Source of the DNA: Candidatus Aenigmatarchaeota archaeon
GTDB taxonomy: Archaea > Aenigmatarchaeota > Aenigmatarchaeia > GW2011-AR5
Direction of reading: 5' to 3'
NCBI GenBank assembly: GCA_016187335.1
Contig: JACPJW010000001.1
Location: 256,001 to 320,000, forward strand
DNA: 64,000 bases
The notes below the pieces were generated by a model. That model had not been told where the DNA came from. It did not search any database and saw nothing but the letters and a program-made list of their open reading frames with translations. The translations under genes were made by a program, and so were the position numbers. This document shows, piece by piece, positions 1 to 64,000 of this stretch. Every line of letters starts with the position of its first letter. Within the stretch, counting starts at the first letter, position 1.

Positions 1-491
1 CCTTCCAGGATGTCTTTTTCCCTGACGGCAATCTTGGAGCTGCCTTTGACAACATAGCATACGCCAAAGTGAACCTTGCCCACGTCGTTGCTGTCGTCGT
101 TGATAAAGCCAAGGGGTTTCGGGCTGAAGCGGCCGCGATAGCGGACCTCTTCAAAGAATTCCCGTTCCAGGGCCTTGCCAATTATTTCAGAAATTTTGCC
201 GTCCTCTTCCCTTATATGCCCGCCGACGCCGATGCTGTACAAATTGTGCAGCCTTGCTTCGCCGCTGTTTTTCAGGCGCTGCATCATAAAAACCCTGGTT
301 CCGTGGATAAAAATAATGTAAGGTATTATCTGCTTCAGTGAAGGGTCTTCTTCTACTTCATCCCTGTTTTTGAAGAAAGCATGCCTTTTGATTTCCTCAA
401 GCAATTTTTCGTTCCCTTCGTAAGGAATAAACCCCTGGAAATCCTTCTTGAGCAGGAATTTCCTCGGGACGACCATTATTTTTTCTTGCAT
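1..491 (-). CDS. Predicted NUDIX-family phosphoesterase (COG4112-like), 3' end beyond the window edge
   Basis: Manual translation from ATG at 491: MQEKIMVVPRK...EEDPSLKQIIPY...EARLHNLYSIGVGGHI...REFFEEV...INDDSNDVGKVHFG. Not in the ORF track because it runs off the window. Confidence 0.8.
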   Translation of the reverse strand, partial: MQEKIMVVPRKFLLKKDFQGFIPYEGNEKLLEEIKRHAFFKNRDEVEEDPSLKQIIPYIIFIHGTRVFMMQRLKNSGEARLHNLYSIGVGGHIREEDGKISEIIGKALEREFFEEVRYRGRFSPKPLGFINDDSNDVGKVHFGVCYVVKGSSKIAVREKDILE

Positions 492-493
492 AT

Positions 494-575
494 TTTTCCG
501 CCAGCGCTTTATCTCATAATATTTTTCTTTCCGTGCACGCTTTTTTTGATGAAACTTTTTTCTAAAAAGTTTCAA
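494..575. repeat. Intergenic composite copy of the hairpin repeat family (TTTTCCGCCAGCGCTTT plus ATAATATTTT...CCGT..ACGCTTTT plus AAACTTTT/AAAAGTTT hairpin)
   Basis: Shares motifs with 632-677, 765-806, 3501-3547, 3595-3611, 4747-4796 and 43374-43419. Confidence 0.75.
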
Positions 576-821
576 TGGGTCGGGGCGGATTCGAACCGCC
601 GGCTTATGCCTCTCATACCCTTGTGACAGTATTTTCCGCCAGCGCTTTTTTGATCAAACTTTTTCTAAAAGTTTGAAAGGGCTGTAAGGGCATCGTCATC
701 TGTGGTTCGTAGTCTGCGAACCAAGATCTCAAAGACCTACGGTCTTTGCAGATAACCAATTTCTGAACTTTCTTTTGATAGAACTTTTCTTTCTAAGAAA
801 AGTTCTCTAGACCACCGACCC
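576..821 (-). tRNA. tRNA-Val(TAC) with three introns (759-806 at 15/16; about 698-751 near 21/22; 612-682 at 37/38)
   Basis: Removing the three introns gives a complete cloverleaf, GGGTCGGTGGTCTAGTGGTTATGACGATGCCCTTACAAGGCATAAGCCGGCGGTTCGAATCCGCCCCGACCCA. Anticodon at 686-684. Relaxed bulge-helix-bulge motifs can be drawn at the 15/16 and 37/38 junctions. Confidence 0.9.
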
Positions 822-823
822 AG

Positions 824-1267
824 TCATAAACGCATCGCTAATTTTATTTCTTGCGCTTTTTCTATCCATAAAGGTATGCTACCAAACGAGAACTTTTTAT
901 TATAGGTATTATCCGAATCCGATGAAACCGGCAAAACCCATTCGAATTTGACATTCTCGTCGCTCAATTTAATAGATGACATTTCGGTAGTAGCTAAATA
1001 AATGACACCTATCCTTATTTTCTTATCCCAAAATTTTGCGATATCGACATAAACAGGATAAATTTCATCTGGAACTATTTTTGTTTCTTCTTCGACTTCA
1101 CGTAAGATCGCCTGTTCAAGCGTTTCACCTAGATGTACTTTCCCGCCCGGCAGGTCCTAGGTGCCGGATTTATGGCCATACTTCTTACCTGCCTGAAGCA
1201 GCAGTACCTTGTCATTCCTGAATATCACGATTTTCTGAAACACGCCGTCTGGGATGAATTCAGCCAT
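824..1267 (-). pseudogene. NUDIX hydrolase pseudogene
   Basis: MAEFIPDGVFQKIVIF...SGT*DLPGGKVHLGETLEQAILREVEEET. In-frame TAG (1157-1159) where Trp is expected just before the Nudix box, plus an apparent +1 frameshift in an A-run near 1020. Confidence 0.75.
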
Positions 1268-1269
1268 GC

Positions 1270-1830
1270 TTATTCCTCGTGAAGGTATTTGTCAAGCGGA
1301 TGGTGCTCTTTTTCATAGTATTTCAGTGCTTCCTCTATAATCGAGATGTCCTTGGCTTTGGCGCCGCTGGAGAAAAATTCAACAATGAAAGATGCCGCCT
1401 CGTCCGCGTCCGCGGCGACCTTGTCGCATGTTAGTTTGACAAAGGGATGAATCCAGTCTCTGAATACCTTGCCCATGATTTTCTTTTCATGCCTGTTGAA
1501 GCGTCCTCCTTTAGGCGCTATGCCTATCAGAGGCTTCTTGAAATGCTTTGCTATAAGCATTTCCTGCGAGGCTCCGATGCCAATGTCGTCTGCAAGGTTT
1601 ACAATTACTATGTCTGCGGATTTTATCATGAACGCATCCCTGCCCACAACGAACCGCTCGTTATTGTCGTCAAAATAAGAACCGTCGTGGTATTTCGAAG
1701 GGTCTAGATTGATTATTTCGAAGCCCGTCTTCTCCGTGAGCTTTTTGCATAAGCTGTCACGCCAGTCATGCGCACCTTCTTCCGGCTCTGTTATGCTTCC
1801 TGCGACGTAAATCTTTATTTTTCTTGTCAT
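1270..1830 (-). CDS. Nucleoside 2-deoxyribosyltransferase (Ndt/RCL)-like protein
   Basis: KIYVAGS...D...SADIVIVN...GASQEMLIA...KPLIG pattern. Start placed at MTRKIK (1830), overlapping the upstream NUDIX stop. Confidence 0.65.
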   Translation of the reverse strand: MTRKIKIYVAGSITEPEEGAHDWRDSLCKKLTEKTGFEIINLDPSKYHDGSYFDDNNERFVVGRDAFMIKSADIVIVNLADDIGIGASQEMLIAKHFKKPLIGIAPKGGRFNRHEKKIMGKVFRDWIHPFVKLTCDKVAADADEAASFIVEFFSSGAKAKDISIIEEALKYYEKEHHPLDKYLHEE

Positions 1831-2285
1831 AATTCCCTTACCTCGTGTTTTAGCAGCTTTTTCGCGTCCTTGTCGAAATAAAAGCGCCCGTGGAATTTCC
1901 TGCCGCTGAGCATCAGCGGCATCCAGACGGCGTCGTCCGGCCACATGTCCTTGTACGGCACTTTGCTTACTGGAAACCATTTGGGCGCGGCTTCCTTTGT
2001 TTCCTTTTCAATGCCGTCGTAGTCATCGGCAACAAAAACATGGACATGCCAGTTTACGACATCATACTGCCCGAAGAAAAACTCCAGTTCGCCTGCTTTT
2101 CTGGGGTTGTCCGGGACTATGCCTGTTTCTTCCAAAACCTCGCGCGACGCCGCTTCCGCTATATCCTCGTTCATCCCTACCTTGCCGCCGGGGCCGTTCC
2201 ATTTGCCGGCGCCGAAGCCGCGCTTCTTCTGTATCAGCAGCACCTTGCCGGCCTTGATGACGTAGCATAACGTAGCAGTTGTCAT
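1827..2285 (-). CDS. NUDIX hydrolase, MTH1/8-oxo-dGTPase-like
   Basis: KKRGFGAGKWNGPGGKV...AASREVLEETG Nudix box and the MWPDDAVW motif typical of the MTH1 subfamily. Confidence 0.85.
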   Translation of the reverse strand: MTTATLCYVIKAGKVLLIQKKRGFGAGKWNGPGGKVGMNEDIAEAASREVLEETGIVPDNPRKAGELEFFFGQYDVVNWHVHVFVADDYDGIEKETKEAAPKWFPVSKVPYKDMWPDDAVWMPLMLSGRKFHGRFYFDKDAKKLLKHEVREL

Positions 2286-2289
2286 AGCA

Positions 2290-2616
2290 TCACTCCGGTC
2301 TTTTATGGAATCCTCCATCATCAAGCCTGCGATTCACTTTCTCGTATTTTTCCAACAGGATTTTTTCCGGGTCAGCGCCCAGCTCGGAAAGCAGCAGAAA
2401 GCCGAAGGTTATCACGTCGGCTGCTTCTTCCGCAAGGTCTTTGAAAAACTCTTCCTTGCTTATGGGGTCCCCTCTCTTCAGCTTTTTGACATTGTTGAGC
2501 ACCTCGCCCGCTTCCCCGCCCATTGCTATGGAGTAAAATTCCCAGTTGAACGCCTTGTTCTTGTCGTGCTTCCTGTCCCTTTCGTGAGCAATCCTTGCGA
2601 ACTCGTTTATGTGCAT
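2290..2616 (-). CDS. MazG-like nucleotide pyrophosphohydrolase
   Basis: GEAGEVLNNVKK...LAEEAADV MazG EXXE/EXXD pattern. Confidence 0.75.
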   Translation of the reverse strand: MHINEFARIAHERDRKHDKNKAFNWEFYSIAMGGEAGEVLNNVKKLKRGDPISKEEFFKDLAEEAADVITFGFLLLSELGADPEKILLEKYEKVNRRLDDGGFHKRPE

Positions 2617-2617
2617 A

Positions 2618-3466
2618 TCAGACCACACTCCCAAGCCATTTTAGCACCGCTGCGCTTAATTCCTTTTCCCTGCCTTCAAAGCTGTGGTTGGCGCCTTTGA
2701 TTATTTCCCATGCAAATTTTCCGGACCTGGTCTTGCCGGCAAGTATTTCCATATAAGTTTTAACGGGCTTTACTGCGTACTCTTCCTTTGAGCCGAAGAC
2801 GGCAAGCATCGGTATCTTGATTTTGGAAAATATTTTCAGGCCGGAGTCGTAATTGAACAGCTGTGCTTCCGTGTTTTCAGGGTCTGCAAAACTCAGGAAC
2901 CGCTTGGGTGCGAAGCCCCAGAATTCTTTCAAAAGAACTTCTTTACCAGTCATCTTTTTTGCCTTTTTTACAATCTTATCGAAACCCTTTCCTGCCTGCT
3001 TTCTTGCTATGTTGTAATCATCGGCAGGCGCAAGAAGAACCAGTGCCTTCACATTCTTGTCCTTGGTTTTGTATTGATAGAAAGTTATCTTCTGGCATCC
3101 CGTGCTGTGCCCCATTAAGATGATATTTTCATATCCAAGATCTTGCACAGCCTTGACCGAGCCCTTTATGTCGTGTATGCAGTCTTCAAACCTTTCCTTT
3201 GCCGTGCCGAAATACAGGCTTTTTTTGCTGCCTTTTTTGTCAAAACGAAAAACTACTCCCAGTCCCCGGTTACTGGGTAGAAAAAGGTCAAAATTATTTT
3301 TCTTTATTTCATTTACCATGTCTTCGGTTATTGACCATGCAAAGAAACTGTCTGTCATCCCGAATACGTTTATGATTACATTCTTCGTTTTCCTGCCTGA
3401 TTTGAACAGCAAACCCGACAATGCAAGACCGTCCGACGCGTAAAACTTCACGAGTTCTGCTTTCAT
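2618..3466 (-). CDS. Alpha/beta hydrolase (DUF1749-like)
   Basis: GHSTGCQK nucleophile elbow and GANHSF His motif. Start moved to MKAELV (3466) because the longer ORF overlaps tRNA-Ser. Confidence 0.8.
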   Translation of the reverse strand: MKAELVKFYASDGLALSGLLFKSGRKTKNVIINVFGMTDSFFAWSITEDMVNEIKKNNFDLFLPSNRGLGVVFRFDKKGSKKSLYFGTAKERFEDCIHDIKGSVKAVQDLGYENIILMGHSTGCQKITFYQYKTKDKNVKALVLLAPADDYNIARKQAGKGFDKIVKKAKKMTGKEVLLKEFWGFAPKRFLSFADPENTEAQLFNYDSGLKIFSKIKIPMLAVFGSKEEYAVKPVKTYMEILAGKTRSGKFAWEIIKGANHSFEGREKELSAAVLKWLGSVV

Positions 3467-3469
3467 GAG

Positions 3470-3670
3470 CGCTGGGAGAGGGAATTTCCCGACCCTTTCC
3501 ATAATATTTTCTTTTCCGTCGACGCTTTTCTTTCCAAAAGAAAAGGGTCGCTTTGAACCCTCGCGGGCTTTCGCCCACAGGATGTTTACAAGCCTTTCCG
3601 CCAGCGCTTTTCACGTTAGCAAAAAGGGCTGTAGCAATCCTGCGCCGTAACCAGGCTTGGCTATCCCAGC
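3470..3670 (-). tRNA. tRNA-Ser(GCT) with two introns (3584-3631 at 37/38; 3484-3551 at 59/60 in the T-loop)
   Basis: Spliced sequence GCTGGGATAGCCAAGCCTGGTTACGGCGCAGGATTGCTAATCCTGTGGGCGAAAGCCCGCGAGGGTTCAAATCCCTCTCCCAGCG has the acceptor stem, long variable arm and G73. Anticodon at 3635-3633. BHB-like junctions. Confidence 0.9.
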
Positions 3671-3786
3671 TTCTAACCTCATTTCCTTCTTAATATTTTT
3701 AAAGAGGCTTTGTGACACGACTTTTAAGCAAAAACAGCCAGACATCTTTATATTCATGTTAAGCGTATATTATGCAAGGTGATGGC

Positions 3787-4086
3787 ATGGCCATAAACGT
3801 GAAGAGCTATTCCGAATTGACCCGCAAAGATGTTTTTACTGACAAGGGCGTTTACGCCGGCAAGGTCGTTGACGTTGGTCTTGACCTGGAAAGGTTCCGG
3901 GTGCGCTCCCTGGTCGTTGACGCCGTGCGCGGCTCGTTTCTGGCTAATTTGGTAGGCGACAAGAAAGGCGTCGTGATTCCTTTCACGATGGTCAGGAGCG
4001 TCGGCGACATCGTGCTGATAAAGCACATACAGCCGATGATGGAAGAAGAGCAGCCTGCAGCAGCAGAAGCAACGGCAAGGGCTTAA
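3787..4086 (+). CDS. PRC-barrel domain protein
   Basis: DVFTDKGVYAGKVVDV...GVVIPFTMVRSVGDIVLIK is the archaeal PRC-barrel pattern. GGTGA ribosome-binding site upstream. Confidence 0.85.
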   Translation: MAINVKSYSELTRKDVFTDKGVYAGKVVDVGLDLERFRVRSLVVDAVRGSFLANLVGDKKGVVIPFTMVRSVGDIVLIKHIQPMMEEEQPAAAEATARA

Positions 4087-4217
4087 GTTTTTTCTTTGAC
4101 CTGATTTATCTATGCGTATCGCAGGTTACGTCCAGATCTGCGTAGGTTCCCCCCAGTCTGGGATTTTGCGCTAAAATCATGCTATCTTTTAATACGTTAA
4201 CCAACAAAATATGCACG

Positions 4218-4745
4218 ATGACTAGTTTTCTTCTTTACGGCCGGGGCGGGCAGGGAGTTGAAACGGCTGTGCGGATTCTGGGCAATGCCCTGCATTCTTC
4301 TGGCATGAATGTCCAGGACTTCGTTCTTTCCGGCATGGAGAGGCGCGGCTTCCCTGTGGAAGGTTACGTGAAATCCGAGAAAGTCCCTATAATTTCAAAG
4401 GACGTCGCGAGCCCTGATTTTCTTCTTGTCTTTGATACCACGCTGCCTCTGGACAACATGCTGAAGCAGTGCAACGAAAAGGCTGCTGTAATTTTCAACT
4501 CAAAGGACCATGTAAAGAATCCGCTGCTGAGAAAGCTGCCGGTAAAAACCTATTTTGTGAATGCCAGCGAAATATCCTACAACTACATGAGGGCAATAAT
4601 GCCCAACACCGCCATGCTGGGCGCGCTGGCGAAGATAAACCCGAAAATAACCTCGAAGAGCCTGAAAAACGCGATGCAGCTGCCCATGCAGCAGGAGAAC
4701 TTGAAAGCCTTTGACGAAGGCTACAGGAACCTGAAAAGGAACTAG
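4218..4745 (+). CDS. Pyruvate/2-oxoacid:ferredoxin oxidoreductase gamma subunit
   Basis: YGRGGQGV, ERRGFPV and NTAMLGA motifs. Confidence 0.85.
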   Translation: MTSFLLYGRGGQGVETAVRILGNALHSSGMNVQDFVLSGMERRGFPVEGYVKSEKVPIISKDVASPDFLLVFDTTLPLDNMLKQCNEKAAVIFNSKDHVKNPLLRKLPVKTYFVNASEISYNYMRAIMPNTAMLGALAKINPKITSKSLKNAMQLPMQQENLKAFDEGYRNLKRN

Positions 4746-4746
4746 T

Positions 4747-4796
4747 GAACTTTTCAGAAAAGTTCAATCAAAACGGTAGAACTTCTCAGAGTTCTA
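4747..4796. repeat. Intergenic double-hairpin copy of the repeat family
   Basis: GAACTTTTC-A-GAAAAGTTC-AATCAAAA matches tRNA-Val intron 1 (GAACTTTTC...GAAAAGTTC-TATCAAAA). Followed by a second palindrome, TAGAACT-TCTCAG-AGTTCTA. Confidence 0.7.
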
Positions 4797-4829
4797 TCGT
4801 GCTCGGAATGGACAGGATGCGTGCTTGAT

Positions 4830-5105
4830 ATGAAAAGTGAAAATGAGATGAAGTACGACGAGAAGAAGCTGCCGGTAGGCGAGGGCATGGAAAAACCCAG
4901 TGTCGCTGAATGGCGGCAGTTCACGCCCAAAATTGACCTTAAGACGTGCACGAAGGATTACAGCTGCGTTGTTTTCTGCCCGCACAACGCCATCAGCATC
5001 AGGAAAGACGGGTTCCCTGAAATAGATTACGACAGGTGCACAGGCTGCCTGATATGCCTGAGGGAATGCCCCGTTTCTGCGATTTCTGAGGAGAAGAATT
5101 TGTAA
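4830..5105 (+). CDS. 2-oxoacid:ferredoxin oxidoreductase delta (ferredoxin) subunit
   Basis: WRQFTPKIDLKTC, CTKDYSCVVFCP and CTGCLICLRECP. Start uncertain (4821, 4830 or 4848). Confidence 0.85.
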   Translation: MKSENEMKYDEKKLPVGEGMEKPSVAEWRQFTPKIDLKTCTKDYSCVVFCPHNAISIRKDGFPEIDYDRCTGCLICLRECPVSAISEEKNL

Positions 5106-5117
5106 AGAGGATGGATT

Positions 5118-6191
5118 ATGAGCCCGTTGCTAAGCTATTACGAAGCAGCAGCGCATGCCGCCGCGCTTTCTGCTGTTGAGACCGTCCCTGTATTGCCCGC
5201 GCCGCTGGCAGCCGAAGCTTTCAAAGCAATGCGAAAAATACACCAGTGCGATTACGTTGACGTTGAATCGCAGAGCGCGATGCTCGCTTATGCCATGGCT
5301 TCCACCATAGCTGAAAGGCGTTCCTTCACAGCCTCTTCGAACATTTACGCGCTCAACGAAGCCCACCAGGCGTCTTTCATGAGACTGCCTCTGGTCGCAA
5401 CGAACTTTTCGCGCTCTCTGGGAACCTTCACGACAAGAAGCGATTTGACGGATTTATTTTCCTTGCGCGACGCGGGCTGGCTGCTGTTCATTGCCGAGAG
5501 CCCGCAGGAACTGCTTGACACGATAATAATGGCTTACAGGGTATGCGAGGACAACAAGGTGCTGCTGCCGGCTTTGGTGAACGTGGACGGCATAGCCAAC
5601 ATGCGCGAGGTTGTGAATGTCCCGAACAGGAAAATCATAGAAAACATGCTCCCTAAGCTGCGCCTCCCGAGAAAGCTGAAGGACAACAACGTTTTCGGCC
5701 CTCCTGTTTTTGACGAATACCAGGAATTCCGCGAGCAGCAGCAGCTGGCGATGATGAATGCAAAAAAGATGATAAAGACCGCAGGCGAAAAGTGGAAAGA
5801 AAAGTTCAAAAGGAATTATGGCCTTGTTGAAAAATTCTACGCTGATGATGCGGATTATATTCTTGTCACAGCAGGCTTCTATTCGTCATCAGCAAAAAGC
5901 TTTGTTCTGAAAGCAAGGCAGCAGGGCGAGAAAGTAGGCTTGCTGCGCATTCGCGTCGCGAGGCCTTGGCCGTCCGAGGATGTTGCCGATGCCGTGAAGA
6001 ACGCGAAGAAAGCAGCTGTGATAGACAGGGGCGTGTCGCTGGGCTCAACGGGCTTTATGCACAACGAGGTGCGCGCTTCGCACGGCTTTGCTTCTTCATT
6101 TGTCAGCTACAAGCCGCTGGCGGAAAAGGACTTCGCCGACGTCCTGGCAAAACTGAAGAAGCAGGAAAAGCCCGAGACGGTTTGGTTCTAG
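5118..6191 (+). CDS. 2-oxoacid:ferredoxin oxidoreductase alpha subunit (degenerate)
   Basis: RDAGW..AESPQE..D...AYRVCED.KVLLP and KVGLLRIRVARPWP are conserved. The YPITP and ESEH motifs are altered. Confidence 0.8.
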   Translation: MSPLLSYYEAAAHAAALSAVETVPVLPAPLAAEAFKAMRKIHQCDYVDVESQSAMLAYAMASTIAERRSFTASSNIYALNEAHQASFMRLPLVATNFSRSLGTFTTRSDLTDLFSLRDAGWLLFIAESPQELLDTIIMAYRVCEDNKVLLPALVNVDGIANMREVVNVPNRKIIENMLPKLRLPRKLKDNNVFGPPVFDEYQEFREQQQLAMMNAKKMIKTAGEKWKEKFKRNYGLVEKFYADDADYILVTAGFYSSSAKSFVLKARQQGEKVGLLRIRVARPWPSEDVADAVKNAKKAAVIDRGVSLGSTGFMHNEVRASHGFASSFVSYKPLAEKDFADVLAKLKKQEKPETVWF

Positions 6192-6811
6192 CGGAACTTC
6201 GAACTGTACTTAATAGGCAATACAGGTACTAGCTGTTTTGCGACATGTTGGGCTTGTGGAAGCGTCCTATATTTTACTTCAGGTGAATAGTTTGTTGTGG
6301 CATCCTGCGTTGGATTAAGAACAGTTAAATCGTATTGGTCGGACAATTGCCAGCGGTGATTGCCAGGCCAAACCCATTCTGCAGATCCTCTATTTACAAT
6401 CTTAACGAGCGGATATTCAGATGCTTTATCATAGCCTCGCATCTTCGAGAAACCGAACTGTACGATATCCAATCCTGTCATCCCGTCAAAATTTAATCTT
6501 ACTATTGGATAACGATTTTCAGGTCTGGCTGGATCATTTAAATTAACAAATTCGCCAGCATCAACTTTAACACTATGGCCAGCTATTAATTCAGTTCTTA
6601 TCCCAAGGATATCAGAAAGGGCTCTTCTTAAGTAGGGCTCGAAAACTTTCATCCTTTCGACTGGAAATACATAATATCGGCTGTAATGCAATTCTATTTC
6701 TTCGATACCTCGCAACACATCGAGAACTTTAGCTGTTTCCTCTGCTCTCAGCGTTGCGTCAAGTTGCCACTCGTCTCCTATCAACTTTTCACGCTGCTCC
6801 AGTCTTACCAT
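6188..6811 (-). CDS. Hypothetical protein
   Basis: 207-aa ORF with no recognisable motif, on the opposite strand within the oxidoreductase gene set. Confidence 0.6.
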   Translation of the reverse strand: MVRLEQREKLIGDEWQLDATLRAEETAKVLDVLRGIEEIELHYSRYYVFPVERMKVFEPYLRRALSDILGIRTELIAGHSVKVDAGEFVNLNDPARPENRYPIVRLNFDGMTGLDIVQFGFSKMRGYDKASEYPLVKIVNRGSAEWVWPGNHRWQLSDQYDLTVLNPTQDATTNYSPEVKYRTLPQAQHVAKQLVPVLPIKYSSKFR

Positions 6812-6893
6812 ACAAAGTCTATTGACAAAACCTTTTTAAGGCTAAATCTCTGAAATCGGTGCATTACCTTATGAATACAATTTAATTACGTCC

Positions 6894-7328
6894 TCATAAG
6901 TCAGCTTCCTTCATTTTTTCGGAGAAGCCCCTTATCGTCTCGAACATGCCTCTTATTCTCTTGCGAAGCACTTCCTCCTGCCCGGAAATGAAGTACCACG
7001 TGGAATATTCGCCGAATTTCCTGTCAAGAACATACCGCTTCACCGGCTCTCCCCGCTTTCCGCTTATCAGGAACAGCTCGTTGTGCTTGGGAAAGCTGTT
7101 TTTCAGTTCAGCAGCCGGCAGCGGCCCTTTTTGCTGCAGAAAGGAGAGAAAATCCGTGACGTTGCCGGCTTCAGGCTTCCTGAGCCCTTTGACCCAGTGG
7201 TAGACGGCAGAATAAGAAATATTGAGTTTTTCAGCTATTTCCCTGACGCTCTTTCCTTCTTCGTGAAGCTGCATGGCCCTTTCGTAATTCCTGTCGTAGA
7301 ACTCCTTTCCCCGGCGCATGCTTTTCAT
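6894..7328 (-). CDS. Helix-turn-helix DNA-binding protein
   Basis: GKSVREIAEKLNISYSAVYHWVKG HTH motif. Confidence 0.75.
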   Translation of the reverse strand: MKSMRRGKEFYDRNYERAMQLHEEGKSVREIAEKLNISYSAVYHWVKGLRKPEAGNVTDFLSFLQQKGPLPAAELKNSFPKHNELFLISGKRGEPVKRYVLDRKFGEYSTWYFISGQEEVLRKRIRGMFETIRGFSEKMKEADL

Positions 7329-7362
7329 ATGTACACTTGATTTTTGGTTTTGTTTTGATGAA

Positions 7363-7432
7363 AGCGGCTCAGGAGCTACCCGTGGTAATCATCGCTTTCG
7401 CGTCAAACTGGGACAGTCTCTTCATTGCCGCT
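7363..7432 (-). ncRNA. Box C/D guide sRNA
   Basis: AGCGGC-A-[C: ATGAAGA]-GACTGTCCCAGT-[D': TTGA]-CGC GAAA GCG-[C': ATGATTA]-CCACGGGTAGCTC-[D: CTGA]-GCCGCT: all four boxes, 12-13 nt guides, a terminal stem and a GNRA hairpin. TATA-like TTAAAGATATAA upstream. Confidence 0.8.
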
Positions 7433-7514
7433 CCTAATTAGGGCAAGAATGCTTATATCTTTAAGGGCAGAGCTCTGCTTCTCTTTATAAATTTTCTTTC
7501 CCAAGAGATGCTTC

Positions 7515-8339
7515 ATGGACGGGGAAAAAAGCGCCGCGCAGAAGGTGGCTCCGCAGCTTATCCGCGACGTATTCGGTGTGGGCACTTCTTGTCCCGGATG
7601 CGGCGAGCAGCTCGGCCTTAAGATTGCTTTGCAGGCCTTGGGCAGGTGCATTTTAGTGAACAGCAACGGCTCCGTGTCGCTGCTGGCAAAATACCCCAGG
7701 ACTTCTTTTAACGTGCCCTTCGTGAACTGCGGCATGAACGCAGCGGCAGCTGCTTCTGCCATTGCCCGGGCGCAGAACAGGCCGGAAGTGAAAAATCCTG
7801 AAAAAGTCGTCGTTTACGCAGGCGATGCCGCGACGTCAATGCATCTCGGAGACGTCATTGCCGCGGCGGACCGTGGAGACAATGTTATCTACATCTGCTA
7901 CAACAACAAGGGGTCCGGCTCTGTTAACCACGCCAGCAGGGTGGAAAAAAGCATAACGAAAAGCGTTGCATTAAGCTGCGCTTATGCAGCAACAGCTTCC
8001 ATGGCGTTCCCTGACGATTATGCGGCAAAGCTGGCGAAGTCGGCAGCAATGAGCGGATTCAAGTTCATTGAGGTGCTTACGCCGTGCCCTGTTTCCTGGT
8101 CTTTTGACCCCTCAATAACCGTTGAAGTCGCCCGCCTCGCGGTAGAAACCGGCGTGTGGCCTGTTTTTGAAGTGGAAAATAAAAAAGTTTCGCTGACAAG
8201 AAGGCCTCTGAGGCTGGAGCCTGTGGAAAAATACATTTCTTTGCAGAAAAGGTTTTCCTTCAGTGAGGAGGAAATGACAGCAGTGCAGGAAGCCGTGAAG
8301 AAAAACTACAGGATGCTTTCCGAGGGAAAACTTGCCTGA
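7515..8339 (+). CDS. 2-oxoacid:ferredoxin oxidoreductase beta subunit (degenerate)
   Basis: SCPGCG, AGDAA (canonical GDGG), TPCPVSW and ARLAVETGVWP. Confidence 0.85.
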   Translation: MDGEKSAAQKVAPQLIRDVFGVGTSCPGCGEQLGLKIALQALGRCILVNSNGSVSLLAKYPRTSFNVPFVNCGMNAAAAASAIARAQNRPEVKNPEKVVVYAGDAATSMHLGDVIAAADRGDNVIYICYNNKGSGSVNHASRVEKSITKSVALSCAYAATASMAFPDDYAAKLAKSAAMSGFKFIEVLTPCPVSWSFDPSITVEVARLAVETGVWPVFEVENKKVSLTRRPLRLEPVEKYISLQKRFSFSEEEMTAVQEAVKKNYRMLSEGKLA

Positions 8340-8720
8340 AATGCGCGGGCCCTTGGATATTCTTTCCTCTTGCCGGAATTTTTGCCAAGAATAAAATCAA
8401 AACCAGAAACAGGGCATAATTGGTTAAAATTATAAAAAATAAAAAATAAATTACTCAGATTTTCTTATTTCCTTCTTTTCTTCTTTGCCATTTTCAATCA
8501 CCTAATTATTTTCTTGATATATGTTATTTGTTGACCTTATTTAAATAATTTGCGCAATTTTTCTGTGAAAACAGCGAAAATTTTCTTTTTTCACCCGTTT
8601 GGAGAAAGCAAACCGCCTGTTCGTTCTGTTTTGCAAACACAATCCACCTTCCAGAGAAGTGCTTCGTAAGAAAATACTCGTGGCAAAAAAGTATTTATAC
8701 CGATGAAATAAATTAAATCT

Positions 8721-9125
8721 ATGCGACAAAAAGGTATAACTCCCGTCATAGCGATAATCCTCCTTCTGCTGATAACAATATCTATGGTAGGCTTCGCTTT
8801 TGTATGGTTCACGCGCGTGTCCCAGATATCTTCGGAGAGGACGGAATCGCAGCTCACGGAGCAGCTTACGCAGCAGGAAAAGAAGATAAGGATTGACAAT
8901 GCAAAAAGCAATACGGTGACGCTGCGAAACATCGGGACGAAGGATGTCGCTTCCTCGGAGCTGGGATTTTTCGTTGACGACGCTCAGGCTTCACTTACAT
9001 CAGGATGCGCGACGCTGACCGTGGGCGAAGTCGAGACGTGCACCATAAGCGTCTCGTGCGTAGCCGGAACCGGCAAGATAAAGGTAACTGCCCCGGGCAA
9101 CCAGGACGTCGTGATATGCAAGTAG
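8721..9125 (+). CDS. Archaeal type IV pilin-like protein (class III signal peptide)
   Basis: MRQK-G|ITPVIAIILLLLITISMVGFAFVWF: prepilin peptidase site followed by a hydrophobic helix. Confidence 0.85.
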   Translation: MRQKGITPVIAIILLLLITISMVGFAFVWFTRVSQISSERTESQLTEQLTQQEKKIRIDNAKSNTVTLRNIGTKDVASSELGFFVDDAQASLTSGCATLTVGEVETCTISVSCVAGTGKIKVTAPGNQDVVICK

Positions 9126-9243
9126 AAGGCAAAACAAACTCCAGAAAATTTGCTAAAGCAGCAGCCTGTTCTTTCTTTTATCGGTATTTGTTTGTTGTTT
9201 GAGCATGAAAGAAAACGGGGCTTCCTTTCTCGCTTTGGTTCTT

Positions 9244-10395
9244 TTACAGCCCTGCTTCCTTCCTCAGAACATCAGCTAGATCCGTCTTTTCCCATGTGAA
9301 ATCAGCGTCATTCCGTCCGAAGTGCCCGTAGCACGACGTTTTCCCGTATACCGGCCTTCGCAGCTTCAGGTACTCTATTATCTTTGCGGGCCTCATGTCA
9401 AAGTGCCTGCCTATCAGCTCTAAGATCTTCTCTTCGGGGATTTTTGCCGTCCCGAAAGTGTTGATGTTGACGGAAACGGGCTTCGCGACGCCTATTGCGT
9501 AAGCAAGCTGCACCTCGCATTTTTCAGCGATTCCGGCGGCTACTATGTTTTTCGCTATGTGCCTTGCCATGTACGAAGCCGAGCGGTCAACCTTTGTCGG
9601 ATCCTTTCCGCTGAAAGCGCCGCCGCCGCTTCCGCCCATGCCGCCGTAGGTGTCAACAACCGTCTTTCTTCCCGTGAGCCCGGAATCCGCAACAGGGCCT
9701 CCGAGAACGAAGCGTCCTGTCTCGTTTATGAAGAATTTTGTTTCGCTGTCTATCCAGGCTCCGCACACGGGCTTTATCACTTTCTCGATTATTTCCTTTC
9801 TTATGTCCTCGCTGCTCACTTCAGGATCGTGCTGGACTGCGATGACAACTGTTTCTATCCTTCTTGGCTTGCCGTTCTCGTATTCCACGGTCACCTGCGA
9901 CTTGCCGTCGGGCCTTATCCATTTTATCTCGCCGCCCTTGCGCGCTTCGGCCATCCTCTGCGTCAGCTTGTGTGCGTACGTTATCGGGAACGGCATCATC
10001 TCCGGCGTCTCGCTGCATGCAAAGCCGAACATCATTCCCTGGTCGCCTGCTCCCTGCTCGTGCTCAGCTGTAGCTGTCACGCCCTGCGATATGTCCGGTG
10101 ATTGCTCATGCAGGGATACAAGAACGGTGCAGTTGTCAACGTTGAAAAGGTATTCCGGCTTGTTGTACCCGATTTCCCTGATTACCTTTCTTACGGTTCC
10201 CTGGACATCAACGTAGCCTTTGGTCGTGACCTCGCCGGCAACGACAATAAGGCTCAGCGTTGTCAGGACTTCCACGGCAACCCGGGAATTTGGGTCCTGC
10301 CTTATCAGGTCATCCAGCAGCGTGTCCGCTATCTGGTCGGCTATTTTGTCGGGATGACCTTCGGTGACCGATTCAGAAGTGAAGAGTCTTTTCAT
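9244..10395 (-). CDS. metK: S-adenosylmethionine synthetase (bacterial/eukaryotic type)
   Basis: [17 protein letters not shown] and GGGAFSGKD signature motifs. Confidence 0.95.
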
Positions 10396-10498
10396 AAAAT
10401 CATCTCATGTATTTCCTGCTCTAATTTCTTAAACGTATAAATCGCAAAAGCTTTAATACCGAATTATTTCTTCCTTCATTATTCCAGTAAGAATAAAA

Positions 10499-11353
10499 CT
10501 AGCAGTCCGGCTGAGGCGTTCCTGCTGACCAGTCAGCAGCGATGTCGCTGTCGTTTAGAGCTTTTCTTGCCAGCGATTTCCCCTGCTTTGCTGCTAGGTC
10601 CCATGCCGGATAAGCATCGTTTGCGCCTTTCTCCCACGCCACGAAATCAATTTCATTGCCGCTGCCATCTTTTAATGTCAGCTGGTCTCCGTCGTTATTG
10701 AGCGTCCTAGAAAAACCGCTGACATGCGGAGCGCAGTTGAAAGACTGCTGGAATGCCGTGGCGTTCTTCGCTATAACCAAGTAAGATTTTCTGCTGATCG
10801 TTATGTCGCTGAATTTCCACGTCCGGCTGTTGTCGCTTATAGTCCATCCAGCAAGGGAAATGTCCGCGCCGGAGGGATTGTACAGTTCCAGCCACTCGTC
10901 CTTCTCGCCGCTCGTGCTTGTATCATACATGATTTCCGAGAAGATAACGTGGTTAAGTTCATGCCCGGAGCATGACGGTGTGCATGCTTCGCAATTTCCG
11001 TTGATGCAGGTGTTATTGCAGCTTGCTATGTAGGAATCCGGGCACGTTATGCTCGTGACGCCGCAGTTCCTGCCTGCGCATAAATCTGCAGCAACCCACG
11101 TTCTGTTTTCTGTCGCCGGACTTATATCTGCCTCGTTCGTTTCTTCCGGTTTTGTTTCATTAATGCTCTCGTTAATGCTTTGGTTTCCTTCCGTTATGCT
11201 TTGGTCCGTAAAATTGATTGCCGCAGTGCCCTGATTATCATTCGAAACGTTCTTGCCTGGAAAATCCTCTGCTGATGCGCTTTCCTTTGCAATATACCCC
11301 GTGCATCCGTTTGCGTAAACGACAAGAAGGAGAAGGACAATCCATTTGCCCAT
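10499..11353 (-). CDS. Secreted lamin-tail domain (LTD) protein with a Cys-rich linker
   Basis: N-terminal signal peptide; VIFSEIMYD...EWLELYN...LAGWTISD...LNNDGDQLTLKD LTD pattern. Confidence 0.8.
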   Translation of the reverse strand: MGKWIVLLLLVVYANGCTGYIAKESASAEDFPGKNVSNDNQGTAAINFTDQSITEGNQSINESINETKPEETNEADISPATENRTWVAADLCAGRNCGVTSITCPDSYIASCNNTCINGNCEACTPSCSGHELNHVIFSEIMYDTSTSGEKDEWLELYNPSGADISLAGWTISDNSRTWKFSDITISRKSYLVIAKNATAFQQSFNCAPHVSGFSRTLNNDGDQLTLKDGSGNEIDFVAWEKGANDAYPAWDLAAKQGKSLARKALNDSDIAADWSAGTPQPDC

Positions 11354-11403
11354 TATGAATTTTTGGTCGCATGTCTTAAATAATTTGAAACATTCTCATT
11401 ATC

Positions 11404-12099
11404 ATGTTCGTGACGAATGAAAGGGCAATGGTGCTGGGAAACAAGCTTGTAATCGCTGATATTCATCTGGGCATCACGCTGGAGATATACAAATCAGGCG
11501 TTTCGCTGCCGAGCCAGGTCAGGCCGATGCTGGACAGGATACACAAGCTAAAGAATCTCACAAAGTCAAAGGAACTGGTGCTTTTGGGCGATGTCAAGCA
11601 CAACATACCAAACATAACTTTCCAGGAGTTGAGGGAAATCCCGCTTTTCCTGTCGCTGCTTGATTTTGACAAAATAACAATAGTCAAGGGCAATCACGAC
11701 GGAAAAATAGAGTCTTTGATTTCGGAACAGGTACGCGAGAAGGTCCGGGTAAGGAAGTCCATGGTCATTGGTGATTACATTCTTACGCATGGTCACCGTT
11801 CTGTAAAGACGAACAAAAAAATAATAATAGGCCATAACCATCCTAACGTGAAATTTGTTGACGCAATAGGCAACACTTATGCGGAGCCTGCATGGATAAA
11901 AAGCATGATAGGAAAGCAAAGAGTAATTATAATGCCTGCTTTCAACGAATTATCAGGAAGCATGATCGTGAACGACGCAAGGTCCAGCAGCAAAGGCTAC
12001 AAGCCGTTTTTAGGACCGGTAGCAAAAAGGATGAACAGAAACAGAACAAAGGTATTTCTCCTTGACAGCACCGACCTCGGGTTTTTAAATGACTTGTAG
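11404..12099 (+). CDS. Metallophosphoesterase (Lhr-associated MPE family)
   Basis: ADIHLG, LGDVKH, KGNHD, THGH, GHNHP and MPAFN calcineurin-like motifs. Confidence 0.85.
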   Translation: MFVTNERAMVLGNKLVIADIHLGITLEIYKSGVSLPSQVRPMLDRIHKLKNLTKSKELVLLGDVKHNIPNITFQELREIPLFLSLLDFDKITIVKGNHDGKIESLISEQVREKVRVRKSMVIGDYILTHGHRSVKTNKKIIIGHNHPNVKFVDAIGNTYAEPAWIKSMIGKQRVIIMPAFNELSGSMIVNDARSSSKGYKPFLGPVAKRMNRNRTKVFLLDSTDLGFLNDL

Positions 12100-12116
12100 G
12101 CTGCGAAGGTGTTTAC

Positions 12117-14903
12117 ATGGTATTCAAGCTGTTTTCAGAAAAACTGCAGTCCCTGATAAAGCAGAAGGGCTTTTTAGAGCCCACGTTGCCGCAGGTGCTG
12201 GGCGTGCCCGATATTATTTCCGGAAAGAATGTCCTGATAATCGCGCCCACGGGTTCGGGGAAAACAGAAACGACTTGCCTGCCCCTTTTTGACAAGATAT
12301 ACAGGGAGCAGTCAAAGCCCATAACAATGCTTTACGTGAATCCGCTGCGCTCGCTGTCCCGCGATTTGCTGGACCGCCTTGTATGGTGGGCTGACAAGCT
12401 GGACCTGGGCATAGCGGTGCGCCACGGAGACGTGTCGGCAAAAGAGCGGACGATACAAAGGGAAGCGCCGCCGCACATACTGATAACGACGCCGGAAACT
12501 TTGGGCGCAATCCTAACAGGGAAGATAATGCGCGAGCACCTGAAGAACGTCAAGTATGTCGTTGTCGACGAAATCCACGAGCTCGTAGAAAGCAAGCGCG
12601 GCGTGCAGCTTTCGCTGATTCTGGAAAGGCTGCGGGACATTGCGGGAGATTTCCAGAGAATAGGCCTGTCCGCAACCGTGGGCAATCCCCAGACAGTCGC
12701 TGACTTTCTCGGCAGCGATGTAAAGATCATCCGGGCGGAGATGACGAAAAAATACATCATAAAAGTTGAGAGCCCGAAGGCGGGGCTGAAGGACAGGGCA
12801 ATAGCCGACGACCTCGCAATAGGCGCCGAGACAACGGCTCGCCTGAGAAGCCTTCATGAAAAGATACAGAGCCACAATAGCGTTCTTGTTTTTACGAACA
12901 CCCGCGAGACCGCAGAAGTTCTTTCCTCGCGCCTGCGTTCCCTGGACCGCAGCCTGAAGCATGACGTCCACCACGGGTCTTTGTCAAAGGAAAGAAGGAT
13001 ACGCAGTGAGCAATTATTCAAGTCGCAGCAGCTGAAATCCCTGATATCTACCAGCAGCCTGGAGCTTGGCATAGACATCGGCTCCATAGACCTTGTCGTG
13101 CAATACCTTTCCCCGAGGCAGGTGACAAAGCTAATACAGCGCGTGGGCCGTTCCGGGCACAATGTCGGCCAGACAAGCAAAGGCGTCATCCTGTCCGGTG
13201 ACGAGGATGTTTTTGAATCATCAGTCATCGCAAACAGGGCGATGAAAAAGCAGCTGGAAGAGCCGCGCATCCATGAGAAAGCCCTGGACGTCCTGGCGAA
13301 CCAGATTGTGGGCATCACCATGGACAGCAACGACGCGAGCGAGGAAAAAATTTATGCGCTGGTCACAAGGGCGTATCCGTACAGGTCCCTGAGCAGAAAA
13401 GAGTTTGACGATTTCATGAAATTTCTCGAGTCGCTTCACCTTTTCTGGATTAACCGCGGCGTCACTTCATATACAATCCGCAGGAAGAAGCGGTCCTTTG
13501 ACTATTTTTTTGAAAACCTGTCGATGATACCTGACACGCGCCAGTACAGGGTCATTTCCATAATAGAAGGCGAGCCCATCGGCAACTTGGACGAGGCTTT
13601 CGTCGCAGAGCACGGCCATACCGGCGAGAAATTCATCTGCAGCGGCCGCGCGTGGAGGGTCATTCAGGTGGAAGACAGGAAAGTCACCGTTGAGCCTGTT
13701 GATGACATAGAATCGGCAGTCCCGGCGTGGGAAGGCGAGCTCATTCCGGTGCCTTTTGATGTTGCGCAGGATGTCGGCCGCCTGAGGAAATATATTGCAG
13801 ACAGCATGGAAAAGGGCGCTGCAAAGAATCTGCGGGCGGAATACAAAGTCGATGAGAACACGGCTGAAACGATGGTCAGTGTTGTAAGAAAGCAGAAAGA
13901 AACCCACGTCGTCCCGGATGACAAAAAGTGGCTGATGGAAAGCTACAGGGACTTCGTCATCATTCACAGCTGCTGCGGCTCGAAGGTCAACGACACCATA
14001 GGCCGCTACCTCGCAGCAGTTATTACAGAAAAAAGCGGCGTGTCCGTCAACATGAAGAACGACCCATACCGCATCATACTGCAAACAATGTACAAGCCGG
14101 AAAAAATAGAGGCCCTGCTGAAAAGCGGCGGTGAAATAGAAGAGCTTCTGAAGGAAAGCATCTCGCGCTCGTCGATGTTCAAGTGGCGCTTTCTGCACAA
14201 CGCGAAAAGGTTCGGCATCGTGTCAAAAAAAGTGGATTACGAAAGAATAAACATGAAAAAAATCATGGAGCAGTATGAAAACACCCCTGTCCACGAAGAA
14301 ACGATGCGCGAGGTGTTCCTGGAAAAGATGGACGTGAAAAAAGCGGGAGAAATTCTTTCAGCAGTTTCAGAAGGCAAAATCAAAATAATAACGCAGCCCG
14401 GGCTGAGTTATCTGGGATCTTTAGGCCTTACCCACCAGTTCGCCGAGGTCATGAAGCCGCTCATGCCGGAGCAGGAAATATTGCGGGCTTTCAGGAAAAG
14501 GTTGCTCAATACAAGCGTGCGCCTGGTATGCGTAAACTGCGGGGAATACATGAACATAAAGCCCGTGAAAGCCGTGGACGACCAGCCGGAGTGCCCGAAA
14601 TGCGGCTCAAGGCTTATCGCAGCAGTGAGAAGAAGCTTCCGCTCCGCTCCGGATATTGTGAAGAAAAGGATAAAGAAAAAGAAGATGAATGACGAGGAAA
14701 CGAAGGAATTTCTCGGCATAAGGAGGTCGGCGGACCTGGTCATGGTTTACGGCAAAAAAGCCGTCGTCGCCCTGGCCGGGCGCGGCGTAGGCCCGCAGAC
14801 GGCTGCGAGGATTCTGGCGATGCTGCCCGAAAAAAAGAAGCTGTTTGCGGAAATCCTGAAAGCCGAGAAGGAATTCGCAAGGACAAAGAAGTTCTGGAAG
14901 TAG
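12117..14903 (+). CDS. lhr: Lhr-family ATP-dependent SF2 helicase
   Basis: APTGSGKT, DEIHE, GLSAT, HHGSLS, LELGIDIG, QRVGRSGH and a C-terminal CxxC..CxxC Zn ribbon. Confidence 0.9.
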   Translation: MVFKLFSEKLQSLIKQKGFLEPTLPQVLGVPDIISGKNVLIIAPTGSGKTETTCLPLFDKIYREQSKPITMLYVNPLRSLSRDLLDRLVWWADKLDLGIAVRHGDVSAKERTIQREAPPHILITTPETLGAILTGKIMREHLKNVKYVVVDEIHELVESKRGVQLSLILERLRDIAGDFQRIGLSATVGNPQTVADFLGSDVKIIRAEMTKKYIIKVESPKAGLKDRAIADDLAIGAETTARLRSLHEKIQSHNSVLVFTNTRETAEVLSSRLRSLDRSLKHDVHHGSLSKERRIRSEQLFKSQQLKSLISTSSLELGIDIGSIDLVVQYLSPRQVTKLIQRVGRSGHNVGQTSKGVILSGDEDVFESSVIANRAMKKQLEEPRIHEKALDVLANQIVGITMDSNDASEEKIYALVTRAYPYRSLSRKEFDDFMKFLESLHLFWINRGVTSYTIRRKKRSFDYFFENLSMIPDTRQYRVISIIEGEPIGNLDEAFVAEHGHTGEKFICSGRAWRVIQVEDRKVTVEPVDDIESAVPAWEGELIPVPFDVAQDVGRLRKYIADSMEKGAAKNLRAEYKVDENTAETMVSVVRKQKETHVVPDDKKWLMESYRDFVIIHSCCGSKVNDTIGRYLAAVITEKSGVSVNMKNDPYRIILQTMYKPEKIEALLKSGGEIEELLKESISRSSMFKWRFLHNAKRFGIVSKKVDYERINMKKIMEQYENTPVHEETMREVFLEKMDVKKAGEILSAVSEGKIKIITQPGLSYLGSLGLTHQFAEVMKPLMPEQEILRAFRKRLLNTSVRLVCVNCGEYMNIKPVKAVDDQPECPKCGSRLIAAVRRSFRSAPDIVKKRIKKKKMNDEETKEFLGIRRSADLVMVYGKKAVVALAGRGVGPQTAARILAMLPEKKKLFAEILKAEKEFARTKKFWK

Positions 14904-14934
14904 CTATTTAATTCCTTCTTCGGAAATTATATTT

Positions 14935-17283
14935 ATGCGCTTCTGCCTTTTGGACGCTGACTACGACGGAACAGAAATAAAAATGTTCGGCGTGGACGAG
15001 CATGGAAAGTCCGTGCTCGTCGTTGACGAATACGGACCCTACATTTACGTTGACGCCAAAAACAAATCAGCCATAAAAGAAAAGTTGAAGAAAAGCAGGC
15101 TTGTGCTGAAGATAGAAGAAGTGAAGAGAAAAATCGGCTTGGAAGAAAAACTGCTGCTGAAGGTTTTTGTCGACCTGCCGCAGAATTTGTCGAGGGTTCG
15201 TGATTTGATAAAGCACAATCCCGCCGTCGCTGACGTTTTTGAGTATACCATACCCTTTTACAAGCGCTATCTTATAGACAAGAAAATCTACCCTTTCTCC
15301 TGGATTGACGTCGACGGAGAGGAAATAAAGGAAAAAAGCGGGTACAGCCATGCCGTAAAATCCAATAAACTTTCCGTCCTTGATAAAAAAACACTGCCGA
15401 AGATGCGCGTTCTTGCCTTTGACACGGAAGTGGTTGACAAGGAAATAATAATGATTTCTTTGGTTTCCGGAAGCTACAGGAAAATACTGACGTACAAAAA
15501 ATGCAGCGCTGCGCATTGCGAAGTCCTGAAAAGCGAGAAGGAAATGCTGCAGCGCTTTATTGAGCTTGTTAATGAACAGGATCCGGACGTCGTTGTCGGC
15601 TTCAATTCCGACGAGTTTGACTTCCAAGTGATCAGGGAGCGCTGCGACTTCCACAAAATAGAAGCAAAAATAAACCGCGACGGCTCCTCGCTGCGCACAG
15701 TGCGCCGCGCCCACATATCCGCCGCGAAGCTGCGCGGCCGTCTGCATATTGACCTGTTTAATTTTGTCGAAAACATTTTAGCGCCGCAGATGCAGCTTGA
15801 GGCAATAACGTTGTCGGAGGTATCAGAAGAACTATTGGGAGAAAGCAAGCTTGAGATTTCCTTTGAAGAAATCCTAGATGCCTGGAAGAAAGGAAAAATA
15901 GATTACCTGGCTGAGTATTGCCTGAAAGACTCCTTGCTCACTTACAGGCTTGCGGAGATGATGCTCCCGCAGATTACGGAAATTTCAAGGGTTTCCGGCC
16001 AGCTTCCATTTGATACTTCCCGGCTCACCTACGGGCTCCTGGTGGAATGGTTCTTTGTCAGAAGGGCATCAGAAAAAGGAATCATATCGCCCAACCAGCC
16101 GCACTGGGACGAAATCCAGCGGCGCCGGCTTCAGCGGCCTTACAAAGGCGGCTACGTGATGGAACCAAAGCTGGGTTTGCATGATAACATAGCCGTGTTT
16201 GACTTCCGGTCCCTCTACCCGAGCATCATCGTAACATTCAACATCTCGCCTGAGACGCTGAACTGCTCCTGCTGCAGGAAAAACGGCCACAAAGTCCCGG
16301 GCATGAAATATCATTTCTGCAGGAAGCACCACGGCTTCGTTTCTGATGTGGTCAAGGAAATAATCGAAGAGCGGGTGAAAATAAAAAATGAATTGAAAAA
16401 GCACAGGGAGAACAGCGAGGAATTCAAGCAATTAAATGAACAGCAATACGCCGTGAAGATTCTGGCCAACGCATCCTACGGCATTCTTGGCTTCGCCGGC
16501 GCGCGCTGGTACTGCCGCGAATGCGCTGAAAGCAGCTCGGCCTTCGGCAGGCATTACATAAAGCAGACCATGGACAAGGCAAAAAAAAGCTTTGAATTGC
16601 TTTACGGCGACACTGACTCGCTCATGGTTTCTTTCAGGAATGAAAAAGACGTTGAGCAATTCCGGGAAAAGACAAACAAGGAACTGCCCGGCATCATGGA
16701 ACTGGAGCTGCAAGGATTGTATTTAAGAGGCATTTTCGTCCCCCAGAAGCTCGGCACATACGTGGCAAAGAAAAGATATGCCCTCATCGACAAAAAAGGC
16801 GTTGTCACAGTCCGCGGCTTTGAAGCCGTTCGCAGGGACTGGTGCGACCTCGCGAAGAACCTGCAGCACGAAGTGTTGCGGCTTGTCTTGAAAGGAAAGG
16901 AAAAGGAAGCTGCCAGCAAGGTCAGGGGAGTGATAAGAAAAGTAAAATCCCGCAAGGTATCTCTTTCTGACCTGGCAATACGCACCATGCTTGGAAAGGA
17001 GCTTGAGGAATACAAGGCGACCGGGCCGCACACAGCTGTCGCAAAGAAGCTGGAGAAAGAAGGCCATGTCGTCAGGCAAGGCATGGTTCTTTCTTACGTT
17101 ATCACAAAAAGGAAAGGCTCCGTATCAGAGAAAGCCGAAAGCATAGAAAAGGTTTCTCTGAAAGACTACGACGTTGATTATTACGTGAACAAGCAGATTC
17201 TTTCGGTCGCCCTGCGCGTCCTGCAGGTCCTGGGTTACAAGGAATCCGATTTCATGAACGGCCTGAAGAAGTTTGCGAAGTAG
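14935..17283 (+). CDS. polB: Family B DNA polymerase (PolB3-like)
   Basis: Exonuclease motifs FDTE, FNSDEFD and YCLKD; polymerase motifs DFRSLYPS, KILANASYG and YGDTDS. Confidence 0.95.
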   Translation: MRFCLLDADYDGTEIKMFGVDEHGKSVLVVDEYGPYIYVDAKNKSAIKEKLKKSRLVLKIEEVKRKIGLEEKLLLKVFVDLPQNLSRVRDLIKHNPAVADVFEYTIPFYKRYLIDKKIYPFSWIDVDGEEIKEKSGYSHAVKSNKLSVLDKKTLPKMRVLAFDTEVVDKEIIMISLVSGSYRKILTYKKCSAAHCEVLKSEKEMLQRFIELVNEQDPDVVVGFNSDEFDFQVIRERCDFHKIEAKINRDGSSLRTVRRAHISAAKLRGRLHIDLFNFVENILAPQMQLEAITLSEVSEELLGESKLEISFEEILDAWKKGKIDYLAEYCLKDSLLTYRLAEMMLPQITEISRVSGQLPFDTSRLTYGLLVEWFFVRRASEKGIISPNQPHWDEIQRRRLQRPYKGGYVMEPKLGLHDNIAVFDFRSLYPSIIVTFNISPETLNCSCCRKNGHKVPGMKYHFCRKHHGFVSDVVKEIIEERVKIKNELKKHRENSEEFKQLNEQQYAVKILANASYGILGFAGARWYCRECAESSSAFGRHYIKQTMDKAKKSFELLYGDTDSLMVSFRNEKDVEQFREKTNKELPGIMELELQGLYLRGIFVPQKLGTYVAKKRYALIDKKGVVTVRGFEAVRRDWCDLAKNLQHEVLRLVLKGKEKEAASKVRGVIRKVKSRKVSLSDLAIRTMLGKELEEYKATGPHTAVAKKLEKEGHVVRQGMVLSYVITKRKGSVSEKAESIEKVSLKDYDVDYYVNKQILSVALRVLQVLGYKESDFMNGLKKFAK

Positions 17284-18427
17284 CAACCCTGCGCTGGAGT
17301 TCCGTCATGTTTTGGTAACCGCCTCTTTTCATTCTTAATAAGACGCCGTACATCAGCAGCTTTGCAAGCCCAAGTCCGTAAAATGTGTAAGGAGTGTAGC
17401 CTTCAACCATGTTCACTTTTTTGTCATCGTCCCTGAACAACGTGTAAGCAAGGTAAGGGTCAAATATACCGCCTGTAGCGCTTATCACCGATTCAGGAAA
17501 TTCTCTTCTTAGGTCGGTAACAGCTTTTATCATATAACCTGTTAAGTCTCTCCCGCTCCTGCCTGCAGAACCATAAGGCCAGTTCTTCGGGACTTTCAGT
17601 GTGTTGACGACCGTGAAGCCGTCACCGCCTCCTTTCATCCATGCTTCTGCAAGCCTGAAAGATTCCTTTCTTTCTTCTTCTGTCCTGTAAGGTCCCATCT
17701 TGACTAGCTTGAGTATATCCTCTCCAGCCATCTCGTGGATAAATCTTGCAGTTGCTTCGAAATGTTCGGGGGTTCTAAGCATCTGCAAAGATGCGGTGTT
17801 AGGAGAAAAAGGATTCCATTCAAAACCGTCAACATAGGGCAGAAGATTTGCAATAAGTATTTCCATTTCTTTGTACGCTTGGTTCATTTTGTCAGGCGAC
17901 GGCGGGATTCCGCAAATGCTGGCATATACTGGCTTCCTCACGCCTCTTGGAAGTTCATTCTGCCTGTACAGAATGAGTTTCGCCAAAAAATACTCAAGCC
18001 CTTCGCTGGGAAATCCCTGCGCATTATCAATATTTTCAAGTACATGATCAACATCTATGCGCGGCGCCTTATTGCCTTCCCTATAAGGCACAACAACCGT
18101 TCCGGGTTTCAGAAAGCCGAAGACTCTTGAAAACGGCTCAAGAAGATCCCCATTCTTGTCAAAGCCCGCAGCAGGCCCAAACGGAACAAATACACGGCCC
18201 TTCACTTCAGTTTTCATGTCATCTATATCAAATTCTTTAAACCGCCTTTCCAGGATGTCCAGATTCGCGTTAAGAAACCTTGTTGCATCGTTGTGCACGA
18301 TTTCCGCTATATTTCTGCTGGCTTCTCCATCCACGCTGAGATAAGCCTTGAGGTAAGCATCGAAGTAAGCAGCCGTCCTGAGAAAAAGCCTGAAAATTAG
18401 AGGCTCGTCAATGCCTGCCTCGAACAA
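17252..18427 (-). CDS. pyrD: Dihydroorotate dehydrogenase, class 2-like, divergent
   Basis: PFGPAAGFDKNG, NPFSPNT (catalytic Ser kept), VKMGP, VNT and ATGGI. Start codon uncertain (TTG). Confidence 0.75.
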   Translation of the reverse strand: MFEAGIDEPLIFRLFLRTAAYFDAYLKAYLSVDGEASRNIAEIVHNDATRFLNANLDILERRFKEFDIDDMKTEVKGRVFVPFGPAAGFDKNGDLLEPFSRVFGFLKPGTVVVPYREGNKAPRIDVDHVLENIDNAQGFPSEGLEYFLAKLILYRQNELPRGVRKPVYASICGIPPSPDKMNQAYKEMEILIANLLPYVDGFEWNPFSPNTASLQMLRTPEHFEATARFIHEMAGEDILKLVKMGPYRTEEERKESFRLAEAWMKGGGDGFTVVNTLKVPKNWPYGSAGRSGRDLTGYMIKAVTDLRREFPESVISATGGIFDPYLAYTLFRDDDKKVNMVEGYTPYTFYGLGLAKLLMYGVLLRMKRGGYQNMTELQRRVATSQTSSGRS

Positions 18428-18496
18428 TTGTCTGACAATCGGATTTCTGTAATCCAGATGAACCCTCTCTTAATTACGCGCTCAAGAATAAAAGCC

Positions 18497-19030
18497 TTAC
18501 TTGTGGTATTTTCCCCACACCTCGACGAAGCGCTCGAAATTTATCAGCACTGTTCTGCCGTCGCCGCCCAGTTCCGGGTTGAAAGCCACGCCGAAGAACG
18601 GCTGCTGGAGGTCCATGATGACCTCGAAAGGATACTTCGCTGAAGACGCCATGACGGCAAAGTTTTCCGGCGCCTCGTTTATTGCGTATCTGGAATCTTT
18701 CATCACCACGAACATTCTTTTCATGTCAAGCAGCAGCGGACACGGCTTCTTCAGGGAAACCCTTTCCTGCCTTGCCGGCTTTGTTTCTGTGACTGATGCG
18801 CCGAAGGCGGCTGCAAGGTAAGCCGCGCCAAGGCCGATGCCGAGCAACGGCCTGCCGGAGTCGACGAGCTTTTGCGTATTTTTCTGCGCGTCCCTGTTCA
18901 TGGTCCCGTCGCTGAGGATGTAGGCGGATGCATTGTCCGGCAGCTTTTTCGGGTCGGCAATGGCGTTTTTCATCCTTATTGACCTTGAAATCTCTTCCGC
19001 GCCCTTGCCGTTGTTCACGATTACTATCAT
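18497..19030 (-). CDS. Class I glutamine amidotransferase homolog (GuaAA-like), catalytic residues lost
   Basis: PLLGIGLG (canonical GICLG) and GVAFNPE (canonical GVQFHPE). Confidence 0.75.
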   Translation of the reverse strand: MIVIVNNGKGAEEISRSIRMKNAIADPKKLPDNASAYILSDGTMNRDAQKNTQKLVDSGRPLLGIGLGAAYLAAAFGASVTETKPARQERVSLKKPCPLLLDMKRMFVVMKDSRYAINEAPENFAVMASSAKYPFEVIMDLQQPFFGVAFNPELGGDGRTVLINFERFVEVWGKYHK

Positions 19031-19185
19031 AATATCTAATATGAAATTAAGGAAAAAGTTTATTAAGTTGTCGCAGGGAATTTTCCGGAAAGTTTTCGTG
19101 AAAGTTTTAAAAGACTATCATGGCGAAAGGAAAAGCCGGATAAATTCCCGTAAAAACGGATTCTTGGCAAAATTCCGTTTTTGCT

Positions 19186-20067
19186 TTACTTCGTCGTTAT
19201 CAAAGGCTCGTCCCTGACGATGACAGTGTGCTCGTATTGCGCGACCTTGCCGCCGCTTTTTTCTTTGAGCACGGGGTATTCATAGACAGCCCCCCGCTGG
19301 CTGAGCTCGCGCAGGGCCATTCTTGTGTTAAAGAGCGGTAATGGTATCCACCGCTCCGCAAAAGGCAGCCCGCTGAACACCGACGCGAAATTCATTATCT
19401 TCCTTGCGTCAACGCTTCTCACGGGCTTTCTCTCGTGAATCATGAAAATGAAAACCGTCTCCGTGTCTTTTACAGCCCCTTCGCCGTCGGTTGCAAACGG
19501 CTCTATCGCCAGAACCTGGTCTTCCTTCAGAACATAAGAAGAATTGTTTTTTACGTTGGGTATTTCCGGCTCAGCATGTTCGGTGTAACGGTCCAGGCCG
19601 TGGCCTGTCAGGTTCCTTACAGGGTTGCAGTTGTGTTTCTTTATAGTATCCTCAATCCTTGCCGATATATCAGCAACCATTGCTCCGGGCTTGCACATCT
19701 TTACGGCTTCGTCCAGCGCTTCCTTCACCGCCTCAACGATATGCTGCTTTTCTTCGTTGAATGATACGGTGTAAGCAGTATCAGCTATGTATCCGTCAAC
19801 ATGGACGCCGATGTCAATTTTTACCATGTCCTTGTCGGCAATTTTCGTTTCGTCGTTCTTCGGCGGCGTGTAGTGCGCGGATATTTCATTCAGGGAAAGG
19901 TTCACGGGGAACGCGGGCTCGGCTCCCTTGCTGCGGATTGCTCCTTCAATCTGCTCGGCTAATTCCAGCAAAGGCTTGCCGACTTTGAGCCATGACCTGC
20001 TTTCTTCCCTGACCTCAGCAGCGATTTTGCCCGCTAAAAGATACTTCTCTTCGGCTTCCTTGTCCAT
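19186..20067 (-). CDS. map: Methionine aminopeptidase type II
   Basis: AHYTP, KIDIGVHVDGYIADTA, LTGHG, AIEPFAT and AQYEHT. Start set at MDKEAEE. Confidence 0.95.
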   Translation of the reverse strand: MDKEAEEKYLLAGKIAAEVREESRSWLKVGKPLLELAEQIEGAIRSKGAEPAFPVNLSLNEISAHYTPPKNDETKIADKDMVKIDIGVHVDGYIADTAYTVSFNEEKQHIVEAVKEALDEAVKMCKPGAMVADISARIEDTIKKHNCNPVRNLTGHGLDRYTEHAEPEIPNVKNNSSYVLKEDQVLAIEPFATDGEGAVKDTETVFIFMIHERKPVRSVDARKIMNFASVFSGLPFAERWIPLPLFNTRMALRELSQRGAVYEYPVLKEKSGGKVAQYEHTVIVRDEPLITTK

Positions 20068-20119
20068 GCGATTACTTTCAAAAACAAGTTTTAAGAAAGT
20101 TATCAGGCAAGTTTGAGCG

Positions 20120-20554
20120 ATGAACATTCTGTCCAGGCTTCGCTCAAAAGGCAGGCTGATTCACGTGATTGCCTATGCAGCCCTGGGATTTGTTATTTTG
20201 ACTCCGTTCTTGTTGTCAGCCCTTCAGCTTTTCAGCTTTTATCAGGATGGGCGTTTTCCCCCTGCAGAGTGGTTCATACACTTGATACCGGGACTTATCA
20301 CCGGCATTTCTTTGTTCCTGCTGGCTGCCGCAAAGGGAAAGCTGGTTCCTGATGAACATTTGGTGGCAGGAGTCGCGTTTGCAGGCTTGGGAAGCCTTTT
20401 CATCGGCGAATCTGTTTTATCTGTTTTCAGCATTTTCAGGCTTTCGTTTGAAATGGATTATACCTTTCTGCTGATGCTGCTGGTTGAGCTAATCGCCGGT
20501 TTGTCTTTTCTGGCTCTGGCCGTGATTAATCTCTTTGAGAAAAAAGGAAAATAG
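20120..20554 (+). CDS. Hypothetical membrane protein (about 4 TM)
   Basis: Several hydrophobic stretches in the translation. Confidence 0.65.
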   Translation: MNILSRLRSKGRLIHVIAYAALGFVILTPFLLSALQLFSFYQDGRFPPAEWFIHLIPGLITGISLFLLAAAKGKLVPDEHLVAGVAFAGLGSLFIGESVLSVFSIFRLSFEMDYTFLLMLLVELIAGLSFLALAVINLFEKKGK

Positions 20555-20564
20555 AATTCATCTG

Positions 20565-21050
20565 CTATCCGATGTAGTCGTCCTCAGATATTTCTATGAG
20601 TTCCAGCCCTTCGTAAGCAGGATGCCCGCCGGGATGCATGACCAGCGGCAGGAACTTGTTCATATCCTTCGCAAGCTCCGAAGAGACGTGGTGCTTTCCG
20701 AGAACCTGAGTGCATATCCGGTATGTGAGAATTCGCGTGGTTCTTTCATCCAGATAGCCCAAAGAGTGCAGGTATTCGTGGAGCAATATAGTGAAAAGGT
20801 ACGGTTTCAGATAATCCGGGTCGGTCTGCGTTATCCTTCTGATTGCTGACTTGTTCAGCACAATGATGTTGGAGCCCACGGGGTAGAAGGCGTTTGTAAT
20901 CCCGTTGCTGCTGTTGCCCAGTTCCATGAACCCTAGGTTTATTCCAGCCCGCGATTCGCCCGTAGTTTTCCTGACTGTTTCCTTCACCAGGTCAAAAACG
21001 TCCTCAAGGTTCTCTGCTTTCTCCAGGTCCTCGGATATTTTCGGAATCAT
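20565..21050 (-). CDS. Small HEXXH zinc-metalloprotease-like protein
   Basis: LLHEYLHSLGYLDE motif. Confidence 0.65.
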   Translation of the reverse strand: MIPKISEDLEKAENLEDVFDLVKETVRKTTGESRAGINLGFMELGNSSNGITNAFYPVGSNIIVLNKSAIRRITQTDPDYLKPYLFTILLHEYLHSLGYLDERTTRILTYRICTQVLGKHHVSSELAKDMNKFLPLVMHPGGHPAYEGLELIEISEDDYIG

Positions 21051-21152
21051 GATACCACAACGGATTTGTTTTCAAAGTAACTTTCAAAGCCGTAAGCATT
21101 AGTTCTGTTTATTCAGCCTGAATTTCTGCTCTGCTATCTTCCGCTTTGATTC

Positions 21153-24100
21153 TTATCCCGTGTACGACACTTCTTCATCTATCTTCTGCGCTTTGCGCTT
21201 TTTCAGCACCGAAGCGTAGAACTCGTTCATGTCGTCGCTGACCGAGGGCTTGACTTCCCTGAACGCCGAGTCGAAGTCGCGCTTAGTTATCTCGTCCGCC
21301 CTGTCGACGTCCTTGCGCATCGCGTTCATCGCCGCTTCCCTGCACAGCGCCTCTATGTCCGCTCCGCTGAATCCTTCCGTTTCCTTTGCCAGCTTTTTCA
21401 AATCAACGTCTTTTAGCGGCATGTCTTTCGTATGGACCTTCAGTATTTCATGCCGCGCCTTTTCGTCCGGGGTTGTGGTAAGAATCTGCCTGTCAAGTCT
21501 TCCCGGCCTCAGGAGGGCGGGGTCTATTATGTCGGGCCTGTTGGTTGCGGCAACCACGACAACATCGTGCAGGTCCTCTAATCCCGATATTTCTGCAAGC
21601 AGCTGGGAAACAACCCTTTCTGTGACGTTGCTGTCGCTTGAGTACCCCCTTCTGGGCACCAGCGCGTCGATTTCATCAAAAAATATTATTGACGGAGCTA
21701 CCTGCTTCGCCCGGCGGAACACGTCCCTGATATGCTTTTCGGATTCCCCCACCCACATTGACAGCAGCTCGGGCCCTTTGACGCTGATGAAGTTTGCCCC
21801 GCTCTCGTTGGCCACGGCCTTAGCCAGCAAGGTCTTGCCGCAGCCCGGTGGTCCGTAAAGCAGGATGCCCCTTGGCGGGCTGATGCCAAGCCTTTTGAAA
21901 GATTCCGGGTGCTCCAGTGGCCATTCCACGACCTCCCTCAGCTGCTGTTTCACTTCCTCAAGGCCGCCGATGTCGTCCCATTTCACCTTTGGTATTTCTA
22001 TCAGCACTTCCCGCATCGCTGAAGGCGCGACCATTTTCAGGGCGTGGTCGAAGTCCTCCTTTATTACAATAAGCTTTTTTAAAATGTCTGGCGGCAGCGG
22101 CTTGTCTTCCCTTAATTCCGACAAGTCAGGCAGCACCCGGCGCAGCGCGTGCATCGCGGCTTCCTTGCAGAGCGCGGCAAGGTCCGCTCCCACGTAGCCG
22201 TAAGTTATCTCCGATATTTTGTCAAGGTCGATTTCTTTCGCCAGGGGCATCCCCCTTGTGTGTATCTGCAATATCTCTTTTCTTCCTTCCTTTGTCGGGA
22301 CGCCTATTTCTATTTCCCTGTCAAAGCGGCCGGGCCTGCGAAGGGCGGGGTCAATGGAGTTTGGTATGTTGGTAGCGCCTATGACTATGACTTTTCCACG
22401 GGATTTCAGGCCATCCATCAAAGTGAGCAACTGCGAGACCACGCGTTTCTCCACCTCGCCCTTGACCTCCTCGCGCTTCGGCGCTATTGCGTCTATTTCG
22501 TCTATGAAAATTATCGCCGGCGAACTCTTCTCCGCCTGATCGAAGACCTTGCGAAGGTTTTCTTCACTGTTGTGCGCAAATATTCCGCCGAAGCCCGCGA
22601 CAAAGTTTTCATTAGGGTTGACGGAAACGTCGTATACGTTGCCGTCGTAATCGATTTCTTTCTTTTCCACAACTTTGTCCCAGACCAGTTCCGAGTCAAC
22701 AACGCGCCAGGCGTCCTCGTGCTTTTCCTTTTCCGGGTCGGTTTTCATCAGTTCTTTTTTCAAAATGTCCTTTCCTATTGTTTTGGAATTAGACCATGCA
22801 TTAAGCCGCTGGCTTGACTTAATCATTTCCCTCAATTCAGGCCAGATAGGTATTTTCTGCGTCTTGTCGAACTTTTTGGAATTAAGGTAGTTTGAAATTC
22901 TAGCGTTTCTTTTTTCGTCCAGAAATCCTATTTCCAAGAATTTTTTGAACCCTTCAGGACTTTGTATAAGAACCCGGTAGCAGAGCTTGCCGTTCTTTTC
23001 CGTCTTTACGCTGCACTTGGAGACTATCCCGAAATACAGCAGCGTGTACATCAGCGAGTTCGCAAGCTTCCTGCTGTGCGTGCTTCCTTCTATGGTATGC
23101 GCCATTTTCGGCGGATAAACGCTTCCGTCGCCCGTGAAATATCCGCGCAGCATTGGTTTGAGCAGGTTAAGCGGCATGGACATCAGCTTGGGCGTGATTT
23201 CCTTGTTGTCCGCGCCTGTTTTGATGCCAAGGATTTTTTCAAAAACAATTTTCAGCGGCTTGGAATTAAGCAGCATGTCGTCTTCGTATTCTGTCATGTG
23301 TATGCCGTATTTCTCGCAGAATCTTCTGACGACTTCCTTTGATTGCGGCAGTGAATTGGTTATCCTTATGGCATCTTTTGTGGTATACGAACCCTCCGCC
23401 AAGAACAATCCGACGAGGGTTGCGAAGTCCTCGTCCATGGTCATTTTTGCTGGCAGTTTTCCTGCGTTCTGTTTCGCTACGATGTCAACTTTCTCGTAAT
23501 CAGCCGGGATGCCGCTTTCTTCGGCAAGTTTCAGAAATTCCTTTATACTCACAGCCACGTTTTTGCCGTAGATGTCGTAAACGTATTTTTCCTTTACATC
23601 GAGAATTTGAGCAGCCCTTTCAATGCCGGTTTTCTTTACAAATTCCTTTATCTGCGGGCTTCTGACGGACAATTCTTCGCTGCCGGAAAGTTCCTTTAGT
23701 ATGTCTATTTCCTTGTAAGTTTCCGCCGCGGGCAGCCTTGAAGGCACGGCAAGGTAAGTATCGCCGGCTGTTATGTCGCTTGTTTTTACATCAGAAATTT
23801 TTCCGTCCTTGAGCGCGAACAAGGAATGGTAATCCGTGACTTTTATTTCCCTGCCGGTCGACGTCCTTATCTTGTATATCTTCTTGCCCTTCTGGAACGG
23901 ATGCTCGATGAAGCTTTTTATCTGCCCTTTCTGCACCCTGCCTTCTTCGTCAAACTCCGCAACAGAATCAGCTGATTTCGACTTAACAACTTCCCCTATT
24001 TCCTGCACGGACGCAAGGCCATTTTCCACGGTGAATATGCTTTCGTCAGGCGTGAGCGACTCCCCGTAAAATTTTGAATTGTGCAGCACTACAACAGCCG

Positions 24101-25391
24101 GATTACCTCCGATGAAATTAGAATAAGGATTTATTGCAAAATCAAAAACTTCTCCTTCGCCCAATTCTTCTATGGAGTTGACAGAAGCAAATTCCAATCC
24201 ATTTTCGCCTATCACGGCTGCCTGCTCTTTCTCTCTTAACTCCGTAATACGAACCCATTCGTTTCCGTCGTTTCTTTTGATTAAGAACGGCTGGTTGTAC
24301 GATGCCCTTACTTCTGCGCCGTTTGATAGTTTCACCCTGTATATTTTTGATTTGAGCTTGAAGGCATGGTGTATCCTGTCTTCAACTATTTTGTTTTCTT
24401 CGTTAAGGGCATAAACAAAGAAATCTTTGTCTGGTATAACGACTTCCAGATTTTCATGCCTTTCAGTAACTTTGCCGCTTTTCTTAACATCTTCATAAAG
24501 AGATTTTGCAGTCTTTACGCCTTCTGTGGTTTTTACTTCAGTTTCCCCGTCAACACACATTACCTCCGGACCGTTGATGACAAAAAACTTCGCGCCGCTC
24601 TCGTTGGCGACGGCCTTGGCAAGAAGGGTTTTTCCCGTGCCCGGCACCCCGTGAAGCAGTATGCCCTTGGGCGGCTCGATGCCCAGCCGCTCAAAAAGCT
24701 CAGGGTGCTTCAGCGGCAGCTCTATCATCTCCCTTACCTTAATGACCTCCTCGTGAAGCCCGCCCAAATCCTCGTAGGTCACCTCGGGTATTTTTTCCTC
24801 CTCAAGCGGCTTCGTCGCCTGCGGCAGCAGCTCAACGTCGGTCGCCCTTGTGATTCTTATGATTCCCTTGGGGTCAGCCGCCACGACAACGAATTTCTCC
24901 TCGCCAAAAGGCGTGAAGAAGAACTCGCCGAAATCCACGCCGAAGAACTGCTCAAACAGCGTTGTCTGGTTCCTCCTGTCCTGCACGACGGGGTTGGGTA
25001 TGATTATGTCTCCTAACAGAACAGGCCTCATGAGCAGGTTCTGCTTTATCAGGTTCGAGCCCATGTGTATGATGATGCCCTTGCGGGCAGGCGCTATTGT
25101 CACCGATTTTGCTTCCTTCGCATCCGCCTTCCTTATTGCAACGGGCTCGCCTATGCCCGCGTTGCAGTTCCTCCTGACCAGGCCGTCCATCCTGATGATG
25201 TCCAAGCCAACATCAGCAGGATAAGCCCTGATTACTATGGCCGCCGTCTTCCGCTTGCCCTCTATCTCGACAATGTCGCCTTCGGTGATGCCCAGCCTCT
25301 TCATGTCCTTGGCGGACAGCCTGACAATGCCCCTTCCAAAATCCGACCTTTCAGTAAGCTCGCCGACGCGCAGCTTTATCTCTTCTGTCAT
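21153..25391 (-). CDS. cdc48: Cdc48/VCP AAA+ ATPase with two inteins (about 755 aa after splicing)
   Basis: N-domain, D1 GVPGTGKT and FIDEID, D2 GPPGCGKT and FFDEID. The conserved NGPEVM-SKFYGE-SEENLR segment is interrupted twice. Confidence 0.95.
22569..24059 (-). mobile_element. Intein with LAGLIDADG homing endonuclease (497 aa)
   Basis: Starts with Ser (SLTPDES), block [19 protein letters not shown] and RGYFTGDGS endonuclease motifs, ends FAHN followed by Ser. Confidence 0.92.
24078..24557 (-). mobile_element. Mini-intein (160 aa, no endonuclease)
   Basis: Starts CVDGET, ends VVLHN followed by Ser; F-block VFDF. Confidence 0.9.
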
Positions 25392-25531
25392 GTTTCCACC
25401 TGAATCATAATGGAAAGAATATTTCCGGTTCTGTCTTGATTCTGCTTAAAGCCAAAATTGTGTTCCATTCCGGCCTTGGCATCCGTATTCCTTTCACTAT
25501 CACCTTTCTTTTTGATTATTAAAAAAGCTTT

Positions 25532-25867
25532 TCACCCCAAACCAGACCGGCGCATGAAATGCGTCATCAGCTTGTCAAAATCCTTCATCATTACCTCTAT
25601 TGTATCGTACTCAACCTTCTCGTCCCACTCGTCGAAGAACTGCTCGACCTGCTTCATGTGCTCCATGGCGACAATAAACACGGAATCCGCCACCTTCATG
25701 TGCGGCACCTCGTCCAGCAAGCCGGCGCGGTGATACACGTATTTCTTGTTCTCTCCCGGCACCGTCTGCTTCCACCCGTGCAGCTCCTTGAAGAACTTCG
25801 CTCTTTCATAAACAGAGTCAAAGCGGTCGCTGTTTGTCCTGAAACGGATTATGATGCAGCGAGGCAT
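25532..25867 (-). CDS. Conserved-looking hypothetical protein
   Basis: 111-aa ORF with host-like codon usage (FFKELHGW...GLLDEVPH.KVADSVFIV). Fold not determined. Confidence 0.6.
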   Translation of the reverse strand: MPRCIIIRFRTNSDRFDSVYERAKFFKELHGWKQTVPGENKKYVYHRAGLLDEVPHMKVADSVFIVAMEHMKQVEQFFDEWDEKVEYDTIEVMMKDFDKLMTHFMRRSGLG

Positions 25868-26011
25868 TCTAAACACCCCGGAATCGGGTTAGTGTATTTG
25901 CGACGCTAAAGTATTTAAGTCTTTAGGGTAGCAGGCGACACTAATTCAAGAGCCTTTACGAGAAGGCGTTTCCTGATCTGGTTTTCTTTGTGGAGAAGAA
26001 ATGGAAATAAC

Positions 26012-26632
26012 TTATTCTAATGTAGGAGAATGGTAACCTCGATCAAAAACGATGCTAAACTTAGAATCAGAAAGTATTCCTATTCTTTGTAATTCTTCAT
26101 TTATTATCTGTTCAGCTCTTTCAGAACTTAGATTTTGCGAAGGAACAAATTTGATAAACCATTCCTCTCTTGGGTAAATAGGAGCCAAAATATGTACCCA
26201 TCCTTCATCTATATTGAAATGTACCATGAGACGATCACCATTGATAGCCATATGTTTTGGTGAACCTGCCCATGCACTCTCCTTTGTCCAGTAGTCATCG
26301 CTTACGTTAAAATTAACATTTATGTAATCATATACTGGGTATATGTAATCCCCGCCCTTGCATCCGCCGTCTGGCAGTGGATTTTTACAGTCTGGTGGTT
26401 TTATTTCAATTCGGATTGCATAACCTTGATTTTTCGCATTTTCAAGAACATTTGTTATATTGTACTGTACTTTATTAACAAATGTATCGTAGTGTAAGCC
26501 GACTTCCATGTTTATAAAATGCTTTTGTTTTTGATTTTCTTCTCCTGTGATGTTACCCCCTTCATATCTCAAAATGAAAATTAATAATGAAACCAAAATT
26601 ACTATGGTTGTAAATAATAATGGATTTTTCAT
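26012..26632 (-). CDS. Hypothetical membrane-anchored/secreted protein
   Basis: N-terminal hydrophobic helix and several N-x-S/T sequons. Start at MKNPLL. Confidence 0.65.
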   Translation of the reverse strand: MKNPLLFTTIVILVSLLIFILRYEGGNITGEENQKQKHFINMEVGLHYDTFVNKVQYNITNVLENAKNQGYAIRIEIKPPDCKNPLPDGGCKGGDYIYPVYDYINVNFNVSDDYWTKESAWAGSPKHMAINGDRLMVHFNIDEGWVHILAPIYPREEWFIKFVPSQNLSSERAEQIINEELQRIGILSDSKFSIVFDRGYHSPTLE

Positions 26633-26722
26633 TTCAGCACCAATGAAGTTTAGTAGAAATATTTTTAAACAAGTTGATTGGGTGTCTATCACCCTCTACG
26701 CAACACCCCTCCTGCAACACCC

Positions 26723-26883
26723 GAGAATGCAATAGTAACACACAGGACTTGATAAATGCTTATCGGCTTTACTACAACTTCATTCGTGTACATCAAGGAT
26801 TAGGTATGACACCTGCGGAAAGGGCAGGATTGATGACGTTGGAAGGAAACAGATGGATTGAACTGTTAAAAATATTTCAATAA
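26723..26883 (+). pseudogene. C-terminal remnant of an IS6-like DDE transposase
   Basis: YRLYYNFIRVHQGLGMTPAERAG...NRWIELL resembles the C-terminus of archaeal IS6-like transposases. The rest of the gene is absent. Confidence 0.65.
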
Positions 26884-27101
26884 AATTCATCTTCAGGTTT
26901 TTTAGATTGTTTTATTATATGTCTTATAATAGTTGGTTGTATTTCTGGACGATGACTAACCATAGTAGTTAAGACTTCTGTATCAGTTTGTTTTCTGAAT
27001 TTCAAATGGCGTCCCTTTACTACTTTAACTTGCTGAAATCCATTACTTTGTAGTATTTGGATAATTTGTTTTCTTGGAAGTGGATGTAGTTTACCTTGCA
27101 T
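26877..27101 (-). CDS. hicA: HicA-family toxin
   Basis: 74 aa; QIIQILQSNGF...KGRHLKFRK...IIRHIIKQ; follows hicB. Confidence 0.75.
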   Translation of the reverse strand: MQGKLHPLPRKQIIQILQSNGFQQVKVVKGRHLKFRKQTDTEVLTTMVSHRPEIQPTIIRHIIKQSKKPEDEFY

Positions 27102-27113
27102 TAGAAATAACCT

Positions 27114-27509
27114 TCAGCATACTTTCACTATCTTATTGTTTTGAGCAAATTTATCGATAGGAAGATTTATTGGAATAGTTTTTACTTCTACTTGCAGTAT
27201 AGTTTCAACTTTTGGTTTCTTTGTATATGGGTCTGACATGTAATCGTCTATCATATCAATTATACTTTTAATGGCTTCTTCTTGTGTTTCTCCTTGTGCA
27301 CAAACATCAATTAATGGTGTAGTTGCAATCCATTCATTATTTTCTTTAAATATTGCTATAGGAAATTTTATTTGTATTGCAGATTTCAAACCCTGTTTTA
27401 TTAATTCTTGCATAGGTTGTGGTAATCTTTTGACATCTGGTAAATTACCAATTTCTTTTATAACATCTTTCAATTTAAAATCAGTCTTCTTCATATCCAT
27501 CCTAACCAC
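27114..27509 (-). CDS. hicB: HicB-family antitoxin
   Basis: WIATTPLIDVCAQGETQEEAIKSI is the HicB RNase H-like pattern. Confidence 0.75.
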   Translation of the reverse strand: MVRMDMKKTDFKLKDVIKEIGNLPDVKRLPQPMQELIKQGLKSAIQIKFPIAIFKENNEWIATTPLIDVCAQGETQEEAIKSIIDMIDDYMSDPYTKKPKVETILQVEVKTIPINLPIDKFAQNNKIVKVC

Positions 27510-27581
27510 ACCCTTTTATAAGGTTAGGACTAAAAGCATATAAGTCAAGTTTCGGTATATAAAGATTTTTTATTGGGCATT

Positions 27582-27619
27582 ATCAGCTGCTTGGGACACC
27601 TATTACCTATCAGCCGTAT
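27582..27619 (+). repeat. Imperfect direct repeat, copy 1 (ATCAG..TTGGGACACCTA..TATCAGCCGTA)
   Basis: Matches 29903-29937. Confidence 0.6.
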
Positions 27620-27789
27620 ATGGGACAATGCCAGAATTCGCGTTCTGTCGAAGATTCGGTTGGTGGATTAAATAAAATAGATGCTTTGTTAAACGGCATT
27701 GCTTCTGTCGTTTTTGGAAAATTGTTCCACATTCTCTTCTTTTAAGTCACTTTTGCCCTCTTATCTGCCTTTTGAGGAGGAGTGAGTAA

Positions 27790-28086
27790 GTGATAGCAAG
27801 CAACCAAAGACCCCTTAAAAAGCCCCAGAATATACAAAATATGATGGAACAAACAAAAATGTTGGTCTTCCCCAACAACTATATAGATAGAATCATAAAA
27901 CTCTCTGGAGCGACTGTAGAAAATAACCTCATAGTCTATCGGGGCAGACGAGTTAAGTGTGAAGGCTGTAAGAAGCCAATTGAAAGGAAACATCTCGGAA
28001 GCGTAATGTCTCATTCGGAGCACTTCTTCTGTGACAATCCAGCCTGTTTCTCATCGTTTGTTAGGAGATTCAAATTGAAGAAGTGA
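27790..28086 (+). CDS. Small Cys/His-rich putative zinc-binding protein
   Basis: CEGC...HFFCDNPAC. GTG start after GAGGAGG. Confidence 0.55.
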   Translation: MIASNQRPLKKPQNIQNMMEQTKMLVFPNNYIDRIIKLSGATVENNLIVYRGRRVKCEGCKKPIERKHLGSVMSHSEHFFCDNPACFSSFVRRFKLKK

Positions 28087-28090
28087 TTTC

Positions 28091-28984
28091 GTGACAGAAA
28101 CTACGCTTATTCAATATATTCTTGAAAATATCTGGAATATATTGATGGCTGTTGGTGCAATAGGGACATTAATAGCTTACATATATTTTGAACAAAAACA
28201 CAAAAATAGTCCTGAAGCAATGGCAGTCAAAATTCAAACTCAACAACAAGCTCAACAAATCCAAGAATACAAAACGAGTGAACCTATTGTCGTTGTCAAT
28301 ATACTTCCACCTGATGACAAGATAGCGAAGCAGTTACATAAAAAAGAGCTGTATGGTTATGTCAGAACTGACCAAGCTGAACAATACAGTGTAATAGCGT
28401 CGCCGTCTCTTGATTACCAACATATTATCATTACCTTGAAAGGGTTTGTACCTAATATTGATTTGGACAACATTCTTGTCGCTAGTGGAATTGCACAGGC
28501 TGACAAGAATAATGATAGCAAACTATCTCAACAACTCTATCGTAACATGAAAGACCGCTTTGGAATAAGAGGAATACAAATCTATAACAGATTGATATCT
28601 GATAATTTATTTGAAAAACGATTATTGCCGAAGCTTCAGGATTTAATGAAGCAATATCCAACTGCCGACATGAAGACCATTGAAAAAGTGTTTAGTGAAT
28701 ATTATGAAACATTTCTAACAAAATTGGCGGATGTTACGTGGGTATCAAAGCACCAGAAAGAAAGTATTATTAGACGAAATCTTACATCTGGAATAGAAAT
28801 GGTTCGTAAGGCAGAACTTGATGTATTCTTGGTTTTCGGGAAAGGAACAACAGTAATTGACCGTATAAGAATAATCGCTAATGAAATATTGCAGATGGTT
28901 GACGGATTAGAGATGAAAGAAATAGCAGAGACAAATATTGGTGGCGAACCAGCAAGAATGTTTAGGATATACAAGAAAGCTTAA
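28091..28984 (+). CDS. Hypothetical protein with an N-terminal TM helix
   Basis: 297-aa ORF with one hydrophobic segment near the N-terminus. Confidence 0.65.
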   Translation: MTETTLIQYILENIWNILMAVGAIGTLIAYIYFEQKHKNSPEAMAVKIQTQQQAQQIQEYKTSEPIVVVNILPPDDKIAKQLHKKELYGYVRTDQAEQYSVIASPSLDYQHIIITLKGFVPNIDLDNILVASGIAQADKNNDSKLSQQLYRNMKDRFGIRGIQIYNRLISDNLFEKRLLPKLQDLMKQYPTADMKTIEKVFSEYYETFLTKLADVTWVSKHQKESIIRRNLTSGIEMVRKAELDVFLVFGKGTTVIDRIRIIANEILQMVDGLEMKEIAETNIGGEPARMFRIYKKA

Positions 28985-29168
28985 TGAGTTCTCATTCTTT
29001 AGCCTTTTTCGCAGCATCCTGTAAAATATAAAAAACTTTTTCAAAATCGCCAGAATAAATAGTGAATGACTTGCTTTGCTTATTACTATTACATAGGCTT
29101 GCAAATTTCCAACCTTTAAATCGACAGCACGGAAGTACGATTAAATAACTTCTTTCTAAACTATTTCT

Positions 29169-29639
29169 ATGACAGAAATTATTTTTGGGTTAGACTTACT
29201 TGGCATTTTCAACTTAGTCGGCTCTTCTATAGCTATTTTTCTTGGAATATTAAAGATTACAGAATGGTTGGCTCGACCAAAAATAGAATTCGAAATTATA
29301 GATAAGGACTACGGTATATGGAAAGATGCTTGGCATTACATTTTTGCTAACATAAATATTATTAACATAGGTAAAAAAGATGCTCAAATAAAAAAAGTTG
29401 TATTTGAATTAACAGACCCGGAAGGTAAAAAGTTCACAAAAGAAATTCCAGAAAATTTTACTGTGTCTGCTGAAATGCCTGTAATGAAATATCAACGAGT
29501 GGACTTTACTCATACGCCAAAAGAGAAAACAGTGGGCAAGAAAACTACAAAAATAATCTACATAGATATACACAATAGAAAGTATACAGTTGATTTGGGT
29601 GAATTAGAATTTAGAGATTTCGAAAAATCAAATCCGTAA
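29169..29639 (+). CDS. Hypothetical protein, N-terminal TM plus beta-rich domain
   Basis: LGIFNLVGSSIAIFLGILKI hydrophobic segment followed by a beta-strand-like pattern. Confidence 0.6.
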   Translation: MTEIIFGLDLLGIFNLVGSSIAIFLGILKITEWLARPKIEFEIIDKDYGIWKDAWHYIFANINIINIGKKDAQIKKVVFELTDPEGKKFTKEIPENFTVSAEMPVMKYQRVDFTHTPKEKTVGKKTTKIIYIDIHNRKYTVDLGELEFRDFEKSNP

Positions 29640-29765
29640 TTTCTTTCTATATTTAACCTACATATCAACTCTTTGCAACAAACAGTCGATAATGTTATAA
29701 AAAGAAAGCATGTTAATCGAAAGCTTCTTATAACAGAGATATACATCACTTTGAGAGAAGATTAT

Positions 29766-29903
29766 ATGAAAACGATTAAAAAAGTAAGAGAAGAATACAA
29801 ATGTCCACATTGTCATGAAAAGAATCTATCATTTCAAGCTGAAAATGTACATTGTTGGAATTGTGATGCCGATTCTGACATTGGAATGAAGAAGTGGGAT
29901 TAA
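29766..29903 (+). CDS. Small zinc-ribbon protein
   Basis: CPHC...CWNC. Confidence 0.45.
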   Translation: MKTIKKVREEYKCPHCHEKNLSFQAENVHCWNCDADSDIGMKKWD

Positions 29904-29937
29904 TCAGTCATTTGGGACACCTAACTAATCAGTCGTA
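29903..29937 (+). repeat. Imperfect direct repeat, copy 2 (ATCAG..TTGGGACACCTA..AATCAGTCGTA)
   Basis: Matches 27582-27619. Confidence 0.6.
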
Positions 29938-29998
29938 CGTGGATTAGAAATCCAATAATCAATTAATTCTAACGCAATTTCTTCATCCATAGAATCAC

Positions 29999-30613
29999 TT
30001 ATTTACACTCGTCCTCTGTTTCATTAAAAATACAAAAAGAAATATTTGTATAGTAAGTTTTCTGGCAAAGAGTGCAATAAAAATGGATAGGTATAGTTAT
30101 GTTTCCCAATGGCACTATTTCTTTTTTGCATGAACTGTCTACTGAAGTGGAACAATAGTATATGCCTAAAGTTGTACAATTTCCTTCATGTGAAGGTATG
30201 TTACCAAAATAACTTGACAATACATTTACATAGAAATTAGTATCGGCATTATAGTAAATGCTTATAGGTCCTGTAGAAGTTTTACCTTCGTTTCTGAAAC
30301 ATATATCTGTATAAACCCAATCTTTTCTTCCTTCTTCTGTAATAAATCTGGTATTAGAATAATTATGATAGGAACCTGACTGCCAGATTGATAAATAAGG
30401 ACCTTCTAAGAGGGTTTCTCTTTCTAACAAATCATTTTGAGTTTTGACTAATTTATTTTGAGAATTAACTAGTTTATTTTGAGAGTCAACCAGCAACCAT
30501 GTGAAAATTGCAACGCCTATTGTTGCAATTGCTAAGATTATAGTAGCAATAGACAGTAGTTGTGTCCAGAATAGTTTTTTTCCTCTTTCTTCTCTTAGAT
30601 TTTTTATTTTCAT
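29999..30613 (-). CDS. Hypothetical membrane-anchored Cys-containing extracellular protein
   Basis: TM helix, short coiled-coil repeat (NKLVNSQ NKLVKTQ), several Cys and N-glycosylation sequons. Confidence 0.65.
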   Translation of the reverse strand: MKIKNLREERGKKLFWTQLLSIATIILAIATIGVAIFTWLLVDSQNKLVNSQNKLVKTQNDLLERETLLEGPYLSIWQSGSYHNYSNTRFITEEGRKDWVYTDICFRNEGKTSTGPISIYYNADTNFYVNVLSSYFGNIPSHEGNCTTLGIYYCSTSVDSSCKKEIVPLGNITIPIHFYCTLCQKTYYTNISFCIFNETEDECK

Positions 30614-30703
30614 CAGATATTATATGTCGGGTAAGTTTTAAGCCAACTCTAGGGCGTGTTGCATACCGACGGATTTTAAATCCCTTCCACGTTTATGTAA
30701 TTC

Positions 30704-31366
30704 ATGCGCCTCGCGACCAACACGCCTTTGGACAAGCTCCTTGACGGCGGCATAGAGGACGACGTTATCACGAACGTCTACGGGCCCGCGGGCTCCGGCA
30801 AGACGAACATAGCGATTGCTGCAGCAATAAATTGCTCGAAAAAAGTAGTTTATCTGGATACCGAGGGCTCGTTTTCTCTGGAAAGGTTCGAGCAGCTTGG
30901 CGGCAGGAACCTGAAGAACATCATGCTCATCAACGTCCACGCATGGAAGGAGCAGTGCGAAGCCGTGGCAGGAATGGAGAAATTAGCCGAGAAGGGCGAC
31001 GTGGGGCTTGTTGTTGTTGATTCGCTTGTTGCTTTGTACCGCCTGGAGCTCACTGACAGGAACTACCAGACAATCAACAAGCAGCTGGCAACGCAGTATT
31101 CTGTCCTTTCCAAAATAGCCAGAAAATTCCATGTGCCCGTTCTTGTGACGAACCAGGTTTACAGCGCCGGCGACGAGATAGAGCTGACGTCCCGGGCGAT
31201 AGCAAAGTACTGGAGCAAGGCTTTGGTTGAATTGCGCAAGCTGGAAAAGGAGAACGTGCGCTTAGCAATTCTTAGGAAGCATAGGTCGCTTCCAGAAGGC
31301 AGGAAGATAGAGTTCGAGATAACCGGCAGCGGCATGAAGGCTCTGGGGAAGTTCTCTATATTTTGA
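30704..31366 (+). CDS. radB: DNA repair and recombination protein RadB
   Basis: YGPAGSGKTN, YLDTEG, VVDS, VTNQV and the RadB-specific KHR motif (LRKHRS). Confidence 0.92.
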   Translation: MRLATNTPLDKLLDGGIEDDVITNVYGPAGSGKTNIAIAAAINCSKKVVYLDTEGSFSLERFEQLGGRNLKNIMLINVHAWKEQCEAVAGMEKLAEKGDVGLVVVDSLVALYRLELTDRNYQTINKQLATQYSVLSKIARKFHVPVLVTNQVYSAGDEIELTSRAIAKYWSKALVELRKLEKENVRLAILRKHRSLPEGRKIEFEITGSGMKALGKFSIF

Positions 31367-31408
31367 AGGGAAAGGAAGACCGGGTTGGCTTAATTAATTC
31401 AGCGTATC

Positions 31409-31795
31409 TCATTCCCATAATTTTATTTCTTTAACCCTTAAGAAATCGGCTTTGTTATCGGTAATTATTTCCAAATCATTCAGGATAGCTGTTGCAGCAA
31501 TAAGAATGTCGAAGTTGCCTATGAGTTTGCCTTCTTTTCTCAGATTATTTCTTATCTCGCCGAATTTCTGGCATATTTCTATATCTATTTCAAGGACAGT
31601 AACGCCGCTCAGAAAATCATCCAATGCGTTCATCGCCTTTTCTTTGTTTTTGGATTCTGCAATTCCTTAGTAAATTTCTGCAAGAGAAATTATGCTTACG
31701 TAAAGGCCCCTTTCAAAGAGGGATTGAAGGGCACCAACGGATTTATCCTTACCTTTCAGGTAGTCAATAATCCAGTCGGTATCGACCAAATACAT
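31409..31795 (-). pseudogene. vapC: VapC (PIN-domain) toxin with an internal stop
   Basis: MYLVDTDWIIDYL...SIISLAEIY*GI...FDILIAATAI...TDNKADF. TAA at 31667-31669 where Glu (GAA) is expected. Confidence 0.8.
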
Positions 31796-31983
31796 CAGAA
31801 TTCCTTTTCTATAATCTTTCTGGAAGAGTAAATCTTTTTCTTCAGTTTTTCCGCATTGACGTTTTTCCAGGAACCTGCTGCCTTTACAAAGCGTGATTTA
31901 GAACGGGAAGTGTATAATCTTCTCTTAACTGTTTTGATTCCATTTCTTAGTTTTGCACCTATTTTTACAACCATACCAACCAT
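31795..31983 (-). CDS. Putative VapB antitoxin
   Basis: 62 aa, AAGSWKNVNAEKLKKKIYSSR. Its stop overlaps the vapC start (TGATG). Confidence 0.65.
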   Translation of the reverse strand: MVGMVVKIGAKLRNGIKTVKRRLYTSRSKSRFVKAAGSWKNVNAEKLKKKIYSSRKIIEKEF

Positions 31984-32128
31984 TAATTTATTAAGAAAAG
32001 AGGGTATTTATAGGTTTGATTTTTGAGAAAGCCAAGCTCGTTCATATTTCAGCTTTATGGGTTAGTGGGGGCGGCGGGCTGGTTTCCGACTTTTAATACC
32101 CTCAGAGCCAATTATATCCAGATACGGC

Positions 32129-32437
32129 ATGAAAAAGAGTCTTGAAAGGCTCACGAGGATGTCCTTTGTTCTGCTCATCTTATTTGTCATATTCCTCCTT
32201 GTGGCTGTTTTCAACGTGTTCCTGAAAAGCCTGCCGCTGGTTGTTTCCATATCAATTCTCATCGTCGCCGTTGCCGTGACAATCCTTACATTAGGGGAGA
32301 TAGAGGGCTTCCTGCTTTTCGTCGCCGCGATAATCGTTGCCGTCGTCTTCATTCTTACTTTCAATTTAGAATTCACGCTGACGTCCTCGGCTGTCATAAT
32401 CGGCGCCATAGTCGTGCTGATAACTTTAGTGTCGTAA
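32129..32437 (+). CDS. Small hydrophobic membrane protein
   Basis: Almost entirely hydrophobic, about 4 TM. Confidence 0.6.
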   Translation: MKKSLERLTRMSFVLLILFVIFLLVAVFNVFLKSLPLVVSISILIVAVAVTILTLGEIEGFLLFVAAIIVAVVFILTFNLEFTLTSSAVIIGAIVVLITLVS

Positions 32438-32567
32438 GAATAATGGAATAGCTGCCTAGAGCCCGGAAATGCTTGATGCAGGCGCTTGGCGGACTTCGTT
32501 CTGTTGTGAAAAAGCGAGTTGCTGAGTTCAGTATTTAAGAGTAGTGTGGATATTTCTAAAAGATTTT

Positions 32568-32852
32568 ATGGTGTTCCACAAAATCCTGTCGTTTGCAGAC
32601 ATGGTAGCAGCCGCGATAATCATTCTGTACCTGGTGAAGTTCCTGCCGCTGGCGCTCGTGAAGGACGTTGCCTTCTATTTGATAATCAAGGGAGCGGTCT
32701 TCCTGCTTTTTTCCAGGGACTTTGCCAGCTCTGTTGACGTCGTTTTCGGGATTTATTTATTAATACTCGCCTCGGGGATATATACAAGCAATTTCATAAC
32801 AATTCTTGCAGCAGTATGGCTCCTGCAAAAGTCTGTATTCGGGTTGATGTGA
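32568..32852 (+). CDS. Small hydrophobic membrane protein
   Basis: About 3-4 TM. Start set at MVFHK. Confidence 0.6.
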   Translation: MVFHKILSFADMVAAAIIILYLVKFLPLALVKDVAFYLIIKGAVFLLFSRDFASSVDVVFGIYLLILASGIYTSNFITILAAVWLLQKSVFGLM

Positions 32853-32876
32853 AAGTAATAAAACGGTGATTGGCAA

Positions 32877-32984
32877 ATGTCGGCAATGGCATCGGATTCG
32901 GTAATAGTCGCCTCAATGGTGGCGCTGATAATCCTGGGAGCGCTTTCCGTGGGGCTTTTTGTCAAGCTTGCCGCAGGGCTTTAG
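32877..32984 (+). CDS. 35-aa single-TM peptide
   Basis: MSAMASDSVIVASMVALIILGALSVGLFVKLAAGL, with a GGTGA ribosome-binding site upstream. Confidence 0.45.
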   Translation: MSAMASDSVIVASMVALIILGALSVGLFVKLAAGL

Positions 32985-33646
32985 GCCACCGGCTCCAGAA
33001 CCTTCAGCACGATTCCTTTTCCTGCCAGGGCTTTTGCTAAGGGCGAAATATCGTTGTCCAGCTGCAGCCCGTACTTGTCTGACCTGTAATGCATAGGAAT
33101 GAGAAATTTGGGCTTTATCACCGCCGCGGCTTCTCCAGCCTCGGACGCCGTCATGGTGTAAGTCCCCCCGACAGGCATCAGGGCGGCGTCAATCCTGTGC
33201 AGTTCATGCATCTCCGTTATGTTGTCCGTGTCGCCGGCGTGATAGATTCTTTTTCCGTCTATCTCAACAACAAAGCCCAGCCCGGCGCCCTTCGGATGGA
33301 AAGGCATGTCCGGCGACCTGAATTTGTCCACATTGTAAGCGGGAACAGCTTCCACCTCGATGCCATGCTTGTAAACGTCGCCCGGTTTCATGACAACCTG
33401 GGCTTGTATTTTTTCCGCAGCAGCCTTTGAAGAAATTATTATGGTGCTGTCCTTTCTTACCTGCTTTATCTTCTCCGCATCGCAGTGGTCGTAGTGGTCG
33501 TGCGTTACCAAGATATAGTCGGCTTTTTCCGGGCTGCTCGGCAGGACGAAGGGGTCTATGTAGATTACCTTGCTGCCCTTTATCAGAAAGGAAGCGTGCC
33601 CGAGCCATGTTATTTCTACGTTATCAAGAACGAGTGTGCTTGGCAT
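32981..33646 (-). CDS. MBL-fold metallo-hydrolase
   Basis: WLGHAS, THDHYDH, YHAGDT and IPMHY. Confidence 0.9.
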   Translation of the reverse strand: MPSTLVLDNVEITWLGHASFLIKGSKVIYIDPFVLPSSPEKADYILVTHDHYDHCDAEKIKQVRKDSTIIISSKAAAEKIQAQVVMKPGDVYKHGIEVEAVPAYNVDKFRSPDMPFHPKGAGLGFVVEIDGKRIYHAGDTDNITEMHELHRIDAALMPVGGTYTMTASEAGEAAAVIKPKFLIPMHYRSDKYGLQLDNDISPLAKALAGKGIVLKVLEPVA

Positions 33647-33686
33647 AGTAAGAATAAGTCACGAACGTTTAAAAATCAGAATAATT

Positions 33687-34163
33687 TCAAATTTTCCTTT
33701 TCCTTAGTTTATTCATAGCTACCTTTGCCTGTGCCGCACTAGTCATTTCAAAAATCAAGGGATCGTTATAAAAATCTAAAATTGACTTCTTTTCGAGGTA
33801 TTCCTTTAGAACAAACCAAAAAAGCAAAACAAACAATATTCCAGATATTATAAGAGTCTGCATATAATATCCTTTTTCGATAAGATAAAGCGACGTCAAA
33901 GACGAAATAAGACTTCCCAAGACACCAATCGTTATACCCATAAGAAGAAATTTTATTTCTTTTAATTTTTGTTCGTGTTCATGTGCATACAATTTTGAAT
34001 GAACTCTTGACATCTCAAGCAATTCTTTGGGCACGCCTTCTTGTATTTTTTCAATAACCTTTTTGATATCTGCCTCAACTTCTGTAAGATGCATTGATTT
34101 CTTGGTTATAAACCGCATTGCTATTCTTGTGAAAAATCCAAGTTTTTTCGGTTTCTTATCCAT
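33687..34163 (-). CDS. Hypothetical membrane protein (2 TM)
   Basis: Two hydrophobic helices. AT-richer than its neighbours. Confidence 0.55.
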   Translation of the reverse strand: MDKKPKKLGFFTRIAMRFITKKSMHLTEVEADIKKVIEKIQEGVPKELLEMSRVHSKLYAHEHEQKLKEIKFLLMGITIGVLGSLISSLTSLYLIEKGYYMQTLIISGILFVLLFWFVLKEYLEKKSILDFYNDPLIFEMTSAAQAKVAMNKLRKRKI

Positions 34164-34199
34164 AAAATACCTCGATAAAGAAGTTCTACAGTTACTTCT

Positions 34200-36398
34200 T
34201 CACTTTTCCGCTTTTGCTTCGGCCTTGTGGCTTTTCATGTGCAGCGTTAAGGCGCGCTGCGAGCTGTAGCTTTTGCTGCACACCTCGCACTTCAACTGCT
34301 GCGCAAGCTTGGACGCCTTTCTGCTGTCCGCCTGGACCTGCTTTAATTTCTTCTTGTCCAGCCATTCCTTCTTCGTCGGGCAGTTGGGGTCAAGGCACAT
34401 CCTGAAAGGCCGCCTTCCGGGCACGCTGACCTGAATCATCGGCGTCTTGCATTCCTCGCATACCTTGTCCAGAGCCATTATCGTTCCCTCGCGCGGCAGC
34501 GGAAATCCCGTCCTGCACCCTTTCTTGTATCCCGTGCATCCGACGAAGCGCTTCTTTGTTCTCCATGACTTGTGCACCTTCAGCGTGCCTCCGCATTCCC
34601 TGCATGTTCCGAGGATGCTCTGCTTGTCCTGCGTTGCGATGACGGCATTGGTCAGTTCCTCGCCGATTTTCTTTTCCTTTTTTCTGAATTCTTCGGATAT
34701 CTTTATCAGACGCTTCTTCGAGTCTTCAACAACGTCTTCCCTTTTCATCTTCCCTTCCTGCACAGCTTCCGTAGATTCCTCAAAATGCCTGGTAAGCTTT
34801 TCAGAAACTACATCAGGTATGTTCTTCTCCAGGATTTCCGCCAGCTGCATGCCCAGCTCGGTTACTTCAATGCTTTTTCCGATGAGATATCCTCGGTCGT
34901 ATAGTATCTGCAGAATATTCGCACGTGTTGCCTGGGTTCCCAAGCCGGCTTGTTCCATTGCCTTGAGAACTGAGCCTTGCGAGTATCGGGGCGGCGGCTG
35001 CGTTTCCTTTTCCGCCTGCTGGACATCCTTTATGGCAAGCTTGTCGCCAACGTGTATTTCAGGGAGTATTACTTCTTCCCGGCCGGCGTATTTGCCGTAA
35101 AGCGCCGTCCATCCAGGCTCTATTGTCTTCGTCCCGCGCAAAAAGAAATCTTCTCCGTTGGCGTCCAGTTTTACGTTCATGAACTCCCTTTTTGCCGGGT
35201 CGCCGAAAACCGCTAAAAATCTTCTTACAACTAAATCATACACTTTCATCTGCTTGTCCCCCAGTTTTTTGTACAAGCCCGTCGGATAGATAGCCGGGTG
35301 CGCCGCTGAGGTTGCCTTTCCTGACGTCGGCTTCAGCTCCTTTCTGCCCAGAAGGAATCCCGTGTCCTTGCTGTAAGCCGGCTGTTTTGCCAGAGACGAC
35401 AGGATTTTCTTGTAGTTGATGTCCGGCGGCAGCTGCTGGCTTCCTGTTCTGGGATAAGAAATAATCCCTGCCTGATAAAGCGATTCCGCTATGCTCAGGC
35501 CCTGCTGCGGGGAATATCCGAAGTAGCGGTAGATGTCCGCAAGGAACGCCGTGGTATTGTAAGGCACAGGCGGCTTCTGCGTCATTAATTTCTTTTTGAT
35601 GTCCTTTACAGCGGCAGAAGCTGTTTTTGCTTTCTTCAAGATGCTGTCGGCTTCGCCCCTGCTCCATATCTTGTCCTTGGCGTGCATCGCCTTGAGTCCG
35701 CCTTTCAGTTCAAGCGTTATTTCCCAGAAAGGCTTCGGCTTGAAAGCGCGCACCTTCTTTTCGTGTTTCGCGAGCATGTGAAGAACCGGGCCCTGGACGC
35801 GCCCCGTGGAAAGTATCCTGAACCTTTTTGCCGCTGCTTTTATGGAAAGCGTCAGCGCGCGGGTAAGGTTTATGCCCCACATGTTGTCCAGATAATGACG
35901 GGTCAGGCCGGATTCTATCTGGCTGAAGTCCAGGTGCTTTAGCGGCTTTTCATAGCTTTCCAGCAGCTCTTCCTTTGTCATCGTGCTGAATTTCATGCGT
36001 AGCGCGTCGTTCCTGTTGCACAAAAACCGCAAAATATTGTAGCCGATGACGCTGCCCTCGTCGTCATAGTCCGTGCAGACGATGTATTCGTCGCCGTTTC
36101 CTACGACCTTCTGCACGACGTCAAAATATTTCTTGCTGAACATCGCCGTCCTTGTTGCCTGGAAAGAAGGAATCCATTCAACGTCAAAAACAGGATAAGT
36201 CCATCCCCTGCCTTTCTGCTTTAACGTGAACAAATGGCCGACAGCCGCGACTACCACGTGGTTTTTTCCGCCTTTCCTGAACTCGTAATAGCGCACTTTC
36301 TGCTCGTTCTCGTGCGTTTTCATTGAGCCCTTGTCGGCAAGCGCCTCGGCTATCGCTTTCGCGGCGCTGGGCTTCTCCGCTATCATCACTATTGTCAT
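34200..36398 (-). CDS. topA: Type IA DNA topoisomerase with C-terminal Zn ribbons and a C2H2 finger
   Basis: IAEKP and TDYDDEG (TOPRIM), TGRVQ, ISYPRT catalytic Tyr. Start at MTIVMIAEKP. Confidence 0.93.
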   Translation of the reverse strand: MTIVMIAEKPSAAKAIAEALADKGSMKTHENEQKVRYYEFRKGGKNHVVVAAVGHLFTLKQKGRGWTYPVFDVEWIPSFQATRTAMFSKKYFDVVQKVVGNGDEYIVCTDYDDEGSVIGYNILRFLCNRNDALRMKFSTMTKEELLESYEKPLKHLDFSQIESGLTRHYLDNMWGINLTRALTLSIKAAAKRFRILSTGRVQGPVLHMLAKHEKKVRAFKPKPFWEITLELKGGLKAMHAKDKIWSRGEADSILKKAKTASAAVKDIKKKLMTQKPPVPYNTTAFLADIYRYFGYSPQQGLSIAESLYQAGIISYPRTGSQQLPPDINYKKILSSLAKQPAYSKDTGFLLGRKELKPTSGKATSAAHPAIYPTGLYKKLGDKQMKVYDLVVRRFLAVFGDPAKREFMNVKLDANGEDFFLRGTKTIEPGWTALYGKYAGREEVILPEIHVGDKLAIKDVQQAEKETQPPPRYSQGSVLKAMEQAGLGTQATRANILQILYDRGYLIGKSIEVTELGMQLAEILEKNIPDVVSEKLTRHFEESTEAVQEGKMKREDVVEDSKKRLIKISEEFRKKEKKIGEELTNAVIATQDKQSILGTCRECGGTLKVHKSWRTKKRFVGCTGYKKGCRTGFPLPREGTIMALDKVCEECKTPMIQVSVPGRRPFRMCLDPNCPTKKEWLDKKKLKQVQADSRKASKLAQQLKCEVCSKSYSSQRALTLHMKSHKAEAKAEK

Positions 36399-36614
36399 TT
36401 TGAAAACCTCGTTACAGATTGAAGTTGCAAAGCAACTTCGGTTTGCTTTACAAAAGAAATGTTCTTTATTTTGATTGGACATTTCATTTTGAAACACCTG
36501 GACAGAATTTAATCCGGCCTGTATTCAGGAAGAATTTAGAAAAACACTTCATCGCTTTACAGCTCCACTGTCCTTTTAATATAGGAGAAAAGGTTTAAAT
36601 CGTTAAAGTCCCTT

Positions 36615-36770
36615 TCACGCCTTCGTTACAAGGTCGTCTATGATGTCAATGATGACGGCGAAAAGAAACCAGTTAACGGTAAACTTCACTCCCATCATCA
36701 GTACGAGAAGGATGTAAAGTATCGTTGCAGTCGGGAACGACCCTATGAATTTCAGCAGGAATTTCTTCAT
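36615..36770 (-). CDS. 51-aa membrane peptide
   Basis: MKKFLLKFIGSFPTATILYILLVLMMGVKFTVNWFLFAVIIDIIDDLVTKA, directly after serS on the same strand. Confidence 0.5.
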   Translation of the reverse strand: MKKFLLKFIGSFPTATILYILLVLMMGVKFTVNWFLFAVIIDIIDDLVTKA

Positions 36771-36774
36771 TGAA

Positions 36775-38052
36775 TCATTTCTCCATCTTGTCAAAGCCGG
36801 TGTAAGGCCGCAGCGCTTTCGGGATGAGCACGGAGCCGTCCTTCTGCTGGTGCTGCTCTATGATTGCCATCATGGTCCGGCTTGTAGCAATGGCAGTGTT
36901 GTTCAGCGTGTGGACAAAGCCCTTTGGCGGGGTTCCTTCCTTTTCGCGGAATTTTATGTTCAGCCTGCGCGCCTGGAAATCCGTGCAGTTGGAATTGCTG
37001 CCGGCTTCACGGAAAACGCCGTCGGCCATCCAGACCTCCGTGTCGTATTTCTTCGCCGCTATGATTCCTATATCGCCCGTGCACACGCTGACGACGCGGT
37101 GGTGCAGCTCCAGCTGCTGGTAAAGCTGCTCGCTGTTTTGCTGCAGCTCTTCGTGCAGTGCCCATGACTGCTCCGGCGCTGAAAAAATGAACTGCTCGAC
37201 CTTGTTGAACTGGTGCATCCTGAACAGCCCTTTTGTATACTTTCCGTGAGCGCCGACCTCCTTTCTGAAGCACGGAGAAACGCCCGCGATTTTCAAAGGC
37301 AACTCCTGCTCCAGCAGCGTTTCGTCCATCAGCATCGCCCCTATCGGATGCTCTGATGTCGCTATCAGATGCAAATCCTCGCCTTCTATTTTGTACAATA
37401 CGTCAATGAAATCCGCAAGCGATGTCACCCCTTCGTAAGGCTTCCTGTTGAGCATGTAAGGAGGATTCACTACAACAAAGCCTCTCTTCCTCAGGAAGTC
37501 CAGGGCAAAACGCTGCAGCGCCATGTCAAGAAGCACCAGCTCGTTTTTCATGTAGAAAAAACCGTGCCCCGCGACCTTTGCCGCGCGCCCGCTGTCAATA
37601 AGCCCTAAATTTTCAAGAAGCTCCGCATGCCCTTTCGGCTTAAAGTCAAATTTCGGTGCTTCGCCGTAACGCCTTATTTCCACGTTGTCCTTGTCATCAG
37701 CGCCTATTGGCACTGATTCGTGCAGCACGTTAGGCAGCTGCATCAGAATCAGCCTGCACTGCTCGTTTAGCTGGTTAAGCTTTGTATCGTTTTTCCTTAT
37801 CTTTTCGGGTATTTCCTTTATTTCTTTCATCCTCGCTGCTATCGGCTTCTTTTTTGCCTTCAGCTCCGCGATCTCTTTTGTCACGACATTCCTTTTGTAT
37901 CGCAGTTCTTCCGTTTTTTTCAGCAGCCCTAATCTTTCCGAATCTTTCTTGATAAGCTCGTGCAGCAGCTTTATCTTCGCCTCGTCCCTGCGCTTTTTCA
38001 GGTCATTTTCAACGACAGCCGGGTTTTCCCTGATGAGTTTTATGTCAAGCAT
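36775..38052 (-). CDS. serS: Seryl-tRNA synthetase
   Basis: MLDIKLIRE, LIATSEHP, FRKE...GLFRMHQFNKVEQF and HTLNNTAIATSR. Confidence 0.95.
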   Translation of the reverse strand: MLDIKLIRENPAVVENDLKKRRDEAKIKLLHELIKKDSERLGLLKKTEELRYKRNVVTKEIAELKAKKKPIAARMKEIKEIPEKIRKNDTKLNQLNEQCRLILMQLPNVLHESVPIGADDKDNVEIRRYGEAPKFDFKPKGHAELLENLGLIDSGRAAKVAGHGFFYMKNELVLLDMALQRFALDFLRKRGFVVVNPPYMLNRKPYEGVTSLADFIDVLYKIEGEDLHLIATSEHPIGAMLMDETLLEQELPLKIAGVSPCFRKEVGAHGKYTKGLFRMHQFNKVEQFIFSAPEQSWALHEELQQNSEQLYQQLELHHRVVSVCTGDIGIIAAKKYDTEVWMADGVFREAGSNSNCTDFQARRLNIKFREKEGTPPKGFVHTLNNTAIATSRTMMAIIEQHQQKDGSVLIPKALRPYTGFDKMEK

Positions 38053-38693
38053 GTTGTTCCCCAAAAATGCCAATCAATTCCCAAAGGTCCTTTGATTCTA
38101 TAAGGTAATCAGTGTATTTTCTTACAATGTCCTTGGGGGCAATCCCTACAGCGATATCCGCTTCCTCAAACATTGCAATATCGTTTGCGCCGTCTCCGAC
38201 GGCTATCACTTTTCCAAAATTGTATTCTTTTCTAAGGGCTTTAATAGGCTCTGATTTGTCAATTAGAGGGATAAACCGTTTCAATGTGCTGCCCGCCAAA
38301 AACTGTTCCTGTTGCGAACACAACATCTGCGTATAAGCCGTTTTTTCTTACCAGGTGTTCAACTATGAAATCAAGCCCTCCGGTAACAACAGCTATTGCA
38401 TAGTCTTCTTTTACACGCTCCAGTGTTTTCTTTGCGTTTGGCATAAGCGATATGTCATCAACAGCGCGCAATATTTGATCCCTTGTCAAGTGTTTTATTT
38501 TTTCAACCCTGGCTCTTAGTGACTCTTCAAAACAGATCTTTCCTTCCATGCCTGCTCTGGTCACTTCCTTCATGTAAGCCTCCTGGCCGGCGTATCGGCC
38601 TATATGTTCCATCGTCTCGCCGTCAAGGAGCGTTCCCTCAAAATCAAACACGACAAGCCTAGGTTTACCTAAAGAAAAAGCATTGCTCAGCAA
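38045..38693 (-). pseudogene. serB: Phosphoserine phosphatase (SerB-like HAD), split by a frameshift near 38270
   Basis: FDFEGT and VTGG lie in ORF 38259-38693; K and GDGANDIAM lie in ORF 38045-38326 in another frame. Confidence 0.7.
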
Positions 38694-38729
38694 ACGGATT
38701 GGTACGGCATCGCCATCACTTTATTTTGA

Positions 38730-39194
38730 TTATTTTGATCGCAACATTTTTAAAGCTTCTGTGGCATAGAAGCGCAGCGCCGGGCTCATGAGCGTTTTTT
38801 TCAGTTCTGTTTTATCAAACCATCTTATCTCGTTGTGCTCGTGTTCTTTCAGTTTTATTTTGTCTTTTTTTGAACTCATAAAATAAATCAGGACGATATG
38901 CCTGTGGCTGCCTCTGATTTCGTGTATGTCAACATACTGCGGAGTGAGCAGGAATTTTGTGCCCTTGCTCCTGATCCTGGGCCTGTTGTCGCTGATTGTC
39001 AGATCCTTTTCCGATAAGCCGCACTCCTCTTTTATTTTCCTGAACAATGCTTCGTCTGCGTCCTCGTTCAGCTCTATGTGGCCGCCTATGGGAAGCCATT
39101 TGCTTAGCTCTTTGTGGTGTATCAGCAGCACTTTGTCTTTATGGACAATATAAGCGGCTATGGTGAAGTCTATCTTTTCATGAATATGGGGCAT
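38730..39194 (-). CDS. NUDIX hydrolase
   Basis: WLPIGGHIELNEDADEALFRKIKEECG. Start at MPHIHE. Confidence 0.8.
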   Translation of the reverse strand: MPHIHEKIDFTIAAYIVHKDKVLLIHHKELSKWLPIGGHIELNEDADEALFRKIKEECGLSEKDLTISDNRPRIRSKGTKFLLTPQYVDIHEIRGSHRHIVLIYFMSSKKDKIKLKEHEHNEIRWFDKTELKKTLMSPALRFYATEALKMLRSK

Positions 39195-39243
39195 GCTTAA
39201 CCTTACCAAAAAACTTTTATAAATTCGCTGCCAAAATGCTGAA

Positions 39244-39537
39244 ATGCACAAGGCTTTGCTTCTGCTCAGGAAAATACCAAAGGGAAAGGTCACCACTTAT
39301 GGCGCTCTGGCAAAAGCCTGTAATTCTTCACCAAGGGCAATAGGCTCTGTCATGCGAAGCAATCCAAGGCCCGACCTCTATCCGTGCTACAAAGTAGTGG
39401 CAAGCGACGGCGGGATAGGCGGCTACGCCGGATGCGTGAAGGGAAAGAAAATTGCTGAGAAGATTTCACTGCTGAAGAAAGACGGGATAAGAATCAGGAA
39501 CAGAAAAATTGAGGATAAGTATATTTATAGGTTTTAA
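39244..39537 (+). CDS. ogt: O6-methylguanine-DNA methyltransferase (single domain)
   Basis: IPKGKVTTYG, RAIG, PCYKVV (PCHRV-like) and GGY. Confidence 0.85.
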   Translation: MHKALLLLRKIPKGKVTTYGALAKACNSSPRAIGSVMRSNPRPDLYPCYKVVASDGGIGGYAGCVKGKKIAEKISLLKKDGIRIRNRKIEDKYIYRF

Positions 39538-39538
39538 A

Positions 39539-39889
39539 ATGACGCGTGTTCTCACAGGCGGCACTTTTAATAAAATTCACAAAGGTCATGTAGAACTTTT
39601 GAAACGTGCCAAAAAACTCGGGCATCTGATAGTTGTGATTGCGCATAATAATCATAACAAAAAACCTTATACCATTCCTGCTGAGAAAAGAAAGAAAATA
39701 GTAGAGAAACTAAAAATTGCTGAGAAAGTGATAATAGGCGATCATGATAGATTTGCAGGGGTAATAGAAAGAGAAAAGCCTGATGTAATCGTTCTGGGCT
39801 ACGACCAAAATCTTCCTGACAAAGAAACCAAAGAATTGGTAGCGAAAATGGGCATAAAAGTTATAAGATTGAAAAAATTTAGCGTGTAA
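39539..39889 (+). CDS. Cytidylyltransferase-family protein, archaeal FAD synthetase (RibL)-like
   Basis: GGTFNKIHKGH HxGH motif and KPDVIVLGYDQ. Confidence 0.75.
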   Translation: MTRVLTGGTFNKIHKGHVELLKRAKKLGHLIVVIAHNNHNKKPYTIPAEKRKKIVEKLKIAEKVIIGDHDRFAGVIEREKPDVIVLGYDQNLPDKETKELVAKMGIKVIRLKKFSV

Positions 39890-40958
39890 CTTCCTGCTTC
39901 CTCACAAAATCATAAAGCTCCTTCGCCTTGCCCTTTTCGAAATGGATCCTTATCGGCTTTATCATTTTGTCGATGTAAACGGCAGCGGCATTTTTAAGGT
40001 CAGCAGGATGCAAATCTCCTTTTGCAAACGCCTGCTCTAATTCGTTGTAAGAGGAAAAAACAGCATCGCCGCCGAACTTTGCAGGGCGCTCTATCTTCAT
40101 TTTGTCAAATTTCCTGAAAACAAGATATTTGCAGTATTCCAGGACCGGATTATTGTGTATTTCTTTCGCCGGGCAAAAAGCATTGTTTAATTTCTTTTTG
40201 ATTTCATCGGCGCTGTCGTGGACAAAAACAGCTGTGGACGGCTTGCTCTTGCTCATTTTTGAGCTTATCTCAGCGTCCTTCTTTTTGTCATCCTCAAAGC
40301 CTTCGGGCTGCTTTATTCCTTCCAGACCCATCAGCATGTGGTGGGAAACAATCACAGGCGACCACCAGCCAAGCTTAGGTCCTACTTCGCGCGCAAGCAT
40401 GTTCGCCCTGCGCTGGTCAAGCCCAAGCTGGCATATATCTGCCTCTAGTTCAAATATGTCCGCGGTCTGCATCATCGGGTAGAAGTATTGCGCTACTTCT
40501 TTCATTTCCCCTTCCTTCCTGCCCATTATTGTCAGCGCACGCGTGGCCCTCTGCACTGTCGTGTGCTTCGCAATCAGTATTACTTTTTTCCAGTATTCCG
40601 TCCTGCTCGCTATGTCCGAAGCCCAGACATATTCAGCGTTTTTCACGCCCGCGGCTTTCCACACTTCTATGAAATACTTGCCGACGGTTTGTATTTTTTC
40701 CAGGTCGCCGCCCATCTTGTTGTTGACCCATGCGTGCCAGTCGGCAATGAATAGTTTGAATCTAACGCCTGCCTTGTGCATGTCCTCAAGAAGCAGCGGC
40801 CTGAATACTCCGAACGCTATATGGGCCTCGCCTGAAGGTTCGAATCCGTCATAAGCTATTGGATGCTTTTTTTGTTCAAGAAGCGATTTTAGCTCCTCCT
40901 TGGTTACTATTTCCTCGCCGACGCTTTCGATGTATCTAAGCCTTTGTTCGGTAGTCAT
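39879..40958 (-). CDS. tyrS: Tyrosyl-tRNA synthetase (archaeal type)
   Basis: YDGFEPSG, YPMMQTAD, GLDQRR and KMSKS. Confidence 0.95.
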   Translation of the reverse strand: MTTEQRLRYIESVGEEIVTKEELKSLLEQKKHPIAYDGFEPSGEAHIAFGVFRPLLLEDMHKAGVRFKLFIADWHAWVNNKMGGDLEKIQTVGKYFIEVWKAAGVKNAEYVWASDIASRTEYWKKVILIAKHTTVQRATRALTIMGRKEGEMKEVAQYFYPMMQTADIFELEADICQLGLDQRRANMLAREVGPKLGWWSPVIVSHHMLMGLEGIKQPEGFEDDKKKDAEISSKMSKSKPSTAVFVHDSADEIKKKLNNAFCPAKEIHNNPVLEYCKYLVFRKFDKMKIERPAKFGGDAVFSSYNELEQAFAKGDLHPADLKNAAAVYIDKMIKPIRIHFEKGKAKELYDFVRKQEVTR

Positions 40959-41011
40959 TATAGCACCTTTTTAAATTATGATTTAAGTGTATAAATAAAA
41001 CTGTGATACAC

Positions 41012-42256
41012 ATGAAAATCAAACTTCTTGGCAGCGGCGACGAAGTCGGAAAAAGCTGCCTTATTGTTTCCGACAAAAGCAAAGGCGTAGTGCTTGACTG
41101 CGGCGTGAAGCTGCAGCCGGAGCCGCCGACGTACCCGCGCGTCGCCGGCGAAGACATTAATGCCTTGATTTTAAGCCACGCGCACCTTGACCATAGCGGC
41201 GCGGTGCCCACGCTTTACCGGAAAAATAAGATCCCTGCTTTCATGAACGACGTGACTTTCGAGCTGGCCCTGCTGCTGATAAAGGACAGCATGAAAGTAG
41301 GGCAAAAACAAGGGTACGGAGTCCCTTATTCAAAGAACGACTTGAAGCGGTTTGTGAAAAGCGCGAAAATTGTCAATTACCACGAAAAATTCTCGGCCGG
41401 AAACTTCCGCTGCTCCCTGTATCCGTCAGGGCATATCCCTGGTTCTTCTTCTGTGATGCTTCAGGGAAGCAAGAAAGTATTTTACACGTCGGATATCCAG
41501 ACGCTGGAAAGCCATCTTCTCAACCCGTGCAAGCTCCCTGACAAGGTCGATACTCTCGTTATAGAAAGCACTTACAGCTACAAGAGCCATCCTCCGCGCG
41601 AAATCGAGGAGAAAAAACTCGTCGCTGCCGTTGAGGAGGCTTTGGCCCGGGAAGAAGCCGCCCTGATACCTGTTTTTGCCGTCGGCAGGGCGCAGGAGAT
41701 ATTGCTCATTCTTTCTGATTACGCAGGCAAAATATCCTTGGACGGCATGGCGAAAGGCGCTTCAGAAATCATAATGTCTTATCCGCGGTACCTCAAAGAG
41801 CCTGAAAAATTGCGCAAGGTTTTGAAAAAGGTTAATTTCGTTCGCAGCCAGAAAGACAGGGAAGATGCGCTGAAAAGAAATCCGATAATTATCTCGTCTG
41901 CCGGGATGCTCGGCGGCGGCCCTGCAATCAGTTATTTGAGGAGCATCAGGAAAAGGCCGGAATCCAAGGTGCTTTTCTGCGGCTTCCTTGTGGAGGAATC
42001 GCCAGGAAGGAATTTAATAGAAACAAAGATATTCAAGACAGCCGAGGAGCAGTTTGACGTTCACTGCGATGTGCAGAGGTTCGAGATGAGCGCCCATGCC
42101 GACAGAAGCGGGCTGTTCAAAATCATTGAGAAAACAAGGCCGGAAACGGTTGTCTGCGTGCACGGCGAGCACTGCAGGGATTTTGCCAAGGAAATTTCTT
42201 CCAGATTTTCAATAAACGCCTTTGCTCCGAAAGACGGGGAAGAAATAAGGGTGTAA
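41012..42256 (+). CDS. Beta-CASP MBL-fold ribonuclease (aCPSF-like)
   Basis: SHAHLDHSG, GHIPGS, IESTY, FAVGRAQE, SAHAD and VHGE. Confidence 0.9.
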   Translation: MKIKLLGSGDEVGKSCLIVSDKSKGVVLDCGVKLQPEPPTYPRVAGEDINALILSHAHLDHSGAVPTLYRKNKIPAFMNDVTFELALLLIKDSMKVGQKQGYGVPYSKNDLKRFVKSAKIVNYHEKFSAGNFRCSLYPSGHIPGSSSVMLQGSKKVFYTSDIQTLESHLLNPCKLPDKVDTLVIESTYSYKSHPPREIEEKKLVAAVEEALAREEAALIPVFAVGRAQEILLILSDYAGKISLDGMAKGASEIIMSYPRYLKEPEKLRKVLKKVNFVRSQKDREDALKRNPIIISSAGMLGGGPAISYLRSIRKRPESKVLFCGFLVEESPGRNLIETKIFKTAEEQFDVHCDVQRFEMSAHADRSGLFKIIEKTRPETVVCVHGEHCRDFAKEISSRFSINAFAPKDGEEIRV

Positions 42257-42306
42257 ATTCCGTTTCCTTGTTCTTCTTTTAAAGATAATCAAAACTAGCA
42301 TTTATT

Positions 42307-43335
42307 ATGATAGAAATCCCAGGCGATTACGGCGAGGGCGGCGGCCAGATAATCAGAACAGCAATAGCGTTATCCGCTGTAACAGGAAAGCCGTGCAGAA
42401 TCAGCAGCATAAGAGCGAAGCGGGCGAAGCCGGGTCTGCAGACGCAGCATCTTGAAGGTGTAAAAGCACTGGCAAAATTATGCGGTGCGGATGTCAAAGG
42501 CGCGCATCTCGGTTCTACTGAACTGGCTTTCAGCCCGCAGAAAATAAAGGGCGGCAACATTTCCATAAGCATTCCTACAGCCGGAAGCACCGGGCTTGTT
42601 CTGCAGGGTTTGATGATAGCCGCAATCCATGCTGACAAAGCCGTTAATATTTCAATCAGCGGGGGCGCGACAAACGGCAAGTGGGCAATGCCGCTGAACT
42701 ACGCAAAGCAAGTCCTGCTGCCGCTGCTTGGAAAAATGGGCTATAAAGCTGAGATTGATGTGGAGCGCTACGGATATTATCCGAAAGGCGGTGCGGTTGT
42801 CTCTGTAGTTATTGAACCGTGTAAGCTTTCGCCGCTGGTGTTGCTGGAAAGGGGGGAAATTGTTTCTGTTAATGGCGTATCCCACGCCTCCAAAGAACTG
42901 ACGAAAAACAACGTGGCGGAACGCCAGCAGAAAGCTGCGCGTGATGTGATTTTCAAGGAACTGAAAATTACAGCCGACGTCAGGTCGCGGTATAATGACA
43001 CGGCATGCCCAGGCTCTGCCATCGATCTGTGGGCAAAATGTGAAAACTCTGTTTTGGGCTCCGATGGATTAGGCGAGCGCGGAAAGCGCGCCGAGGATGT
43101 TGGCAAGGAAGCTGCTGAAAAATTGGTGCAGCAGCTGCGGAGCGGCGCTGCTGTGGATGAGCATGCCGAGGACCAGCTGATACCTTACATGGCTCTGGCG
43201 GCAGAAAGCGGCACAAGCAGCATCAAGGTGCCTGTGCTGACTGAACACACGCAGACAAACATCTGGGTCGTCGAGAAATTTCTGGACGTGAAGTTTGAAA
43301 TGGAAGGAAGCGTGCTTCATTGCAAGAAATTGTAA
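42307..43335 (+). CDS. rtcA: RNA 3'-terminal phosphate cyclase
   Basis: GEGGGQIIRT, PGLQTQH, GYYPKGG and DEHAEDQL (catalytic His). Confidence 0.93.
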   Translation: MIEIPGDYGEGGGQIIRTAIALSAVTGKPCRISSIRAKRAKPGLQTQHLEGVKALAKLCGADVKGAHLGSTELAFSPQKIKGGNISISIPTAGSTGLVLQGLMIAAIHADKAVNISISGGATNGKWAMPLNYAKQVLLPLLGKMGYKAEIDVERYGYYPKGGAVVSVVIEPCKLSPLVLLERGEIVSVNGVSHASKELTKNNVAERQQKAARDVIFKELKITADVRSRYNDTACPGSAIDLWAKCENSVLGSDGLGERGKRAEDVGKEAAEKLVQQLRSGAAVDEHAEDQLIPYMALAAESGTSSIKVPVLTEHTQTNIWVVEKFLDVKFEMEGSVLHCKKL

Positions 43336-43373
43336 AGATGAAGCCATGCGCCAGATTACTTTTTGAATTTCTA

Positions 43374-43419
43374 ATAATATTTTCTTTTCCGTAGAGGCTT
43401 TTCTTTTCAAAAGAAAGGG
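43374..43419. repeat. Intergenic near-copy of the tRNA-Ser T-loop intron core
   Basis: ATAATATTTTCTTTTCCGTAGAGGCTTTTCTTTTCAAAAGAAAGGG versus 3501-3547: three substitutions and one indel. Confidence 0.85.
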
Positions 43420-43422
43420 CTC

Positions 43423-43638
43423 TTAGAACATGAACCTCTTCTGCTTCTTCTTGGACATTTTTATGGTAAGCATATTCTTGTCAAGAAACGCGTCAAGCTT
43501 TTTGTGGTCTATTGTTTCCGGCAGCGTTATGCGCATTATTACCTCGTCGTTGTTCTCTTCCACGTCCACGGGCAGGTCAATAAAATGCCTGAAGTCCTTT
43601 TCCCAGTAGAATATATACTCGTTTTTTTTCCTTGGCAT
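43423..43638 (-). CDS. Short Hsp20/alpha-crystallin-like protein
   Basis: LPVDVEENNDEVIMRITLP...LDAFLDKNMLTIKM; appears internally shortened. Confidence 0.55.
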   Translation of the reverse strand: MPRKKNEYIFYWEKDFRHFIDLPVDVEENNDEVIMRITLPETIDHKKLDAFLDKNMLTIKMSKKKQKRFMF

Positions 43639-43766
43639 CCAGACACCTGATTTCTCTGTTCAAAGTGTATCATATTTGAACTTATACTTAAAATAATTTT
43701 TGCTTTCCTCCTTCTTGGTAAACTTTATATTTCAGACTGTTTGGAATCATGTTTCACTTTGCTGCT

Positions 43767-44579
43767 CTATACGGCTGCGGTGGAATATAATTCCATTTCC
43801 CTTCCTATTAAGTCATGGGCATTTATCGCGTGATAATGTCCGTTCTCCACGATAATAAGGTTGCCCTTTGCCGCTACGACCGTGCCGGATATTTCTTTTC
43901 CGCTGCCGACTGCGAATTTCTTCGGGTGGCTGGGAACCCTGTCAAGGCGGTAATGTTTCCTGAAGTCGTGTATTTCGGGGTATATCATGTGCTGCGCAAA
44001 ATCAGTTTTTTTAAGCCTGCTTATGGCGTTGAACAAGGCAACAGCCGCGTTGTTGGGGTTGCCGAAAATCAGTTCGTGCTTTTTGTCGCCCCATACCCTG
44101 TCGACGACGCCGATGGATTTCATTATTTCGTGTTCCAGTTTTCTTGCAATGAAACCGTCCTTGACAACGCCCACCTTGGCGGCCATGTCCGCTCCCTGCT
44201 CCACCAGCCTTTCAAGAACGCGGAACTCCATGCTTATGCCTACCTTGACCAGGGAATCAAAAGCGGCAAGGTACACAAAATACCTCTCTTCCTTGCAGTC
44301 CTCCCTTCTTTTCAGGTTGATGCACTGCGACCCGTCGCACTGGACGCAGAGAAAGAAGTCGTCGCGCAGCCTGCATTCGTTGCAGTAATATCCCTTTTCG
44401 ATTACGGCGCTGTTGGGGCACTTCACGTGCTTTCCCTTGGCAAAATGGCCTATGCATTTCTTCTCGCCTATCTTCAAAGAAATTCTAGAATCAAATAACC
44501 GCAGCCTTTCAAACCCGTTGCCGTTGTTGAATACCAGGAACGGCTCCCAGTTCTCCCATTTGTATTTTACTGCCTGCAT
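43767..44579 (-). CDS. DUF2797-like Cys-rich protein
   Basis: KCIG...CPN...CNEC...CVQC...C; VYLAAFDSLVKVGIS...RLVEQGAD pattern. Confidence 0.75.
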   Translation of the reverse strand: MQAVKYKWENWEPFLVFNNGNGFERLRLFDSRISLKIGEKKCIGHFAKGKHVKCPNSAVIEKGYYCNECRLRDDFFLCVQCDGSQCINLKRREDCKEERYFVYLAAFDSLVKVGISMEFRVLERLVEQGADMAAKVGVVKDGFIARKLEHEIMKSIGVVDRVWGDKKHELIFGNPNNAAVALFNAISRLKKTDFAQHMIYPEIHDFRKHYRLDRVPSHPKKFAVGSGKEISGTVVAAKGNLIIVENGHYHAINAHDLIGREMELYSTAAV

Positions 44580-45153
44580 CCAATCGCCTGTACTTCTTCA
44601 GCGCCTTTTCGAGGTTGCTGTCAATCCATAAGTTTCTCTTTAGCGCTTCAAATAAGCTTTTCGCTTTTGCTTCGTATGCTTTATTCCTTGTCAGCTGGTG
44701 CAGCATCTCGGCTGCCGTGCTGTCCACGGCGTAAAAGGCAACCCACGGCGCGCTCAGGCTTAGGTAATCAGCGAAGCTTTCAGGCTTCCTGCCGGCTGTT
44801 TTTGCGTACATGTAGTACAGGTAATCGTCCTTCAGCAGCTTTGCCGTTTCCCTGAATGCCATGACATCCTCGATGAGCTGCGGCAGCCCCATCGGCCTTA
44901 TGAATATCCTGTTCAGGCTTTCGGTGAACATGGAGCGCAGCGCCTTCCTGTCATGCTCCGCGAGGAATGCGTTCATCCTGCTTACTGATAATGTCGCCCT
45001 GCTTTCCTCAATTATCAGCGCGTCTATTTCTGCTATCCTGAATTCTATTGTGTCAAGAGGGATCTTGTTCGGGAATTTCTTTATGCTTTCATCAAATAAA
45101 GAAGAAGCGAATGCCTCGTTTTTATTCCGCCTGACTTTTTTCACGATTCGCAT
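44509..45153 (-). CDS. Hypothetical protein
   Basis: 214-aa ORF with host-like codon usage; no motif recognised. Confidence 0.55.
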   Translation of the reverse strand: MRIVKKVRRNKNEAFASSLFDESIKKFPNKIPLDTIEFRIAEIDALIIEESRATLSVSRMNAFLAEHDRKALRSMFTESLNRIFIRPMGLPQLIEDVMAFRETAKLLKDDYLYYMYAKTAGRKPESFADYLSLSAPWVAFYAVDSTAAEMLHQLTRNKAYEAKAKSLFEALKRNLWIDSNLEKALKKYRRLDAGSKIQMGELGAVPGIQQRQRV

Positions 45154-45169
45154 AATTTATTATTGCCGG

Positions 45170-46015
45170 TTACTTAATATCTTTCCACTGCTTGATTGCC
45201 CGCTCGTAGCCGTCCGTCGTGCTCACGTCTATGCTGGTCCCGTCGTGGACAAAGCCGCACAGGTGGCCTTCTTTTGCCAGCCTGTCGAAAAGGTCTTCTA
45301 TCATGAATTTTCCTTTCTGGACGTATTTGATTATGTCCGGCTCGAAAATATGGAATCCCGTGCTTATCAGGTTCGAAGGCGCCTCGCTTTTTCTCGGCTT
45401 CTCGACGAATTCAAGTATCTGGTTGCCCCTCATTTTCACGACGCCGAAGGAGCTTATGTCGTCGCTCGTTCTGAGGAGCAGCGTTGCGGCGCTTCCCTGC
45501 TTTTTGTGAAAATCAAGCACTGACTGTATGTCCGGGTCCATAAGCGTGTCCACGTTAAGCATGCCGAACGTGTCGGTTATGTGCTCCTCTGCGAGCTTCA
45601 GGGCGCCTGCCGTCCCCAGGGGCTTCTGCTCCACTATGTAATTTATGTTCACGCCGAATTTTGACCCGTCGCCGAAATAGTCCACGATTTTTTCGTACAT
45701 GTAGCCTACGGCAATTATGAGGTTCCTCACTCCGTTTTTCTTCAGCATGCTTATCTGGTGCTCTAGAATGGGTTTTCCATGTATCGGTATGAGCGGCTTC
45801 GGAATTTCATAGGTGATCGGCCTCAGCTTTACACCTTCGCCGCCTGCCATTATAAGCACGGTATCCAGCTGCGGTATGTCCATGGATTTCAGGACCAGCT
45901 GCTCGATTGCGTGCGACCTGTTTCTTACGTCCTTGCCGTTGACGAGCCTGTCGACTTTCCTCAGAACAGAAGAATCAAGGGTTATCGTTATTCTTTCCTT
46001 TTTATCCCTTTTCAT
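45170..46015 (-). CDS. Ribbon-helix-helix plus sugar-phosphate nucleotidyltransferase fusion
   Basis: KERITITLDSSVLRKVDRLV...RNRSHAIEQL (RHH) fused to MAGGEGVKLRPIT...KPLIPI...PLGTAGAL. Confidence 0.85.
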   Translation of the reverse strand: MKRDKKERITITLDSSVLRKVDRLVNGKDVRNRSHAIEQLVLKSMDIPQLDTVLIMAGGEGVKLRPITYEIPKPLIPIHGKPILEHQISMLKKNGVRNLIIAVGYMYEKIVDYFGDGSKFGVNINYIVEQKPLGTAGALKLAEEHITDTFGMLNVDTLMDPDIQSVLDFHKKQGSAATLLLRTSDDISSFGVVKMRGNQILEFVEKPRKSEAPSNLISTGFHIFEPDIIKYVQKGKFMIEDLFDRLAKEGHLCGFVHDGTSIDVSTTDGYERAIKQWKDIK

Positions 46016-46072
46016 AGTATGAAAAAGTATGAAAAGTATTTAAGGATAGGTAAATTATGTGAAAAAGTATGA
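46009..46072. promoter_or_regulatory. Divergent promoter with candidate operator
   Basis: Perfect palindrome TTTTCATA-G-TATGAAAA (46009-46025) over the RHH start codon; direct repeat GAAAAAGTATGA at 46021 and 46061. Confidence 0.55.
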
Positions 46073-46102
46073 TAATTTCCTTGCTGTGTCGGAGACGATA
46101 AA

Positions 46103-47677
46103 ATGATTTCAAAAGCCAAGGCGCCTGTGCGCATATCCTTCGGTACCTGCGGCGATACCGATTACTATATAGACCTCATAAAATGGGGCAATGGCATCAA
46201 CGCAACCGTAGACCTGTATTCTTACTGCGAGGTTCATAAAAGGGACGACAAAAAAATTGTCTTGCGGTCGCTGGAAACAGGGCAGGTCATTGCCTTTGAT
46301 TCCGTGGAAGATATAGAGCCGGGCGGCAGGGAACTGAACCTGATGAAGGCTGTTGTGAAGCATTACAAAAACGGCGGGGTTGAAGTGATAACCCACACCG
46401 ATGCCCCTCTGGAAAGCGGGCTTGGAGGGAGTGCTGCGCACGCCGTTGCGATGATAAGGGCATTTGACCAGCTCAACGGCATAAAAAGAACCCCCGAAGA
46501 AGTTGCAAAGCTTGCGTACGATATTGAAAGGAATGTCGTCGGGATTGAAGGCGGGTACCAGGACCAGTGGTCATCCTCTTACGGCGGCATGAATTACATG
46601 GAATTCACTGCAGAAGGGGTAAAGATAACCCCGCTGAAGCTCAACGGATCTGAGCTGAATTTTCTTGAGAAAAATACTATCCTTGTTTTCGTTCCCAGGG
46701 AAGGCGAGGGAAAAGCGGTGCATTTTGAGCAGAGAAAGAAGGGACAGGAAAGCGTTCCTCTCCTGATGATGAAAAGAGAAAACGTGCTGAGGCTGAAAGA
46801 TGCGCTGGAAAGGAGGAAATTCGGCGAGATCGGAAGCATTCTGCATTTTGACTGGAAAATAAAAAAACAGCTTGCGCCGGGCATATCAAACAAGCGCATA
46901 GACGAGATTTATGATGCCGCTATAGGTGCCGGCGCGCTGGGCGGCAGGTTCATAGGAGCGGGTGCCGGAGGCTCTGCTATTTTCTTTTGCCCGGATAAAA
47001 GGGAGGAAGTCTTAAGGGCTCTGGAGAAGGCCGGCACGAAAGAAATCAGGTACGGCTTCGAGAGGCATCACGCCCAGAAGGATTATAAAGAGCCGATAAA
47101 TGAAAGGATTGCGGAACATGCCTCGCTGATGGAAAAGATCCTGCAGGACGGGGAAATAACGGAAAAGGCGCACCAGATAACAAACAAGATAGTAGAATGC
47201 TACAAGAACGACGGCAAGGTCGTCGTCTTCGGGAACGGCGGCTCCGCGGCCGACGCGCAGCATATTGTTGCGGAGCTCGTGAACAAGTTCAAGATTGACA
47301 GGCCGATGCTGAATGCGATCGCGCTTACTGTGAACACGTCAATACTCACGTCAATAGCCAACGATTCCACGTACGACGAGGTGTTTTCCCGCCAGATAGA
47401 GTTCCTCGTTGATTCCCGGGATGTTGTCATAGGGATAAGCACAAGCGGAAAGGCGGTAAACGTCATGAAAGCGCTGAAAAAAGCGAAGGAAAGGGGAGCT
47501 GTGGTTGTTTATTTCACCGGCAAGGACGGCGGCATGATAAGCAATATGTGCGAAAAAGACGGCACCATAGACATTTCGCTGAAAGTTCCCCACACAAAAA
47601 CGGAAAGGATACAGGAAGGCCACATGATTTTCGGTCATATAATATGCGAGCTCGTTGAAAGCGAGCTTTACGGCTGA
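46103..47677 (+). CDS. hddA-gmhA: Fused heptose-7-phosphate kinase (HddA, GHMP) and sedoheptulose-7-phosphate isomerase (GmhA, SIS)
   Basis: APVRISF, SGLGGS, GGYQDQ and GAGAGG; then FGNGGSAADAQHIVAEL, STSG and IQEGH. Confidence 0.9.
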   Translation: MISKAKAPVRISFGTCGDTDYYIDLIKWGNGINATVDLYSYCEVHKRDDKKIVLRSLETGQVIAFDSVEDIEPGGRELNLMKAVVKHYKNGGVEVITHTDAPLESGLGGSAAHAVAMIRAFDQLNGIKRTPEEVAKLAYDIERNVVGIEGGYQDQWSSSYGGMNYMEFTAEGVKITPLKLNGSELNFLEKNTILVFVPREGEGKAVHFEQRKKGQESVPLLMMKRENVLRLKDALERRKFGEIGSILHFDWKIKKQLAPGISNKRIDEIYDAAIGAGALGGRFIGAGAGGSAIFFCPDKREEVLRALEKAGTKEIRYGFERHHAQKDYKEPINERIAEHASLMEKILQDGEITEKAHQITNKIVECYKNDGKVVVFGNGGSAADAQHIVAELVNKFKIDRPMLNAIALTVNTSILTSIANDSTYDEVFSRQIEFLVDSRDVVIGISTSGKAVNVMKALKKAKERGAVVVYFTGKDGGMISNMCEKDGTIDISLKVPHTKTERIQEGHMIFGHIICELVESELYG

Positions 47678-47688
47678 AGGGTGATTTC

Positions 47689-48267
47689 ATGATTGCGACT
47701 TTTCTTGACAGGGATGGCGTTATAAACAAGGAAACAACTCTGGGGCCCGATAAAAAAATAACTGTTTTCAGTAACGCCGCCGAAGCTGTAAAGATGCTCA
47801 ACAAAATAGGCAAGGTCATTGTCGTCACCAACCAGCCCTGGATAGCCAGGGGGATGCTGACCGAGGAAGAGCTTGAAGGCGTCCACAGAGAAATGGTGGA
47901 AAAATTGGCTGCCAGCGGCGCGAAAATTGACAGCGTTTATTACTGCCCGCATCACCCGGAAATCCATCATAAGGATGTTCCTGACTGGGCAAGGAAATAC
48001 CGTGTTGACTGCAGTTGCAGGAAGCCGAAAACAGGCATGCTGGAACAGGCTGCACTGGACTTCAAACTGGACCTCAAAAAATGCTTTCTTGTCGGCGACA
48101 GAACCGTTGACATACTGGCTGGAAGAAACGCCGGGTGCACGACAATTCTTGTCAGGACGGGAGAAGCCGGCATGGATGGGAAATATGAAGCCAGTCCTGA
48201 CTATGTATGCGAAGACATCTACGATGCCGCGCTGATTATATCAGGAATAATGAAGGGTGAAAAATAA
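47689..48267 (+). CDS. gmhB: D,D-heptose 1,7-bisphosphate phosphatase
   Basis: FLDRDGVIN, TNQ, CPHHP...CSCRKP and GDR..D. Confidence 0.9.
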   Translation: MIATFLDRDGVINKETTLGPDKKITVFSNAAEAVKMLNKIGKVIVVTNQPWIARGMLTEEELEGVHREMVEKLAASGAKIDSVYYCPHHPEIHHKDVPDWARKYRVDCSCRKPKTGMLEQAALDFKLDLKKCFLVGDRTVDILAGRNAGCTTILVRTGEAGMDGKYEASPDYVCEDIYDAALIISGIMKGEK

Positions 48268-48977
48268 TGCAATGCGTTATTCTGGCAGGAGGCCGCGGCG
48301 AGCGCTTGAGGCCCTTGACGGATTCACTGCCGAAGCCGATGCTGCCTTTTGGCGGCAAGCCCCTGCTGGAATATCATTTGTCTTTGCTGAAAAGGCACGG
48401 GATAACTGACGTTGTCATATGCGGCCATTATCTTTTTGACTCGATAAAAAACCATTTCGGCAACGGCGGCGCTTTCGGCGTGAAGATAAGCTATGTTCAT
48501 GAAGAAAAGCCTCTGGGAACCGGCGGCGCGGTGAAAAATGCCGCCGGCGAAATAAAGGAAGATTTCATCCTTCTCAGCGGCGATGTTGCCACAAACCTTG
48601 ACATAACCGCCTTGGCAGGATTTCATAAGGAGAAAAACGCTCTGGCTACGCTTGTCTTGAGGAAAACCGACCATCCGGAAGACAGTGACACAGTGCAGAT
48701 TGACGGGCAGAGCAGAGTCACCAATTTCTTTTTCAAGGATGAAAAAATCAAGAAGGGAAATTTAGGCAACACGGGGCTTTTTGCTTTCAAAAAAAGCATT
48801 CTGGACCGCATACCCGAAACCCCTTGCAACATGGAGAAAGATGTGGTAGCCGGCCTTATTCATGATTTTCCTGTTTACGGCTATGTGAGCGGCGATTACA
48901 TAAAGGATATGGGAACTTTTGAAAGATATGAAAAAGTAAGGAAAGATATTGAAAGCGGTGCTTTAACATGGGAATAA
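48267..48977 (+). CDS. hddC: Heptose-1-phosphate nucleotidyltransferase (HddC-like)
   Basis: LAGGRGERLRPLT...KPML, PLGTGGAV and DMGT; gene context. Confidence 0.75.
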   Translation: MQCVILAGGRGERLRPLTDSLPKPMLPFGGKPLLEYHLSLLKRHGITDVVICGHYLFDSIKNHFGNGGAFGVKISYVHEEKPLGTGGAVKNAAGEIKEDFILLSGDVATNLDITALAGFHKEKNALATLVLRKTDHPEDSDTVQIDGQSRVTNFFFKDEKIKKGNLGNTGLFAFKKSILDRIPETPCNMEKDVVAGLIHDFPVYGYVSGDYIKDMGTFERYEKVRKDIESGALTWE

Positions 48978-49618
48978 TTGTGGTTAATTTTAAGGCTTAC
49001 AGGGAGTCCGTGGGCAGGAATGCAGTGGAACTGGCGAAGAAGATTTGTTCCAGAAGATTTGACGGCGTTCATATCTCAGCTGCCGTCCAGCCCTCGGACA
49101 TAAGCGGCGTGAGCATGATAATGCCAGTGCTTGCGCAGCATGTCGATGCCGCGGATTTCGGCGCGTTCACAGGTCATTTCATCCCGGAAGCGGCGAAAGA
49201 AAGCGGCGCCGAAGGTGTCGTGATAAACCATTCTGAAATGCCGCTGGACTTGAAGACTATAGAAAAAACCATTGCACGGTCAAAATCCTGCGGCCTGAAA
49301 ACGCTCGTGTGCGCCGCCACGCCTGAGATGGTCAGTGCTGTTTCGTTTTTTAATCCGGATATAATTTCCATAGAGCCGCCCGCGCTTATCGGGACGGGGA
49401 AGGCCTCGTCGCAGTTCATGCCCGGGATAATTTCCGGTGCCGTGAAGGGAAGCAGGGGCATACCGCTCATTTGCGGCGCGGGAATAGCAGCAGCCGATGA
49501 CGTCAGAAAAGCCGTGGAGCTTGGATGCGCAGGCATCATGCTTTCAAGCGCTGTTGTCAAGTCGGAGAAGCCTGAAGAAAAAATAAAAGAGCTGGCGGAG
49601 GGCTTGTCTGGAAAGTGA
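48968..49618 (+). CDS. tpiA: Triosephosphate isomerase (archaeal type)
   Basis: VNFK, QHVD, NHSE, EPPALIGTG and CGAGI. Confidence 0.9.
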   Translation: MGIIVVNFKAYRESVGRNAVELAKKICSRRFDGVHISAAVQPSDISGVSMIMPVLAQHVDAADFGAFTGHFIPEAAKESGAEGVVINHSEMPLDLKTIEKTIARSKSCGLKTLVCAATPEMVSAVSFFNPDIISIEPPALIGTGKASSQFMPGIISGAVKGSRGIPLICGAGIAAADDVRKAVELGCAGIMLSSAVVKSEKPEEKIKELAEGLSGK

Positions 49619-49622
49619 TTTT

Positions 49623-50066
49623 ATGAAAATCGCAATAGGCTCCGACCACGCCGGCTTCGCCCTGAAAGAAGCCTTGAAAAAGCATCTTGTCAAAGAAGGG
49701 CATTCCGTTGAGGATTTCGGCTGCGGCAGCGAAGAGCCTGTTGATTACCCTGATGTATCAAAAAAAGTTTCTCAAGCAGTTGCCGAAGGGAAATATGATT
49801 TCGGCATACTTCTGTGCGGTACAGGGATCGGCACGTCCATAACAGCGAATAAGGTCGTGGGGATACGGGCCGCTTTGTGCTATGACAAATACACCGCCGA
49901 GATGAGCAGGGCTCATAACGATGCAAACATCCTGACAGTTGGAGGCAGGACGACTTCTTTCAGCAGAGCAGCGGAAATAGTTGACACGTTCCTGAAGACG
50001 AAATTTGAAGGCGGCAGGCACGAAAGGCGCGTAAAAAAGATAAGAGAGATTGAAAAAAATGGTTAA
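49623..50066 (+). CDS. rpiB: Ribose-5-phosphate isomerase B
   Basis: GSDHAG, CGTGIG, HNDAN and GRHERR. Confidence 0.93.
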   Translation: MKIAIGSDHAGFALKEALKKHLVKEGHSVEDFGCGSEEPVDYPDVSKKVSQAVAEGKYDFGILLCGTGIGTSITANKVVGIRAALCYDKYTAEMSRAHNDANILTVGGRTTSFSRAAEIVDTFLKTKFEGGRHERRVKKIREIEKNG

Positions 50067-50694
50067 GGTCGGCGCATCAATACTTGACGCGGATTTCTCC
50101 ATCCTCGGGGAGGAAATAAGGAGATTGGAGAAAGCCGGGATTGATTTCATATCGTTTGACATAATGGACGGCCGTTTCGTCCCGAATCTGACTTTCGGTC
50201 CTGACCTGATTAAATCCCTCAGGGATAAAACGGGCCTGCCTTTTGAGGCGCATCTTATGGTGGAGAGCCCGGAAAAGTATATCGGCAGGCTTGTTGATGC
50301 AGGCGTTGACATCATAAATATTCACGCGGAAAGCCGCGGAAAAATAGAAGACGTGATAAAATCTATAAAGGCTGGAGACAAAAAAGCCGGCATTGCCATT
50401 AATCCGGGAACTCCTCCGGAATCAATAGGAAAATTTGTTGACGCAATAGACATGGTTCTCGTGATGGCAGTAGAGCCCGGGTTTTCCGGCCAGAAATTCA
50501 TCGACATGTCCGGTAAAATAAAATACCTGAGGGGTCTGGAAAAGGGATTTGACATATGCGTTGACGGGGGAATAAATGAAACGACAGCAAAGCAGGCTGC
50601 AGGCGCCGGGGCGACCATGGTCGTTTCGTCTTCGTACATTTTCAGCCATAAGGACTATTCAGAAGCCGTGAGAAAGCTGAAGACAGCCAGATGA
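50059..50694 (+). CDS. rpe: Ribulose-phosphate 3-epimerase
   Basis: ASILDAD, DIMDGRFVPN, HLMV, MAVEPGFSGQ and VDGGI. Confidence 0.9.
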   Translation: MVKVGASILDADFSILGEEIRRLEKAGIDFISFDIMDGRFVPNLTFGPDLIKSLRDKTGLPFEAHLMVESPEKYIGRLVDAGVDIINIHAESRGKIEDVIKSIKAGDKKAGIAINPGTPPESIGKFVDAIDMVLVMAVEPGFSGQKFIDMSGKIKYLRGLEKGFDICVDGGINETTAKQAAGAGATMVVSSSYIFSHKDYSEAVRKLKTAR

Positions 50695-50742
50695 TGCCCT
50701 GATGATATGCTCTAATAAAGACTATGATTGCAGATGATAGGT

Positions 50743-51669
50743 ATGCGTGTGTTGGTGACAGGCGGAACTGGCTTCATTGGCAGCAACATAGCGGAAGCCT
50801 TGGCCGGGAAAGGTCATGAAGTGGTTGTTCTTGATAATTTCTCCCTTGGAAGGAACGAGAATGTAAGGGAAATAACCGGCAATGTAGAGGTTGTAAACGG
50901 CGATATAAGGGACTTTGAACTGCTGAAAAAAATAACAGCGGGATGTGATGCCATACTTAACCAGGCGGCGGCTTCCTCTTCGCCGATGTTCCGCTCTGAC
51001 CTCCGCAGCGCCGTCGCCGTGAACGTTGACGGATTCGTGAATATACTTAATGCAGCCAGGATGAATGACGTAAAAAGATTGGTTTATGCTTCCAGCTCTT
51101 CCATATACGGCAACAGCGCCCCGCCGCTCCGCGAGGACATGCCTGTTGTCCCTGTTAATTTTTACGCCTCCACAAAGCTTCTCAACGAGCATCTTGCTGT
51201 CCTGTTCGGCGCAGAGTACGGAATAGAAACCGTGGGCTTCCGTTACATGTCCGTGTATGGAAAAAACGAGAAATCAAAAGGTATGTTTGCAAACCTCGTG
51301 ACGCAGTTCCTGTGGGCGATGATGGAAGGAAAGCAGCCGGAAATCTACGGCGACGGCGAGCAGACCAGGGATTTCACCTATGTCAGGGACGTTGTCCGCG
51401 CTAACGTTTTAGCATTGGAGTCAAGAAAGCGCCTTCTCGGCGAAGTCTTTAATGTAGGCACGGGAAAAGCGCACTCCCTGAACGAGCTCGTCGCAATCAT
51501 AAACAAAATCCTTGGCAAAAACATAAAGCCGAAATACGTTCCTGTGCCGGTGAAAAACTACATTGCAGTGCAGCAGGCTGACATAACGAAGATTTCAGCA
51601 GCCTTGGGCTACAGGCCTGAATACCCACTGGAATCAGGCATCAGGGACATGCTTCCGCATTATTCGTGA
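50743..51669 (+). CDS. NAD-dependent nucleotide-sugar epimerase (extended SDR)
   Basis: VTGGTGFIGS, ASSSS, YASTK and GEQTRDF. Confidence 0.88.
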   Translation: MRVLVTGGTGFIGSNIAEALAGKGHEVVVLDNFSLGRNENVREITGNVEVVNGDIRDFELLKKITAGCDAILNQAAASSSPMFRSDLRSAVAVNVDGFVNILNAARMNDVKRLVYASSSSIYGNSAPPLREDMPVVPVNFYASTKLLNEHLAVLFGAEYGIETVGFRYMSVYGKNEKSKGMFANLVTQFLWAMMEGKQPEIYGDGEQTRDFTYVRDVVRANVLALESRKRLLGEVFNVGTGKAHSLNELVAIINKILGKNIKPKYVPVPVKNYIAVQQADITKISAALGYRPEYPLESGIRDMLPHYS

Positions 51670-52301
51670 TTCTTCCTGCACAGGAACGTGAAATGGCAGC
51701 AATAGCGTTTTGGTATCCATTCCAGAAAGAACCGCGTGTTGTATTTATGCGCCTTTTCTATAACGAAATATTTTCCTATGATGCTGCGCCATTCTTCTTC
51801 CGTAGCCAGACGCTCGTTTATCTGGCCTTGGGTATTTATGCCGAGTATTTTATGCACCAGATACCGGGAATTCGGGACATGAATCAGTATTTTCGCTCCT
51901 TTCTTGGCAACGCGCCTCATCTCTTTCAGCGCTTTGTTGATGTCAACGAAATGTTCCAGGCTGCCCATGCATGTTATGTAGTCAAAGTATCCGGAAGGAA
52001 ACGGGATTTTTTCTGCCTCAGCTACCCTGAACTTTGATTTCCCTGAGATTTTCTCTGCCTTCTTTATCGCTTCCTTGCTTATGTCTACTCCGTACGTTTC
52101 CACGTATTTCTCCGCGGCAGCAAGCAGCGTTCCCTGCCCGCAGCCTACGTCAAGCAGTCTTGCGTTTTCTTTCTTCAGCCCGAGAATTTTAAGGGCCCGC
52201 CTGTTGAAATTGCTGCCGGATATATAACCGCCTTTTTCGTATATTCTGTCGTAGAACTTTCCTACTTTGTTTTTGCTTTTGGTTCTTATCCTTTCAATCA
52301 T
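51660..52301 (-). CDS. Class I SAM-dependent methyltransferase
   Basis: LLDVGCGQG and GSLEHF. Confidence 0.85.
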   Translation of the reverse strand: MIERIRTKSKNKVGKFYDRIYEKGGYISGSNFNRRALKILGLKKENARLLDVGCGQGTLLAAAEKYVETYGVDISKEAIKKAEKISGKSKFRVAEAEKIPFPSGYFDYITCMGSLEHFVDINKALKEMRRVAKKGAKILIHVPNSRYLVHKILGINTQGQINERLATEEEWRSIIGKYFVIEKAHKYNTRFFLEWIPKRYCCHFTFLCRKNHE

Positions 52302-53401
52302 GCTATTTCCTCGTAAATTTTATGCAGCTTTTTTACAACAATCTTGGTGTCAAAATTCTCTTTTACATGCGCCGAGCCTTCCCTGCCCATTTTTTCCGCT
52401 TCCTTGGAGTTGTCAAGAAGGTAATCTATTTTTTCTTTCATTTCATCCCATTTCCCGTAATCAACCAGAAATCCGCTTTTGCCGTTTCTGACAACTTCAG
52501 GAATGCCCCCTACATTGGTGGCAACAATGGCGCATCCGCAGGATTCCGCTTCCGCTATCACCCTGGAAAATGCCTCGTACTTTGAAGGCAGCATCATGAC
52601 CAAGGACCGCTGGTACCACTCGATGAGCCTTCCCAGCGGCAGGTTTTTCAGGAATTTCACGTTCCTGTTCCTGCTTAATTGCTCTATTTTAGGCAGCAGC
52701 GCATGCTGGTAAGGATTCCCTATGAAAACGAATTTTACATCGTCCCTTTCCTTGAGCAGCTGCCCTGCTATGTCCATTGCTGTATGGGCTCCTTTCTCAA
52801 AGAGCAGGTTGCTGACAAAAAGGACTGTCTTTTCCCTTTTTTTATTTGTTTTCTTTGGCCTGAACCTTCTCGTGTCAACTATGTTCGGCAGTATGTCCAT
52901 GTTGTCCTCGCGCCCGCCTATTCTCATCAGCATCCTTTTTTCGTATTCCGTGTGGGGCAGAACCCTGCCGGAAAATCTCAGCAGCGGCAGTCCCTGGGTT
53001 ATGTGATAGGCGGAGAACATCAGCCATCTTTTTCTGCCGTAAACCGGCGGATGGTAGTAAGGCCCGAAAACATGCGGCGTCTTTCTGAGCTTGGCCGCGA
53101 TAAGCCCTGCTGTCGCAGGGAAATATCCGTAGTGGTGCGAGTGGATGACGTCAAATTTTTCCCTGGCAACGGCCTTGATCATCTCCGCTGAAACGTAGTA
53201 GCTTTCCGTGATCTGCGTCTTTTTCGGCCTTGTTATTTCTATGCCGTCTATTTCCTCCTTTTCCTTGAGGCCGTGCATAAGCGGGGTGAATATCTTTACT
53301 TCATGCCCTTTCTTTGCAAGGTTTTCAGCAAGCTCCTTTGAGTAAAGCGCAGCCCCCATAAGTGCCGGATAGTATGCGGGTGTAACGAATGCGATCTTCA
53401 T
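52298..53401 (-). CDS. GT4 glycosyltransferase
   Basis: LPSKYEAFSRVIAE...ATNVGGIPE. Confidence 0.88.
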   Translation of the reverse strand: MKIAFVTPAYYPALMGAALYSKELAENLAKKGHEVKIFTPLMHGLKEKEEIDGIEITRPKKTQITESYYVSAEMIKAVAREKFDVIHSHHYGYFPATAGLIAAKLRKTPHVFGPYYHPPVYGRKRWLMFSAYHITQGLPLLRFSGRVLPHTEYEKRMLMRIGGREDNMDILPNIVDTRRFRPKKTNKKREKTVLFVSNLLFEKGAHTAMDIAGQLLKERDDVKFVFIGNPYQHALLPKIEQLSRNRNVKFLKNLPLGRLIEWYQRSLVMMLPSKYEAFSRVIAEAESCGCAIVATNVGGIPEVVRNGKSGFLVDYGKWDEMKEKIDYLLDNSKEAEKMGREGSAHVKENFDTKIVVKKLHKIYEEIA

Positions 53402-53403
53402 GC

Positions 53404-54345
53404 TCAGCCACCGGAACGCTTAAAAATACTCTTCAAGCCTGCCATAATTCCCAGGAAATATGCGATTTCACGAACGAAAACAATCAAAATCATATGCGGA
53501 TAAAATACGAATTCTTTCGTTTTAACTATGTAAAGTAATGGCTTCGATAAAAAATAGAAAGCTGTAGTTGTTATCGTTGTTGTGATAAACCATGAATCTC
53601 CTTTTAGCAAATAAATAACCGATATTAGAAATAAAATTGTATAGAGAAATGTCAAAACATCGTACGCAGATATCATGTCCTTGTGCATCTTTATGAGCTC
53701 TATCTTCGCTTTTCCGTTCCTGTATATCTGCGTGAAGATGTCCTTGAGCGAGTTTCTTCTCTTGTGGTAAACGTAAAGAGCAGGGTCAAATTTCATCCTG
53801 AAGCCTTTTTTGAAGAGCCGGTGATGGAATTCCGGCTCCTGCAGTCCTGTTAGTGAGGGGTTAAAGCTTTCCTTTTCAAAAACCTTTTTCCTGTACGCGA
53901 TGTTGGCAGCCCTCAGCCTGTTTTTAGCCTTCTCGCCGTAGACGGCTGTTTTCATTATCCTTGCCTTGTCTATCTGGTAAGCGGCTTTCTGGAAGAACGA
54001 GGAGTTGTCGGGAAGTATGTCCTCGCCGCTTACGACGTCGATGTCCTCTTCAAACTCTTTTTCTATTTTTTCCAGCCAGTTCTCAGGCACTACGCAGTCG
54101 TCGTCTGTAAACGCCGCGATATCGCCTCTGGCTGATGATGCGCCGGCATCGTAGGCTCCCCCTATGGTTCCGTTTGTATCAAAAACCGCGCGGGCTCCGT
54201 ATTTTCCGGCAAGTTTTATGTTATTGTCTGATTTGCTGTCAAATACGACTATAATCTCCTTCGGCTTCCTGGTCTGCCTGCTCAGGCTTCTTAGGCAGTC
54301 TTCAAGGTCTGGGCTGCCTTTTGTAGGCACAACTACAGAAATCAT
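53404..54345 (-). CDS. GT2 glycosyltransferase with C-terminal TM helices
   Basis: SVVVPT, AFTDDD DXD motif, hydrophobic C-terminus. Confidence 0.88.
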   Translation of the reverse strand: MISVVVPTKGSPDLEDCLRSLSRQTRKPKEIIVVFDSKSDNNIKLAGKYGARAVFDTNGTIGGAYDAGASSARGDIAAFTDDDCVVPENWLEKIEKEFEEDIDVVSGEDILPDNSSFFQKAAYQIDKARIMKTAVYGEKAKNRLRAANIAYRKKVFEKESFNPSLTGLQEPEFHHRLFKKGFRMKFDPALYVYHKRRNSLKDIFTQIYRNGKAKIELIKMHKDMISAYDVLTFLYTILFLISVIYLLKGDSWFITTTITTTAFYFLSKPLLYIVKTKEFVFYPHMILIVFVREIAYFLGIMAGLKSIFKRSGG

Positions 54346-54349
54346 TTGC

Positions 54350-55297
54350 TCACCCTTTATTCAGGAGGTTTTTGATTGATATCCTTATCGCTTCCTTTGA
54401 ATTGTGCCTTGGTTTCCATCCCAGCTTCCTTATTTTTCTCGTGTCCAGGAGAAAACGCGGCACGTCGCCGGGCCATCCCCTGTCCCCGCCCGTGTACCTG
54501 AACTTTACATTTTTCAGCCCCATTTCTTCTGTCACAATTGAAGCTATTTCATTGACTGTCAAAAAATCTTCCGGCCCGACGTTGTATATATTTAATTCGA
54601 CTTTGGACTTGTTCAGTGCGGTGATGATGCCTTCAATGCAGTCGTCTGCAAGAAGGTATGATTTGCTTTGCCTGCCGTTGCCGAGTATCTCGAGCTCTCC
54701 TTGATTCTGTTTCAGTTTTTCAATGAAATCCGTGAGAACTGTTTTTCCCTTCTTCCTGCTCTTGCCGCTTATGATATTTGCAAGCCTGAGAATCCATCCC
54801 TGCACGCCAAACATGCTGGAATAAGCGCCTATCATGGCTTCGCATGCCGCTTTGCTTGCGGCGTATAGGGATATAGGCCTTAACGGGTAATCCTCAGGCG
54901 TGGGTATCTTCCCGGCTTCGCCGTAAACGGATGAGGAAGACGTGAACACGATTTTCTTTACCCCGTTAACGCGCATGGCTTCCAGGACATTATAAGTTGC
55001 TATTGTGTTGAGGCGCAGGTCCTCGTCGGTGGGGTCGCCTTCCTTGTATTTTATGTCTGAGTTTGCCGCGAGATGAAAAACAATGTCGATGTTCTTGCAC
55101 GCGTCCCCTATCTGCTTCCTGTTGAGAAGGTCCGCCCGTATGAACCTGAATTTGCCGTTTTTAAGAAGTTCCTTCAGATGCTCCTGCTTGCCGCTGCTCA
55201 GGTTGTCAAAAACCGCGACTTCGTATCCGTCTTTAACCAGCCTTCCAGCCAGATCAGAACCTATGCAGCCCGCACCGCCGGTCACTAACGCGCGCAT
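54350..55297 (-). CDS. NAD-dependent nucleotide-sugar epimerase (extended SDR)
   Basis: VTGGAGCIGS, HLAA, TSSSSVYG and YAASK. Confidence 0.88.
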   Translation of the reverse strand: MRALVTGGAGCIGSDLAGRLVKDGYEVAVFDNLSSGKQEHLKELLKNGKFRFIRADLLNRKQIGDACKNIDIVFHLAANSDIKYKEGDPTDEDLRLNTIATYNVLEAMRVNGVKKIVFTSSSSVYGEAGKIPTPEDYPLRPISLYAASKAACEAMIGAYSSMFGVQGWILRLANIISGKSRKKGKTVLTDFIEKLKQNQGELEILGNGRQSKSYLLADDCIEGIITALNKSKVELNIYNVGPEDFLTVNEIASIVTEEMGLKNVKFRYTGGDRGWPGDVPRFLLDTRKIRKLGWKPRHNSKEAIRISIKNLLNKG

Positions 55298-55356
55298 AAT
55301 TACCTTTAGATTCAATAATCGGATACCTTTAAAAAACGTCCGTTTTGAGAATAAAT

Positions 55357-56313
55357 ATGAGCCGCTTATTTGTCACAAACAGGCCCAATTATTGCCATAA
55401 AAAATTTGCCGAATCGGTGGGCTGCAGTTTTTATCACGTGAAGCACTTTATGCCCGAGAATATACCATTGCTGTCGCTGCCAGTAAACGGCATGCTGAAT
55501 TCCTTTTTTCTGGGAAACGCCGAAGTTTTTTTTGCGGAAAGCGTGATGGACTACTACCCGGTTTACTACAAGCATACTGGAGGCAAGAAAATCATCCTGA
55601 TAGCCGAGGACACTTTGTTCAAGCTTGGTTCAATGAACGGAATAAGGAAAAACTACATAATAAAACTGTTCAGGTCGGCTGACGGCTTCATGGCTGTTTC
55701 AGACTTGTGCAAAGACATGATTCTCGGTTATGCAGAAAAGCCCGTGAGAGTGGCTTACCCGTTTCCGCACAAGGAATTCTTCCATGTCCGCTCGGATATA
55801 AAGAGCAGGAAAATACTGTTCATAGGGCGCAATGACAAAACAAAGGGGTTCCCGGAGCTTGTTGATGCCGTGAAGATTTTAAGGAAAAGCGACCCCGGAT
55901 GGGAGCTGTTCTTGATCGGGGAATGCAGCAGGGCGGTGAAGAAGGAAGACGGCATACATCCCTTGGGATTTGTCAGGAACATCGAACCTTACATGAAATC
56001 GTGCGCGTATTACGTGCATCCGGCGCGTTTTGACCCGTGCCCTGCAACCGTTTTTGAAGCCATGAACGCCGGCATGATAACTGTAATATCGGATAACATC
56101 GGCCAGACCAGGATTTTCAGGGAAAACGGCCTGGGCGGCCTTGTACTGGACGACAACGCACCGGAAGCAATCGCGAAAAAACTGGATGAGCTTTCAGGGA
56201 AAGGCAACGTAAAACTGTCCCTTAAGTTAAGGAACCTTAGCAAGGAATACAGGGAAGATAGAATGATTAAAATATTCAAAAGGGAGTTTGAATCCCTTCT
56301 GGAAGAGGTGTGA
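55357..56313 (+). CDS. GT4-like glycosyltransferase (paralog A)
   Basis: FIGRNDKTKG, HPARFDPCPATVFEAMNAG. Confidence 0.8.
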   Translation: MSRLFVTNRPNYCHKKFAESVGCSFYHVKHFMPENIPLLSLPVNGMLNSFFLGNAEVFFAESVMDYYPVYYKHTGGKKIILIAEDTLFKLGSMNGIRKNYIIKLFRSADGFMAVSDLCKDMILGYAEKPVRVAYPFPHKEFFHVRSDIKSRKILFIGRNDKTKGFPELVDAVKILRKSDPGWELFLIGECSRAVKKEDGIHPLGFVRNIEPYMKSCAYYVHPARFDPCPATVFEAMNAGMITVISDNIGQTRIFRENGLGGLVLDDNAPEAIAKKLDELSGKGNVKLSLKLRNLSKEYREDRMIKIFKREFESLLEEV

Positions 56314-57290
56314 ATCCTGTGACAACCCACGTTACGTACAGGCCTCATTATTGCGACAAAAGGTACGGGGAATACGTAGCCGACAGGATATACCACATGA
56401 GGCTTTTCAATATACCCAGAAACATCCCGGCCGTTTCAAACATAGTCATAGGCAGGATAAACTCATTCCTGCTGCCAAAGGATTCCGTATATCTGTGCAA
56501 CGGGGCGTTTGAGCTGTACCCGGTTTACTACAGGAAGCCTGGAGCGAAGGTCGTGACGATGATGAAGGAGCTCACTTTCTGGGCTTTTGATTCGATGCCA
56601 AGGTACAAGCAGGACTTTTTGAAAAAACTCTTCTCCGTCAACACTGGAATCATAACAGACACCGAAATGATGAAGGCGCTGATAGAAAGGCACATAGACG
56701 TCCGCATAGAAGTGGTGAATCCTTTCTGCGCGCAGCCGTTTCTTGAAAACAAGCCGGACCTTGAGGCGAAAAGGATTGCTTTCATAGGCTCTTTTGAATC
56801 TCCCAACAAAGGCTACAGTGAACTTCTGGATGCGTTCAAGCTGCTGAGGAAAGGCGATAAAGAATGGGAGCTCTACATGATAGGAAAGCGCGGGACAGAC
56901 TTTGTAAAGGAAAGTGTGGACGGGCTTCATGTGACAAACTTTGTGCCGTCGTTAAGGCCGTACCTGTCCAGATGCTCCATATACGTCCATCCGGCGCGTT
57001 TTGAGCCTTTCGGCATCAGCGTTTTGGAGGCCATGAGCGCCGGAGTCATCCCTGTTGTAACAAAGGCTACAGGGACTTCCGAGGTTCTGGAAAAAAACGG
57101 CCTGAAAAACCTTGTCATTGAAAGCAACAAACCTGGAGAAATCGTGTCGAAAATAAATGAAATACACAATTACAGCAAAGCCAGGAAAAAAGGCATTTCG
57201 GCAAAATGCAAGAAAATAATAAAGTGTGCGTATCTGGAAAAGGAAGGCCTGAAGGATTTCAAGAAGAAGTTCGTCCGCATCATACAGTGA
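56310..57290 (+). CDS. GT4 glycosyltransferase (paralog B)
   Basis: HPARFEPFGISVLEAMSAG. Confidence 0.85.
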   Translation: MNPVTTHVTYRPHYCDKRYGEYVADRIYHMRLFNIPRNIPAVSNIVIGRINSFLLPKDSVYLCNGAFELYPVYYRKPGAKVVTMMKELTFWAFDSMPRYKQDFLKKLFSVNTGIITDTEMMKALIERHIDVRIEVVNPFCAQPFLENKPDLEAKRIAFIGSFESPNKGYSELLDAFKLLRKGDKEWELYMIGKRGTDFVKESVDGLHVTNFVPSLRPYLSRCSIYVHPARFEPFGISVLEAMSAGVIPVVTKATGTSEVLEKNGLKNLVIESNKPGEIVSKINEIHNYSKARKKGISAKCKKIIKCAYLEKEGLKDFKKKFVRIIQ

Positions 57291-57311
57291 ACCAAATATT
57301 CCGTTGTATTG

Positions 57312-58601
57312 CTATAAATTAGCTTTAGGATTTGAGATGAATTCGTCAAAGCTTTCCCGGACGTACTTCATCTTCTCTTCGTTTATTCCGGGGTACACGC
57401 CGATGAAAAAGGAGTCGGTGAAGACCTTGTCGGAATTGGCCAGGCTTCCTGATGTCCTGAACTTGATTTTTGAATACGCCGAATGCCTCATTATGTTCCC
57501 GGCAAGGATGTATCTTGCCTCTATCTTCTTTTTGAAAAGAAAATCCATCAGCTGCTCTCTGGTGAAGAGTTTTTTCGCTTTCTCAGTCATCGTCAGCGGG
57601 AATGCAAACCATGACGGCTTTGCGCGGTTGTTGACCGTTCTTGGAAGAATGAAATAATCTTCATATTTTTTGAAAAACCTAAGAAGCAGTCCGAAATTTT
57701 CCTGCCTGATTTTGTTGAACTCGCCCAGTTTTCCCATCTGGACTATTCCTTTGGCTGCCTCAATTTCGCTGGCGTTAAAATTATATCCTATAGCTTCGTA
57801 AGTGTACTGCTGTATATAGTCGCTTCTTATCAGTCCCTGGTTAGGTATGTAATCAACGCTGGAATATTGCCTTCCCCAGTTTTTCAGGGACAGCGCCCTG
57901 ACGTAGAGTTCTTCGCTGTTCGTGATGAACATGCCGCCGCCCGCAGCCGAGATGTGATGGGAAGGGAAGAAAGAAAATGCCGCCGTATCGCCAAAAGTTC
58001 CCAGCATCCTGTTTCCGTAAAACGAGCCCAGCGCCTCGCAGCAGTCTTCCAGAAAAATCAGGTCGTGCTCTTCGACCAGATCCATTATCCTGTCCATGTC
58101 GGACATGTTGCCCAGAAGGTGCGGAATAATTATTGCCTTCGTTTTTTTAGTGACCGCGTTTTCCATCTGCTCGACATTTACATTGTATGTTCCTATGTCG
58201 CTGTCAGCAAGGACTATGTCCATTCCCTGCCTGATCGCCGGGTTTATTGTTGTAGGGAACGTCAGAGCCGGCGTGATTATCTCGCTTCCTTTTTCCAGCC
58301 CTAAGGATTCAAAAGCCAGGATCAGTGCAGACGATCCCGAATTGCAGAATATGGAATGCTTTGCATTAAAAAATTTCTCCATTATGTTTTCAAATTCTTT
58401 GGTCCGCCTGCCGTTAACCCACCATCCGTCAAGAACTGCGTTTATCATTTCAACCAGCTCTTTTTCGTCGTGCAGGGAGCCGCCGTAGCGAACAGGGGTA
58501 AGGCCGGGCTTGTTTGTTATTTCAAAATATTTCCTCGTTAAGTCGCCTATCTGCGACTTTATTTTTTCTGCTTCTGCATCGTTTTCTTTCTGTTCTTTCA
58601 T
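57312..58601 (-). CDS. DegT/DnrJ-family PLP enzyme, RfbH/DdhC/ColD-type NDP-4-keto-6-deoxysugar 3-dehydratase
   Basis: NSGSSA, TFPTT, LEDCCEALG, SFFPSHH (His in place of the PLP Lys), WGR and GYNF. Confidence 0.8.
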   Translation of the reverse strand: MKEQKENDAEAEKIKSQIGDLTRKYFEITNKPGLTPVRYGGSLHDEKELVEMINAVLDGWWVNGRRTKEFENIMEKFFNAKHSIFCNSGSSALILAFESLGLEKGSEIITPALTFPTTINPAIRQGMDIVLADSDIGTYNVNVEQMENAVTKKTKAIIIPHLLGNMSDMDRIMDLVEEHDLIFLEDCCEALGSFYGNRMLGTFGDTAAFSFFPSHHISAAGGGMFITNSEELYVRALSLKNWGRQYSSVDYIPNQGLIRSDYIQQYTYEAIGYNFNASEIEAAKGIVQMGKLGEFNKIRQENFGLLLRFFKKYEDYFILPRTVNNRAKPSWFAFPLTMTEKAKKLFTREQLMDFLFKKKIEARYILAGNIMRHSAYSKIKFRTSGSLANSDKVFTDSFFIGVYPGINEEKMKYVRESFDEFISNPKANL

Positions 58602-58633
58602 TCTTATCGCCTTGCGGAATTATACCAATAATC

Positions 58634-59758
58634 TTACACCGAAACTTTTTTATAGAAAGCCTGCCTTGTCTTCCTGAAATCAACTTCCTTTCTGGCTTTC
58701 ATGGAGTTTTCCTTGAGTTTTTTGTATAGCTTTTTGTCGTCAATTATTTTGACTATAGCGTCAGCCATGTCATGCTCATTTGGCTCTACAAGAATTCCGG
58801 AGCCGAACGACTTGACAACATCAGCATGCTGGCCGGTATTTGTTATCAGAATCGGGTTCCCGCACGCCATGTACTCAAAGGGCTTGATGGACAGTGTTTC
58901 CTTAAGGATAGGGTCGTCCCTGAACGGGACAACGGTCAGGTCAGATCCTTTCAGATATTCTATGGCTTTGTCGTGGTTTATGTAGCCTGTAATATGAATG
59001 TTTTTGTCGTTGCCGGCAAGCCCTCTTATGGATGCTTCTTGCGACCCTCCCCCTAAAAGCAGCAGCCTGGATTTTCTTTTTTTCTCGACTTTTTTGAATG
59101 CCTTTACGAGCATGTCAACGCCGCGCCAGGGGTCAAAAGACCCGAAGTAAGCGATTGTGAATTCTTTCCACATCCTTTTGGGCTTTATTTTTTCTATCGA
59201 AGCCAGGTCGGCGCCGTTCATGGCGAGAAATACGTTTTCATTATAGCGGGAATATTCTTTTTTGAGGTGCTCAGAGACGACAAAAACAGAATCGGCCGTT
59301 CTTACCGCCATTATTTCCAGGTATCGTGAAAACATCCAGTATAAGCCTATTAAGGGCGATTTTCTTTTCTGGTAAGTATGGTATAAAGCTGTCTGAGGGT
59401 CTACGCATACCACGTATACCTTTTTCCCGAACAGCTTCAGGAATGGCATCGTAAGCGCTGTAAAAAATGTCGGCGTCATGAAAATTATGAGGTCCTGCAA
59501 AAGCAAAAGCGGCAGTAAAAGAAATAGCGTGAAAGTGTAAACTAGGTGGTCGGCAGGGCCGACTTCTGTTATTTTCCTGCCTCTCAAAGGGAAGGGTATG
59601 ATAATCTTCCTGACATGCGCGTCGCTGTAGGAAGTATAGGACTTTATGGACATCCTTTTCCCTTTCCTGAAAAGCATTACAGTTACCTTGCCTTCCAGCG
59701 GCCCGAGCCACTCGTTAACGTAATCCGATTCATGCACGCCAAATATTCTCTTTTTCAT
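58634..59758 (-). CDS. GT4 glycosyltransferase
   Basis: YFGSFDPWRG and SIKPFEYMACG. Confidence 0.85.
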   Translation of the reverse strand: MKKRIFGVHESDYVNEWLGPLEGKVTVMLFRKGKRMSIKSYTSYSDAHVRKIIIPFPLRGRKITEVGPADHLVYTFTLFLLLPLLLLQDLIIFMTPTFFTALTMPFLKLFGKKVYVVCVDPQTALYHTYQKRKSPLIGLYWMFSRYLEIMAVRTADSVFVVSEHLKKEYSRYNENVFLAMNGADLASIEKIKPKRMWKEFTIAYFGSFDPWRGVDMLVKAFKKVEKKRKSRLLLLGGGSQEASIRGLAGNDKNIHITGYINHDKAIEYLKGSDLTVVPFRDDPILKETLSIKPFEYMACGNPILITNTGQHADVVKSFGSGILVEPNEHDMADAIVKIIDDKKLYKKLKENSMKARKEVDFRKTRQAFYKKVSV

Positions 59759-60933
59759 TTCAAACGCCCCGCACCTATGCGGTCATACATTTTTTCGTAT
59801 TCTTTCATTATTTTTTTAATTTCAAACGCCCTTGACCGCTTCAGTGATTTTTGAGCCATCTTCTTTCTTGTCTTTTCATCTTCAAGAAGGAGAATTACCT
59901 TGCCTGCAATATCTTTGAAATCCTTGGGCCTTGCAAGCATTCCATTATCGCCTACAATCTCCCTTAAAACATCCATATCCGTTGTTATTACGGGCAGTCC
60001 TGATGACATTGCCTCTGCTATGACCATTCCAAAGGACTCCCGGAGGGTTGGGAAGCAGAATATGTCCGAAGAAGCGTAGGCTGACGAGAGGCTTTCCTCG
60101 CTCAGGCCGCCCGTGAAGACGACGTTTTTCTGCAGGCCCAGCTCCTTGACCAATTCAAGCCACCTGTTCATGGCATCGTATTCAAAGCTGCCCGGTCCTA
60201 CGACAAGAAATTTGACTTCGGGGTGTTTTTTCCTGACGATGCTTGCCGCCCTGAGAAGGTATTCCACGCCTTTGTTGGGAATTAGTTTCCCTACAAAAAT
60301 AACTTTCGGCGGGCCTTTTTTTTCTTCCTTTTTCGGGGAGAATTTTCTGTTATCGACAAAGTTGTATATTCTCTGTATTTTCCGCGGATCCATCCCGGTT
60401 CTTCTTATTATGTTTTTTCTCATCGTATCCGAAACTGTCGTGACAAAATCCGACCTTTTCATGACAAAGCTTTCAATGGCAAGTATTACCCCGTTGAACA
60501 GGTCCATTTCCTTTTCCGGGACATTCCATGCGGGGTTGTGGCATGTGTAGACCAGTTTGCTGCCTGAAGGAAGAAGGAATTTCGCCGTTGCTATGGGCAG
60601 CGCGGAAAACACGGTGTGTGCATGGACTATATCGCACCTGTTCTTGCTGTTTATTTTCCTTATCTCCCTGACCGCGCGGGCGCCGAAAACAAGTTCCGTC
60701 AGCCTGAGAAGGAAAACGTTGCCGAATTTTGGCACCTTGTACCTCAGGTAAACCGCCCCGTCAACGATTTCCTTTTCTTTGCTGCTGCTTTCCTTTCTGT
60801 CCAGAACATAAACATCGAACTTGTTTTTCGGCATGAACCTTGAAATCTCGTAAATTATGATTTCCGTGGCGCCGCCTCTTTTCGGCGGTATCGGGACTAC
60901 TCCGGAGCCTATCATGACAACTGTTTTTTTCAT
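59755..60933 (-). CDS. GT4 glycosyltransferase
   Basis: VGKLIPNKG and ESFGMVIAEAMSSG. Confidence 0.9.
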   Translation of the reverse strand: MKKTVVMIGSGVVPIPPKRGGATEIIIYEISRFMPKNKFDVYVLDRKESSSKEKEIVDGAVYLRYKVPKFGNVFLLRLTELVFGARAVREIRKINSKNRCDIVHAHTVFSALPIATAKFLLPSGSKLVYTCHNPAWNVPEKEMDLFNGVILAIESFVMKRSDFVTTVSDTMRKNIIRRTGMDPRKIQRIYNFVDNRKFSPKKEEKKGPPKVIFVGKLIPNKGVEYLLRAASIVRKKHPEVKFLVVGPGSFEYDAMNRWLELVKELGLQKNVVFTGGLSEESLSSAYASSDIFCFPTLRESFGMVIAEAMSSGLPVITTDMDVLREIVGDNGMLARPKDFKDIAGKVILLLEDEKTRKKMAQKSLKRSRAFEIKKIMKEYEKMYDRIGAGRLK

Positions 60934-62090
60934 CGCATCACGCTCTCGTACACTTCAATATATTTCTTTGCGACGTTTTTCCAGTCGTATTGAGCTGCTT
61001 TTTTCAGGTTGTTCTCCCTTATTCTGCCGGCCGTTTTCCTGCTTTCCAGCAATTCTATGCATGCCTTTGCCACGGCTTTGCTGTCCTTTGGTTTGACCAA
61101 GAAGCCGTTTTTCCTGTTCCCGATAATTTCCTTGTTGCCGGCAACGTCCGTTGTCACGACGGGCAGGCCGGATGCCATGGCTTCAATAAGGGTGATGCCG
61201 AATCCCTCATACAATGTCGGGAAAACAAACAAGTCCGACGACTTCAGCGCGCCTATTTTTGCTTCTTCAGGCAGAAACCCCAGAAATCTGGCGTTGTTTT
61301 CTATGCCGAGATTCCTGCATTTGTCCTCCAGATCCTTGTTCTGCCTGTAGCCTATGAAAACCGCCTTTGCTTCAGGGAATTTATCCAGTATTTCCGGCAT
61401 CGCTTCAAGAAAATATTTCCACCCCTTCCGGCGCGTAGGCTGGCCGACAAAAAGGAGTATCTTGCCCTCTATATCCATCTTTTTGAAATAGTTTTTTCCG
61501 GCCTTCCTGTATTTTTCAAGGATTATTCCGTTTGGTACAACGGATATTTTGCCGGCATTTACGCCAAGCTTTATCAGTTCTGCCTTTTCCCATTCTGTCA
61601 GGGCAGTTATTTTGTCCGCCTGCAAAGGCAGATGTGCTAGCCAGTTTGCCGTGCGCCACGGGGATAAAAACGGGAAGCCTGCCTGTATATTTCCATTTAT
61701 TCCCGCGGAAAACGGGTCCTCTGTGTCCATTACAATATAGGGGTCGTGGAAAATGCCGTGGACAGTGAAAACCGTCGGTATGTTTTTTATTTTTTTTCTT
61801 ATAGTTGCGTAGCTCGATATAGGGGCCAGATGCCCGAGATGGTGCATGTGCACAAGGTCAAAATCCCTGCCGAGCATGTACAGGAGCGACGAGGGCAGGA
61901 CGGGGCTGAACCGCCTGACTTTTATGCCCTCGATTGTCTCTTCTGAAAGGGCATCATGCTTCTTCATCACGGAAGATGATGATATAACAGTGACATCGTG
62001 TCCCTTTCTGACAAGCTCTCTTGCAAGCCCGTATTCCGGAGTGTTCAAGTTCCTTATGACGCCCCCGCCTGAGGTCATCAGAATTTTCAT
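60930..62090 (-). CDS. GT4 glycosyltransferase
   Basis: EGFGITLIEAMASGLPVV. Confidence 0.9.
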   Translation of the reverse strand: MKILMTSGGGVIRNLNTPEYGLARELVRKGHDVTVISSSSVMKKHDALSEETIEGIKVRRFSPVLPSSLLYMLGRDFDLVHMHHLGHLAPISSYATIRKKIKNIPTVFTVHGIFHDPYIVMDTEDPFSAGINGNIQAGFPFLSPWRTANWLAHLPLQADKITALTEWEKAELIKLGVNAGKISVVPNGIILEKYRKAGKNYFKKMDIEGKILLFVGQPTRRKGWKYFLEAMPEILDKFPEAKAVFIGYRQNKDLEDKCRNLGIENNARFLGFLPEEAKIGALKSSDLFVFPTLYEGFGITLIEAMASGLPVVTTDVAGNKEIIGNRKNGFLVKPKDSKAVAKACIELLESRKTAGRIRENNLKKAAQYDWKNVAKKYIEVYESVMR

Positions 62091-62141
62091 AGAAATAGTT
62101 TCAGGGCAAGACTTAAATCCTGTTTAAATGATGTTTTCTTT

Positions 62142-62714
62142 ATGAATTTGTTCAGCACGCTTGTCAAGCCTTTGTGCCTCTGCAAGGCCAAGAAAATAGG
62201 AAAGCACTGCGGCCCTTACGTTAATGGAAGGGTTCTTGACGTGGGATCCGGCCGCTGCCTTATAGCAAAGGAGTTGCAGGAAAACTACAATGTCAGGATG
62301 ACCTGCATTGATGTTGATGACCTGAACGAAACCAGCCTGCCGCTGATTGTTTACGACGGCAAAAAAATACCCTTCGGCGGCGGCAGGTTCGATACAGTCC
62401 TGCTTGTGTACGTCCTCCACCACTGCGAAGACCCTGTTGCCGTTCTCAAAGAATGCAGGCGTGTCTGCAAAAACGGCGGGAAAATAATAATCTTTGAGGA
62501 TTTTGGTTTCATCTGGCTTACTTATTTTATGGACATTGTAGCAAACAGGCTCCATAACGTTGCAACGCCGCTTAACTTCAGGAGCAGGAAAGAATGGGAA
62601 AAAACGTTCAGAAGGCTCGGTTTCAGCCTGATTTATTCAGAAGACGGCGTGGAAAAACAGGTCTTCTATCCTTTTGTTGAGCATACGATGTTCGTGCTGA
62701 GGGTGAGGAAATGA
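62142..62714 (+). CDS. Class I SAM-dependent methyltransferase
   Basis: VLDVGSGRC and YVLHHCEDP. Confidence 0.85.
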   Translation: MNLFSTLVKPLCLCKAKKIGKHCGPYVNGRVLDVGSGRCLIAKELQENYNVRMTCIDVDDLNETSLPLIVYDGKKIPFGGGRFDTVLLVYVLHHCEDPVAVLKECRRVCKNGGKIIIFEDFGFIWLTYFMDIVANRLHNVATPLNFRSRKEWEKTFRRLGFSLIYSEDGVEKQVFYPFVEHTMFVLRVRK

Positions 62715-64000
62715 AATTTAAAGTCCGGAACTATCTGCCGGAAAACAAATTTCTCATATTGCTGATTATAGTTCTTTCATTAACAGGACCTGCCCATTAC
62801 GCCTTAAACTATTTCTTTCCTCCGGAAGGTACTGTCTTTGTCGGCTATACCGATGATGCTTACATGCTGACACTGATGAAATCTTGGGGAAATGATTTTA
62901 ACGACCCGTGGAGCTTTGACGGAGGGAAAGTATGGCATAATCCTCTTATAGGCTCCACGTATTTGTTCCTGATTCTTGGCCTGATCCCCTGGCTGCTTAA
63001 AATAAACTTGTATGTAGCCTTCGTTTTCTTCAAATTTCTTTTTGCCCTCATCTATTACATTGTTGTTTACAACCTGATTTCCGTTTTTGTGAAAGACACG
63101 AATAGGAGGAATATTGCCTTTGTTTTGTTTGCCCTCTCAGCAGGCATCGGTGGAATAATTTATATCTTGGCAAGATTGATTTTCGGCCCGACAGAATATT
63201 TAGGTTTGATAGGCTATGCTTTTACCAGAGAGTTTGACGAACTCGGGGCAGTTGCGCATTCGCTGACCCATGTATTCAGGCTTTATTATGTTATTCCTGA
63301 GACGACAGCTTACCTTTCGCTGCTGTTTTTTATTAATAACAGAAAGCTGATTTCAGGCTTCTTTCTCGGGCTTACATTCCTTTTGTATCCCATGCATGCC
63401 GTCTCTATGGCGATTGTGCTGCTCTTGTACGTTGTAATAAAAAATGGTTTCCGGGTCAAAGAAACTTTGCAGCAGTTATGGCCGGTTTATGGCATGGCCG
63501 CGCCGTTTGGTTTTGCATGGATAATACCCAGCCTGCAGAGGCCTTACTATTACGAGGCAACGAAGCTGGCATATGAAAATGTCCCGACATTAAACATAGC
63601 AGTAAGCTTTTTCTTTTCCCTGATGCTGGCAGCTTACTATTTTTATAAAAACCGTCCGGGGATATTTCCAAACAAGTTTTCTATCGGAATTCTTGCTGGT
63701 CTTCTGGTTTTGTTCTCGGTTGAGAACATGTACAAATATGTTTTATTTGCAGAAACTGCAGGCAATCCTTTTTTCAAGAACTTCATATCAGGCTTGGGTA
63801 TAAAATGGATTTTTGACGGCGCCTATAGTTACTCGTTTATCATAGAAATTTTGATGCTTGCAGCGGCGGTGGCCGTGGTATTTCAGCTGATAAAATCAAA
63901 ACTGGGTTTTGAAGCGAAATTTTTCGCTTCCTGGGCCGTTTCGTTCGTAGTCTTGTCGGGACTGGCTCCGCAAAACTTTGGTTACATCCTGAATCCCCTT
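62711..64000 (+). CDS. Polytopic membrane protein, possibly a GT-C-type glycosyltransferase; 3' end beyond the window
   Basis: The part I translated from ATG 62711 (MKFKVRNYLPENKFLILLIIVLSL...GYTDDAYML...) is open and rich in hydrophobic segments; I assume it continues to the window edge. The DD pair after TM1 is GT-C-like. Confidence 0.55.
   Translation, partial: MKFKVRNYLPENKFLILLIIVLSLTGPAHYALNYFFPPEGTVFVGYTDDAYMLTLMKSWGNDFNDPWSFDGGKVWHNPLIGSTYLFLILGLIPWLLKINLYVAFVFFKFLFALIYYIVVYNLISVFVKDTNRRNIAFVLFALSAGIGGIIYILARLIFGPTEYLGLIGYAFTREFDELGAVAHSLTHVFRLYYVIPETTAYLSLLFFINNRKLISGFFLGLTFLLYPMHAVSMAIVLLLYVVIKNGFRVKETLQQLWPVYGMAAPFGFAWIIPSLQRPYYYEATKLAYENVPTLNIAVSFFFSLMLAAYYFYKNRPGIFPNKFSIGILAGLLVLFSVENMYKYVLFAETAGNPFFKNFISGLGIKWIFDGAYSYSFIIEILMLAAAVAVVFQLIKSKLGFEAKFFASWAVSFVVLSGLAPQNFGYILNPL

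Follow-up and report, generated by a model that had tools for sequence, protein, structure and literature searches.

How introns arrive in archaeal tRNA genes is an open question. The closest precedent is found in the Thermoproteales, whose tRNA genes carry transposed introns of the bulge-helix-bulge (BHB) type (Fujishima et al. 2010, cited through PMC4090602 and preprint 10.64898/2026.10.13.758758). The review cited supposes intron gain to take place at the DNA level, by a mechanism that is not known, and only likeness and transposition from intron to intron are described. The introns reported below are similar to them, as near-identical introns with BHB junctions are located in several tRNA genes and positions of one genome. 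They differ in that copies are also found after stop codons, in an operon spacer, in ORFs and in rRNA genes, in being formed of two nested hairpin units (A and B), one of which is kept across archaeal phyla, and in their DPANN host. The literature searched contains no paper which links archaeal tRNA introns to a genome-wide repeat, in agreement with the preliminary description of this DNA, whose author knew of none.

Among other mobile or repeated sequences, the REP, BIME and REPIN elements of bacteria are short, high-copy palindromes with a conserved stem and a variable loop, located at the 3′ ends of genes on the transcribed strand, in tandem arrays and with presence/absence differences between relatives. 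To our knowledge, REPs are not found as tRNA or rRNA introns. The element described here resembles them in consisting of many short extragenic palindromes at gene 3′ ends, but no RAYT/Y1 transposase gene was found with it and a conserved tail, ATCAAAA, follows the hairpin.

The Rickettsia palindromic elements are bacterial palindromes which insert in frame into protein-coding genes and have no link to splicing. A comparable case in the present genome is an A-like hairpin with the tail GACCAAAA (C2:18592-18608), which lies in frame within a 414-aa ORF and adds 21 nt relative to the congeneric genome G001; its sequence differs from theirs. Archaeal LAGLIDADG introns of rRNA genes are of the BHB type, mobile, autonomous and site-specific. 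Such introns are present in the 16S and 23S genes of this genome, and the A and B modules differ from them in that they encode nothing and occupy >100 different sites. Finally, the intrastrand triplex repeats of bacteria are short and abundant, have three segments which could fold on one strand, are associated with rearranged loci and have formed triplexes in vitro (Holder et al. 2015, PMC4666352). In comparison, the repeats studied here show only a mirror symmetry of arm and tail, which is also explained by alternative Watson-Crick pairing.

In this archaeon, the bodies of introns trace back to a definite repeat family, which is also present outside the RNA genes and turns over between two congeners. 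This offers a concrete donor pool, a defined conserved core and natural filled and empty sites, that is, a rare concrete lead on the origin and spread of archaeal tRNA introns, from a tiny groundwater member of the Aenigmatarchaeota (DPANN). The analysis distinguishes a genus-level unit from one which many archaeal phyla have in common, and it covers the covariation of the foot triplets, a bacterial control and a genome-wide congener comparison.

The family comprises short (about 30–70 nt), strand-specific, structured repeats, of which the genome has about 150 copies; they make up the bodies of most introns in its tRNA and rRNA genes. Unit A is a 9-bp hairpin, xyAACTTTT-loop-AAAAGTTy′x′, followed by ATCAAAA. 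Unit B has the form n3n2n1-CCCTTT-(variable hairpin or unit A)-AAAGCG-n1′n2′n3′-n1-CGGAAA; its foot is formed by pairing of n3n2n1-CCCTTT with AAAG-C-G-n1′n2′n3′, with one C·C mismatch, and n1-CGGAAA comes afterwards. The loop of unit B is variable and often contains a whole unit A. In intronic copies, an added segment, AAAGGG-n1′n2′n3′, closes the structure perfectly. The preliminary description recognized a single module; its hairpin-ATCAAAA repeat stands, and the GCGCTGGCGGAAAA part has to be reassigned to the foot of another hairpin unit, of far greater age and conserved across archaeal phyla.

The window, that is, the whole 64-kb stretch of DNA analyzed, contains two tRNA genes and three extragenic loci which bear on the family:

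576 to 821, minus strand: tRNA-Val(TAC) gene with three introns (exons 821-807, 758-752, 697-683 and 611-576)
759 to 806, minus strand: tRNA-Val intron 1, 48 nt, D-loop, a unit A (hairpin 804-782, tail ATCAAAA 779-773)
698 to 751, minus strand: tRNA-Val intron 2, 54 nt, two other hairpins, neither an A nor a B unit
612 to 682, minus strand: tRNA-Val intron 3, 71 nt, position 37/38, a unit A nested in the loop of a unit B
3470 to 3670, minus strand: tRNA-Ser(GCT) gene with two introns (exons 3670-3632, 3583-3552 and 3483-3470)
3584 to 3631, minus strand: tRNA-Ser intron A, 48 nt, position 37/38, a unit B (CAG-CCCTTT, variable hairpin, AAAGCG-CTG-G-CGGAAA; core 3609-3595)
3484 to 3551, minus strand: tRNA-Ser intron B, 68 nt, T-loop position 59/60, a unit B (core 3527-3513)
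494 to 575, minus strand: 3′ trailer of tRNA-Val, a unit A (hairpin 571-553 and ATCAAAA), then two B-type cores (542-528 and 509-495)
4746 to 4828, plus strand: copy in the porG-porD spacer, a unit A hairpin (4748-4764), ATCAAAA (4767-4773) and a second hairpin (4777-4796)
43374 to 43425, minus strand: extragenic unit B, right after the stop codon TAA (43425-43423), with convergent genes on both sides (core 43400-43386, one mismatch)

Standard tRNA finders are silent on the raw window, where neither ARAGORN nor Rfam reports a tRNA, because introns interrupt both genes; over the whole window no Rfam family matches at gathering score. After splicing in silico, ARAGORN identifies a tRNA-Val(tac) of 73 nt and a tRNA-Ser(gct) of 85 nt. 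The unspliced tRNA-Val precursor folds far better than its shuffles (z = −6.7).

In tRNA-Val intron 1, a third arm, GAAAGTTC, at 772-765 is able to pair with the 5′ arm of the hairpin. Intron 3 of the same gene is composed of CAG-CCCTTT (681-676), the A hairpin (673-657), ATCAAAA (654-648) and the core AAGCGCTGGCGGAAA (647-633), with AAGGG closing the structure. The tRNA-Ser intron B reads CGA-CCCTTTTCTTTT/GGAAAGAAAAG-CG-TCG-A-CGGAAAAG ... AAAGGGTCG, a design shared with T-loop introns in at least ten further tRNA genes. The extragenic unit B at 43374-43425 reads GAG-CCCTTTCTTTT/GAAAAGAAAAG-CC-TCT-A-CGGAAAAG. The repeat array of the tRNA-Val trailer stops at the start of the next gene, and the por copy is flanked by porG (4179-4745) and porD (4821-5105). 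When extragenic copies are folded with RNAfold, z values of −2.8 and 0.0 are obtained, with A/U-rich alternative folds.

All seven copies listed in the preliminary description are present where it placed them, and its count of four introns out of five with the family is right, tRNA-Val intron 2 being the one without. It also took 494-575, 4747-4796 and 43374-43419 for free intergenic copies. The positions are correct, but the first is the tRNA-Val 3′ trailer and the second lies between cistrons of the por operon.

Both units are found far above chance. There are about 110 copies of unit A in 1.01 Mb, against about one for a control pattern, and the strict A hairpin occurs 100 times genome-wide against once for the pattern read backwards. 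Within the window, AACTTTT-N(2-10)-AAAAGTT is matched at 553-571, 657-673, 782-804 and 4748-4764, four matches against 0.02 expected from dinucleotide shuffles. Unit B has about 48 copies in the genome, and its core, AAAGCG-N4-CGGAAA, has 53 against 2.35 expected. The shorter AAGCG-N4-CGGAAA is exact in the window at 495-509, 528-542, 633-647, 3513-3527 and 3595-3609 and has one mismatch at 43386-43400. With up to one mismatch allowed, the window contains 10 matches to this shorter core against 2.9 expected.

The feet of both units covary. Around the invariant AACTTTT/AAAAGTT core of unit A, the two foot positions are complementary in 92 of 98 oriented copies, through 10 different dinucleotide pairs. 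The loop of this unit is C-rich and strand-biased (CAA 15, CAG 15 and CCA 9 vs. CTG 1; CCG is also common, and the complements of these triplets hardly occur). In unit B, the three bases before CCCTTT are complementary to the first three N of the core in 70 of 77 copies, with at least 12 different triplets, compared with shuffles which average 12.6 and reach at most 23. Furthermore, the purine arm and the tail of unit B are mirror images for about 5 nt past the conserved AAAG/GAAA. Agreement at mirror position 1 is seen in 59 of 74 copies vs. 35.8 in shuffles, a control which ignores the kinship between copies. This symmetry is only suggestive and would fit an alternative pairing and a “triplex clip” alike. 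The interpretation of TGATGA-like strings as a C/D-box or k-turn was dropped, as these are found only in the subset with a GA/TC foot.

Genome-wide, the tRNA genes were counted with an ad hoc finder, so that the numbers are approximate, and a stricter finder of T-loop introns was used after a loose one gave mostly false matches. On this basis there are 43 tRNA-like genes, only 2 of which have an intron-less length, with spans reaching 342 nt. Under the strict motif, 29 of the 43 contain unit A or B, located in the D-, anticodon or T-loop, and single genes contain up to three such introns (e.g., C2:821242-821516 and C2:236556-236856). Copies inside tRNA genes are in sense in all cases of unit B and in 19 of 21 cases of unit A. 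Three of the T-loop introns are nearly identical. Copies of A and B are also present in the 16S and 23S rRNA genes, all in sense.

Outside the RNA genes, most copies are again in sense and directly 3′ of stop codons or of tRNA and 16S ends. In the spacers of tandem genes, 35 copies are in sense vs. 10 in antisense; for 15 of the 35, the distance from the stop codon to the start of the copy does not exceed about 6 nt. Several B copies draw some of their foot bases from the stop codon (TAG-ACCC, TAG-GCCC and TGA-CCC). Only about 10% of the genes have a copy. Orientation tracks gene direction and not GC skew, and a replication-linked orientation of the IS200 type was rejected. Identical 28-mers are shared by intron copies and copies outside RNA genes; one of them, CAAACTTTTAGAAAAAGTTTGATCAAAA, is found in tRNA-Val intron 3 and at five other sites. 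This bears out the central proposal of the preliminary description, that one repeat family occupies extragenic DNA as well as tRNA introns. A minimal unit B, CGACCCTTTTGGAAAAAGCGTCGACGGAAAAC, is located at C2:578094-578108, near the 3′ end of a 497-aa ORF, the C-terminus of which we take to resemble prolyl-tRNA synthetase.

When read by hand, the T-loop introns show a strict 3-4-3 BHB, with the T stem, a TTCG/CGAA central helix, 3-nt bulges AAT/TAT and a GCACCC/GGGTGC helix; the inner helix is formed by the ends of unit B. The motif of tRNA-Val intron 3, also read by hand, is relaxed, with one U·U in the central helix. The genome search identified both EndA (97 bits, within a 202-aa ORF) and RtcB (528 bits).

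The rtcB gene itself is broken by a 29-nt insert (C2:766424-766452, minus strand), which is neither A nor B. Its removal in silico gives a single frame through the conserved MPDGHSGYGFPIGGV motif, so the mRNA of the RNA ligase would itself require splicing.

The rRNA genes are also expanded. The 16S gene (C2:239678-242953) spans 3276 nt vs. 1478 nt in the model, and the 23S gene (C2:208275-214038) spans 5764 nt vs. 2987 nt. Their inserts comprise many mini-inserts of 47–64 nt, A/B units and larger inserts; the latter contain three ORFs which match LAGLIDADG_3 above the cut-off.

The genome was compared with that of a congener, G001 (504 kb, fetched almost whole, 56% complete and fragmented), whose coding DNA is 72–79% identical. 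For 45 of the 128 element loci, both flanks were found in G001. At 37 of these 45 the congener has no element and at 8 it has some element. This accords with the view that the family behaves as insertional DNA, although presence and absence in two species cannot separate insertion from deletion. In the window, the copy at 4748-4828 is a clean indel: about 80 nt are missing in G001, where about 7 nt separate the stop codon from the next ATG and the sequence reads TAGTGAGAGCATG.

The comparison of orthologous tRNA genes, which the preliminary description had recommended, shows introns that are gained, lost or swapped. The G001 tRNA-Val, identical in mature sequence but for one base, has no intron 1. 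At the site of intron 2, the 54 nt found here are replaced by an unrelated intron of 18 nt. The first 51 nt of intron 3 are identical in the two species, between flanking genes which share only 72–79% identity. A different B-type module occupies the place of the tRNA-Val trailer array. At the site of tRNA-Ser intron A, there is a unit B in this genome and a unit A intron in G001. The two tRNA genes are 4 nt apart in G001, where a 2.6-kb block (window 830-3460) situated here between them is absent. This block contains genes for a nucleoside deoxyribosyltransferase-like protein, a NUDIX protein, an ORF without assigned function and a DUF1749 alpha/beta hydrolase; no integrase is seen in it.

The two units have different distributions. 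The hairpin of unit A reaches high copy numbers in this genus alone, with 100 and 26 copies vs. 0–8 in 24 other genera (controls 0–8). The B core is found in 57 of 121 genomes of the phylum, in a patchy way, with up to 47 copies; members of a single genus range from 0 to 32. Public genomes, about 600 billion bases, were scanned with CCCTTT-N(4-30)-AAAGCG-N4-CGGAAA, using the complementary foot as an internal control; roughly 470 chance matches are expected by our own arithmetic. The foot is complementary in 58 of 62 matches from archaeal records and in 1 of 27 from bacterial records. Since the two sets differ so in their feet, unit B is, by this sequence criterion, genuine in Aenigmatarchaeota, Nanoarchaeota, Woesearchaeota, Micrarchaeota, Iainarchaeota, Undinarchaeota, Altiarchaeum, ANME-1, Bathyarchaeia, Hadesarchaea, Methanocellales and Thermococcaceae.

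Such conservation of the B core across archaeal phyla is unusual for a simple selfish repeat. Together with the 51-nt identity in tRNA-Val intron 3, it points to selection on the sequence and not only to recent copying. This selection could serve the propagation of the element or a function of the host.

On balance, we lean towards a non-autonomous insertional element which persists in stable-RNA genes as a BHB intron, its splicing being predicted. An insertion into a stable-RNA gene would survive only if its ends and the flanking exon fold into a BHB. EndA and RtcB, both encoded by the genome, would then remove the insert from the RNA. Other insertions would survive where the harm is small, namely after stop codons, between cistrons or in frame.

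The element cannot be assigned to the REP/MITE-like class proposed in the preliminary description. In the 91%-complete genome, the search for a Y1 transposase gave only a Y1_Tnp fragment (16.7 bits, below the 23-bit cut-off) and no TnpB, so that the genome shows neither the TnpA nor the TnpB of IS200/IS605. The features of a MITE are also missing, with no transposase found and no clear target-site duplication at the two empty sites inspected (an ambiguous TGA at window 4748, none at C2:892627). The element works like REPs, MITEs or IS200-derived repeats, but its membership in these families fails on the enzymes.

The alternative which survives best is that of a functional cis-acting RNA module. 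Here the conserved core (CCCTTT / AAAGCG...CGGAAA) would provide a fold or a site for binding, for instance a purine-motif “triplex clip” or a protein platform, with copies produced by duplication and gene conversion; it would serve the register of exons, the protection of 3′ ends or the timing of processing. We regard this as unlikely, though it has real points in its favor. The core is kept over many archaeal phyla with compensatory changes, intron 3 of tRNA-Val retains its 51 identical nucleotides between two diverged species, and strand specificity is strict, with placement at RNA 3′ ends. The agreement of purine arm and tail at mirror position 1 also fits, but the signal is only suggestive, as its shuffles do not consider the relatedness of the copies. 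Against a host function, the module is unevenly distributed (0 to 47 copies), even among members of one genus, and most orthologous sites of the congener are without it. Moreover, its tRNA positions vary by gene and orthologous introns swap the type of unit, so no host RNA depends on the module.

In a second alternative, the module is the active part of a mobile element which has no need of an own enzyme. BHB introns excised by EndA and circularized by RtcB would re-enter any transcript able to pair with their foot, or else, in single-stranded nucleic acid, the fold would serve as a triplex “clip”; the outcome would then be fixed in the DNA. If true, it would explain the sense orientation, the complementarity of the foot to flanking nucleotides, even those of stop codons, the occurrence in tRNA, rRNA, mRNA ends and ORFs, and the fact that the core is conserved across archaeal phyla. 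We consider it improbable. The related suggestion of the preliminary description, that excised introns reseed the chromosome, found no backing, since no reverse transcriptase was found in the 91%-complete genome.

According to a third alternative, the modules are the retained structured ends of deletion derivatives of mobile rRNA introns encoding LAGLIDADG homing endonucleases, and gene conversion or the homing enzymes would have disseminated them. The large 16S and 23S inserts with their three LAGLIDADG_3 ORFs would be the parents, and rRNA inserts do contain B units, one of which precedes such an ORF by about 220 nt. However, homing endonucleases cut one long specific site, which leaves >100 different sites unexplained, and unit A is absent from most of the relatives expected to share such introns. 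Extragenic copies as ends of large introns were rejected, as their long-range partner sequences are not above the control (6 downstream vs. 7 upstream). There is thus little to recommend this origin.

The weakest alternative, ordinary intergenic punctuation (a terminator hairpin and a promoter) which entered the “introns” through tRNA pieces transcribed separately, now or formerly, draws on the copies after stop codons and tRNA/16S ends, on the T runs in the 5′ arms and on some B tails finishing in the A/T-rich GAAAATATTA, but is hardly credible given that the trailers of most tRNA genes consist of plain T runs and lack the element, that so few genes have a copy and that the exons follow each other in order and can be spliced in silico at junctions of the BHB type. 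An intrinsic terminator was rejected because the hairpin is followed by the A run of ATCAAAA, not by a T run, and because the copy at window 4748 lies inside one operon, from porG to porD. The B core was likewise rejected as a promoter: genes have a T-then-A-rich signal at −29 to −22, with TATA boxes of the TTTAAAA type unlike the B core, and tRNA genes have TTTAAAA/TTTATAA boxes upstream. The preliminary description had named terminators with mere homopolymer likeness as what would overturn its proposal, and the conserved core, the covarying stem, the strand-specific loop and the por operon copy speak against them.

DNA contigs of four groundwater runs from the source site are interrupted at the repeats, and some join repeat copies; none of them bridges an empty site. 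In the source metagenome, the summed contig depth of the repeat-bearing bins (window 401-800, 3401-3600 and 4601-4800) amounts to 3–9 times the depth of the flanks, with contigs ending inside the repeats.

A second hairpin family, AACTTTG-CTGCTCC-AAAGTT with ATCAAAAGAG, is represented by about 10 copies, located in tRNA introns as well as after genes, at sites which include C2:606852, 606899, 123212, 892627 and 455420. In addition, a hairpin GACCTTCTCAGAGGTC or AGAACTTCTCAGAGTTCT is regularly located 3′ of ATCAAAACGG (window 4777-4796; C2:81063, 350735, 716295 and 815417), so that the family comprises more than two modules. Two or three units A form tandem arrays with periods of 27–30 nt at C2:419562-419640, 803329-803372 and 76478-76523 and at C1:15075-15123. 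In an Altiarchaeum MAG (L132:4889-5070), three units B follow each other head to tail with a 23-nt spacer, ATGGTGCAGAAACGGCTGGACAT, at a period of 71 nt.

Follow-up and report, generated by a model that had tools for sequence, protein, structure and literature searches.

The window, by which we mean the whole stretch of 64,000 nucleotides analyzed here, belongs to a genome of 1.01 Mb (G000; 47% GC, 91% complete) that is assembled in two contigs (C1 and C2). Positions 43374–43425 of its minus strand hold a free-standing A-type hairpin module, counted here together with the stop codon at which it starts (nhmmer, E=3e-15). The site is an 87-nt spacer between two convergent genes: rtcA, which encodes RNA 3'-phosphate cyclase (42307–43335, plus strand; PF01137, E=1.4e-78), and an ORF of 71 aa (43423–43638, minus strand), the stop codon of which abuts the module. 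The original prediction had placed the sequence between convergent rtcA and Hsp20-like genes. Both the convergence and the rtcA assignment stand, whereas the Hsp20 label finds sub-threshold backing only, the ORF being weakly CS/HSP20-like with 20.6 bits for PF04969 and 19.3 bits for PF00011, both below the cut-off. The element is bounded by stop codons on both sides and, not lying within a gene, interrupts no product that its excision would restore, as excision of an intron should. At gathering thresholds, Rfam returned no family in the whole window. An assembly artifact, which had been considered a possible source of the sequence, was ruled out, as two independent contigs, one of 71.6 kb and one of 945 nt from a separate 2017 study, span 43260–43900 with 0 differences. 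For comparison, we used the genome of a congener sampled from groundwater (G001; labeled Candidatus Aenigmatarchaeota, 56% complete), whose rtcA is 80% identical at the amino acid level. Its orthologue of the 71-aa ORF shows 79% amino acid identity and an identical C terminus (...KKKQKRFMF*).

Read along the minus strand, the TAA stop codon of the 71-aa ORF (43423–43425, taken from the ORF list) stands directly 5' of the outer stem. The hairpin that follows (43393–43422), as drawn from folds and family covariation, comprises the outer stem AGAG/CUCU, a C-C mismatch and a U-rich 5' arm, which in this copy has one extra C, paired with an A-rich 3' arm. Next come a conserved single-stranded tail, ACGGAAA (43386–43392; consensus RYGGAAA), present in nearly all of 53 aligned copies, and an A-rich extension ending in ATATTAT (43374–43385), which is the tail of the 'TATTA' subfamily and reads on the plus strand as two U4 tracts. 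The plus strand carries runs of at least four T that start at 43360, 43380, 43385, 43399 and 43404, all but the first within the element. On the minus strand, a single such run, at 43412, comes immediately after the stop codon. Scoring of 43386–43423 with R1, a covariance model of the family, gave 52 bits (E=2.8e-9), which places the copy among the A modules. Single-sequence folding energies were no better than those of shuffled sequences (z = +0.33, −0.43, −0.89 and −1.64), so the case for structure rests on covariation; minimum-free-energy folds of the free copy yielded only the local hairpin or a pairing between arm 1 and the A-rich tail.

The module forms the body of tRNA introns

As originally predicted, 43374–43419 matches 3501–3547 at 43 of 47 positions, with 3 substitutions and 1 one-base indel. 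When up to 3 mismatches are allowed, the window contains the first 19-mer of the spacer sequence three times, compared with 0.01 occurrences expected from shuffles. Likewise confirmed was the location of 3501–3547 in a genuine BHB intron, 68 nt long, at position 59/60 of a tRNA-Ser(GCU) gene (3470–3670, minus strand; BHB scan, and ARAGORN after splicing), which carries introns at 37/38 (3584–3631) and 59/60 (3484–3551). The BHB at 59/60 is built from the T-stem GAGGG/CCCUC, a 4-bp helix UUCA/GGAA, the bulges AAG and AUU, and an inner helix h' of 11 bp. Owing to their several introns, the tRNAs of the window all escaped ARAGORN in its default mode; once the T-loop intron had been removed in silico, the program called tRNA-Ser(gct) with a second intron of 48 nt.

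Within the 59/60 intron, 3501–3550 (minus strand; nhmmer, E=1e-17) is an A-type module; the third arm that comes after it (GGAAAGGGTCG) closes the BHB by pairing with the 5' arm. A second, more diverged A-type module, recognized by pattern and hairpin matches, makes up the 37/38 intron of the same tRNA (3595–3631, minus strand; C2:259595–259631). Beyond this gene, the A module is the body of many BHB introns in the tRNA genes of G000, and nearly all tRNA genes of this genome have long introns, with 2 intronless tRNAs found by ARAGORN. The third arm of the intron copies consists of AAAGGG and a stretch complementary to the outer stem, and its pairing with the 5' arm gives the helix that closes the BHB. 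Free copies end at TATTA and have no third arm.

The exons of tRNA-Ser(GCU) are identical in G000 and G001. The 59/60 intron of G001 is A-type too, with a different outer stem and without the TATTA tail, and the 37/38 intron is A-type in G000 and of another hairpin type, B, in G001. This swap of modules at the same position indicates that introns are replaced in place. Next to tRNA-Ser, an alpha/beta-hydrolase gene (DUF1749/Abhydrolase; 2618–3466, minus strand) starts 3 nt after the tRNA 3' end, with the TATTA tail of the T-loop intron (3501–3510) located 34 nt upstream of its ATG. Where G000 has this hydrolase gene downstream of tRNA-Ser, G001 has another tRNA.

A family of covarying hairpins across the phylum

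The match between the two loci, originally seen as a pair, is real, but both belong to a family with about 35 recognizable copies in G000. BLAST and nhmmer detected 8 copies below E=1e-12 and, at the looser limit of E<0.01, 37 distinct sites, and a strict pattern matched 34 times, compared with 0 matches for the reversed-pattern control. TATTA-type tails number 18 in this genome, and near-identical copies (93–97%) occur at unrelated loci. In its sense orientation, which corresponds to the minus strand of the window, the A module has an outer stem of 3–4 bp that is variable in sequence but covarying. Inside it lie the conserved C-C mismatch and then an inner stem, CUUU.../...AAAG, with a variable tip; the 3' part is the single-stranded tail RYGGAAA, to which a subfamily called young adds AAAATATTA.

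Pairing of the outer stem was assessed on 33 G000 copies chosen by a pattern blind to this stem, so that pairing was no criterion of selection. The 3 nt before CCC were complementary to the 3 nt after GCG in all 33, with 11 different triplets represented, whereas permuted partners paired in a mean of 7.7 and a maximum of 15 of 33. Across 53 aligned copies from many genera, 99.2% of cells were paired, both-side changes occupied 110 cells versus 30.4 ± 4.6 in shuffles, and the covariation score was 0.433 versus 0.045–0.079 for slid controls; this alignment was fitted to R1, which favors the structure, and the unbiased triplet test agrees with it. The C-C mismatch was kept in 49 of the 53 copies. 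The strict pattern is present in 19 of 31 relatives of the order, and R1, which was built from ten copies, has matches in 64 of 151 genomes across the phylum (44 of 96 genera). By sequence comparison, the A module is best described as an ancient modular hairpin family found across the phylum, with 43374–43425 as one free-standing member. The conserved C-C mismatch and the GGAAA tail look like the binding site of a putative factor.

Hairpins of two further families, B (~100 copies) and C, share the plan of the A module. The B type, xAACUUUU..AAAAGUUx followed by AUCAAA, occurs in about 90–106 copies in G000, for example at 545–570, 649–672, 774–803 and 4749–4772 of the window. Of these copies, 24 abut stop codons, and there the stop (TGA, TAA or TAG) forms the base of the stem. 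On C2, B copies lie on the minus strand in 61 cases and on the plus strand in 19, and a tandem array at C2:419554–419639 contains three of them with a 30-nt unit. Another B hairpin with its tail (C2:738992–739045) is situated upstream of tRNA-Met (738831–738991, minus strand) and is flanked by a perfect 16-nt direct repeat of the 5' end of this tRNA (GCCGAAGTGGCTCAGT), which could be a target duplication or a duplication-born intron.

Composites of three hairpins (A, a second hairpin and a C-type one) that end in AAGAA(A)CATATTA are found at C2:210371–210469 and C2:136812–136901. Their arrangement is conserved between two genera (also G014:C8:203130–203344), and the 52-nt TATTA form looks like such a composite with the inner hairpins deleted. 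At the start of the window, just downstream of tRNA-Thr, a B-type hairpin is followed by a partial A-type module, namely a 3' half that carries a TATTA tail (513–547, minus strand). The small genome G025 has five identical A-type copies; the two that were read follow tRNA 3' ends as ...CCA-TAA-GAGCCC, so TAA/TAG at the 5' edge of the module also occurs without an ORF. In G027, a relative of the same order, A-type modules interrupt an apparent 16S rRNA (C4:154222–155039), for example directly after the conserved GGATTAGAT, and the A module therefore also builds rRNA introns.

The copy next to rtcA predates the split of two species

In G001, which represents a different species of the genus, the same convergent gene pair is present and the module occupies the same place, right after the TAA of the small ORF. 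The element is 84% identical between the two genomes (41/49). The corresponding values are 56.5% for third codon positions of rtcA, 52% for its four-fold sites, 61% for third codon positions of the small ORF and 50%, with gaps, for the remainder of the spacer. A binomial test of the excess identity of the element gives P ~5e-5. Its outer stem reads AGAG/CUCU in G000 and AGAC/GUCU in G001, so that both sides have changed and the pairing is kept. The element is far better conserved than neutral sites. The copy arose before the two congeneric species split and did not come from the tRNA-Ser intron by recent transfer. Either purifying selection acts on it, or conversion from other copies has kept it uniform. 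A CCUCU arm is common to the rtcA-site copy of G000 and the copy at C2:75706, and the conservation between the two species could stem from gene conversion among copies rather than from selection at the site.

The original prediction had proposed a recent copying event between intron and spacer, of which an empty allele downstream of rtcA in a close relative would have been the trace and fixation at both loci across relatives the counterevidence. The event itself is contradicted by the module at the orthologous site of G001, so that this congener shows no empty allele. Fixation holds as far as this one congener: more distant genera have other neighbors at both loci and no module at their rtcA loci, which are not informative as empty alleles because the neighbors differ. 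Nor does the tRNA-Ser intron stand out as a donor. With a similarity of 0.83 to the rtcA-site copy, it ranks only about sixth or seventh, behind a tRNA-Tyr T-loop intron (0.88), two free copies (0.87) and two more (0.85).

Free copies are placed at stop codons

Of 11 free copies of the TATTA type, about 10 have the TAG or TAA of an upstream, co-oriented ORF at the foot of their stem and start at this codon. When ORFs of at least 80 codons were considered, a stop was found at a fixed offset in 16 of 71 A matches (−6 to −3 from CCC) and in 24 of 106 B matches; in the control, 8% of random intergenic positions had such a stop anywhere within 21 nt. We also considered whether the abutment reflects mere survival at harmless TA[AG]R sites and rejected this, as stops make up 9.7% of these sites (P ~7e-10). 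Of the 16 stops next to A modules, 12 are TAG; overall, G000 uses TAA 519 times, TGA 457 times and TAG 242 times. The same arrangement recurs in other genera and in one unrelated metagenome contig, Ga0209541_10393386 (L081:864–912), which has a free, consensus-matching copy directly after a TAG stop.

The proximity to rtcA, an RNA-processing gene, had been suspected to be coincidental, and this was borne out: sibling copies adjoin CarS, an RNase Z-like gene and two genes without a Pfam family, and because these upstream genes are unrelated, the adjacency to rtcA is a coincidence. The element belongs with the minus-strand ORF rather than with rtcA. The sibling at C2:11296 abuts the stop of the RNase Z-like metallo-beta-lactamase gene (C2:11344–12267); RNA-end enzymes are thus 2 of the 5 neighbors examined (this gene and rtcA), probably by chance.

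Sibling copies turn over between congeners

Three sibling free-copy sites were compared with G001. The site at C2:78218 is empty in G001, with a TAG stop at the same codon; since the empty G001 site has the same TAG, we rejected the notion that the stop codon arrives with the element there. At the rtcA site, too, the ORF ends in the same C terminus in both species. At C2:75706, the A module of G001 is separated from the stop codon by an additional B hairpin. At C2:520253, located after carS, the module is retained in G001 with the same stem base and tail and with a different, longer loop. For the C2:11296 locus, no orthologue was found in G001, at 56% completeness of that genome. Presence and absence hence differ between relatives at the sibling site C2:78218, and the rtcA-site copy occurs in both species. 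Of the original claim that the intron sequence is mobile, one part survives, as the family exists outside tRNA genes and turns over, which is seen at other copies; the recent copying at the rtcA site does not.

Copies are bounded by TA(G/A)... and ...TATTA. Neither a target-site duplication nor terminal inverted repeats were definable, and the flanks of the one empty site do not align. A search of G000 for a Y1 transposase (PF01797) yielded no more than a fragment of 16.7 bits (cut-off, 23 bits), which is interrupted by a stop codon, and a search for TnpB (PF07282) gave nothing. Scanning IMG/VR viral contigs with the exact pattern returned 0 matches and hence no sign of a viral carrier.

Candidate roles of the spacer copy

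The best explanation overall is that the element is an old, conserved, non-intron member of the A-module family that probably acts as a bidirectional 3'-end terminator hairpin, a reading to which we assign a probability of about 0.55. As a hairpin with the stop codon at its foot, it would mark the 3' end of the mRNA of the 71-aa ORF, and four U4 tracts in the sense of rtcA plus one in the opposite sense would make it a compact bidirectional terminator of the convergent pair, within a family that would spread and turn over like a REP/MITE-type repeat. Termination in archaea is signaled by U4 tracts: aCPSF1 needs at least two of them to bind efficiently, and termination becomes stronger as their number grows (PMC8716108). 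With five T4+ tracts on the plus strand and one on the minus strand, the site has the two or more U4 tracts shortly after a stop that an aCPSF1 terminator requires.

An A or B hairpin lies at the stop codon of only ~3–4% of genes. The hairpin is not the general terminator of the organism, and its frequency would also fit a purely selfish repeat. The U4-C-U4 arm also sits in sense orientation inside tRNA introns, where a strong terminator should be harmful, which counts against the terminator reading. A start codon with a Shine-Dalgarno-like GGTG lies 15 nt past the sibling at C1:15477, a context that suggests read-through within an operon rather than termination. Moreover, the terminator reading leaves the conserved C-C mismatch and the GGAAA tail unaccounted for.

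Could the conserved tail instead be a promoter? In such a cassette, GGAAAAGAAAATATTA would serve as BRE/TATA and drive the minus strand downstream of it, here producing an RNA antisense to the 3' end of rtcA. The tail is indeed purine-rich, then TATA-like, and conserved in G001; its counterpart in the tRNA-Ser intron precedes the ATG of the next gene by the 34 nt given above, and the G001 intron that lacks a TATTA tail has a tRNA downstream instead. The T-loop intron of tRNA-Ser may carry a promoter. Distances from tail to next start, however, range from 11 to 214 nt rather than showing a fixed spacing of ~25 nt, three copies face convergent genes, and several downstream genes have their own canonical TATA box nearer to the start. 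With distances so variable and three copies facing convergent genes, a promoter role of TATTA is unlikely in general, and we regard it as improbable at this site. The original suggestion that the copy forms a BHB and is spliced from the 3' UTR fared worse. An mRNA intron cut out by the tRNA splicing endonuclease and RtcB is hardly credible here: the BHB scanner, which recovers both tRNA-Ser introns as positive controls, detected no BHB above chance around 43374–43425, and the copy has no third arm complementary to the 5' arm. Relaxed BHB-like candidates are always obtainable, but the sole one that encloses the element has a mismatch and a wobble in its 4-bp helix and flanking helices of 4 bp, does not rise above the background, which is 8 relaxed candidates per 400 nt on one strand and 20 on the other, and has a 3' side at which the G001 spacer is unalignable. 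A recent copy between the tRNA-Ser 59/60 intron and the spacer, which would show directly that the intron is mobile, is very improbable as well. It draws on the 43 of 47 identical positions and on the TATTA tail, which the 59/60 intron has in G000 but not in G001, so that this intron may have been recently overwritten by a free-type copy; against it stand the orthologous spacer copy of G001 and at least five other copies that are as close as the tRNA-Ser intron or closer.

A selfish REP/MITE-like repeat, functionless at this site, persisting because it is harmless and kept similar to other copies by gene conversion, is a possibility that we consider rather unlikely while giving it real weight. 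It would fit the near-identity (93–97%) of copies at unrelated loci, the subfamilies with common outer-stem triplets, often in pairs, and the presence/absence differences and module swaps between congeners. B hairpins nested within A loops, the patchy copy numbers among relatives (0 to 35) and a module at the stop codon of a few percent of genes only point the same way. Such a repeat does not account for the exact, co-oriented abutment to stops, which neutral survival leaves unexplained (P ~7e-10), or for the retention of both the rtcA site and the C2:520253 site across species, and it comes with neither a transposase partner (PF01797, PF07282) nor a definable target-site duplication or terminal inverted repeats. 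More speculatively, and in our judgment unlikely, the modules would be new, tiny mobile elements of DPANN that home to positions after stop codons or tRNA 3' ends and become BHB introns when they gain a third arm in a structured RNA gene, the rtcA copy being an old, domesticated insertion. In that case, the variable outer-stem triplet might guide the element by pairing with its target, loosely like IS200/IS605.

Relation to known systems

The closest functional analogues of the free copies would be bacterial REP elements and MITEs that carry regulatory signals. REP elements are imperfect extragenic palindromes of ~35 nt, present in tens of copies and mobilized by RAYT Y1 transposases. They often lie just after stop codons, act as terminators or mRNA 3' stabilizers, have conserved unpaired bases and fall into subfamilies; we know of no REP elements that form introns. 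Like them, the A module was found to be an extragenic imperfect palindrome in many copies. Unlike them, it is archaeal, has no Y1 transposase above the Pfam cut-off in G000, and carries a GGAAA tail and a C-C mismatch without REP counterpart. MITEs, such as the Correia elements of Neisseria, are short, non-autonomous repeats that can supply terminators or promoters to their neighbors. Presence/absence differences between relatives are common to both, whereas the A module is smaller (~50 nt), is strictly placed at stop codons and has no definable terminal inverted repeats or duplication. Integron attC sites are imperfect hairpins with conserved unpaired bases and variable tips, which follow a stop and are co-oriented with the ORF. 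An attC-like reading was rejected, as the RYYYAAC/GTTRRRY (R'/R'') core is missing; A copies are, moreover, scattered among housekeeping genes and in tRNA introns rather than arranged in cassette arrays. Inspection showed no box motifs, which disposed of readings as C/D box, H/ACA or K-turn. To our knowledge, known archaeal terminators need no hairpin and are not repeated as one sequence family. The aCPSF1 terminators of archaea resemble the element in having U4 clusters after the stop and on both strands of a convergent spacer (PMC8716108); the aCPSF1 model does not explain the mismatch and the tail of the element.

The closest published parallels are intron transposition in Thermoproteales (PMC4090602) and the intron-rich tRNAs of ARMAN-2 (PMC3239211). 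Thermoproteales tRNA introns were gained after speciation, putatively by a DNA-level mechanism (Fujishima et al. 2010, as summarized in PMC4090602), and the similarity of these introns is the sole published lead known on archaeal tRNA intron gain at new positions (PMC4090602). Compared with these transposed introns, the unit described here is a defined hairpin plus tail, of which BHB-free copies are also found at stop codons, away from RNA genes; Thermoproteales are Crenarchaeota, whereas the present module extends across a DPANN phylum. In ARMAN-2, which has an epsilon2 EndA, introns interrupt most tRNAs, at many positions that include the T-loop (PMC3239211). It shares with G000 a tiny, DPANN-type genome and intron-rich tRNAs, and differs in belonging to another phylum and in that its description mentions no repeat family or free copies (PMC3239211). 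Our search of the literature on tRNA introns of Aenigmarchaeota or Micrarchaeota found no description of such a module.

Implications

In this lineage, the repeated unit is precisely definable, occurs both in introns and free at gene ends, and comes and goes between congeners. Unlike introns, the free copies border protein genes at clean junctions, can be compared with empty sites of relatives and lend themselves to a simple reporter test. The copy at the rtcA site indicates that free copies can be old and constrained, which suggests that, at the 3' ends of genes, they are not debris but have a function for the host or at least a role that it tolerates, and the C-C mismatch together with the GGAAA tail predicts a specific binding factor. 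If the homing of modules to stop codons and tRNA 3' ends were true, they would constitute a concrete, testable route of archaeal intron gain.
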